Source of the DNA: Vermamoeba vermiformis | Lineage: Eukaryota | Direction of reading: 5' to 3' | Assembly (NCBI GenBank): GCA_045837725.1 | Contig: JBEWZL010000102.1 | Span: 1 to 64,000 of the forward strand | Length of the DNA stretch: 64,000 bases | In this document: positions 1 through 64,000 of the stretch, piece by piece | How positions within the stretch are numbered: position 1 is the first letter of the stretch | Layout: every line of letters starts with the position of its first letter | Translations under genes and position numbers: made by a program | The notes under the pieces: generated by a model | Databases searched by the model: none | Told to the model about the DNA's origin: nothing | What the model saw: only the letters and a program-made list of their open reading frames with translations

Positions 1-71
1 GCCCTAAAAGGCTATATAATGGGGTTTTTTTACTTGCCCTAAGACCCCTAAGCCCTAAAAGGCTATATAAT
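1..71 (+). repeat. 20-bp direct repeat with degenerate CCCTAA (telomere-like) units
   Basis: GCCCTAAAAGGCTATATAAT at 1-20 and 52-71; CCCTAA at 2-7, 37-42, 46-51 and 53-58. Confidence 0.7.
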
Positions 72-314
72 CCCAAATGTATAGGGATTTTTCTCCCTGA
101 TTGGCACCCAATCGGGATGTTTTCAAATTTTGACCAAAGCCATTAACTTTTTTCTGCGTTTTTCATGAAATTTACAGGCTTTTTATTTTTTAACGTTTTT
201 GCCGGAAAATACAAGTTTTTAAATATTGCCCTTTTTCCACAAAAACACCTATTCCTATAGTATTAAATGCATAGTTTCAAATCTTTTCTCGGCTTCATTG
301 TGATAACATATGCA

Positions 315-851
315 CTAGGGTTTGAAGATGAGGTGGTTAGGGTTCAGACAGTCTGGGTTGTGGCAGAGGTGACTAAGATCCAGGCTCTCCTGGCGCACTC
401 CTGGATAAAGCAAGAAGTTACCAAACTCATTACGAGCATGTAAGTGCTCATGATGATATAAATATGAGCTAATGAAAGTTGAGTACATACTGAACTGCCA
501 TCCACAAGTTTGACATTGAAGTAGACGCACCAGTAATTGCCATTCTTGACCTTTTGCTTGGGTCTAAAGACAGGGAATATGCACTCATTGTGAGTGCTTG
601 GGATTGTAATGGGACTGAATCAGTTAAACTGAATCATAAAAACTTTTTGTAATGAATTAACTGACTTACCCTCCTTGAACTTCCTGGAAAAAACTTGAGG
701 TACTGATGAAGAAGATAGTCATCAGTATAGACTCCAATGGGGTGGTGCATCTTCCTTTGCAGCCCCAGTGAAGGCAGGTAGTGTCCTGGGCTGGCTTGTT
801 GACCCACAGAGCAATTGTCACAACAGAAACAGGAAACAGGAAAACAAACAT
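315..851 (-). CDS. His-Cys box (His-Me finger, zinc-binding loop) homing-endonuclease-like protein; probably spliced, possibly truncated
   Basis: ORF 315..530 contains LSHLCHNPDCLNPNHL, the I-PpoI-type SHLCHNxxCxNPxHL signature. Upstream exons join in frame through a GTAAGT..CAG intron and a GTATGT..GAG intron (..EVQGG|PITIPSTHNECIFPVFRPKQKVKNGNYWCVYFNVKLVDGSS|HLHAR..). The stop comes soon after the motif. Confidence 0.6.
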
Positions 852-1022
852 TGATTGTATTTAATATGAGATTAAATTGGTTTATTTTCCCTGTTGAATA
901 ATAGTTATAGTTAATGATTTGTCCCATAGCTGTTACAGATGGGACTAAATCTCCATAATAATCTTCCACCTGTTCATCGAATGAGTTCACTCTTTCTTGT
1001 TGTAATGTAATTGAATGATGTG

Positions 1023-1379
1023 ATGGAATCACAAAATCTTGTGTTGTACCAAGGGAGGTTCCACTGGCAGCCTGCTGATTTTGCACCAAGTCTTCCTTGC
1101 TGTAAGCTATCTCTCATGAGAGATAGTCCTAAGAGAGTCAAGTATTCAAAGCAAAGGCACTATTATTGGCCAACCCGACAATTGAAAACTGTCAATCCAG
1201 TGACAATTTATGACATCTGTCCTCATGTTGAACCACTAACAGAGGAAGAGAGAATTTATCACAAACTGGCCCAACAATCTGCACAAAAAATTGGATTCTG
1301 GACCAATGGTCAGAGCAATAAAAAGCAGATTTCAGAAGCTGTTGAAATGAGTAAGAATTTTTTACTTGAACAAATGTAA
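1023..1379 (+). CDS. hypothetical protein in the CpG-depleted block
   Basis: Open frame of ~118 aa from the first ATG, divergent from the endonuclease gene; no recognisable motif. Confidence 0.3.
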   Translation: MESQNLVLYQGRFHWQPADFAPSLPCCKLSLMRDSPKRVKYSKQRHYYWPTRQLKTVNPVTIYDICPHVEPLTEEERIYHKLAQQSAQKIGFWTNGQSNKKQISEAVEMSKNFLLEQM

Positions 1380-1388
1380 TTTACAATA

Positions 1389-4300
1389 TTATACAATTTG
1401 ACTACTCAATCTTCGTGATGACCTTGGACTGTTGCTTATGAAACTAATTATTTGGTATGAATTGATTTCTGGTTCTTGAGGTGTGTTTGTTATCATCAAC
1501 CGGCTATTTTCCTTGATGATCTTCTTGTACATTTTTTCTTTCTTGAGATCACTCTGTCTGCGAACATGTTTCATCGTTTCCCGCGAGACAGCGGTGGGAA
1601 TCTCGTAAATCTCACATCGACCCATAGCCACATCACGGAGGAATTTTGACGCCTTAATTGACGGTGTCAGTACTCATCATACCAAATAATTAGCAGGAAC
1701 ATACCTGTTCGCCAGTCTCATCAATTAGTCGTGAGAAGTTGCCGCGCTTGATTAACAGCTCTTTGGGCGAATCAAATTCAACAATCTTGCCTTTGTCCAT
1801 GACCATGATTTTAGTCGAATCAATGATCGTGTACAACCGATGAGCAACCGTCAACACAGTGCAGTTGCCAAAACATTGTCGAATCGTCTGTTGCACCAGT
1901 TTGTCGGTTTCAATATCCATAGCCGCAGTCGCCTGTAAACAATTTATTAGGGTAAAGAACTATTATGTTAACCTGCGTTACGTACCTCGTCCAACACTAA
2001 AATCTTCGGTTTTCGTACAATTGCACGAGCAATACATATTAATTGACGTTGACCAACGCTGAAGTTATCGCCGTTCTCTTTGACGAGAGCATTCAACTTT
2101 TCGGGAAGATCTTGCACCGTCTTTTTCATTTGAACCTGAAGTCGGTGAGCAACGCAATTTTTTAAATTAAAGCATGTTTCACTTACTCTCTCGAGAGCAT
2201 CCCATATTTCACGATCAGTGTATTGATCGAACGGATCCAAGTTGAATCTGATCGTGCCCGTGAACAAGACAGGTTCTTGCGGAATAATTGCCAATCTCGA
2301 TCGCAAGTCATCGAGTCCAATCTCCGTGATGTCCACGCCATCAATAATAATGCTGCCACTCGTAGGCTCCATAATGCGGAACAACGTCATGCCTAAAGTT
2401 GACTTGCCAGCGCCTGTACGGCCCACAATACCAATCTTCTCTTTGGTCTTAACGGAGAAGTTGATGTTGTTTAAAGCAGCTGGTCCCGAGGACTTGTACT
2501 TCACCTCGACCTGGATGTTTTCGTTAACTAATGTAACTGGTGCACGACCGAGACTTACACCACGATAGGTAATATTTCCCTCAGTTGGCCAGTCTTTAGG
2601 CGGTCTGTTCTCTTCGATGATTCGAGGTGCCTCGCTGTTGAGAGTGCGCGTGTAATGGACCAAGCGCTCCACACTCGTCATCAAACTTTCGGTCTCTGCT
2701 GTCATTCGAACTGTTGCTGGCGGTTAGATTCATTCATTCTTTATACTGAGCGAGTATACTCACCGCTCCATTGGAAGACCTGCGACAATTGCAATGCATA
2801 TGATAAGGCCAAACCAGCAGCACTCGGAGTGATTTGATCTTGGAGCACGAGAATGAACACACCAGTGAGTGCCACGACAAAGGTGCTCATAACATCGAGG
2901 CGATAAGCCAACCATCTTGAAGCCATTTCAAACGCGAACAAGAATCGGTGATTGTTGTTGATGCGCTGAACTTCAATGCCTTCGAAACGATCGACAGCTT
3001 GAAATGCGCGAATAATGTGAAGACCTTGAAGTGTTGCCGACAAGTGCTCGACAATAGGCGATCTTGTGATGCTGTCCATTCGTTTCAACTCGCGAGAACT
3101 GCGTCGGTAATACGCCTGTGGCTTGTTAGCACGGCGTTCCAAATCCAACTGAAGTACTTACGCCAATGAACCAGAATAGAACGCCGAAGGGGACCAGACA
3201 GATGGTAAACCAAGGCAGCAAGACAGCGATCAGAATGAGAGTGCTCAACACGATGAGATTGTACTGCAGTGCTTGGAGGAGTGCGTCAGGCAGAAGATCA
3301 TCGACCTGATCTTGATCCTTCGAGAATCGGTTCAATATTCTGCCAGTCGGCGTTGAATCGAAGAAGCTGACTGGAGCACGCAATACTTTCTCGAACACAC
3401 CATTGTGCAGTTTTGTCGAAGCACCAATCGTGAAGTACGCAAACAATATGGCACGTGTCACGGTGACGACGATGAATCCCAACAAAATAGCGCCCATTAT
3501 AACTCCGAACCAATACAACGTACGCAGTTCAGCGATTGGATTTGATATCCAGTACGACAGATACCAATCTGAGGGTCGTTAGAGGAGACTAATAAATTGA
3601 GAGTAGTCTCTTACCATTAATCACACGAGCTGCCTGCACGATAATGAAGTAGATCAACAGCATGGCGCACAACCCGGCATTGCCAGCCTTGGCATAATCG
3701 CTAAATAGACGCGCACTCACACTGCAATACATCAGTTACTGGCTTTGTGCATTATAATTACACGTACCCTCCAAGCTGTCGCTCTTCGGTGGTCATTCGT
3801 TTGCCGAGTGCCATCAATTCTTTCGGATCCTTAGTCTCTAAATCACGAAAGACTTGACGGCTCAACACGTAATTGATGTGTTGCATTTGCGGTCGACGCT
3901 GTAACTTTGATTGTTTTCGTGGTGACATTTTCACACCTTCTAGCTTGCCTTCTTTGGTCTGGGCCTCTTCTGAAATGCTCTTAATATGATCGTTGACCAT
4001 CTGAGCAAAGTCCGAGCACGTGTACAAGAGATCATCGTACGTTCCAACAGCCTGTTATTGGTAATGAGTAATCGCAGCGAGAAAAACTTGTCATTCGACT
4101 AACCTGAATTTCACCGTTCTTCATGTAGACGATGCGATCACAGCGCGGCAAGAATTGAATCTGATTGTTGACGAAGACAATCGCCTTGTTGCGCAAATAA
4201 CCGCGGAACAAGTTCTCAAACAACTCGCGACCAACTTGCGAATCGACAGCGCTGAGCGGATCATCGAGCAGGTAGATATCTACAAGCAACATTAGCCAAA

Positions 4301-7010
4301 TTAGCATTACTAGGACTCTAGTTTTACCTGAATTGGCATAGACTGCACGAGCCAATGCGAATCTTTGTCGCTGACCGCCACTGAGACTGACACCCTTTTC
4401 ACCGACTTCTGTTTGATCCAGTGCGGGGAATCCTGCCAAATCGGGCAACAGTTGACAGAGCTCGAGAACGCGCAAGTAGCGTTCTTTCTCGTACGGCAGT
4501 CCGAACAAAATGTTGTTTTTGATCGTGTCGCTCATGAGCCACGACTGCTGACTGACGTACGCAGTTGTACCCTTGACCTTCACCGAGCCCTCCATCAACT
4601 TCATTTGGCCGAGCATAGCTTGCAATAAGCTCGTCTTGCCCGCACCAACACCGCCAACTACGGCCACAATCTCGCCAGCTCTGACTTTCAGATCGATCTT
4701 GCGCAAGGCCCCAGCTTGTTTGTTCATTTCAGCTACTGACATCACTTTGACTCGAGAGTTTCGAAACTTTGTGGCCAACATTGGAATGGCTCCGTGCCAG
4801 TTAAATCTGCCCTTGATCGTGATTGACTTCTTGGGGTTGTCTACCACAATCTGTCGATAGTCGGGTTGTTCTTGCTGTCTCAAAAACGAGTGCAGTCTAC
4901 CGAGTGCAATCTTCGATTCTAAATTTAACAAATGTGAATTGTGGATCCGGGTCTCAAAATCTTTTGATATTCCGCAATTGTTTTGCCGAAGATCTTACCT
5001 GCATAAGCTTTGATGCTGAGTGGCAAAGTGCTCAATGGATATCGTGCCACGTTGTAAAGACTCAGCACGGTAAATGCTACTGAAGCGGTCAGCTCTTGGT
5101 TGAGAGCAATCATGGTGAGAAATGTCACGAATGACACGAGCGCAGGGCCCACTAAAGACACGCTCTGGTTCAGTGACTTGATCATGCCAATAAAGCGGAG
5201 ACCTTCAACTTCTTCGTCGCGGATGTCGGTCACCTGGTTAACATTGCAATGTCAGCAAATCGGGATATCTTCCGAACCACGAGTTTTCGTCAAATAATTA
5301 TTCGAACAAAGAAAACTACTTACTCTGTCTGCGAAGCTTTGCTCCCAACAATACAATTTGACAACGCGAATTGCATTCAAAATTTCGCTCATTAACCGAA
5401 CTCGCTGATCCGTAACTTTGACAGTGGCTGCTCTTTGTGCGGAAATCTTCCTCGCGCTGACCATTTGAATTGGAAATAGCAATATTAATGCCGCAAATCC
5501 GACGGAGGCAGGAATAATTCCAATCTCAAATATCACCAATAAATACACGCCTAAAATTAAATTAAATAATTAAATTCGGTAAATCCCGAGTTTTACAAAA
5601 TTAAATTGATATAATTAATTCTTCGTACCTATGCATAATACTGGCGTTGCCCAAAAGAAGTGGAAAAATCGGAAGTACTCTGCGATGCGGTAACTGTCGT
5701 TGGCTTGCAAATTCAAAATTTCGCCCATCGTTGAGTCAACAGTGCCAACTCTAATAGCTTTACGATAAATCATCATCATCATGCCGGCTCGCATCTACAA
5801 TACGACGTATAAGTACAGCATTTTTAAGATTGCACAAATTTATCGAACACAAACTTACTCTAATACCGATCCGCACTGTCAAATAGAAGTGATAATGCAC
5901 GAAGGTGACTTGCAGTAGTGATTGCAAAAATAGGCCGATGACGTACAGCCAGCCTTCGTACACGGGCTTGGTGTCACGATTTTGAATAAATAATACGAGT
6001 TGTTTCAATAAATAGGCGGGTCCAAACAGCGCTAGACCACAATATAATAACATAAATAGGGCTGAGATTACGGTATCTGTGCGGCTCGCTCTGAAAAATG
6101 GAGCGAAAAAGGATTTCCTAAATAGGAAAAACGGAGATTAGGTTGGTTAATATTTAATTAAATTGTGATACTTGGAAAGGAGTAAAAGTAATCTGTTATA
6201 TCACGAATTAAAGCGATGCAAGTTTTCATTAATGTTGCGGACTCAGTTCCGAAACAGGATATTCTAATTCACTTGTGACGCGTGTTCCAAAAGGATCCAG
6301 TCCCAAATCATTGTGTCTCGTCACATAACACGGTAATTCTTTATGTTATCAATTTTGACGGCATAATAATTTGCTCTCATAAAATTGTGCATGCCGACAT
6401 CAAAATTTAATTAATTAAAAGATTTGCCGCTTCGATAAGTGACTCATACGAAACAAATACGTACTTTTTCTTGTCGGGGTGCATTTCTTTATCCCACTCG
6501 CGTTGCAATTTCGAAGCATTCTGTTCCGTATCTTCCTTTATGGGCAAATTCCACACATCCGCAGCCTGAAATTGAATTCCTAATTAATATCGCAATATTA
6601 AAGTATATGTGCAAGTAAGGCATTATAGTTTGAGGAAGGTTACCGTCAAGATTGCTGGATTGACGGTTATCGAATTTGAGACCGATTAATTATCATTAAC
6701 TTACGGACAACGGCCGCTTGTAACCTTTAGCCAGAATGCTACCAGCCCACCAATATGTGAATATTGAAAAAATATTCTTTTTGTTGTCAATCGGAGAAGG
6801 ACCGCCAGGCGCATCTAAATCCACCTCGACAAACCGATCTTGCCATTTCTTCTTTTTCTTCTTGCCTGAGTCCTTTTCCTCTTCTTCGCTGATAAGATAG
6901 GCCGCTGATACGTCTGTTGCTGTGAGACTGTCCTCGATCGCAGTCGATATAACTTCAGAGTTAGATCCCTCCAAACCAACCGTTGATCCGGCACTCGAAT
7001 TATCATCCAT
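1389..7010 (-). CDS. ABCC/MRP-family full ABC transporter (TMD1-NBD1-TMD2-NBD2), multi-exon
   Basis: NBD1 has [17 protein letters not shown] and [15 protein letters not shown]2 has [20 protein letters not shown]2 has [23 protein letters not shown] and ILVLDE. GT-AG introns lie between the ORF fragments. Confidence 0.93.
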
Positions 7011-8421
7011 TTTTATGGTAGATAATTAGAGCCCAATAGTGGTAGCGGGATTGTTTGCTGATAATGAAACTAAATTCGGACTTTCTGCAACGCAGTGACA
7101 ATGACAGCTTGATGACATGCTAAAACATAAACAATTGAAAATTGCCTTCAATTATTAAGCAGAACTGCCATAAACGCAATAACTGCTTAATCGTTGATGG
7201 TTGTGAATCGCTATTCCGACGTTACATCATTTGTGGTAAGCTATTGGACGGGTTTCGATTTTTTTGATCAGGCAGACCAGGAAAAATTGTAACATTGTGA
7301 TAATTATATTGAAGGAGCAGTCCTATTATTATGTTAGTGATGAGTACAGAATTGGAATTAATGATTTTTTGATCTGATCAAAATGTGCAAAAAGTTACTT
7401 ACGTCTCGCCTTCGTACTGCTTCATAAAATTAGTGATAATTACTTAGAGCATTTTGTTAATTTTTGGCTGATCGAGCCTTTTACCCTGATGCAGCGAAGG
7501 TGGCGGTTTTGATCCAGCTATATCATCCTTTTCTCAGAGAGCTGCGTTATCCTCAGGAAGATTTATTGTAGCCATACTACTGGCGCCTAATATTATTAAT
7601 AGATTCTGGCGCCTTCAATAATAAGAGATTTTTTGCCAGGCAAAATCTGCGAACTGCGCTTCCTTTGACCACAATACAATGCACCCCACACGATCGCATG
7701 TGGTCGATGGGCGATTAAACGTGAAATATGACAGTAATAGGTACGATTTCTTTTATTTTTGCTCCAGTCGAGCTCGAAGATTCAGGCCGAATTAATTTTC
7801 CACCTATTCCTGCTTAATAATTCAATATTATTACCCTCAACACATAAATTTTTTTATTAATAACTCAACGAATTCAAGCTTTTCCGCTGGGCTACACGTT
7901 GGCGGGATTAGAGAATGTAGTGCGTGGCGGGAAGAAAAATAAGTGTTTCTCGAGAGGCGAATGAGATTTGGTGGCAGTTAGAAATGAACTTTTTTATTCA
8001 ATTAGTTTTCTAGCGATATTCTCCACATAGACAACAAACGAATTCACATCCGTTCTACAATAGCAACATGCTCCTTCTAATTAAGCTACGGACGTGACGA
8101 TGCACGTCATTCCACGTTAACAGCAATTTCTCAACTCTCTTACTAACACGTGACTTGTGACACCAGCGCACATCCGCAACGATAAAAAGCGAATTGTTGT
8201 GGCTTTTGATTTATTACTTTTACCGAGTGCCAAGCACAACTCAAGCAGCGTTCAAGTGACTTATTATTTTATCCACGACGAACGCCAGCTGCAGATCCGT
8301 TAAACTTTTCGAGGTATTCGCGATCCCATCCATGTATTTCCGCGCCAACTAACCAATTCATCTACTTTTAGATCTGATTTTTATCAAAATAACAAGAGCA
8401 TCAATTAAACTTATTCTAACA

Positions 8422-11346
8422 ATGAGCTCGGTAACTTGGCGTTGGTGAGTATACACTAGATTGATTTAAATGAATGCATGTCACCAATTATGACGTACTG
8501 ATTCGCTCAATTATTTTTTTTACTTAAGCAATTGCAAGGCTAATTTTTATTGCGGAGTGACGATTGAGCAGACCTGCTTATTTGTCGGATGCCCATTAAT
8601 TACTTCACAATCTTTTTTTCAACTGCTGCTATTGATAAGTTGATGCTATTCTCCATATAACTAACTGTTTTATTTGACTAGCATTTTATTTTTTGTTTGT
8701 ATTGGGATGGTGCAACACCAGATCCGCGCTGTTTTATACGCGCCCAATCTCTCAGTGCCCCGTCATACATTAGCTGTTGCTGCATTACCTGGCTACATCG
8801 TATTTGCAGGAGGTACCACTACCCCAGATTCATCGGACGCGGTTGCAACGGTCGACATCTACGACACAGTTTCGGGAAAAAATTTTACGAGCAATTTATC
8901 GGCACCGAGGCGTCAACTAGCCGGTGCAGCATACGGCACCAAAGTTTACTTTGCCGGAGGAATCTCCGATAGTGGCCCCTCGGATGTCGTGGACATTTTT
9001 GACGTTACTTTGCAAAGTTGGACTACGGCACATCTTTCTCAAGCTAGATATCTTCTGCAAGCAGCTACCGTGGCCAACAAAATAATATTTGTGGGCGGAA
9101 GGATCAATTCTTCATTGGCCTCGGATGTGGTCGACATCTACGATCCGATCAACAACATCTGGAGCGCAACAAGCCTTCTTGTTCCAAGATACAGTTTTGG
9201 CATTGCTGGTTCCAGCACGTACGGGCTAATTGTCGGTGGTTACGTGCAAATCGGCTCTGCCATTACGACGCCTGCCTGGATCGAGCGCTTCAATCCTGTT
9301 ACGAATCAGATGGAACAATTTGACCTCAACTATCCTTCCGGCCTCGTCGCTATAGGTAGTGCTCAAACCAACTCGCCCGAAGAGTTGATGTTATTCGCCG
9401 GTGGCTATAATGGCGCGATTTCCCCGCTGTTGGAGCTCTTTTACCCTAACGGCACTTTCTACGGCAACGCGACCATGATCACCCCTCGCATTCTTCCGAC
9501 TCCAGTGTGTTTTCCTGGCACGTGCTACATTGCCGGTGGTGCGGACACTGGCTTCATCGACAAGCTAAACGCGAGCAGTATAACGCTCAGCCTGGCCAAG
9601 ACGGACTACATCAGATACTATGGCAGCGGTGCCTTTGATGGCAACGACACAGTCGCAGTGGGTGGAGGCTTCAACAGCAATGGTCTCATCAGCGCAATCG
9701 AAGTAACGCGCATGCAAAGGATACCGTACAAGCCGTACAATGTGGTCATTCAACCATACACCGCACTTGTCCCGTTCATTTACTGGGACGCTAACATTGC
9801 CTTCACTACCAACTTCACCGTCGAAAGATGGGTCAGCAGCGATCCTCAATGGCGCCACTTGGAAACGATGTCGGCGCAGTACTATTTCACTTTCGATGCT
9901 GGCTTGGAATACAACACCACATACCGCTACAGAGTGGTCGCTATTTCTGACACGGGCATTTCTGCAACCTCCAACGAGTACGCTGAATTTGTTACCCCGA
10001 ACATCCCTGTGCCTCCGACACCCACTGCCATTCAAGCTATTGTTTCGTCGAACAACACTATTGTCATTTCATGGACCCTTGGTGCAGTTAACAAAGACGA
10101 AGCGAACATGACATTTGTTATTATCGAGAGAACAGTTGACTTGGCTGAGAATTTCACCGAAATTGGCCGTGTCTTGGCCCCCACGTCTACATTCACCGAT
10201 GAACAAGATCTTCAAGTCAACGTCACGTATTATTACCGCGCCTATGCTCAAGCCACGTTCCGCTCGGAATACTCTAATGTTGTTTCAGCTACTTTGTCGC
10301 CACCACCAGAAATTCCGCCAGCAGACCCTGGTCAGATTGTTGGTCCAACACCACCCGACGTAGCACAAATAGTCCCCGGAGTTATCATTCCCATTGTTGT
10401 GGTCGCCGTTGCCATCATTGTCTTGCTCGTGCTGCTTCGTCGAGGCAAGCTCCGCAAAGTCAGTTTCTTCGCCAAACTGGAATACTTGGTGTTCTCAAAC
10501 AAGACTTTGTCGCTCAACATTGACCTCGCAAACACCGCGATTGCTGAACGCCTTCACATTCCGTATGCAGAACTGACCATGATCAAACAAATTGGCATGG
10601 GAAGCTACGGAGAAGTGTATCTCGGAGTTTGGAAACAAAGTCACGTGGCCATCAAATTCTGCAAACGATCATTGGACATTGACGAGTTCCTTCGCGAAGC
10701 TGAAGTCATGTTGGCCATCAGACCTCATCCGAACATTGTGCAAGTCCTCGGTGTCAGCACTGATGGACCACAGATTGCCCTCGTGCTCGAGTTCTGTCAA
10801 GGAGGCAGTTTGGACACTCTGTTGTTCGACAAAGAAGACGAAATCAGCCCCGCCCAAAGAATCAAACTCGCTGCAGGCATTGCAGCAGGCATTTATCACC
10901 TGCACCAGAGCAACATTGTGCATAGAGATTTGGCATCGCGCAACGTGTTGTTGACAGGTGACAATCAGCCCAAGATTGCCGACTTTGGCATGTCAAGATT
11001 GCTTCAAACGGACAAAGACACTGGCGCTACGAAGTCAGACACGGGACCAATTCGATGGATGGCTCCGGAATCTTTGCGCGACAAGAGTTACAGCACCAAG
11101 TCAGACGTGTGGAGTTACGGCATTATTTTGTACGAGTTGGTTTCAAGACAAGAGCCGCACGTCAGCGAAGATCCATTGCAAGTCGGAGCCAAGATTCGTG
11201 ATCAAGGCTATACTCCCACGATCCCCGCTGACTGTCCGCACGTGTTGAAAGAAATTATGGAGAGTTGTTGGCGCTTCGAGCAAGCAGATCGACCCGACTT
11301 TGCTGAGATCTGCAACAAATTGAATGCTGCTGCTGCTACTTTGTAA
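8422..11346 (+). CDS. Receptor tyrosine kinase(-like): signal peptide, Kelch repeats, 2x FN3, TM, kinase
   Basis: Micro-exon MSSVTWR(TG) at 8422-8444 and intron 8445-8681 (GTGAGT..CTAAC..TAG) join the 890-aa ORF in frame. Kelch repeats (FAGG..VDIYD), FN3 (YRYRVVA, YYYRAYA), TM IIPIVVVAVAIIVLLVLL, and kinase motifs GMGSYG, HRDLASRN, DFG, PIRWMAPE. Confidence 0.92.
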
Positions 11347-11394
11347 AAATGACAATGAAATGCTTTAATACAGTGCATCTATCTACAACTTGAT

Positions 11395-12766
11395 TTACAA
11401 TTCTGACAAGGCCTTGTCGATTTGATTTATCGCTGCAAGGCCTCCCATTTGAAGTGAAATATGACCGTTTGGCACCTTCGCGTCTTCAGCGGTCCAATTT
11501 ATTCTGATCAGCGTTGCATTTGGCATCTTTTCGATGCTAATTGAAGAGTTAGATTAGCCAATAGAACAAAACTCTAGAAACTTACAAGGACTCGCCGAGC
11601 ATGCGCACAGTAGGAACACCTTGTCCCGCACCAATCTCGATGATGGCTAGTTTACCATCGCCAACTTCATCCACAAACTGGTCGAATTGAGCTTCTTGTT
11701 CCTCTTCGCGGTTAGAAAGGAAACGATAATCATCTAACAGTACACAAATTAGTTCACAAGTGACAGAAACAGCCAGATCTGGCACTTACAAAACATGAGC
11801 ACGTTGGGACTGGCAACTGAATCGCAGTTTTTACACTTGGGAAGAACTTCTTTGGCGCGGAATGTCTCCGAGTCAATTTCAGGGATCTGGTTGTGAACAG
11901 CATTGTGAGTATATTATTCAATGGAAATTAGCTTGACAAGCACTACCTTGAAGTCATTGGTGGACCAGATCTCGTCGGTACATTTCTTGTTGCACTGGAT
12001 AAAATTAACGCATCCGTGGCACTCGTAGAGCTTTTCAGCAGGATAGCCACTCTTGGCGTAATGACCGTCGACATTAGATGTGAAGACGAAGTAATTGTTG
12101 TCCTTCAGCTCTCCCCATCGCTGTGTGTGTTCGATCAGTCCCAAATCCAAATCGTTTTAATCATGATAAACAGCTATTAGCACGTACCCTCATAGTGGTG
12201 TAGCCAGCGTGTGGATTAGTCTTCGAGTACAACGAGATACGATGAGCCCAAAAGCCCCAAGCAAACTCCGGATCTTCTGTGAACCAGCGCGGATTTGACA
12301 TGTTCTCGAATCGCAAACCCAGTTTGGCCATCGGAGGATAAGCACGCCAAAATCCTTGAGGTCCTCGAAAGTCTGGCAAACCACTGTCTGAAATAGAGTG
12401 CTAAGCGTTTACAAAGGTCGATCTAAAATGTAAGGCGCCAATTATTTGCGCTAAAAAGCCCAATAATATGGTAATACTTACCAACGCTCATTCCCGCACC
12501 CGAAGTAAATAACAGTGCATCTGCGTCCTTGATCGCTTTGGCAGCTTTCAAGATCGCTAAAACACAATAGTGAGTTAATAAAAACCTCTTTAAAAATATT
12601 AGCAATTTTTACCTTCGCGAGTCGCATCCGAAATTTGAGTGTTCTGCGCGGTGTCTACTGGGTTGGATTCCATTCTTTTTCTCGTGAAAAACGCTCTTGA
12701 GGGTACTTTGTGTGCTTTGCTTAATTTTATAAATGTCGCAAAGATTTTGGTTGGTCCTCGCAGCAT
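11395..12766 (-). CDS. Sir2/sirtuin NAD-dependent deacylase, bacterial-like subtype, with possible mitochondrial presequence
   Basis: Motifs TSGAGMSV|DSGLPDFRG, FVFTSNVDGH, YECHG, Cys pairs CNKKC and CKNC, and IEIGAG, spread over exons with GT-AG introns. The N-terminus MLRGPTKIFATF.. is basic. Confidence 0.9.
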
Positions 12767-12887
12767 TTTATCGTTAGGCGAAGAGAGAAAAAGAGACGAA
12801 ATGTTGACAGCGCCAGTCAAACTCGGTCAAATCTCCCTGCTACGTAGCAATACCGTCTTTGTTGACTATGTACAAGAAATTTACAGC

Positions 12888-15205
12888 CTAATTTACAGCA
12901 GGAGTTTCTTGCGGCAAGCTAACGTCATTTTGAAACTGTTGAGCGACGCCGATCGTGTGCTTGATCAGTGCGTCGGTTACAACGCCTCCCTCTTTCTTAG
13001 CCAAGGCTTGGGCAAGACGTACTGCGTTCTTAATTTGGCGACCGTTCAATTCAAACTTCGCGAGGTCATTCACATTTACGGATTTGATCTCGGTGTAGTC
13101 AAAGAAAGTCTTCCAGATCTGCTCGCGAGCTTCTTCGTTCAAATCATCGTACTTCAGAGCAACTGAAATACGACTGTGGAACGCGCTGTCGAATGACTTG
13201 ACTCTGTTTGTCGTCCTGGAAAGTTCGTTAGATCTCGTGCTGAAGGCAAGTTCATACTGCGTGCTGTACTTACAAGAACAATACACCTTGGTGGTACTCC
13301 AATAGACGCAAGAAGATACCAACCATGGCATTTCTCTTGATGTCTTGTTCAGTTCTGCGCTCTAAGAAGATGTCTAAAAGGAACATTTTAGACCGCCTGT
13401 CCCGATCATGCTCTGAGGGTTAGAATTCGTAAAGCGAGACGTACCTGCTTCGTCCAACAAAACAACGGCCTTCCAGGTCGATGCTACTTCAAGAATCTCT
13501 CGCAGTTTGTCTTCTAACTCTTGCGTGTTCGTGCCCAACTCACCGACAGACACGGAGTACAAAGGACGATGCAGCAGCTCTGCAATAGCCTCAGCAGTCA
13601 AGGTCTTACCAACACCCGGTGAACCGTGTAACAAGAAGATGCAACCGCCTGAGAGAGGTAGATTAGTATTTGAGGCTAGATCTCGTGAATGGCACCGCAC
13701 CTCCTTTGCCGGAAATGATGTCCGAGAAAGTCTTGTCTTGATTTTCAACGAGGGCACGAATGAGCTCTTTCTTGGTGGCCGACAACACGAGTCTATCAAA
13801 GGCACCATCGTCGAATTCAATGCCACTGATGTTGTCCACGGTCAGCTCACCCCACTTCTTAGCTGAGAAGCTGAAGCCGAGCAAAGTCGGCCAGCACATA
13901 AAAAGTGCCTGGGTAGGACGAGGTTAATCGTTTGCTATTGGGTGCACTTGTCCCACAACGTACCTGATCGCTCAAGTGATCCACGTAGTTGGAGTTACGA
14001 CCGCCAGAAACAAAATCTTGGTGATTGTAGTTGGGATTCATGCGTCTGAAACTAGCACCATCGAGCATAATACGACCATCAGCCTTGAAGTACGTCAAGT
14101 TGAACCACGATTGGCGGAACAACGCGCCCTTGAATTGACGGTAGTGATTGCCCTGCAGTACGGCGTTAGTACTCCTCCTGTATGGTATGTACTATGAATA
14201 TTACTTACAATTGCCAGCTCGCGGAATTTCTCACCACGGACGGTCAAATCCTTCAACGTTTCGTCATCCATTGGCACGACAGGCAGCTCACTGAGCTTCT
14301 TGGCGCCTTTGAACTCCATGATTCTGAACTGCTTCGTGTGATTCACGAACTGACCGCCGTTGCTTTGCACGACTTGACCGACGATTTGGAAGAAGCTGAA
14401 GAACATGGTTGACTTGTACTCGAACGAGATCACTTCAGATCCGATCTTGCAACCCGATGCTTCGTCCCAACCGTAGAACTTTGAGCCTTTCTTGAACAAA
14501 TACCAGACAGTCGAATAAGTGATCTTGTTCTCGGCGAGCATTGCTTCAATCTTGGCGGAGACGGGGCCGAACTCTGCATCGAGCCATTGCACCAAAGTGT
14601 AAGCAACGTGTGACTTGTCATCGCGCATAAACTCTTTGAATTGCGGCAAAAAGACTAATAACTCGTGCGCTTGAACTTTAGGCGTTAGCTCGTAGAACAC
14701 ATCCAGACCCGTTTCGTCGCGCAACCAAAAGCGAAGTTCCTCGTCTAAAAACAGGAAGGAAAAATTAATATGCATTAGTACTAGTCGGTTACTAGTTGTC
14801 AGTTTAACGGACAGCAAAAGTAAATCTGAAGTTCATCAAAATAAGACTTGCAGAAATAATGTTGGAAAAAATACCTAAAATATGGACCATAACTCTAGTT
14901 TCGATAACCTCGCCCGTTTCCTTGTCTGTAATATCCTTCTTTTGGATCTCGAATTTTGGCTTTTCTTTATTTTCTTCTGGCTCGTCTTCGTTAACGCTAA
15001 CATCATCGTCATCGTTGATGATAGGCTCTTCTCTATCAGGATTAAGCGCAGGCGGAACTGGCTTATTCTGTGCAAGTTCTCGAGAGTCGATCTGACTGGC
15101 AGGATTTGGCTGGTGCTTGGCAGACAACGAAGCCAAAGCAGTAGTTATCATCCATAAACACAATTCCAATACCTTGACCGCAAGTTCCGTGATAAAGCCC
15201 TTCAT
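12888..15205 (-). CDS. AAA+ ATPase, single AAA domain with long N-terminal region, of the type common in fungi
   Basis: Walker A HGSPGVGKT, Walker B VVLLDEA, TTNRVKSFDSAFHSRI, lid ELNGRQIKN, upstream GFSFSAKKWG..F(DR)LVL; multi-exon. Confidence 0.9.
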
Positions 15206-15464
15206 GTTGTTTTGATTGGCAGAAAAAAATAGAAATGGAATGCAACCGACTTTCAAACTTTTTTCTTGTTTCTTGCGCTTTGCTAAGCGAGTAAATTTTG
15301 TGACGGGCACAAATAAAGCCTAATGGCGTTAACTCGTTCGCATTTTGCAACTGCGGTCATGTTTGAAGTGGTTCCCAGAATTTTCAAGAAATTGGGAAAA
15401 ATGACCGTTTTGTGCGATATGTTTATTCGAACGTAAACACCAAACATACAACCACAACAGCACA

Positions 15465-15941
15465 ATGGAATTCTCATTTGTAGACATCAGCAACCCAACT
15501 AAGCACAACGAAGTCAACGTCATGCATTCCACCGTGGGAGTGGTCATCTCGAAAGACCAGATTTATAAAGCCCGAGACGCCTACAACAAGAATACAACTA
15601 TCACTATTATAGAAAACTATACTCCCTCCGTTACTCCTACCCCGACACCGAGCTACACTCCTTACGCTCAGTGCTACGTTAGTACTGGAGAGGACTACAT
15701 CTCCACTTCTAAAGGCAAGGACTACGCTGCCAAGGGCTCAGATAAATATGTTTATGCCACCACTGAATATACCACCACTGGTTACTCGAGCAGCTATTCA
15801 GAACCAAGAGAATATGTAAATACAGACGACAAGGGTGGATATAGCAAATCAGCGAAAGGTACCCAAGAATATGTTACTGCAGTCGAAGGCAAAGGTTACT
15901 CTTCCACCTATGACGGCCCTGAGTACGTAGTATCCTATTAA
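15465..15941 (+). CDS. Intronless Tyr/Thr/Ser-rich repetitive protein of unknown function
   Basis: 158-aa ORF with CA-rich start context (CACAACAGCACAATG); 20 Tyr arranged in repeated EYV..GYS units. Confidence 0.7.
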   Translation: MEFSFVDISNPTKHNEVNVMHSTVGVVISKDQIYKARDAYNKNTTITIIENYTPSVTPTPTPSYTPYAQCYVSTGEDYISTSKGKDYAAKGSDKYVYATTEYTTTGYSSSYSEPREYVNTDDKGGYSKSAKGTQEYVTAVEGKGYSSTYDGPEYVVSY

Positions 15942-16176
15942 TTCAAGATTGAATTGGAATTCTAGAATTTTCACTGAACTTGTTCCATTTTCCCGCCCAA
16001 AAAGGGATCTTTTGTAAAATAATTGTAGCGATAAGGTTTTGTATATAGAATAAATGACCCCAATTCGCATTTCTCATTATTACAGATTTTAGTCCGTTTT
16101 CAAAAAACTAGATTCACAACACGGAAGATTATTACCCGTTGTTAAATGCACTTATTTACATATCTTCAAAGCTTAT

Positions 16177-17622
16177 CTACAATTTAGCACGTAGCACAGA
16201 CTGCGTGCTTGGTTTCTTCTTTTTCTTGTTTCGTTCTTTGCGTAGAGAGTAGAACGCGTTCAGTAGGACACTAGAAGTAACGTGAATACAGCGTTGCATT
16301 AGGTCCCTAACTAAGTAACCTTACCTATATATTACAGCCGCATTGCCTGCTACGTAGATACGAGCGATTGGAGATTTGGACCAAAGCGGGATCAGCGAGA
16401 ACAAGGACAAAAGCGATGCTACTGCAGAGGTTGCAGCACCAACAAATGGCGTGATTTCTAAAGCAATATCAGTACGGGAGTTAAATGGACATGTATTGTG
16501 TTTTACTTACCTGCATTTGAACTTGTAGCGGCACGAAAGCCTGCTCGCACGTTACCTATTGATACGAGCAAAAATCCGAGTGATGCGAGAATTTCATTCC
16601 TATTGAATGTGTTATGAATAATAGGGCATAAGGAGTATACGCGTCACGAGCTTACTTATAGGTAGAGGTCAAAGAGGCCTTGCCTTCAACGAACCAAACG
16701 TACATGGTGATGAGAATCATAGCGATCCACGCGATCAATGCTGGCAAATTCAATTTGTTACGACGCATAGTCGTTAGTCTAGGTGTTGGTTAGTATATGG
16801 TGCGCAGTATTAACGACGACTACGAACCCTTCAAACATGCGCACGGGCGTCTCTAACCTCCCGTTGTATGTCATCGTCAAATACAACATGTATGAATAAA
16901 TATACGTGAATATCAAATTAAATCCAAAGAAGACGCGCCCGACACCTATTTTTTCGTTAACTCAGGGTGGTATAGGTGTATTATTAGACGTACCGGTGTT
17001 CAAAAACTTAAGTTGTGAAATGGTATTGATTAAATAACCAAGCGTAGATAATATTTGGTAGGTGCGTGGTAGTGTTAGTTTTACGCCTAAGTTCTTATGT
17101 AGCTCATCGTACATATCTTTTACGCCCACTAGACCTACAGACTACAAGAGAGAAGATGAGCAAGCGCACGCGCAATGCACAATCTTACTTGACCGTAAGC
17201 TGCCAATAATGTTGGTACGACTCTATTCCAGCGTTTATTCATTAATGGAATGGCTAAGCCCGCTACAGTAGCTGGGATCAAGGAGGTAGCGATCTGTAAA
17301 AATTCAGAAATTTATCTAAAAAATTCAAAAGTATAATCTAATCGTATAAAATTGATTGTTACCAATATTTATTATAAAATTATAATTATAACTTACCTTC
17401 ATAGAGTGTGACAGATCTCCCCAAGTAATTTTTCGTACTGACTCAGGCAAAAACGAGCCTCTTTGTTAGAATATAATTAATTATGCCACCCCATAACAAG
17501 ATTTCACGATATACTTCTTACTTAAGATTATGCAATTTTGTTTTAGCATCTGATCGCGTCAATGGAAAGTGACTCTTTAGATTCTGAAAGTACTTCTTCT
17601 TTTCTTTTGCGGCTTTTAGCAT
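16177..17622 (-). CDS. Uncharacterised multi-exon membrane protein ending in -AKL
   Basis: Manual splicing of about 9 small exons gives a continuous frame MLKAAKEKKKYFQNLK..IATSLIPATVAGLAIPL..VGRVFFGFNLIFTYIYSYML..LPALIAWIAMILITMYVWF..KKKKKPSTQSVLRAKL*. Missed by the ORF track. Confidence 0.7.
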
Positions 17623-17981
17623 GTTTGCTAGTCGTTGTCGTTATTTCATACATAATATTATGGAACAAAAATCTGTTGAATCAATTTGTTTTTGTCGCGC
17701 GAAACGAGACCACAACCATTATTTTGTTATGAATTAACATGACGAAGCATTAATAAGTAGGTTACATCGACGAACAAACGAAACTTCAAGCTGAAATCCG
17801 TTTAGATCGAACCCTAATCGATGGCAAACAGAAAGACAAAAAATTTAATTGAATAACGCCCCAAAAAATCTATTCTAAAATTAGTTATTCCCAAATTTAC
17901 GGTCCACCCCAAGATTTTTGTTTTACGGACCAACCGGTTCCAGCCATTAAACTAAATTTTATTCGATTCAACGCAACAATA

Positions 17982-20433
17982 ATGCTTACGAAATATTGTA
18001 GCGCTTTTCGATCAAGAATAATCTATTGTGCCGCGTTGCTGTGCCTCGCAGCCGTTGCCCGGACTGCTTTGCCTTTCACCGGCGTCAATCTTACTGGCCC
18101 TGAATGGAGTAAGCAAATACGTTAATTTTATACGTGAAATTAAAGCTTGCCCAATTTTCTGGCTAAGACTAAGGTCTGATCTATTTTTTTTTCAGCTGGA
18201 GCAACGAAAGGTCCCTATTGGCCAAACAGATTCGAGATAGACTTCTTTGCCTCTCGCGGCATGAATATTTTCCGCCTTCCTTTTGCTTGGGAGCTATTAC
18301 AGCCCCAGATGAGCGGCGAATTTGATACGGCGTTTTGGAACTCTTATTTAGATATTGTAACATATATTACCGATAATAAGCAGCTGCACGTCATCATAGA
18401 CCCGCACAAGTAAGCGAATCAAGTCACGAAACTTCTCAAGCTCGTTCTAATTGCCCTTACGAAGTTATGCAAGATACAACGGTCAGATCATCGGTTCTCA
18501 GGCACCTCTGAGCGCATTAACAGATCTATGGACTCGTTTGGCCACTCACTTTAAGGATAACTCGCGGGTGGTACGTAAACAAAAGCATTGCTGAGACATC
18601 AAGATTTAGATCTGATTTTGTGTGCCTTAAGATATTTGGCATTATGAACGAGCCTTCGGAGATGTCTACAACGTAAGGATTTTATATTTACATAGTAGAG
18701 TGCGGTCATGATTCTTACGATTGCGCAGGGTATGGGCCAATGATGCGAATGTTACGCTTCAAGCGATCCGCGCTGCCGGAGCACCTAATTTGGTTTTAGT
18801 ACCAGGTACGTTATTAATTCACGAGATTAAGAGGTTGAGATACTAAAGCTGTTTCGCAGGAAATGGATGGACTGGTGCCGGATCCTGGCTCGACGGCTGG
18901 TACGATACTAGTGGTGGTAGTGTATCCAATGCTGAAGCACTGTTGAACATCACGGACCCTGGAAATAACTACGCGTACGAGTTGCATTCCTATTTTGGTA
19001 ATTAACTGAAATACGTTTGATTATTTTCCTTGCTGACAGATGCTTCAGACTCCAATGGCAGCGGTGGTAGTGCTCCTTGCGTTGACCCTTCAGTTGGTAT
19101 GCATCATAATGATATTAACAGTGATATTAAGAGTGCGTGTAATTGACTTGTGCAGTGCCGTCGCACTTTGAGCAAGTGACTGGTTGGCTGAAAAACCACA
19201 GCAGACGAGGTTTCTTGGGCGAGTTTGGAGGCTCAGATCAGCTCAACTGTCTCATTGCATTCAACGACACTTTGAATTATCTCGAAGCTAACAGCGATGT
19301 CTGGTACGTTTCACGGCTTCATTAAGGAACATCTTTCTTATCAGACTACCATGTTTGCTCCAGGATGGGATGGACATACTGGGCTGGAGGACCTCGTTTC
19401 GCGAGCTCTCATTTGTCCGTCGAGCCAGTTGGCTATCCTCCACGCGAGAACGAACAGCTTCTTACCGTGATGAACTACGTGCAAAACCAAATCGTTAACA
19501 AACAATACCCCGACATAAGTAAGTCAGGAGAATCATCGAATGCATTAACTCAACAATAACCTTTAGCTCCTGCTTCGTGCAACAACGGCGCTGAACGAGT
19601 GATCTACGATGACACGTTGCAAAGCCCTTGGGACAGTTGGTATGAGTGAACAAATACTTGTTATGATATCCGTAGCATTAACACTTTCAATTACAGGAGC
19701 TGGGGCACAAACACGCTTAGCGACCCAAAAAGCGCGACGGGTACATCGTCAATCAGCTTCATCCCCGATACAAACAATGCGGTCTACTTGGTCTACGACA
19801 GCAACGCGGTTATGAACATTCCTCTGAGCGGTTACAATGCCGTTGAATTTTGGGTGGCAGGAGATAACCCTGGAGGTCAGGCGATTGAAGTTTCGTTTTG
19901 GAGCAATTATTCGCGGCCTTGGGGTGCCTCACAGCCGGTCAGCGCGTACATTGAAGGCAACACCATCACCTCGACATTCAAAAAAGCAGTCATCCCGCTG
20001 GAAGTTCTCGACGTTGTCGGCCAGTCTCTGAGCGGAATCAGTTGGTCTGACGTGCGTAAAAACAGGTTTTTCTTTTTAGACAACGAGCTTACGCATTCTT
20101 TATACAGGTCACGGGTGGCCTCCAATCTCGCGTGTATATTGATGACATCAAGTTGGTCTGCACTACCATACGTACGTACAATGGCCATACGAATAGTAAA
20201 GATTCTAATATACCAGCTGCGTAGCGGGCGGATCTCTTTCAGGCACGCCACAAGCGCCTCAAGTTCCACAAGCCCCGTCACAAAGTCCGCAATCTCCTCA
20301 GACTCAGGGCCCGCAGTCACCGCAGACAACAGCCCCACAATCTCGCGCGCCAGGTCAGAGTAACGTCTCCTCTGCTGCGGCGTTGTATCTATCGGCTTTG
20401 ATGTTCATTTTAACGTTCTTTGCAATGGTTTAA
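17982..20433 (+). CDS. GH5 endoglucanase (cellulase) with CBM-like domain, S/P/Q linker and GPI-type C-terminus; copy 1
   Basis: Signal peptide, GVNLTGPEW, MNIFRLPFAWE, IIDPH(N)YARY, IFGIMNEP (acid/base), YELHSYF, GFLGEFG (nucleophile), GWTYWAGG; hydrophobic tail AAALYLSALMFILTFFAMV*. Confidence 0.9.
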
Positions 20434-20783
20434 TAAACTGCACCGAACGAACACATATCATGCACTTGGAGTTAATTAGAAAATGCTCATGGTACTAATA
20501 TTGGAAAGTCATCAGGACAACACCTCGGAAATAAAAGGGACTATGAGTGAATCACAATTTCACGTGCGGATCAGATTAATAAACGCGAAAAATTACGATT
20601 ATTATTTGAAAATAATGAAGAAGTGAGGGCATCAATCTCTCGTAGAAATAAACGAAGTTGTTGTTCCCTGTAAATTTCTGGTTCTGAATCTAGTCTCGCG
20701 ACTCCTCCTACGTAGCTCATGGTAACCCAATTATTTTACTAATGCCTAATAATAAGTATAATGATAGTCCTGCCATTTGAAAA

Positions 20784-26816
<6,033 letters not shown>

Positions 26817-26934
26817 CGTTGAATTTAAAATAAAATAGATCTCATGTTTTGGACGTAGATTAGTCATGCGTTTCATTACAGCCACTAGCAATTATTATAT
26901 AACGATTATTATTATATTTATCGAGATTTTTCTA

Positions 26935-27689
26935 CTATACAAATTTCGCCATGAGCCAATCGTTTTGAACATCGTTTCCAAGTACAAACGGATGAACTCC
27001 AACTTTCTTGAATCCATAACGAGTATAGAATTTGATCGCTCGTGGATTAAATTCCCAAACGCCAAGCCAAACAAGTATTTTCTTGCCGTCTTGGATCTCG
27101 ATCGATTGTTGACCAGCAGAAAATTTCTTAGGAACCGCTTCAAGAGTTGCCGTCATTAACTTATCTGCTATGCCAGTGCCATGATGCGCTAATTACATTA
27201 TTAGACGCATAAGTTTCAAGTTTTAACAGGTACCTTTTCGTAAGTAACATTTGGACAGCTCTACATTATCAATTATCGACGTGCTTTCATTTTCCAATAC
27301 TGATAAATCAATAGGAGCATCAGGGGGCGTATTAAATATGAGTTTCGAAAAGCCTATGCAGTCAGCGTCCTGGATCAGATTCGGATCGTTATTGGATGCG
27401 CCAAAAAAATTTGTTTATATCAAAATTATTACCTTAAACGCCAATAAAAACAAACACTTAGGGTCTTGCAGCTCTTCAGTTTGTTGTCTAACACCGTACG
27501 TCTTCTCTAAAAATAACTTCATGTCTTCCTCGGAATTACTGCCTTGTATTGTCTAATTAATACTTGGTAATAATTAATTATATTAAATAGTATCTTACTC
27601 GCAAATGTTTCTTCAAAAGTTGATGCCGCAATTTCCGCAAGTACCGCTGCGTCAGAAATGGTCGCTTCTCGAATAGTAACTCCCTCCAT
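26935..27689 (-). CDS. GNAT acetyltransferase, PaiA/spermidine N-acetyltransferase-like
   Basis: MEGVTIREATISDAAVLAEIAASTFEETF..; HGTGIADKLM; WLGVWEFNPRAIKFYTRYGFKKVGVHPFVLG; three introns. Confidence 0.88.
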
Positions 27690-28127
27690 TTTTCAAATTA
27701 AGTATTTCTGCTTGAATATGCTATTAATAAAGCGAATGTAATACTAATTAGGACCCGTAGTAATGTTGATCTAGATCGAATAAATTTTAACGGCCGTGAA
27801 AATTAGAAAAAATTCAAAAAAAATCAACGAATATTAAGCAAAAGCATCATCTTTATCGCAGATATTATTGAGATGTTGTCCCGCGCAGGGTTGTTTCGAT
27901 CGAGGAAAAAAAAAACTGAACTTACCTTCTATTTCACCATTAGTGTTCCCGTGGCACAAATTTAACTTGAATGGAGTCCAATTAATGTTAATATGAGTAA
28001 AAATCTGTGGTGTTCGCGAGCAGATTTTACTACAAATTGTATGAAAGATTTTTACCCAGATTTTTTACAGAATACAACCCCAACGAACACAATGTTAATT
28101 ACGTATGATCATCTTCATATTTAATAA

Positions 28128-29420
28128 ATGGATTGCGAGAACAGCTGGCTTGATGCACTAGAAAGAGGCGAGATAATGCCGTTCAGAAAGTTGATCGAGC
28201 TTTTTAACAGCGTAAGAATTGTCCCGATTTATTTATTGCTCTATTATACCCAAACAAGTACGGTGTGAATAATGATAGCCACGTCAGCTCTGCAGTAAAG
28301 CTTTATAGTAATAATTCAAAATTATCAATTAATTTTATGAATTTAGGCGTATCAAATACTCGCAGCAGAGCCAAATATTGTTGAAATAGACGGCAATGTT
28401 ACTGTTGTTTCCTGTATTCGCGGAAATTTTCGCAGTTTGCTGCACGTTTTGAAAATGGCAGGACACGCATCCAAAACTCGTTATCTTTTTATTGTAAGTA
28501 GCCCTAGATAATTAATTTAGTCGTTAATATATTTAAAGGGAGGATATATTGGACGAGAGCCACTCAGTCTTGAATGTCTCTTGTTAGTGCTTGCATTGAA
28601 AGAGTTGTAAGATCCGATCTGGAGTAAATGAAGCAAATTAGACATTATATTAATATAATACATAGATATCCGCACCAAATAACACTCATTCAAAGTCGAG
28701 AAAGGGCTTATACTGATTATGTCGTTCATGCACTTGAATCAAGCGGAAAATACTCGCAGGAGGAAACGCAACAAATTATGCTTGGTTTATCCGATTTATT
28801 CACCGCAATGCCACTAGCAGCAGTAAGATATATATATATATATGCAAATAGTATTCAGCTACGTAATTAACATCGACCTGCAGCTAGTCAACAAAAAGAT
28901 CTTATGCATTCATGGAGGATTGACGCCACGTAAGGAAATGAAAATGCATACAAATAAGGCTAACTGTTATATTACGCAGATGTTGTATTGCTTTATGAAC
29001 TCGTTGCTTACGATAGATTCGCTCCAGTGAACGCGAATGAGATTGATCCAATAGAATGTTTGGTGGCGGGTTACGCTGAGCCAGACCAAGAAGGTTGGGG
29101 GCTAAGTAATGCTGGCATCGGATTTACTTACGGACAAGATATATTTGAAAAGGTAACAAAATAGGATCCGAGATCTTGGTTTCTGATCGACACAACCAAT
29201 TGAGTTCATGAAGGACAATAATCTTGAAGAAATGATCGCCGCGCGCATTCGCTCTTCTGAAGGCAGTGGCTATTTATTCGCTGGCAAATTGCTCGAATTG
29301 TTTTCGGCAGCAGACTATGCCGGCATCAATAACAAAGGCGCGTTCGTTAACATTGTTGTGGATGCGGACGGAAAACTCAGAAAGAATATTGTTTCTTACG
29401 GACCTTTCCTAAAAGAGTGA
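28128..29420 (+). CDS. PPP-family (PP1/PP2A-like) phosphatase homologue lacking the catalytic motifs (pseudophosphatase)
   Basis: Spliced frame reads ILAAEPNIVEIDGNVTVVSCIRGNF..RYLFI|GGYIGREPLSLECLLLVLALKEL|YPHQITLIQSRE..AMPLAA|LVNKKILCIHGGLTP..GWGLSNAGIGFTYGQD..LLELFSAADYAG..NKGA. Start codon is uncertain. Confidence 0.85.
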
Positions 29421-30073
29421 AGAGAGAAGCTAGCTTGTCACTAGTTATGGTTTAAGTGCATTGCATTTGTGGTAATTAGTTCAAGAAGAGCAAAAAGGCG
29501 ATCTTAATTAATCCTAGTTTCTAAAGTAATAACAGTCATTATGAAATTTCTGTATCAAACGGTAGCCTTGATCCAATTTATGCAAAATATTGGAATAATT
29601 TTCTTTTTGTTGCTTTATGCCATCAAAAAGGACATAATTAGTAGTGACTTACTGCAATAACAAAAACTTAAATTTCCTCGCTCCTCGAAGTGAGATCCAA
29701 TTTATTTTAGAAAATAACGACTTTACTAACGGCTCTATTTTACGTGTAGGCCAGAAAGCGTGACTAGCTTCTAAACAATAAACTAATTCAACATAAATGC
29801 TTCGCAGCACTCTTCTACCACGCAAGCTGGATTTGATCCATGTCAACCTCTTTGACAGATGGGACAAGGTCAGTGCCTCATGTCACCTCAATGGAGTTGA
29901 GTGCCATAGAATACCACTCATTATACTCGCGTAAGCCGATCATAATATAATCAGTTCTCTTGTTTACAGTCTTACTTTCTCAACAGTTCTAGATTCGGTT
30001 TTTGGAATGGAAATTAAAGGAATCACCATTCAGGACTATTATTACTTAACGCACATATAACTCACCACAAGTG

Positions 30074-32856
30074 ATGCTCCGTCCAGTCATTATATTTACC
30101 ATACTTGTCCTACTAAGCTGGACCGATAACGCGCGGGCGGATCTGCTCGTACAAGCCGTTAATGGAACTCAATATAACATAACTTCTTTGCAAATAATAT
30201 ACCAAGGTACGTATTGTTATCATTATACTAGGATTATAGCGACATCCAACCCCTTTGGGGTGATTTCTGTTTGCGTGCAATTTCGAATTGACTTACTTAA
30301 AAAGCGCACAAAATAATACTCTAGAATCTCGACTTAATATTAATTTTATATAATATTACACGAGCTACTATTGATTACCGATGTAATTAATTTGTTCGGT
30401 AGCTTTTACCATAAATGGAACTAACCATGAAGTGTCAAACAGGCAACCCCACTCCGCCCATTGAAGACTCCATTACATCCGTCGTAACGGCCTCTATCGA
30501 TCAAGTTCAAGGCAAAATTTACATCATTCGATCCAGTTTACCGGTCGAAAAACAGATCACATCCGCGGAGCAAAATCACTACGGGAAAAAATTAGCCTAT
30601 TGCAAGAAGAAACTGCACACAGGAAAAAAAAGGGAAGAAGAAAACCACAACACGCAAAAAAGCGGGCGGAGGGAGCCGCGGCCCCCCCGCCGCGGGCCCC
30701 CCGCACCGCCCCGCCCCCACACCTGGCACAATGGAGAAGGACCCGACAGCCCCGACCCCAAGCCCCGAAAAGACACGCCCGAACCCCGCCCACAACGACC
30801 TGAAAGCCCGGACGGAACGAAGGGGAGGCGGGAGGGGCCAACCGACGGAGGGAGAACGCCCGGGGGGGAGCGAAGAAAGAGGCAAGAGAAAAGGAAAGTA
30901 GGGGGGAGGGGAGAATGTTTAGAGAAGATGTATTATGTTTTTATGAAATAAAGGATTAAGGAAGAATTTTTTTAGTTTAAAGTATATGAAAATTAAAAAA
31001 AAAAAATAAGGAGTAATGAGAAAAAATAATTGTTTAAGATATAAAATAAGAAAGGTTAATATAGTTATAATAATATATATATAGTTTATGTACCTATATC
31101 GAGAAATAAATTTCCAAGAAGATCTCAAATCCAGAGATAAAAAAATAGTAGTAAATAGAAAAATTTGCCTGCTGTAATATTTACATATATTAATATTAAA
31201 ATAATTATTAATTTAATTTTAGTAAGATCAAGTCGGATCCAGAAAATGATCTTGATTGATTGTCCCTCAAGGAGAATTAGTTCGCCCTTATTTAAGGTTG
31301 TCCGCTCCGCTGCATGACGTTGATGATGTTTTTGTTGTGAGTATTTTAAAGGCGGGAAAACGTTTTTTTCCCGTAGTGATGGAGCGGTTGCAGTTGTCGT
31401 TATTTCGCCGATTTATTGTAAGTACGCTCCTGTCGTACGGTATTGACTAATAATGGTATTACTAGTCGTCCCAGGCTATTTAATGTATCGCATGAACGAT
31501 AAAAAATTAGCGGCAAACATTTCAATCCCTGTGTTCGAAGTTCCCGTGGAAGATGGCAAGAAACTGTGGTCTATGGTTACTAGCAATCAAATTCTTGACA
31601 TTACCCTAATGCCCGATAGTACGTAATCGCGAATCGATTGAGACTTTTTTTTTGACAATTTACTCGTATTAACATTCAAAGCAAGCACGTGCACTAATAT
31701 AATGCTATTTTTAGAAATTGAGAACCCCTGGACAACAGTGTTCTCATCAGGAGCCATTATATTTAACTCAGGTAGGCAAAACGTTCCCGAGCCAAAACTA
31801 GATCTGAATTTTCCTTTTTTAGTATTTCTTTGCTTATTCGCGTTAGCGAATATTGGACTCGCTGTATGGAAATTAACTTTGTTCGTACGATTTTACGGAG
31901 GCTTCCGATCGTCCATGGCCTTGTACGTCCTGTCCATTGAGATCTTTTCAAACCTCAGTAAGTCGTTTTAGAGCGAGGTATTTAATAACTCTTTCTAACA
32001 TTGATCTTCTAGTCCGATTTGTCGCGTACATCGATAATCAAGGCACGTTTGGGCTCTATCCTGAATGGACTGTGCAAACACTGATGGAGCTCTGCTTCCC
32101 CTTCGCGATCTCGTCGTACATATTGTTCACATTGTACTGGCACGAGATGATGACCAACGCCACTGTTGTCGTGCATCCATTCATCACTAAGATGAAGATC
32201 CCGTTCTTCGTTCTTTCAGCCGTTCTCATTGCGCTCCAAGTGATTAGATCTATAATTAGAAATGCAACGACACTCGAGTTCAACTTCAATATTGTGACAG
32301 GTAAATCATATATACACTGGTCTCTGATATAACATGCAATGACTAATAATTATCTTATTGTAGCCGCTGTGTATCTAGCCGTGTTGGTCGGTCTGATCAT
32401 TTTCTACGCGGTGACAGGTGTCAAAGTATTGAAGAGGCTGCACATGAGCAAACATCTCGGCCGAACTGTTCAACTCACTAGAGTACGTGAAAGCACTTGG
32501 TATGCATTGTCGATCTAATTACCGTTGTACTAGACCACGCGAAGAATTCTCATTGGCGGTGCATTCTTGTTGCTTTTTATCATTATGGCGATTCTATTCG
32601 TGATCGGTGTTCCTTATAGACCAGTCGGTATGTCACCTTTGTTGCATTTAAAATTAATTTGTAATCTCATGTTGCTTTTAAAGCTCTGCCTATCGTGTGG
32701 TCAATTTTCATGTGGATCTTCGACTGTGCTTCAGTGATGAATATTCTTGCCTTCGAAGTGCCCATAAGTCACTCATCGAGGTCCGCTTCAACCTCATTAA
32801 AGCGTAACAGCGCGACTAACAACACGGGTTCGGAGACTGCATCCACCAATGTTTAA
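30074..32856 (+). CDS. Signal peptide + PA-like ectodomain + seven-TM protein (receptor-like); middle obscured by poor sequence
   Basis: Signal MLRPVIIFTILVLLSWTDNARA; PA-like segments GKIYIIRSSLPVEKQITSAEQ and ISIPVFEVPVEDGKKL; then ENPW and seven hydrophobic helices over exons 31716-32760; Ser/Thr-rich tail. Confidence 0.72.
30590..31200. other. Compositionally aberrant stretch (GC/purine-rich, then very AT-rich), likely low-quality sequence
   Basis: Homopolymer-rich with strong strand asymmetry; interrupts an otherwise normal gene; no TIR or TSD seen. Confidence 0.65.
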
Positions 32857-33642
32857 CCGAAAATCGGCCGAAAATTTGTAAATATATGAATAAATGCCAA
32901 AAGTAAACAACAAGTCATATCAACATTACGTACCTAAGGCAAAGGAAGGAAGTTCCTAGGGCATACAGCAATGCTTGAAATACTTTTCTTTGTGCACAGT
33001 AAATTCAGAACTGAATATGATATTGAATTAAAACAATTCTTTGGTAAGTTAACTATATAGATATAAACGTTTTTCTATTGGCTGCAAGCTGAATTGTTGA
33101 TTTTCGAAAATTAAAAATAAAATTATCGGCGAACTCCATGCAATATCGAACAATTATATCATCATTCCTTAGTATACATGAATTATTATCTCTATTAAAA
33201 ATTAAATAATTAATTGAAGCTAAACTTAGTTGTAACCAGCTGATCAAAAATATTACTTGACTACAACTATTGCAGCAGAATAGATTAGCCAGCCTCAATG
33301 CACGAATCATAATACAAGTGATAGGGAATAAGTGAAATTGCTGGCGCGAGCTATTTCCCACGCGTGCAATTCGCTGACAGATTCGAGACGTGTAAACGTC
33401 GGCAAGTCCCATACGAATCGACTTGTTTACGTTATTTTACGAGAGAATACATCTATTAGTCACGCGTCATAATTAAGTCACTGGATTCCCAAACCGTTCG
33501 GCTCTAAAAATGAGGTGGGTTGGTGACTTCGCTATTTTAGGCCACCACAAAGATTCTCGTTGGCGGCAGATTTTTATTGCTATTCACCCTAATGGCCGTG
33601 CTTTTCATCACCGAGATACAATTTGGTAACCTCTGGGCGGCT

Positions 33643-35435
33643 CTAAAGCTGACCAAGGCAGTTGGTCTTTGCATTCCATATCGGCATCGCGACCAACATA
33701 ATGAAGAACCACCACTGGACGGACAACGACCAGTTGATCCATTGCTTCATGCCCGCCGAGCGCGCGAACAAATCAGGTGCGACAGACTTGCAGCAACGGA
33801 GAAATGCAAATCTGGCGCATCCAAAGGTGAAGAACGTGAAGCAGACGTGAATCAAGTAGGCTTTGAGATTGAAGTAGGAGTAGGCCGACTGCCAAGGAGT
33901 GCCGAGTATGAACAAGAGGATGTAGACAACTGAACCAATTGTGCAGATTACACGTGGCCGAACGAGTCTTAAAAACTTGTGCAAGAGTGCGAGTTCCATG
34001 TGCAGCGGTAGTGGGAAGATCAAGAAGACGTTCATCAACCACCAGCCATAGCTCGGCACTAACAGACCAAGTGCAGCACCCACTGACATTAGCGCGAACA
34101 TCCACAGTGCAGGATCTTGTGAGCGTGGGTGGTCCAACATTGTTATCACTAATCTTTGTAGGAGATAACCGCCATATGTGGCCACCTTATCTAGGAAGGA
34201 CCGACTACTGAAGGGCTCGGCGTATTGTTGGCAATCAAGAGTTATCTGGCGATGCCTGCCAATGAGCCAATCTTGGACCTGATGATAGAGCAAACAGCAA
34301 CCCACTACAACGACCACACAGCCAATAAGTTGATACACTATATGTTCCACTCGAGCTATGTAAGTTATTTGTTAGTAATTATCCCTAACTCGCCTATCTA
34401 CTTACACAAAGAGAGCAATTTAGTCCGATCCACCAGCCGAACTTGATGTACGATACAAGGTTGATTCCTCGCAAAAAATCCGCCATTAGTGATGAGATCG
34501 TAGGTACAGCCTGCTCTAAATATGCCTTCGAGAGGATAGTAAGCGAGATCTAAGCGTCGATCGGCTCTCTTGCTGATCACGATTTGGTGTGGACCCAGCC
34601 AACCATCCACAACGTTAAACCTCCACTTCGTAGGGGTATTTATATGCGCTATAGCTCGTATTCGAAGTGCTAACCTAAAAGGAAAAACATTTGGAAAAGT
34701 GGGCTAGTATTTGAGCTCAGTAGGTACGTACCTCTCATCCGCTACAAACGCAGGAAGAAGCGGAAAAAAGGAAGCATAGTCCTTGAACTCATATATTCTC
34801 CAACGTTGCGCGTCTTCAATAAGCCATCTTTTTGGATAGTTCGCCTGCAGATCAAGAAAATTAAGGTCAAATCTGGAACTCGATCTTGCCAGTTGGTAAA
34901 CTCAATGACATACTGGATATGTTCGATGTACTAGCCACTCATCATTGACTGCTTGTCCAATCGTTAATTCGAGTCCGAGTGCGGTTGCTTTCAAAGACGA
35001 AAGCCTGCGTAGCGGATCATCAGTAAGAACGTAATCAGTTTCTAAATTAGACCTTACGTTTGCTCGATAATGGCCTCCTTCATGTTCTTCGAACTAATGA
35101 AATAGTTCCAATACTTGCTGACGCCTACACAAGTTGAGATCGCTTTCGCATCCAACAATGAGAAAATTGTTTCGAGTATTTCCTGAGAATAATTATATTA
35201 AAAATCATCTGTATAATTTTCAAGCATTCGATATTTCCAATTAACTAATTATTTAATTTCAAATAAAGGAACTTACTTTTGGCAACTGATCCAGAGGCGC
35301 GTTTGAAGGCAATGACGAACATGTTACCTTGGCGAAGGAAGAATGCTGAACATGAGCACGATTAATGCGTCTTCTATGCGAAAAGAAGAGCAGAAAGCTG
35401 CAGATAACCAATGAAACCAATACGGGCAGTAGCAT
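33643..35435 (-). CDS. N-terminal TM + F-box + polytopic membrane domain protein, paralogue A
   Basis: MLLPVLVSLVICSFLLFF..; F-box PLDQLPK|EILETIFSLLDAKAISTCVGVSKYWNYFI; ANYPKRWLIEDAQRWRIYEFK; multi-TM last exon (ORF 33643..34350). Confidence 0.8.
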
Positions 35436-35782
35436 TGCCAGATCGTCGACGAGTCGTAAGTAGAGTTGTTGAAGCTTTGTTGTTGAATTTAAACAAGTTA
35501 AATTAACACTAGGATAGCGTACTGTGGTACACGTACTGACAAACTAAAACAATCTAAATATAGAGCCGAATTATTTTTTCGTTGCCAGTACGCGCTAATC
35601 AGCTCCTTCCGCAAGAGTTTCAGGAGCCTCGTCAATTGTTGCATCTGTTACCATTGCTGCTGGCTTAGTAATATTCGCGTAGATTTGGTTAATACAAATA
35701 GATCTCGCGAGGAGATGCTTATCAAAACGAAGTTTATTTGATCGCGACAAATGGTCAACACATGAGACAAGTTTGTCATGCG

Positions 35783-37660
35783 TCATCCAAATACGAACAT
35801 ATCAAGACAATTAATATATGGAAGTACCAATGGTAATATAAGCATGAAAGAGAACCAGAACTTGACGGGCAATGACCAATTAATCCATTTCTTCATCGTT
35901 CGTGATGTCGCGTATATACTCGGAGCCATTATTCTGCAAGCAACGACGTACACCATTCTAGCGTAGCCAAATGTGAAGAAGACAAAGCAGGTGTGAATCA
36001 GGAGCGACGTGATGTTGATGCCAAAGTAGAGCAGCGAAGCAGTACATAGGAAGAGAATAGGACTGAGCGTGGTTAGTACGGCCAAATTCGCAAATTTACG
36101 GCGTCTAGCGTCTCTGTAGAGTGCACGGAACCAAGTTGATTCGTGTGGAAAGCAATAAAAGCTCAGTGCCGCGCCGATCCACCACTCGTAAGTTGGGAAG
36201 TAGAATACTAAACCGAAGAATAGGCCAAGAGTTAATGTTAACCACAATCCAAGTTTGTACTTCCTATTAGGCACATCGCTCATGAACTGCATGTAATGCG
36301 CTACTGTTGAGATGTTCTTGAGTAGCACGTATAAGGTGAGAAATAGGACAACATTTACAACGGTAGAGCTTGTGGAGTTTCGTGAGCAAAACGGGTACCT
36401 GTCTGGCGGCACGAGTGGCGTTGTTGTGGCTCGCGTGGATAAAATAAAATTGGCGAGAATGACCGACCAAATCACGTCGCAGAACAACATTGCACCGTAC
36501 ATCCAACAAAGAGCGCGCAATAGTTGGGCTCGAAGAGGCAGTCTATCTATAATAGGACGTGCCCTTAGTGAAGGTGCATCATAAAATTGTGGATAACTTA
36601 CTATAGAGTCGATTGCTAGGTCCATCAAGTGGTCGGATGACATGGATCAAAGGTTGGTTCTGACCATAACTGAAGAATACCGGTTTATCGCTAATGATGT
36701 CATACTTCTTATCGACTTCGAATTCATCTTCATCCACCGGAAAATAAGCCCATTCGCTAGATCTGGATGGAAATTTACGGATCGTAAGCTTCCGAAAACC
36801 AAAATCCCGATTTTCCATTTCGAAGCGCCAAAATTTAGCATTTTGTCCAGTGGCTTTTACTCTTATTCGAGAAGCCAATCTATATATAATGTTTTTAGTT
36901 TCAGTCCACGAAGGATGGAATTGTTAGTTCCTACCTCGGATCTTGTGCAAAGTGTGTATGCATTTGATTCGCTCCGATAATATATTTGAAACTATATATT
37001 TGCCATCGTCGACAATCTTGAACGATCCATCGCTTCGGATAGCTCGCCTTAAACAAAACTTTAAGATCTCTTGCAACAAATTAGAATTGGACAAAACGTA
37101 CCGGAAATTCGAGCTCCTCGAGTATAATATCCGGTGCCATACCACCAGTTATTTGGTTAAGAGTTGCGTAGTTCGTCTTTAGGGATGCGATCCTTACGTA
37201 CGTGGGTCAGTTATCGGTAGAAAACCTGCAACTACTTACTCTCGATCATATATCTCATCTTGTAGCTTCCTCTCACTAATTACAAAGTTCCAGTACTTGC
37301 TTACTTTAACACAATGCGAAATGGCTCGTGCATCCACAAACTGAAAAATAGTTTGCAACATTTCCTGAAAATAATTTATTAGCCTAGCTATATTTTGCAT
37401 AGCGATGTTCGATAAAATTCTAAATTGAAATAATTATTTGACATTTTATTTTTTATTACCTTTGGCAACTGATCCAAAGCCGCATTTGAACGAATAGGAG
37501 TCTTAGCATATAGAGGATTTTGTAGCCTCTTTTCTTTCAATTTACGCTTTAGAAATAATAATCCATAGATGGCTCCAACCGAGATGAGAAAGGCAGTCAA
37601 GAAGATCGGTCGCAGCTTTAAAATCGTAAGCAAGAAAGGTAAATAATCTAGTACTATCAT
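35783..37660 (-). CDS. N-terminal TM + F-box + polytopic membrane domain protein, paralogue B
   Basis: TM PIFLTAFLISVGAIYGLLFL; F-box ALDQLPK|EMLQTIFQFVDARAISHCVKVSKYWNFVI; ASYPKRWIVQDCRRWQIYSFK; last exon has about 7 hydrophobic segments and shares LIHxCFxFFTFG and MKxWINWSL with paralogue A. Confidence 0.8.
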
Positions 37661-37970
37661 ACTGCGTTTGACATTAAAAATATAACTAAATGTAAGTGTC
37701 TCGTTTTTGTCCAAAGCCCACGTCATTCCTTGCTCGGTCTAGCAAAATGATTATCTTTATTTAAGCAAGAATGTATTCATTGCGATGATACCATTAGCAT
37801 TATATACAAGTTACAGTTGTCAATGTTTTGTAGCGTTGCCGGGATTCTACAGCAGATTCTTTTCACTGAAAGCACGTGTAGCGACCCCAAGATTCGGTTT
37901 AAGAAATGTGACCTATTTATTAATATTTATCAATTTTACGGAAAGCAACAACGCTACTTTATCTCACGAA

Positions 37971-40635
37971 ATGACTTCAGGCGATAAAATAGTGGCGAGA
38001 TCGAACTCGATCGGAATTGCTCTCGTTCTTGCCAGCATCATTTCCTGCTGTTTTGCGGCACTTCCGTACACCGGAGTCAATTTGAGCGGCGCTGAATGGA
38101 GTGAGTAATCTATATTTGCTATAGGAACTGATCTAACTCGAGATCAAAAATTCTGTTAACTAAAAACACCTTCAAAAAATTACTTTTATCACTATTTTCA
38201 TCATTATAACTTGCCTCCGTAATATTATGATATTTCTTTACCACTAATACTATGATTTGATTTTAAAGAGAGGAAACAGCAATTACAACGAAGTTTTTAC
38301 TGACCAATTTCGCCTTATTCGCTTATTAATAAGATCGTTTTATTTAGCATCTGGTCCTTACTGGCCTACTACTCAAGAGATTGATTTCTTCGCGTCTCGT
38401 GGAATGAACACGATCCGACTTCCTTTCTCGTGGGAGAACATCCAGCCAACTGCTTCCAGTAACTTCGATGCAACTACGTGGGGTCGATATACTACTCTAG
38501 TCGATTATATTACCAAGACTAAGGGTCTTTATGCAATTATCGATGTTCACAAGTAAGATCCAGATAATGCCTCGCAAAATTATTGTTAGTAACCGCTTCA
38601 TAATTAGCTACGCACGTTATAACAATCAAATTGTTGGCCAAGATGTATCATTGAACGTATTGCTCGATCTTTGGACTCGTCTCGCTAATTACTACAGAAC
38701 AAACGACAAAGTGGTAAGTTGTTTTCAGAATCCGCCTTCCTAATTCGAAACTTGTTAATATAATCATGATAGATCTTCGGCATGATGAACGAGCCTAATA
38801 CGATGTCGACAGCGTAAGTAGAATTCCAATTTAGATACGCGTTACTGTCAAGTTTTGATACTTTACAGACTGTGGGCAAACAATGCAAACTCGACCGTTA
38901 AAGCTATCCGAGATACTGGTGCTACGAATATCATCTTGGTGCCTGGTAACCAATACCTATATTATCATATCGGACGAACAGAAATTAATCCGTTTCGAAT
39001 TACCTTTTATAGGCAACGGATGGACCGGAGCTTGGACGTGGAACGCTACTTGGCCCGATTCATTAGGTCAAACATCCAATGCTGAAGCGATGTTAATTGT
39101 CGTGGATCCACTCGACAAAATGATCTTTGAGTTCCATCAATACTTCGGTACGGTGTCACGTGACCTTTTGAAACCAAATCAAGTAATTACTAATTATTAT
39201 AGATGCGGATTCGAGTGGTACTAAACCTCCATGCGGTGCTCGTCCTCTTGGTAAGCAAAATCAGATCTGATTTGAAAAAATTGACACGTGTCATGGTAGC
39301 TGTTCCGAGAGTTTCAGTCGCCACTGATTGGTTGAAGAAGTACAACAAGAAAGGTTTCTTGGGAGAACTCGGCGGCTCTGATCAACAGAACTGTCTTGAT
39401 GCTATTAACGATGCGTTGACTCATTTGGAGGCTAACAGCGATGTCTGGTACGACATTACTGATTTTGACACTTTGACACGTGTCACACCAAATCGATAAC
39501 GAATAAGGAAATTCTAATTCAATCATGTCTTATAGGATGGGTTGGACTTATTGGTCAGGCGGTCCTCGTACGAGCACGGCATTTTTAGCGATCGGTCCTC
39601 TCGGTTATCCTCCAATTCAAAACGCGCAGTTGGACACGTTGTTGAACTACGTGACTAACCCTATTGTCAGTTTTGTCTATCCTAACATATGTAAGGCCCC
39701 AATGAGACTATTCTTAATCGGTTTCTAATACATTTTGCAGCTGCCTCTTCGTGCAACAACTCGCCGGATCTGATCATTTACGATGACGCCTTGCAAAACG
39801 GTTGGGCAGATTAGTACGTTATTATCTTTGCAAATGTTTTAATCGTTCATGAACGACATTTTCACTGAAATCCGTTTAATTTTAGTGGCTGGGCTGCTTC
39901 ACGAACATTCACAAGTAACCAAGCCTCAACGGGCACTTACGCGATCAGCTTCAACTCTGCGCAAAATTTTGAAGGTCTTTCATTGGCCAACGCGGCAAAA
40001 TTCTCGTTCACGAATTACAATGCCATCCAATTTGACGTCAAAGGAGCAACAGCGGATGTGAGCTACGAGATTTTCTTGAATGACGGACAGACCTCCCCCG
40101 GCAGATCTCAAGCGTTGAGAGGCTACACCCCGTCACATTCAATCACGACGAGCTATCAAACTGCTGTTGTGCCCTTCTCGGTCTTTCATCTCGATAATTC
40201 TCAGCAATTTGTGTCCATTACGTGGCAAAGCGTAAGTAACCAAAAATTGACTATTGCGATGTGGTACTTATCATGTGTTATATTAGGCTGAAAATACTCA
40301 AGATACGCTTTTTTTGGACAACATTAAGCTCGTCTGCAGGGACATCAGTAAGATCTGGATCGAGATTGAAATTGATTTGCATTACTAATCATTATTAAAT
40401 ATAGCCGGTGGTGTTGTCTCTGGTTCTAGTAGCAGTTCTACTCCTAACACCGGTGGCAACGGTTCGTTATCAGATCCGTTACAAAAAATTTGTTCTTTTA
40501 GAATTAATTATTCGTGGTTATTATTTAGGCCCTTCAAGCACCAATTCTCCTTCGAGAGTTTCAAGCGCTTCGTTGTCTCTCATTAGCTCTTTCGTCGTTC
40601 TCATTGCTGCTTCTGTAACAGCTCTATTGTTGTAA
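37971..40635 (+). CDS. GH5 endoglucanase with CBM-like domain and GPI-type tail; copy 2
   Basis: GVNLSGAEW, MNTIRLPFSWE, IFGMMNEP, FEFHQYF, GFLGELG, GWTYWSGG; intron positions largely match copy 1; tail SSASLSLISSFVVLIAASVTALLL*. Confidence 0.9.
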
Positions 40636-40985
40636 CCGCAATGCTATAAATTGTTGCTAGAGAATTGCAGTCAAGGACGCGCCTTCTATTAATCTCTTAA
40701 TGATCGATAGAGCGCCTTCTATTTTTAATTAGCAACTTCCACGACCAAAAGATTTGGTTCATTAATGCTTTTGTCCCAATCGGCTGGCATAATGCTGATA
40801 ATGTGATTAGAAATAAAATAACGTTATGATCAATTCATTAAGCATTTTGATTGACTTCAGGGTCCACCCGTGAGATTTCGTACCGGCGGTTCATGAAGGA
40901 AATTCGGAGCTCTATTCACCCAAGGCACAACCTTTTGCACGAACACAACAAATAGTCGGATCATTGCATATCAAGCCCACTAAAT

Positions 40986-42058
40986 ATGTCTTCCACAAGT
41001 ACAACTGTTCGTACTGAGGTAATTCAGCAGTTGCCGATAATTCACAATCAGGAATTCAATTCCGTCCAATAATTTTTAAAAATTACCAAATAATTATTTT
41101 TGACCTATTTAATATTAATCAATGCTATTCTAAAGAGAAACAAAGAGCAAGCAGTCCCAAACAAAAAACCGTTGCATCCGACCTTTCTTGCTTTCGCCCG
41201 CGCAGGATTCTCCTCATTAGTAGGCAAAGTATTTAGTGCTCCTTTGCACTTACTTTCTGTCGTTTCGAAAGTGGATCAAGAGCTCGTAAGACAAAATCGG
41301 TTGGATCGACCTTACTCTGGACCCATCGACGCAGCTACTCGTATCTTTAAGGCTGAAGGCGTTTTAGGATTATGGAGAGGCTTTGCTCTTAATATTCCGG
41401 GATATTACATCGTTCCCGCGTTAAATCTGGTATCCAAAAACTACGTAACGCGAACACTCTTCAAACACAGTTCTAAGGACCCCTATTGGATTCAATTTAC
41501 GAAAGGCCTATTCTCTGGAGTCGTCAGTGGTGCACTTTCATTGGCGCTGGTGCATCCGTTCAGGATCACATCCTTCAAGTACTTAACGGATGTGCCTTCC
41601 GAGAACGGTCGAAAATATAGTGGAATACTAGCTATTTGGCAAGGATATATTTACTACAGATGGAGTTCTTGGCTTTTTTACTGGATTTGGTACACAAATT
41701 TTGGCTCTATTTTTGTATCGTTTATTTTACTTTGGCGCCTATGATTTATACAGAACTTTAATACGAAAGCCTAAGAGTGCCACTGAAGGCTTTTGGCTCG
41801 GTTGGTTCAGCACTGTCATTGGAATGGCTGTTTCTTATCCTTTCGCGGTCATTCAAGATCGACTGATGATTACAGCTGGTAGTAATAAGAAGTACAGTTC
41901 TATGACGCAAATGGTCGGCGAGATCTGGCAACAACGAAGGAATTTTTGGATTTTGGCGTGGTTTTGCTATTTCATTTGCTACTAGCTCTGGTCTTGGTGC
42001 TGCTCGTGCTTTATACGATTATGCTGTTAAAAATCTTGTATGGAAGCCCAACCCTTAA
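40986..42058 (+). CDS. Divergent ADP/ATP translocase-like mitochondrial carrier; two apparent +1 frameshifts (pseudogene or sequencing error)
   Basis: RLDRPYSGPIDAATRIFKAEGVLGLWRG, SGVVSGALSLALVHPF, YRLFYFGAYD, SYPFAVIQDRLMITAG. The frame is restored by removing one base near 41640 and one near 41928. Confidence 0.8.
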
Positions 42059-42148
42059 ATCTACAAAAAAAGCTAGATCCGGATCAAACTGAAAGATTCT
42101 TGTTTAACTATTATTATAGCACAATTATTTTACTATGTATTTACAACT

Positions 42149-54273: not shown

Positions 54274-55850
54274 ATGAATAGTTTGTATAATTCGTGGGGC
54301 GGTAATTATAGCTCGGAAATACCGTTTCCTAATCAGATGCCAAGTCCGATGCATCCCACAGCTAATACAGAACTGCCTGGCTTCAGAATTAACTTGCCGC
54401 CAATGAATATGACGACTACATTACCTCCCATGCAGCCTTATTTGCATGTTCATAGCCCTCACGAGGAATTAACTTCGAGCGGACCACATCTAACGCTTGC
54501 TGAACAAGAACTGGCCTTATTTACAGCATTATTAAATGGCTATTCTAAATGCGAGGTCACTGGACTCGATGGACGCGATCAAACACTCAATCAAGTGCAG
54601 AATCTGTCGATAGACAAACAGAACTCATTACTTTATCAATTTCAGATCGGTTCTTTACACGATCCAGAAGTGTAAGTAGCCAGAGAAACATTGCTAATAT
54701 TTAAAATATTACTATATAATTAATTTTATCAGTCTTTAATCCGCAAAAAGTATTTTTCAACCAACTCTTCCGCGTTGCAAGATCCATATTTTATACTAAG
54801 AATCTTTCTTGTGATGCGCAAGTTAAAAATTATCTTTGGTACTAAATTATGACCGTTAAAGCGCTACACCGGTAAATTCGTCGTTTTATTTGACACAAGT
54901 CAAAAATGCCAATTCACTACGACGCGATCTGAATAAATATTGTGTTCTGACGCAAATTAAGGCCTAATAAAGGTCATTATTCATCACATTTATTAAAAGA
55001 GATTAAATCGCATCGTGGTCATGCGGAACAGCGATCATTTTCCCGTTTCTGATCAGATTTTACACTTTATTGCTTTTGCTGATCTGTTTATCATAGCCGC
55101 GAAGTGTTCAAATGCCTGCGCGATGTGCTATGGGCTGAAACGAAGCACCAGGAGAATTTATTGAACGAAATCACGATTTGGTGCAATAATCAAATAACAG
55201 ACATGAAAAGATCTTTGTATCCATCAGAAGACAAAGCGAGTTCATTAGGCAGATCGGTAAGTAATGCTTATATACATATCATGTCTATTATTAGCAGGTG
55301 CGGATGAATTAATTGGATTGGTTTTTAGGGTATTCCCTCTCCATCTGCAACGCCGTCCCCACCAACGCGCCACTATAAAGGTCGTAAAAGAAACTTGCCC
55401 CCTCACGCGACAGCGGCCCTTAGAAAATGTACGTATCTCTTTGATATTGTTTTACCATTGCGTTGTAAAAGCGCGGATCTTCCTTTTATGGAAAAACGCC
55501 GGTACCTTCCTTGGCCTCGCACGTAGAGACGTCCTAACAGCGCATTATTTTAAAGGGTTATTTGAACATACGGAAAATCCTTATCCTACGGAAGACGAGA
55601 AGCAATTATTAATGCAACAAACCAATCTAAATTTGAAACAAGTCAATAACTGGTTTATCAACGCTAGACGTCGAATTTTGAAACCAGGCGGCGAAGGATT
55701 AAATGGTGATATTAGTCCGAGCATGATGGACGAGAAGCATTTCGGCGCCAATTTATTTTCGGTAAGTTGCAGATTCGTTCATCGAACGGTTTCAGATGTT
55801 GTTAATCATAATATTATTGCTAGGATGATCATAATGCCGAGGACTCATAA
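54274..55850 (+). CDS. TALE-class homeodomain transcription factor with MEINOX/KNOX-like N-terminal domain
   Basis: [60 protein letters not shown] (PYP loop, WFINARRR); upstream [31 protein letters not shown]. Confidence 0.92.
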
Positions 55851-56272
55851 GTCAGGCTTCGTTGTAATGTACATACCTTAAACCATTTCCAGTTTCGTTT
55901 TATTTATTGGGATCTTGCTCCAACGCAATCCAACTGTAGTAATAAATTTGTTCATAAATTGTGAACGCGTCACTTATCGTACCAAGTCCAATGAACTATT
56001 AAAGCCTCCGATTAGGCCGGATCTTCCGTACGTAAGTTGCAACTTCGTGAGGTCGGTACTTAAACATTCATACCGAACTTTCATATCGTTACAGCAAGGT
56101 AAAAATAGTACGACTTCATATTTGGTCGTCATTCTGGTACAGGTGCTAAGAATGAAATTCATTGAACCAACTATGCCACGTGCTTGCCTTATTTGTAACA
56201 ACTTAACGCCACGAACTTTCTTTTGAGACCTTTTTCAATCAAAAACCTTTACTCAAACACACAAACAACAAC

Positions 56273-56422
56273 ATGGGTGGCGTTCAAAGTGCTATCAACA
56301 CAATCGTAGCCTCCAACACGGCGATTCACTTGCACAACGGTCCTGACGACGACGATTTCCTCCCTCGAACCCCGGACAACAGCAACTCCGGCGGCAACTC
56401 ATCTACTCCTCAGTCGATGTAG
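56273..56422 (+). CDS. Candidate 49-aa N-myristoylated microprotein
   Basis: MGGVQSAINTIVASNTAIHLHNGPDDDDFLPRTPDNSNSGGNSSTPQSM*; MGxxxS motif; CAAACAACAACATG start context; coding-like C-ending codons. Confidence 0.55.
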   Translation: MGGVQSAINTIVASNTAIHLHNGPDDDDFLPRTPDNSNSGGNSSTPQSM

Positions 56423-57116
56423 CTTGGTCCTACTATTTGACTCGAAGCTTCAAGTGAAGTCGGACGGATCGAGTGCCGGTTTATGAAGCGGTTGTACTCC
56501 TAAAAATAAAACAACGAGATGGATTAATAAAATTTTAATTAACGTACCATAAAAGTTTCGTGAAGTCCTTTTGCTTTGCTGGTTTTTAAGGCTGTACGTT
56601 AAGCGAGTTTTGTTTAAACTTTCCACTTCCGCCGAAAGAAATTCATTTTGGATCAACGCAATAAATCCTAACCTCATAATGAACATATAATCAACCACAT
56701 CCGTGATGCCTCTTCATTCGACGAAGGAGAATTGCGCAGTGTGGTCAAAACAGAAACCGTTAGATTCGTTTCTTGGAGCCGGTGAGAACCAAGGGAAGAA
56801 ATCCTCCTTCTAAATTATAAATTCTTATCAGCTATTCAACATATAACGTATGTTTACATTTCAATATTTACCTTTCGAGATCAGATTTAGATTCAGACCA
56901 AAACAACTGCGCAAATATTAGCTAATGAGAAGGAACAATGAATTTTAACGATAAATTGCGCAGCCAAAGCAATACTGAATACAAAAAAACTAATTGAGCG
57001 ATTACTAGCGTTTCTTCTCCTTCGCGCCTTTGTGAGGCGACAATAATACTCCGAGATCACAAAAGAGATCGAACGGTTGAAGCCTACAGTTGTAATAAAT
57101 GCAATTTACCCACAAC

Positions 57117-59321
57117 TTAAAAACCAATGGAAGCTATAACAATAAATAATCCGACGCTAATGCTAACCAAGCGGATCGAGCCATCACCCGTCACTTGAGT
57201 TGAAGAGGGTGAGGCGCTAGGACTCGAGCTAGGACTCGTAGGTGTTGGGGATTCGGGAGTTGACACTGCAAAGTGAATAACAGCCACTGTGTCACTCACT
57301 TCGAATGAGAGTTCATCATTGGACGCAGTCAACTTTTGACTGGTGAATGTCCATTGATCGTTGTACTTCAGTAATTCAATCGATGCGAATGACGAGAGCT
57401 GACTGGACTGAAGCGTTGCAGGGAGGTTAGGAGCTTGAACTTGAAGAGAGGGTGTCACGGAGGTGTCTGAAACTGGCCGTTAATCGAGGACAAGTTCAAA
57501 GACAAACGACTCACCTTCGCAAGTAATCTCGTGCCAAAACACCAAGTAGAAGTCACCACTGCTCTTTTGGAACAACAAGTGATGCACCATGTGCATTTGA
57601 GTGATGTTGCCGACTGGTTGCGCCGTCAGGTTGAAGTTGAGTTCGCCAGGAGTGAACGAAGGAGCGTCTAATAGGGTAGTCAATAAATGAACCCTCAGTA
57701 ATATATGATGAACAAATCAGCAAATAAAACTTTCGCTACCAGACTGACACGAAAGACAATTGACAGGTGTCATAATCAACCTACTTTTCTCTTGCAACAA
57801 GTGAATCAAGCTCTTCACTGCAAAGAATGCTGGCTTCTCGGTGACGTTGCGATAAAGAAGACCAAAGTTTGCTTCTCTGTTCGTGCGATCAGGGTCAACA
57901 AACTCGTCGATGAACTCGTAGGTGAACGTTCGAAATACACCCAGTCTGAAGAACTCTAAGTAAAGCCTAATAATACGAATCTTATAAGAATGAACAAGAT
58001 TTGCGAGTAGCTTGCCTTGGCATGTATTTAGCGTGAGCCAAGTTCGAAGAGCCGTTGACCCAAGTCGAGTAACCGGTCTCGGTAGCGACCATGTACTTCG
58101 GATAATAGGGGGGTCTGTAAACATTGAATTGCCACGGATATACGTCCAGCGCAACTGCGAAAAAGGTGTAAGCAGAAAGTTCGTACTTACAGAGCCTGTC
58201 GTTGTGAACTTGAACGAGACTTACCCGATGGAAAGTTCGAGTCCCAGTATTGCTTTGCCAACACCCAGTAGGGCCTAGGATAGTTGAAGGGATTGCCTCC
58301 TCTACAAATCAAAGTTACTTCAAGTTCGGAATTACGTGGATCCGTAAGACTGGAACTTACATGTAAGGATGGAAATTGCCGTAATCAACAGTGTCATTCA
58401 ATAAACCAGCAGCGAATGGGTTCGGAGTATCTGTTGATCGAATTAGACATGCTCTATAAGGTAGTTAGTTCCTTAACCAGAGACGTACCGCCATAAGTCT
58501 TGCCGAGGGCAATGCCGTAGACCAACAGGTTTTTGGTCGTGTCATTGGACTTGAATGCGGTGTAAATGTCACGCATAAAGTCAATCGCTCCTTGCGGGAA
58601 TCCCTGTAATATGTTTGGTTATTACGGGTGAGTAGTGAAAAAATACGGTGACACGTGTCACCAAGTGTCAAAATGTGTTCCAGAAAAGATTCTTACATTC
58701 CCGTTGTATTTTTTATTCAGATTCACCCAAAAATAATCTGGCTCATTGGGACCTACAATTTCGTTAATACGAGGTCCATAATCATGATATTTAGGCTTAC
58801 CTTCGATCGCATCTATTGTCGGGAATGATTCGTTAAAGTAACTGGCCACGCGTTGTTGCAACTGCGTTGGATTTCCCTTCAAAGAGGTCAAAATTATGTC
58901 ACTTAATATATTAATAGTACATACGAGGTCAGGTTCCATTACAACTGTTGTTTTAATTCCAACTGCGCCGAGTTCCCGAATCCGATTGCTGAAACCATCA
59001 CGAATGTGACGAATACCAATATCAATTAATTTTTCTTTAACTTGGGCGTACGCAAAGCCGTATGGAGTGTCGGTATATGTCCAATGAGTGCATACACCGA
59101 TGCTGAAATGACAAAGGATCAGAAAAAAACGCAATCAGCAAAATAGGATACCAAATAACTTTAAACAAACGTCAAAATTATTAAGAATATGCCCATACTA
59201 AAACAAATTAATCCACTTACCTCTCGACGAATTCTTCGCTTCGGATCGCGACTTCAGCGTTGGTTCCGAATTTGTCCGCAACAGCCAACAATAAGACAAA
59301 GAGAAATAAAGAAGCTCTCAT
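57117..59321 (-). CDS. Secreted, GPI/TM-anchored clan GH-A glycoside hydrolase-like protein of bacterial type
   Basis: Signal MRASLFLFVLLLAVA, EEFVE|SIGVCTHWTYTDTPY, GIRHIRDG, AIE|GPNEPD, VATETGY, TFTYEFIDE, EANFGLL, KPAFFAVKSLI, S/P/T linker and hydrophobic tail. Confidence 0.85.
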
Positions 59322-59643
59322 TTGTGGTCTATGTTTTTGTCTTGCGGTAAATAAAATTAACCGTAGATTTGTGTCTTTTTCCGATTCACATGGTCATATT
59401 GGCAGAATCTAATACTGCAAGCCATGTTCAAATTCATTACCGCGTATTGTCCTTTTGAAGAAAATATCACGATTGGGAGATCTTTCGCTTACCCACGTCT
59501 TACCATTGTGATGTTGCGGATGGTTAGAGTTGAAGCGTTATTAATAGCTTTTATCGAATGCAATGACAGCCAACGGCGATTACTAGTAAGTGACACACAA
59601 AATAAATTCCAACGAAGATTTATCTACGCAAAAGCAACGATGA

Positions 59644-60360
59644 TTACAAACAATGCATAGTTGATAAGAAGCGTTCTGATCTCGATGACCAGCCAAGATC
59701 CGAGATTCCGCCAGCAGTAGCCTTCAGGTGATTTTGCGGTTGAAAGGACTGACACTTGTCACTCACTCGATAATTGTTGCGCAACAAACTTGACTCGTGA
59801 ATCCATTGATTTAGATAACGAAGAAGAGGAGATGGTGGGAGAGAGGTAAATAACAATCGCACTTGGAAGACTCACCTTCGCAGTATTCGTGCCAAACACC
59901 AAGTAGAGTCACCATTGCTTTTGAAACAATGATCAATAGTGCCCATGGGGGAAGAAGAAGGAATAAAGCAAGCAAAATTATGCAAAGGACATTCAAGCTG
60001 GCTTCTCAGTGACATTGCGATAAAGAAGACCAAAGTTTGCTTCTCTGTTCGTGCGATCAGGGTCAACAAACTCGTCGATGAACTCGTACGTGAAGGTTCT
60101 TTTGATGCCAAGTCTGAAGTACTCCAAGTACAGTCTAATGAACTGTTAATATATAAGACAACATGTCAACTGTTAGCTTGCCTTGGCATGTATTTAGCGT
60201 GAGCCAAGTACGAAGAGCCATTGACCCAAGTCGAGTAACCAGTCTCAGTAGCGACCATGGCTTTCGGTGCGTAAGGAGGGCGATAGACTTTCAGCGCAAA
60301 AGGATAGACGTCCATATTAACTGGGTCAAAGTAAGTTTGAGCGCAGTTAAGTGACCCAAA
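59644..60360 (-). pseudogene. Damaged 3' part of a tandem paralogue of the 57117-59321 hydrolase (pseudogene or poor consensus)
   Basis: 60001-60093 nearly matches 57833-57925, and 60177-60259 nearly matches 58010-58092. 59870-59930 matches 57509-57575 with many single-base deletions. Confidence 0.75.
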
Positions 60361-60720
60361 AGGAGAGAACGGAGCCCCGCAAAAAAGCCAGAGAACGCTA
60401 AATTATAAATAGTATATAACGCTAAGAGTTTTTTCCGCAGCGCCCAGATCTTATTTTTAACCATCGGAAGGATGATATCGAAGTAGTTTGTATAGGAAAT
60501 AAGGATTGGAAGTAAGAGAAGAGGAAGGAAGAAGTAAAAAAAAAAAAAGTAAAGGCGGCGCGGGAGAGACAAAAAGGGGGGGGGACGCGGCGGGGGAGAC
60601 GGCAAGATAAAGTCGGCCGTGCGCCGGTTGCGTGAAACACACTGAATTGCTGAAATATTCCGCGGCTTGAGCTCTGATCTTGGTGAAAACAAATAGTATC
60701 CGAATCAACTGCGAAAATAG
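60290..60720. other. Aberrant purine- and homopolymer-rich stretch, likely low-quality sequence
   Basis: A and G runs; homology to the hydrolase paralogue is lost; same texture as 30590-31200. Confidence 0.6.
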
Positions 60721-60793
60721 CTGTTTTCAGGTAACAAAAGATATCAGTATTTACTAGCTCTGACGCTCAAACGAAAAGAAAATTCCGATATAT

Positions 60794-63377
60794 CTATTTA
60801 GGTGCATCTTCGATCACTTTCATAGCGCGACAATTACTGCCAGCTCCACAATCGCTGCAAAAATAAATCGGTGTTAGACAGCTAGTTGTTCGCATTGCAG
60901 AACAATTGAGAAGGAGTCTATATCGACTTCATAGTATTAAATGATATATAGGTCATACCAATAGAACCGTGATGAATTAGGCGCAAATGAGACATCGTGT
61001 CCGTCGTGACATTTTTTGACGCAAACAACGCACACGCCACCGTGATCACTCAAGTCACACGTGTAACAGCGGTACCTACAAGTAGGAATGCAATATGATT
61101 ATGCTATTTAAGGCATTAATAGAGACAGAGGGATATCTCATGAGCGTTTTTTAACTGGGCTTTTGAGTGAGTCAAAGTTCCAAAAAAGGAAATTTATTGA
61201 CCCTATGCATCGCAAAAATCATTCCCAGATTTCGTTTTGACCTATTTTCCTTATATAGTAGTGCCTCCCTACGTTGCGGCCCGCCCGACCAGGACCGCCC
61301 CTCGGAGGTCGGATCCTAGTGCCTTCAGTCGTCTCCTAGGAGTTGTTTGGACGGGGGCAGCACAAGGGTAAATAGGGGTTGTGGTGGTAAGTTATCTAAC
61401 GTGTCTAAGTTATCCCTCACACTAATTGCGTACCATTCTTGCACTACATGATTTGCTTCGGTCCCTGCAAAAGTGCACATGTTGCGTGCAATGCAATTTC
61501 GACAGTTAATGCCTAAACAAGTGATTAGCGTCATGAACAGTTCCATCGTTATTAGACTCTTACTTAAAGTATCTTCATCATCGCCATCGCGATACAACAT
61601 TTCGTATTTAGGTCTCTTCGGAAGCAACACCAGATCCGTCTTGTTGTCGCAGATCGTGTTGTTCGACAGTAACTCTTCACGCGTGAATTGCTTATCTTTA
61701 CTATATTCGGCCATACTCAATCCTGTACAACATTAAAATATTAATATATGAAGTGTTGTGATTTAATCTTTTAAAAGATCTTTTTTTTTGTAACGAACGA
61801 AGCGGAGGTCTCCGAACTTAAAGTTCTTTCCTTAGGAAATAGTAATCTCCGAGGAGATAATTATTTTATCAAATTTAATTCGAGCAAAAAACTGGTCTTT
61901 CGTACCGATAAGTCCGTTGTTCTTGATCTCGTTTTCGGCAATGCGCTGAATATTTACGTCGTGTCTTAATACGAACACCACTGTTCATATTATGCGTTAT
62001 GATGTTCTTGTATATCGTTATGGTGGTATTCTCCAGCACTTCCAATCCGTACAAATTGTTCGAGATCCGACTTTCGATAACGACGCACTCACAATTATTC
62101 CGCACATCAATCCCCCGATCTGCGCTACGTTCAACGATACACCGCACTATCGACAAAGGCACAACGGACTTTCGAATGATAACACCTGACTCTATTCTGG
62201 GTGAATGTACTGTCCATGATCGTTGATTCATCCACGTGACAATCTGACAAACGAAATCCAATGTCGTTTCGTTCGAATACTAATAGCAATACGTTAGTAT
62301 ATAATTTCGTAATAAAAATGTTTCATCATAAAAATCCAGATCCGGTGCGTACTTGCCATGCAAATTTTTTTTTGTTCTAATGCAATTGATCTCTTTGCCT
62401 TCTTGTACATTTATAATAGTATTAATGAGAAGTTATTTTACCTGATCTTCGTACGTGTACGATGCCATTGGACGTAGTGTAAAGACCAAACTTGGAGTCG
62501 TAAAATCGGCAATTGTTTACAGTAACCTCAGAATTTCTAAATAGATAGGATATATGTATTAGATAACACTACAATACTAGTAATCAATTATGGTATTACG
62601 CGATGTACAGGGCTGAACGCAGTTCTGCCGTAAACTCGCAATTCTCAATGTTGAAATCTGCGTCTTGTAACATGCAACAGGTATTGCCTTTCTCGTCTTT
62701 TTTGCCAGCAACAAATGATATATTCTAAATAAGAATAAAAAAGAAAGTATTAGAGCTGGGGTGCGAAAAATTGGTCGTTAGATCCGCACCTGTATTCCGA
62801 TTTTGTAGTCCGGTGTGTTGCCATAAAATACATAGCACAATAACCTATCACTATTGCAAATAAATGTCGTTTTCTGATTGGTTGATTTTTGAGACCAGGG
62901 CGTGTCCCATAAACCACAAATATCGATATTAGGACGAAGTCGTAAGCCTTGTTGAAGAAGATAAGTGCCTGGTGAGAATATAAGCTTGTATCTATCGGTC
63001 TTTGATCGCCTCCAAGATTCTTTTGCGTGATCCACAGCATGCTGGACGGTCACAAACTCAATTGCTAAGAAAAATATTCGTTTCCAGTCTACAAAAAAAT
63101 CAGATAAATATTTTATAATATTCGGTATAATATTTAGATGCTATTAAATTGATTTATAATGCTTACCATGAATATTAGAGTCGACACAAATTATTTTCTG
63201 TTTTTCATTTTGAATTCTGTTTCTCCAATACCAAGAAGAGTTCGTCATCTCTTTAAACGCATGCGAGCACATTCCTAATTTTATTAGAGATGATGAATGA
63301 GCGTGGCTGACGACCTGTTCAATCATTTCCAAGGGCAGATCGAGAAGCGGAAACGTCATCACTTCATCGTCCGACAT
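60794..63377 (-). CDS. FBXO11-like protein: F-box, right-handed beta-helix, UBR-type zinc finger; one apparent frameshift near 61965
   Basis: F-box LLDLPLEMIEQVVSH; PbH1-like SRISNNLYGLEVLENTTITIYKNIITHNMNSGVRI; spliced CTFAGTEANHVVQEW|YRCYTCDLSDHGGVCVVCVKKCHDGHDVSF..RFYC|DCGAG. Confidence 0.88.
61128..61418. mobile_element. 291-bp MITE-like non-autonomous element in an intron of the FBXO11-like gene
   Basis: Terminal inverted repeat GAGGGATA (61128-61135) / TATCCCTC (61411-61418), flanked by ACA on both sides (61125-27, 61419-21). Excision shrinks the 358-nt intron 61076-61433 to 64 nt. Confidence 0.65.
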
Positions 63378-63764
63378 TACGGTGGCTTGTATTCGATTAA
63401 ATCTTGCGAATTCTTTACTATTGATTAATATTTTAAATAAGGTTTGCCTCTGTTGTAGACAAAGATGAAGGAAATAAAATAAACTTGACAAAACACAGCT
63501 TTTTAAGACAAATGTGCTCCCGCAAATCACGCGTTCGCGATAATCATAGAACTATATAATATACAATATTGACGACATTCTACTCAATTAAGACGACTCA
63601 TCAAGAACGTTTAAAGCTTGGCATTGAGGCTCAGCACCACAGTCACTAAAATTTGTCTAATTTTCCACCGCCTCGTGCGACCTGCCAGGGCAGGGTCCAC
63701 CAGAGCTGTCAAAATCTCGGCTTTATCGTTTTGATGGTTCAGATAGGATGAATTCGGCATGGGT

Positions 63765-64000
63765 TTAGTCTTGATGGACGAGAAGTGCAAATGACGGCGA
63801 GAGATATTCCGCCAATTGACCACGTGACATGAGCACCAATCTCGGACACAAAGTCAACAATCTTTCGACACTCCATCGCTTGCCGGGCATTGGAGAATTT
63901 TGTTCATCGGACTGGACTGACGCGGACAATTGTTCTTGTTTGAGCTTCGCCAGCTGTTCGTCGTTCATGCCGTCGTAGTCAACAACTTTCGTGGTGTAAT
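63765..64000 (-). CDS. 3' end of an unidentified gene running in from beyond the window
   Basis: Open frame to the window edge (..YTTKVVDYDGMNDEQLAKLKQEQL..) with coding-like composition. Confidence 0.4.
   Translation of the reverse strand, partial: YTTKVVDYDGMNDEQLAKLKQEQLSASVQSDEQNSPMPGKRWSVERLLTLCPRLVLMSRGQLAEYLSPSFALLVHQD

Follow-up and report, generated by a model that had tools for sequence, protein, structure and literature searches.

Probable decayed fragment of a free-standing I-PpoI-like His-Cys box endonuclease gene in a eukaryotic genomic window

Does a short peptide rich in cysteine and histidine (SHLCHNPDCLNPNHL), encoded at nt 374–330 of the minus strand, mark a working homing-type endonuclease gene or the remains of one? 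The peptide lies within an 82-codon stop-to-stop frame (563–318) that is closed by a TAG at 317–315, close to one edge of the stretch of DNA that was analyzed as a whole (64 kb, hereafter the window). The initial annotation had read this locus as a free-standing His-Cys box endonuclease gene with spliceosomal introns, possibly the nuclease of a mobile or subtelomeric element. According to passages of PMC9548176, His-Cys box genes are classically found in group I introns of the rDNA, and some of them contain small spliceosomal introns. The features of the locus and of its surroundings are compiled in Table 1.

Table 1 Features of the endonuclease locus and of the neighbouring genes (positions refer to the window)
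Feature	Position	Strand	Basis
Region downstream of the stop, without trace of the C-terminal third	1..314	.	C-terminal profile of 19 relatives; repeat and hexamer counts
Premature TAG stop, six codons past the last conserved His	315..317	-	Sequence; alignment with relatives
His-Cys box (I-PpoI-like, PF05551) domain remnant	318..488	-	57 codons in one frame, MYSTF... to ...HLIFKP; profile of 11 relatives and Pfam
Reported motif, with catalytic-type His and Cys/Cys/His	330..374	-	Invariant columns, I-PpoI alignment
"Intron 2", former domain coding sequence	401..490 (90 nt from GTATGT; 95 nt from 495)	-	Family profile and Pfam
Possible N-terminal remnant ...NECIFPVFRPKQKVKNGNYW...	521..589	-	Weak resemblance: blastp/phmmer with P0006, codon score
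Candidate spliceosomal intron 1, 106 nt, GTAAGT...TTTAG	564..669	-	Sequence context and frame arithmetic
"Divergent ORF", 118 codons plus stop	1023..1379	+	Without gene evidence; no family match
ABC-C type transporter	~1390 to ~6100	-	Pfam
Kelch repeats and Tyr/Ser-Thr-type protein kinase, single 893-codon open frame	8665-11343	+	Pfam
DUF7025, AAA and "fungal AAA+ lid" gene	12.9-14.8 kb		Pfam
Second ABC transporter gene	~24660-26540	+	Pfam ABC_membrane and ABC_tran
CDC14/SIN component; KN homeobox	Within the window		Pfam

Comparison with Pfam assigned the 82-aa frame to PF05551 (zf-His_Me_endon) with 31.3 bits and an E-value of 2.7e-7, above the gathering score of 27 bits, and thereby confirmed the family that had been proposed from the motif. 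Residues 34–81 align to positions 35–85 of the 131 positions of this model; the match is partial (nt 464–321) and leaves the last third of the model uncovered. No HNH_3 match of the frame was obtained in Pfam at E ≤ 1. Using a profile of 11 relatives, the six-frame translation of the 64 kb (all filters off, stops read as X) yielded a single match at nt 488–315, which covers positions 21–78 of 156 with 61.9 bits and an E-value of 1.9e-20. I-PpoI, the structural type of the His-Cys box homing endonucleases, was found in the PDB at E = 0.022 with the 82-aa frame alone, aligned through the box, and at E = 2.7e-10 with the profile of alignment A1, which comprises the window frame and 13 relatives. 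Five of the six PDB sequences found by this profile at E ≤ 1 are I-PpoI variants, and the alignment spans the box together with the N..RN.C stretch. PF05551 is matched by all 14 sequences of alignment A1, and the columns S64, H65, C67, H68, C72 and H77 are invariant in 14/14 sequences and align to the I-PpoI box. The conserved box of the window copy includes a His aligned to the catalytic His of I-PpoI (H98), plus Cys, Cys and His. Judged by its sequence, the fragment at 318–488 clearly belongs to the PF05551, I-PpoI-like His-Cys box family.

Structural models were considered for the fragment and for one of its relatives. The AlphaFold model of the 82-aa frame is unstructured and unusable, and its low confidence (pLDDT 52.5) is the reason why it was not taken into a fold search. 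The model of the relative P0019 (pLDDT 71.8, core blocks 77–92) has I-PpoI as its top four PDB matches, which are weak (E 0.05–0.30, TM 0.20–0.25) and show 19–25% sequence identity in the fold alignments; at E ≤ 0.001, this model gave no fold match in the PDB.

How widespread is the family? A search of 1.84 billion representative proteins returned 67 matches at E ≤ 1e-3, two of them at E ≤ 1e-10 and none at E ≤ 1e-30 (best 1.8e-12). The nearest relatives among these representatives are 40–49% identical over ~50–58 aa, the same box pattern is present in 24 of the 67 matches, and the clusters of relatives hold 1–3 members each. The 11 matches that were aligned are small proteins of 112–233 aa, which have the box and the helix region before it in common with the window copy and continue past the box with E-P-x3-N-x2-R-N-x-C, followed in most of them by a further Cys/His cluster. 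Thirty further matches were scanned with Pfam: HNH_3 (phage/bacterial type, often in tandem) is the best family in 25 of them, the remaining 5/30 belong to PF05551 and have two or three domains of this kind, and PF05551 is touched in all 30. This split by Pfam type covers the 11 aligned and the 30 scanned of the 67 matches. In word-index homologue searches, the 82-aa frame gave no match in the "longer" or "near" length class, and alignment A2 gave 14 proteins, all PF05551 or unannotated and none of them close. In the Atlas, the fragment is positioned near phage HNH_3 clusters and also near one PF05551 cluster of 82 members, which is 67% eukaryotic with Ascomycota as the most common group. As far as these searches reach, the window copy does not appear to be a conserved host gene.

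The box pattern was also sought in 185,579 bacterial and archaeal genomes, where 11 pattern matches were obtained; of these, a single 16-aa stretch from a Vibrio MAG also passed tblastn. This match was treated as chance because there is no other sign of the family at that place; no listed ORF of at least 40 aa there resembles the PF05551 family.

Two further features were noted among the relatives. The small free-standing proteins P0017, P0019 and P0070 have at their end a basic tail with an RGRP core, which we take to resemble an AT-hook. Moreover, P0011, P0012, P0034, P0039, P0054 and P0066 contain two or three box-containing I-PpoI-like repeats per chain, and PF05551 matches 2–3 stretches in each of the four multi-repeat relatives that were scanned with Pfam. 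Since I-PpoI functions as a homodimer (as stated in part of PMC3384342), such multi-repeat chains could act as single-chain pseudo-dimers reading asymmetric sites.

In the alignment, the window frame stops six codons beyond the last conserved His, while the relatives go on with a near-invariant N..R..C. Its counterpart in I-PpoI is the stretch that contains the metal-binding Asn, and further Cys/His positions follow in most relatives. The metal-binding Asn at the helix start (I-PpoI type) is missing from the window copy, whose frame ends before this column. As for the two structural zinc sites of an I-PpoI-type subunit, the Cys/Cys/His of the box are present, whereas the C-terminal Cys/His cluster of most relatives is missing. 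With stops read as X, none of the six frames of the 64 kb matched positions 79–110 of the profile of 11 relatives. A C-terminal profile of 27–42 residues from 19 relatives was searched against 2651 ORF pieces, of which 2059 were reported; the pieces from nt 1–314 rank 188th or lower among these 2059, with E-values of at least 73. Reading through the TAG restores nothing, because the six-frame and the C-terminal profile searches find the missing third nowhere in the window; with the stop read as X there is no further homology, and the next stop follows after only 19 codons. An "RN.C"-like string in another frame (~nt 262–236) was considered as a displaced remnant and is regarded as chance because of its rank (466th of the 2059 reported) and its E-value of 180. 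By alignment and profile search, it is firmly established that the domain is truncated and that the window does not contain the missing part. The decay that had been suspected from the early TAG is thus supported: the stop is real, the segment with the metal-binding Asn and the C-terminal Cys/His are gone from the window, and a Glu has been replaced by Lys.

This replacement concerns a position at which at least 90% of the aligned sequences carry Glu. Further irregularities are found towards the N-terminus. The sole ATG of the box frame, at 488–486, lies inside the domain. A segment that reads C-x-F-P...N-G-x-Y-W and resembles the N-termini of relatives sits in another frame, in which no ATG occurs between the frame start at nt 619 and a point past the inferred shift. 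Comparison of this possible N-terminal remnant with the N-terminus of P0006 by blastp gave a non-significant match of 20 aa with 35% identity (E = 0.37, 82 proteins searched). Using P0006 as a phmmer query, the segment ranks 3rd of 2651 pieces with a non-significant E-value of 5 and is collinear with the main match. Its frame reaches a codon score of +0.206 per codon, over 24 codons only, and the 82-codon frame scores -0.065 per codon at nt 489–563, which is largely the same DNA. The domain remnant scores 0.03 per codon, compared to 0.09–0.19 for the six supported genes listed. If the N-terminal resemblance is real, a frameshift would follow, because the gap of 38 nt is not divisible by three; candidate intron 1 would then consist of former coding sequence at its 3' end, and the ancestral frame would be without an ATG. 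The position of both segments is suggestive of such a shift between ~nt 520 and 483. A 22-nt GT...AG segment that bridges both frames was also considered and is too short for a spliceosomal intron.

We consider it probable that nt 315 to ~589 of the minus strand are a non-functional remnant, a pseudogene fragment, of a nuclear and free-standing gene that encoded an I-PpoI-like endonuclease of the His-Cys box (beta-beta-alpha-metal) type. Three points are inferred here, namely that a frameshift occurred, that the fragment is a pseudogene, and that the family is of selfish or mobile origin. As described in passages of PMC3384342, the box His of I-PpoI activates water, the Asn at the start of the next helix binds the catalytic metal, and each subunit holds two zinc ions. 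The ancestral protein can be pictured as a small nuclease of ~110–230 aa, stabilised by zinc, whose His would activate water and whose Asn, at the beginning of the next helix, would bind the catalytic metal. The copy in the window has retained the His and the Cys/Cys/His, with the TAG preceding the metal-binding Asn and the following Cys/His; it furthermore has Lys in place of the near-invariant Glu, a probable N-terminal frameshift and an ancestral frame that seems to be without a start codon. As predicted from its reading frame, the window copy cannot cut DNA as encoded, and neither site-specific double-strand cleavage nor homing is to be expected from it. Because the DNA-cutting part is lost, the locus would be a minor curiosity rather than a working mobile element.

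One alternative is that the fragment is a live, shortened gene. An exon starting with the ATG at 750 would be joined, by removal of the candidate intron at 669–564, to the 82-codon frame, and the resulting 109 codons would encode a non-catalytic DNA-binding or regulatory protein that has kept the first zinc box. This join is in frame and uses a consensus GTAAGT donor and a TAG acceptor, and since the resulting 109 codons form an open frame that includes an ATG, a truncated protein might be expressed. In addition, inactive derivatives of the I-PpoI fold exist (mentioned in part of PMC3384342), and the SMAD MH1 domains are inactive relatives of I-PpoI. However, neither exon 1 (-0.008) nor, in this frame, the 5' part of exon 2 (-0.065) has a gene-like codon score, the upstream exon is present in no relative, and the word-index searches gave no close homologue of the short form. 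Furthermore, the product would end inside the beta-beta-alpha unit, before the helix, and the AlphaFold model of its 82 aa is unstructured (pLDDT 52.5). Candidate intron 1 has good splice signals, but at the 3' end it runs into the possible N-terminal remnant, and this end may itself be former coding sequence. Overall, we regard an expressed short form as unlikely.

A second alternative would be an intact but split gene, whose C-terminal third lies beyond position 1 of the window, past a long intron or an element that fills nt 1–314. There are only 314 nt between the stop and the window edge, and this region is unlike the rest of the locus owing to an exact repeat of 20 nt and to hexamers of telomere-like sequence; moreover, a weak GTGCAT donor overlaps the stop. 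Against this stands that the readable introns of the window are short (~53 nt in the ABC gene, 106 nt for the candidate described here), that GTGCAT is a poor donor, and that the copy bears other signs of decay, namely the E to K change and the frame problem. Altogether, we judge a functional gene continuing across the window edge to be quite improbable.

Less likely still is the gene model proposed initially, in which a two-intron homing-endonuclease gene at 851–315 encodes the nuclease of a mobile or subtelomeric element and has the ORF at 1023–1379 as its partner. Its three exons (851–670, 563–496 and 400–315) do join into one open frame, and His-Cys box genes of rDNA introns with small spliceosomal introns are known (according to part of PMC9548176). 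However, this in-frame join requires a poor GTTCAG donor and is uninformative. A better GTATGT donor at 490 delimits a 90-nt segment, and the frame is open with or without its removal; because this segment is stop-free and in frame, the argument from in-frame splicing carries no information. The second intron (490/495–401) had to be rejected, since both the family profile and the independent Pfam model match inside it. The 29 residues encoded within the proposed intron score 15.3 bits on their own (E = 0.0018 at Z = 2651 ORF pieces) at profile positions 24–49, directly preceding positions 52–76 of the motif, with which they are collinear and in frame, and the Pfam match at nt 464–321 spans the same segment. 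The intron is, in other words, homologous coding sequence. Under any model, the product would be without the metal-binding Asn and the following Cys/His segment.

The proposed partnership with the ORF at 1023–1379 fared no better. This ORF has no relatives in Pfam or NCBIfam at E ≤ 0.1 and no usable Atlas match, its codon score of 0.006 per codon is neutral compared to 0.09–0.19 for the six supported genes listed, and nothing connects it with the nuclease. Within the overlapping open frames upstream of the nuclease remnant, a perfect 20-nt palindrome is found at 1107–1126. With respect to a surrounding element, nt 1–1400 have no second copy in the 64-kb window at the DNA or the translated level and contain no convincing terminal inverted repeats or tandem arrays; ends of an element were not found either. 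At the window edge, a 20-nt exact direct repeat is located at 1–20 and 52–71, and four CCCTAA hexamers, two of them inside the repeat, are clustered in nt 2–58, which could be counted in favor of a subtelomeric setting; the 20-mer has no further copy in the window with up to 3 mismatches. Nt 1–71 are telomere-like, not a telomere array, and this is too little to call the region subtelomeric. Taken together, we consider the two-intron mobile-element gene very unlikely. Finally, the idea of a chance Cys/His-rich motif in non-coding DNA, which has its short length as the only point in its favor, is refuted by the family profile match over 58 positions (E = 1.9e-20), the pass of the PF05551 gathering score and the 67 matches at E ≤ 1e-3, and its probability is negligible.

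The earlier statement that no rDNA or group I intron context is visible agrees with the Rfam scan: no rRNA gene or group I intron was detected in the window, the only matches at the gathering score in 64 kb being two U6 genes, and nt 1–3000 gave no Rfam match at E ≤ 1. The window copy does not lie inside a nuclear rDNA group I intron, and no tRNA genes were found in the window. The two U6 snRNA genes (45700–45803 and 46556–46659, minus strand) score 114.6 bits each and are identical over 104 nt; they are part of a duplicated block of ~193 nt with 91.7% identity. According to Pfam matches on long open frames, the window is eukaryotic and the neighbouring genes look fungal. The remnant is located on an apparently fungal chromosome, ~0.5–1 kb downstream of the ABC-C transporter gene. 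The window holds two ABC transporter genes (~1390–6100 on the minus and ~24660–26540 on the plus strand), each of them with ABC_membrane and ABC_tran. At the 3' end of the ABC-C gene, a perfect 17-nt inverted repeat (1444–1460/1677–1693) brackets 250 nt, with one arm within the apparent last intron of this gene. This may be a small inverted-repeat (MITE-like) insertion, from which the C-terminal tail frame at 1392–1673, unusual in its length, would have arisen.

On its own, the fragment has little meaning, since it is probably dead. It points, however, to an almost unstudied group, namely I-PpoI-like genes outside rDNA introns in eukaryotic nuclear genomes. The table of a 2017 His-Me finger classification, as far as contained in the searched part of PMC5714182, marks 62 eukaryotic sequences of the I-PpoI group as "Fungi", and a text search of that part returned no section headed "Group 12". 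In the passages retrieved by a literature text search for zf-His_Me_endon and PF05551, the family is merely listed, and among the matches listed for His-Cys box together with free-standing, none deals with nuclear free-standing members, as judged by title and beginning of the abstract. The free-standing PF05551 family is catalogued, uncharacterised and sparse, and the window copy belongs to it as a decayed member. Should intact members prove active and mobile, they would represent free-standing homing-type nucleases in nuclear chromosomes, which, if true, would be of relevance for mobile-DNA biology and as compact nuclease scaffolds. A more far-reaching interpretation is that the small free-standing PF05551 proteins form a hitherto undescribed class of selfish nuclease genes that are nuclear and non-intronic and occur in fungi and protists. 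As relatives of the rDNA His-Cys box homing endonucleases, they would invade ordinary chromosomal sites, some of them with an AT-hook-like tail and some with two or three domains, and the window would show one such invasion in late decay beside an ABC transporter gene. We offer this interpretation as a speculation and hold it to be rather doubtful.

Among the known systems, the phage and bacterial HNH_3/I-HmuI-type endonucleases (PF13392) have the short H-x-C-x-N-x2-C-x-N-P-x-H-L core in common with the window copy. However, the nearest relatives of the latter carry the I-PpoI-type C-terminal Cys/His segment, and the PDB profile search found I-PpoI only, not I-HmuI. The His-Cys box genes of myxomycete rDNA group I introns (I-DsqI and relatives) provide the precedent for spliceosomal introns in the family, and a spliceosomal intron of 47 nt was shown in vivo in a His-Cys box homing-endonuclease gene (reported in part of PMC9548176). 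In contrast to the window, where there is no rDNA, "intron 2" is derived from coding sequence and intron 1 is a candidate only, the I-DsqI-type genes are located inside rDNA group I introns and encode active nucleases. The window copy can be aligned residue by residue with I-PpoI of Physarum polycephalum (rDNA intron 3) over the box S-H-L-C-H-N-x2-C-x-N-P-x-H-L, and full-length relatives of the window copy also have the E...N..RN.C stretch that follows in I-PpoI. I-PpoI resides in an rDNA group I intron, whereas the window copy resides in neither rDNA nor a group I intron and ends before the metal-binding Asn and the later Cys/His; the N-terminal DNA-binding part of I-PpoI is not alignable. 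The nearest relatives are the free-standing eukaryotic "hypothetical proteins" of 112–233 aa (among them P0002, P0003, P0005, P0006 and P0019), which match PF05551 only. Unlike the window copy, the free-standing PF05551 proteins are complete through N..R..C, most of them (not P0002 or P0006) with further Cys/His, and the RGRP (AT-hook-like) tail is present in three, namely P0017, P0019 and the cluster member P0070. What proteins of the P0002, P0003, P0005, P0006 and P0019 type have in common with the window copy is the box and the helix region before it.

Follow-up and report, generated by a model that had tools for sequence, protein, structure and literature searches.

In SCF ubiquitin ligases, specificity is provided by the F-box proteins, which are regarded as soluble adaptors. 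Canonical members (PF12937 / PF00646, e.g., FBXL2) carry a further domain C-terminal to the F-box, at the usual place of substrate binding. In human and yeast F-box proteins found at membranes, attachment relies on lipid anchors (FBXL2) or on peripheral binding (Mdm30, Mfb1) and is not known to involve polytopic domains. Some F-box proteins act without cullin, as yeast Rcy1 does, the non-SCF Skp1 complexes of yeast including those of Rcy1 and RAVE. TMEM183 carries an F-box-like annotation and, in the accessible parts of the literature found, is named only in gene lists. A phrase search of the literature for transmembrane or membrane-anchored F-box proteins yielded no publication, and a broader search on membrane F-box proteins gave nothing pertinent among the matches listed. 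The word "transmembrane" is absent from the main text of a survey of the Dictyostelium F-box proteins (PMC9485057).

Polytopic architectures are found among membrane-embedded RING E3 ligases, namely Hrd1, Doa10/MARCH6, and transmembrane RNF proteins, which combine a cytosolic ubiquitin-ligase module with a polytopic domain (review, PMC4021871). In these ligases, the polytopic domain could read membrane substrates, and the same idea would apply to the pair of Vermamoeba vermiformis genes considered here, which lies in an analyzed stretch of 64,000 nucleotides (the window). The RING ligases carry the catalytic RING, whereas the pair has only an adaptor module, the F-box; thus, Skp1, cullin, and Rbx1 would need to be recruited. 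No sequence relationship between these ligases and the pair was found with Pfam. With canonical F-box proteins, the pair has in common an F-box scoring above an HMM cut-off, with its hydrophobic core and W positions and, as read from the sequence, an L-P motif, as well as the presence of a further domain after the F-box. It differs from them in that Pfam reveals none of the known partner domains (WD40, LRR, Kelch, or others) and in that an N-terminal anchor and about seven membrane segments are added within one polypeptide. The joining of an F-box to a multi-pass membrane domain is a rare design, unstudied for F-box proteins.

The two genes are tandem paralogs on the minus strand, and the region 33643-37660 is bounded exactly by the downstream gene's stop codon and the upstream gene's ATG. 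Their features are as follows.

35783..37660, minus strand: gene 1, 523 aa, six exons, spliced model open from ATG to stop
37660-37460, 37364-37240, 37192-37102, 37047-36935, 36879-36602, and 36546-35783 (with the stop), minus strand: exons of gene 1
37550..37606, minus strand: N-terminal membrane anchor of gene 1, residues 19-37, Kyte-Doolittle 19-residue mean of 2.37, followed by KRKLKEKR
37240..37477, minus strand: F-box of gene 1, formed by the last codons of exon 1 (LDQLPK, 37477-37460) and, after a 95-nt intron, by exon 2 (37364-37240)
36602..37192, minus strand: middle region of gene 1, about 160 aa encoded by exons 3-5, exon 4 containing the YPKRW...RW.IY.FK motif
35783..36546, minus strand: membrane block of gene 1, exon 6, about seven segments, with Y(E/G)WW, an RRRK loop, LIH.CF.FFTFG.AR, and KKWINWS
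33643..35435, minus strand: gene 2, 489 aa, six exons, spliced model open from ATG to stop
35435-35277, 35182-35058, 35004-34914, 34844-34732, 34674-34406, and 34355-33643 (with the stop), minus strand: exons of gene 2
35379..35435, minus strand: N-terminal membrane anchor of gene 2, residues 1-19, Kyte-Doolittle 19-residue mean of 2.56, followed by HRRRINR
35058..35294, minus strand: F-box of gene 2, formed by the last codons of exon 1 (LDQLPK, 35294-35277) and, after a 94-nt intron, by exon 2 (35182-35058)
34406..35004, minus strand: middle region of gene 2, exons 3-5, exon 5 being 31% identical to that of gene 1
33643..34355, minus strand: membrane block of gene 2, exon 6, the same block as in gene 1, from hydropathy on the 8-sequence alignment and from the relatives

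It is very likely that the anchor, the F-box, the middle region, and the approximately seven membrane segments are really part of a single product. This structural part of the interpretation given in the initial annotation is borne out by the gene models, the HMM results, and a splice joint. All the motifs quoted there were also recovered, namely LDQLPKE(M/I)L..TIF...VSKYWN, YPKRW(I/L)..D..RW.IY.FK, LIH.CF.FFTFG.AR, and MK.WINWSL.

The F-box announced in both genes was found by an HMM check, exon 2 alone being sufficient to pass the gathering cut-off of PF12937 (F-box-like, 24.3 bits), with 25.6 bits for gene 1 (E 1.1e-5) and 26.6 bits for gene 2 (E 5e-6). On PF00646 (F-box, cut-off of 20.5 bits), the same exon scores 22.6 bits in gene 2 and falls below the cut-off in gene 1 (19.7 bits). 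This exon of 41 aa covers positions 7-40 of the F-box profile. The first six positions, including the L-P motif, were read directly from the sequence at the end of exon 1, where LDQLPK stands in frame with exon 2. The best sequence match of the F-box exon in the PDB is the F-box of FBXL2 (chain 6o60_C), a weak one (E 0.42).

The middle region is conserved between both paralogs and belongs to no Pfam family when queried exon by exon, in agreement with its first description as an unknown soluble domain. Pfam, AF2, and homology queries were all made in this way, so that domains spanning several exons, chiefly the middle region, were covered piecewise; for exons 1, 4, 5, and 6, Pfam returned only chance-level rows. 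The exon-5 piece was modeled by AF2 as six strands with low confidence (pLDDT 47), and no usable match to this exon was found in the ESM Atlas. A degenerate DNA pattern designed on the exon-4 motif gave 0 matches in JGI metagenome contigs.

The N-terminal anchors and the hydrophobic C-terminal block reported for both genes were found again by Kyte-Doolittle scans, and seven segments of the block were counted on the alignment of eight sequences, the second segment being only weakly hydrophobic in gene 2. Across these eight sequences, WW, the H of LIH, R, P, and W..WS are invariant in the membrane block. The AF2 model of the gene 1 membrane exon is all-helical (pLDDT 62, pTM 0.51). A Foldseek search of the PDB with this model returned no structure at E <= 0.001, all E values being above 3. 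With VIA-align, where Z values below about 13 are uninformative for helical bundles, the best Z is 6.0, at noise level and common to a THATCH domain and XKR9. The alignments with most residues are those with the XKR scramblases XKR9 (7p16_A, Z 6.0, 171 residues, rmsd 5.3) and XKR8 (8xej_X, Z 5.4, 173 residues), both within noise, and the GPCR rows (Z 4.5-4.9) are also within noise for helical models, the pLDDT of the query being 62. In the ESM Atlas, the best score for the membrane exon is 0.79, which is not a match.

Among 1.84 billion representative proteins, the membrane block has six matches (P0001-P0006). Two of them are copies of the window's own exons, with 96-97% identity, and one of the six is a V. 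vermiformis ORF from assembled transcripts, from which it follows that a relative of the membrane block is transcribed. All six relatives are 184-245 aa long, compared with 236 and 253 aa for the membrane exons of the window; thus, none of them shows a full-length protein. A search for proteins of near length returned only P0001. A word-indexed search of longer proteins (444-2000 aa) with exon 6 of gene 1 and the 8-sequence alignment returned none, which is weak evidence. The alignment scan of JGI metagenome contigs gave 74 pattern matches and that of IMG/VR viral contigs 13, with 0 confirmed in either set. The membrane block is nearly an orphan, and neither Pfam, the PDB, the Atlas, the metagenomes, nor the viral contigs gave a match to it. 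Within the 64-kb window, tblastn of both gene models finds these two copies only.

From these features, a mode of action may be proposed. A short exoplasmic N-terminus would be followed by one signal-anchor helix, then by the F-box and a region of about 160 aa, probably rich in beta structure, both cytosolic, and finally by a seven-segment membrane bundle with its C-terminal end outside. The F-box would dock Skp1-Cul1-Rbx1 onto the membrane, and neighboring membrane or membrane-proximal proteins would be picked for ubiquitination by the membrane bundle, the middle region, or both. That the pair encodes a membrane-resident SCF substrate receptor is a plausible, still tentative proposal, for which we infer the orientation, the Skp1 binding, the ligase function, and the class of substrates. 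The functional part of the initial interpretation proposed a family of membrane-integral SCF receptors in which ligand sensing or intramembrane recognition could be coupled to ubiquitination. In an extended form, with a family not described before, the seven-helix bundle, with its invariant His, Arg, and Trp, would recognize a substrate, a small ligand, or a lipid in the bilayer and direct cullin-RING ubiquitination, which seems rather unlikely. If true, the family would be the F-box counterpart of membrane ligases of the Hrd1/Doa10 type, or a receptor signaling directly via SCF recruitment.

The membrane bundle may instead be the working part of the protein, as a transporter, a channel, a lipid-handling protein, or a receptor, the F-box recruiting the SCF for self-ubiquitination and thereby for turnover or sorting. 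Across the eight sequences, conservation within the family is highest at residues of the membrane block, auto-ubiquitination is common among F-box proteins, and the longest VIA alignments are those with XKR9 and XKR8 (Z 6.0 and 5.4), though within noise. However, no family or fold match marks the bundle as a transporter or a channel, and the conserved region of about 160 aa occupies the place usual for a substrate-binding domain. Self-regulation is considered rather unlikely.

A role of the F-box in binding Skp1 without cullin, for membrane traffic or complex assembly, would suit a membrane-embedded protein whose F-box is the only recognizable part. Sequence does not discriminate between SCF and non-SCF use, Pfam reveals no similarity to domains of the Rcy1 type, and such a cullin-free role is judged quite improbable.

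Basic clusters follow both anchors. In the eight aligned sequences, which include two near-duplicate pairs, the three loops lying on the same side as the F-box count 102 K and R among 570 residues (0.179), versus 27 among 401 (0.067) in the four other loops, on the opposite side. By the positive-inside rule, the F-box is predicted to lie on the cytosolic side. A luminal F-box, raised in the initial annotation as a case against its reading, is thus disfavored by the charges after the anchor and by the loop bias. Should the membrane block have six segments and not seven, the C-terminus would come to lie on the opposite side, the side of the F-box being unchanged.

Concerning the gene models, the spliced ORFs of genes 1 and 2 (1572 and 1470 nt, respectively) are open throughout. 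An alternative start for gene 1 is provided by an in-frame ATG at 37726, 22 codons upstream. Each gene contains five introns, all ten of the GT..AG type and 47-95 nt long, and the GC content is 0.43-0.47 in exons versus 0.31-0.33 in introns. Every intron contains one to six stops when read in frame from the exon upstream; therefore, the reading frame is open only after splicing. The intron pattern described as common to both genes was retrieved in the spliced models, with matching positions and phases and with exons 2, 3, and 4 of equal length (125, 91, and 113 nt), the paralogs being 28% identical over the membrane exon and 31% over exon 5.

A contig from run X1, which is only guessed to be RNA, skips 36547-36601 (55 nt) without any mismatch, and this segment coincides exactly with intron 5 of gene 1. 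The skipped segment reads CT..AC on the plus strand, that is, GT..AG on the minus strand. This contig joins exon 5 of gene 1 to exon 6, thereby linking the membrane block with the middle region. The possibility of separate transcripts, also raised at the outset, is thereby ruled out at this joint only: support of RNA type concerns one of the ten joints, and the other ones rest on frame logic. The RNA-seq runs X6, X7, and X8, bearing the same species label, gave 1, 0, and 0 reads, respectively, and are no test of expression. A gene-model artefact, with the anchor/F-box exons and the membrane exon being separate genes or with a cleaved signal peptide leaving a luminal, non-functional F-box, would fit the RNA support at a single joint and the signal-peptide-like hydrophobic stretch beginning at residue 1 of gene 2, but it is very improbable given that such divergent paralogs (28-31% identity) still share one six-exon frame logic and split their codons at matching places, that 10/10 introns carry in-frame stops, that no in-frame ATG-led alternative is needed, and that the positive charges stand after and not before the hydrophobic stretch, the charge bias of the loops fitting a cytosolic F-box.

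A polytopic F-box protein would place SCF specificity inside a membrane. To our knowledge, such a membrane role belongs so far mainly to the RING ligases of the ER and of endosomes. The general reach of the family is limited by its small size and its restriction to one lineage. It illustrates the extent to which F-box proteins of protists are devoid of a recognizable substrate domain. Vermamoeba hosts Legionella as well as giant viruses bringing their own F-box proteins, and host membrane F-box proteins could, speculatively, matter for the interplay between Vermamoeba and these bacteria or viruses.

Both tandem minus-strand genes encode polytopic membrane proteins whose F-box, assigned at family level, is predicted to face the cytosol. 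The minus strand of 33643-37660 was read and spliced models were assembled on GT..AG boundaries, as follows.

37660-37460, 37364-37240, 37192-37102, 37047-36935, 36879-36602, 36546-35783, minus strand: gene 1, six exons, spliced model of 523 aa
35435-35277, 35182-35058, 35004-34914, 34844-34732, 34674-34406, 34355-33643, minus strand: gene 2, six exons, spliced model of 489 aa

The ATG-to-stop frame is open in both models, and the interval 33643-37660 proposed by the initial annotation matches the gene 2 stop and the gene 1 ATG exactly. The common intron pattern that it described is also found, each gene having five introns of 47-95 nt at matching codon positions and phases, with exons 2, 3 and 4 measuring 125, 91 and 113 nt in both. 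Read on in frame from the exon before it, each of the ten introns runs into one to six stop codons, and G+C is higher in exons (0.43-0.47) than in introns (0.31-0.33). No third copy was found in the window by tblastn with both models as queries.

The F-box is encoded by the end of exon 1 and by exon 2. Searched alone, exon 2 (41 aa) matches the F-box-like profile PF12937 at 25.6 bits in gene 1 and 26.6 bits in gene 2, both above the Pfam cut-off of 24.3 bits, which bears out the F-box first recognized by eye; by this profile HMM test, both proteins are assigned to the F-box domain family. With PF00646 (cut-off 20.5 bits), the same exon scores 19.7 bits in gene 1, below the cut-off, and 22.6 bits in gene 2, above it. 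The exon 2 match covers profile positions 7-40, and the L-P motif of the first positions, LDQLPK, was read from the end of exon 1, outside the HMM match. In the PDB, the F-box exon of gene 2 has a single sequence match, the F-box of FBXL2, and a weak one (E 0.42). Pfam searches of exons 1, 4, 5 and 6 gave only chance-level rows. Between the F-box and the exon 6 membrane block, exons 3-5 encode a middle region of about 160 aa that is conserved in both paralogs, which are 31% identical over exon 5. The AlphaFold model of exon 5 alone has six strands and says little because its pLDDT is only 47; the ESM Atlas gave no usable match for this exon.

Both proteins have an N-terminal hydrophobic stretch, which in gene 1 covers residues 19-37, with a mean hydropathy of 2.37, and in gene 2 residues 1-19, with a mean of 2.56. 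Column-averaged hydropathy over alignment A1, made of six database relatives and the two window exon-6 translations, delineates seven hydrophobic segments in the membrane block, the second being weakly hydrophobic in gene 2. The spliced models retain the architecture initially put forward, namely an N-terminal anchor, an F-box, a conserved middle region with no family match and about seven membrane segments. The AlphaFold model of the membrane block is all-helical (pLDDT 62, pTM 0.51). Basic clusters sit after, not before, the anchors (KRKLKEKR in gene 1, HRRRINR in gene 2). When the F-box side is set as "in", K+R account for 102 of 570 residues (0.179) in the three "in" loops versus 27 of 401 (0.067) in the four "out" stretches, over eight sequences including two near-duplicate pairs. 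Through the positive-inside rule, these clusters and this bias point to a predicted topology with the N-terminus out, the F-box and middle region cytosolic, seven more spans and the C-terminus out, in agreement with the placement of the F-box implied by the initial annotation. Gene 1 has an alternative in-frame ATG at 37724-37726 (minus strand), 22 codons upstream of the one used; the longer N-terminus starting at 37726 would leave the charge argument unaffected. Most A1 sequences carry conserved cysteines in the first "out" stretch and again in the last, which fits a putative exoplasmic side. A WW pair, the L and H of LIH, one R, one P, one L and the W..WS of the KKWINWS motif are invariant in all eight sequences.

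Because of what F-box domains are established to do, the likeliest mechanism, tentatively favored, would be recruitment of Skp1-Cul1-Rbx1 to the membrane, with the middle region and/or the bundle selecting substrates; both proteins would then be candidate SCF subunits. A smaller but appreciable chance is given to the reading in which the protein works through its membrane bundle, where the invariant residues lie, while its F-box governs its own turnover. Yeast Rcy1 uses Skp1 without cullin, and a comparable use here is unlikely.

The initial annotation supposed that F-box and membrane exons share one mRNA. In X1, a public sequencing run only presumed to be RNA, a 243-nt contig with no mismatches skips 36547-36601, which coincides exactly with the predicted fifth intron of gene 1; in this contig the middle region runs directly into the membrane block. 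The skipped 55 nt end in CT..AC on the plus strand, that is, GT..AG on the minus strand. RNA support for the shared transcript is limited to the gene 1 exon 5/6 joint, one of the ten. A wrong gene model or orientation is unlikely. A further X1 contig of 435 nt at 35901-36335 shows six differences from the window, whereas the spliced contig is identical to it, so several strains or alleles may be represented in X1. Three RNA-seq runs under the same species label gave 1, 0 and 0 reads on the region, too few to test expression.

The window is eukaryotic, as its short GT..AG introns and the neighboring genes listed below show, and its G+C is about 0.41; the published Vermamoeba vermiformis CDC-19 draft has 41.7% G+C and 3.5 introns per gene, for an assembly of 14,852 scaffolds with an N50 of 7.6 kb (PMC7125106). 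Taken with the EukProt match P0003 described below, these features point tentatively to an amoeba of the Vermamoeba lineage as the likeliest source. Neighbors include a mitochondrial carrier gene and the following frames.

1971-2723 and 4035-4994, minus strand: ABC transporter ATP-binding domains (PF00005, E 2.3e-30 and 5.4e-18), probably exons of a single full-size transporter
8665-11343, plus strand: Kelch and kinase protein in one open frame of 893 aa (PF01344, E 2.3e-12; PF07714, tyrosine/serine-threonine kinase, E 1.2e-73)
14098-14832, minus strand: DUF7025 frame (PF22942, E 3e-17)
52924-53559, plus strand: Cdc14/SIN component (PF08045, E 3.9e-9)
55261-55878, plus strand: TALE-class homeobox (PF05920, E 1.1e-19)

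The plus-strand frame 38248-38556, immediately upstream of gene 1, carries IRLPFSWE, a motif that occurs in family-5 glycoside hydrolases.

Fold searches with the membrane exon model gave no Foldseek row below E 3 against the PDB. Among 48,161 chains, the best VIA-align hits were a THATCH domain and XKR9 (171 residues aligned for the latter, rmsd 5.3), at Z 6.0, below the level informative for helical models; the ESM Atlas reached 0.79 at best. Phrase searches of the open literature found no paper on a transmembrane or membrane-anchored F-box protein, and nothing pertinent stood among the matches listed by wider searches. To our knowledge, no polytopic F-box family has been described in animals or yeast. 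The word "transmembrane" is absent from the main text of a Dictyostelium F-box survey (PMC9485057).

A phmmer search of 1.84 billion representative proteins with gene 2 exon 6 returned six matches at E <= 0.001, P0001-P0006. Two of them come from short NCBI contigs: P0002, with 97% identity to gene 2, and P0001, with 96% identity to gene 1 exon 6 (near-length search). P0004-P0006 come from Logan assemblies. P0003 (37% identity in the search, 31% on A1) is an ORF of a Vermamoeba vermiformis Trinity transcript in EukProt, so a membrane-block relative is transcribed in this species. With lengths of 184-245 aa, the six are close to the window membrane exons, and the comparison covers the membrane block alone. 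No relatives of the block were found among longer proteins, in metagenome contigs or in viral contigs. The family of membrane-block proteins is lineage-restricted, and in the two window members the F-box would, on the favored reading, recruit Skp1-Cul1-Rbx1 onto the membrane, where substrates may be chosen by the conserved middle region and/or the membrane bundle.
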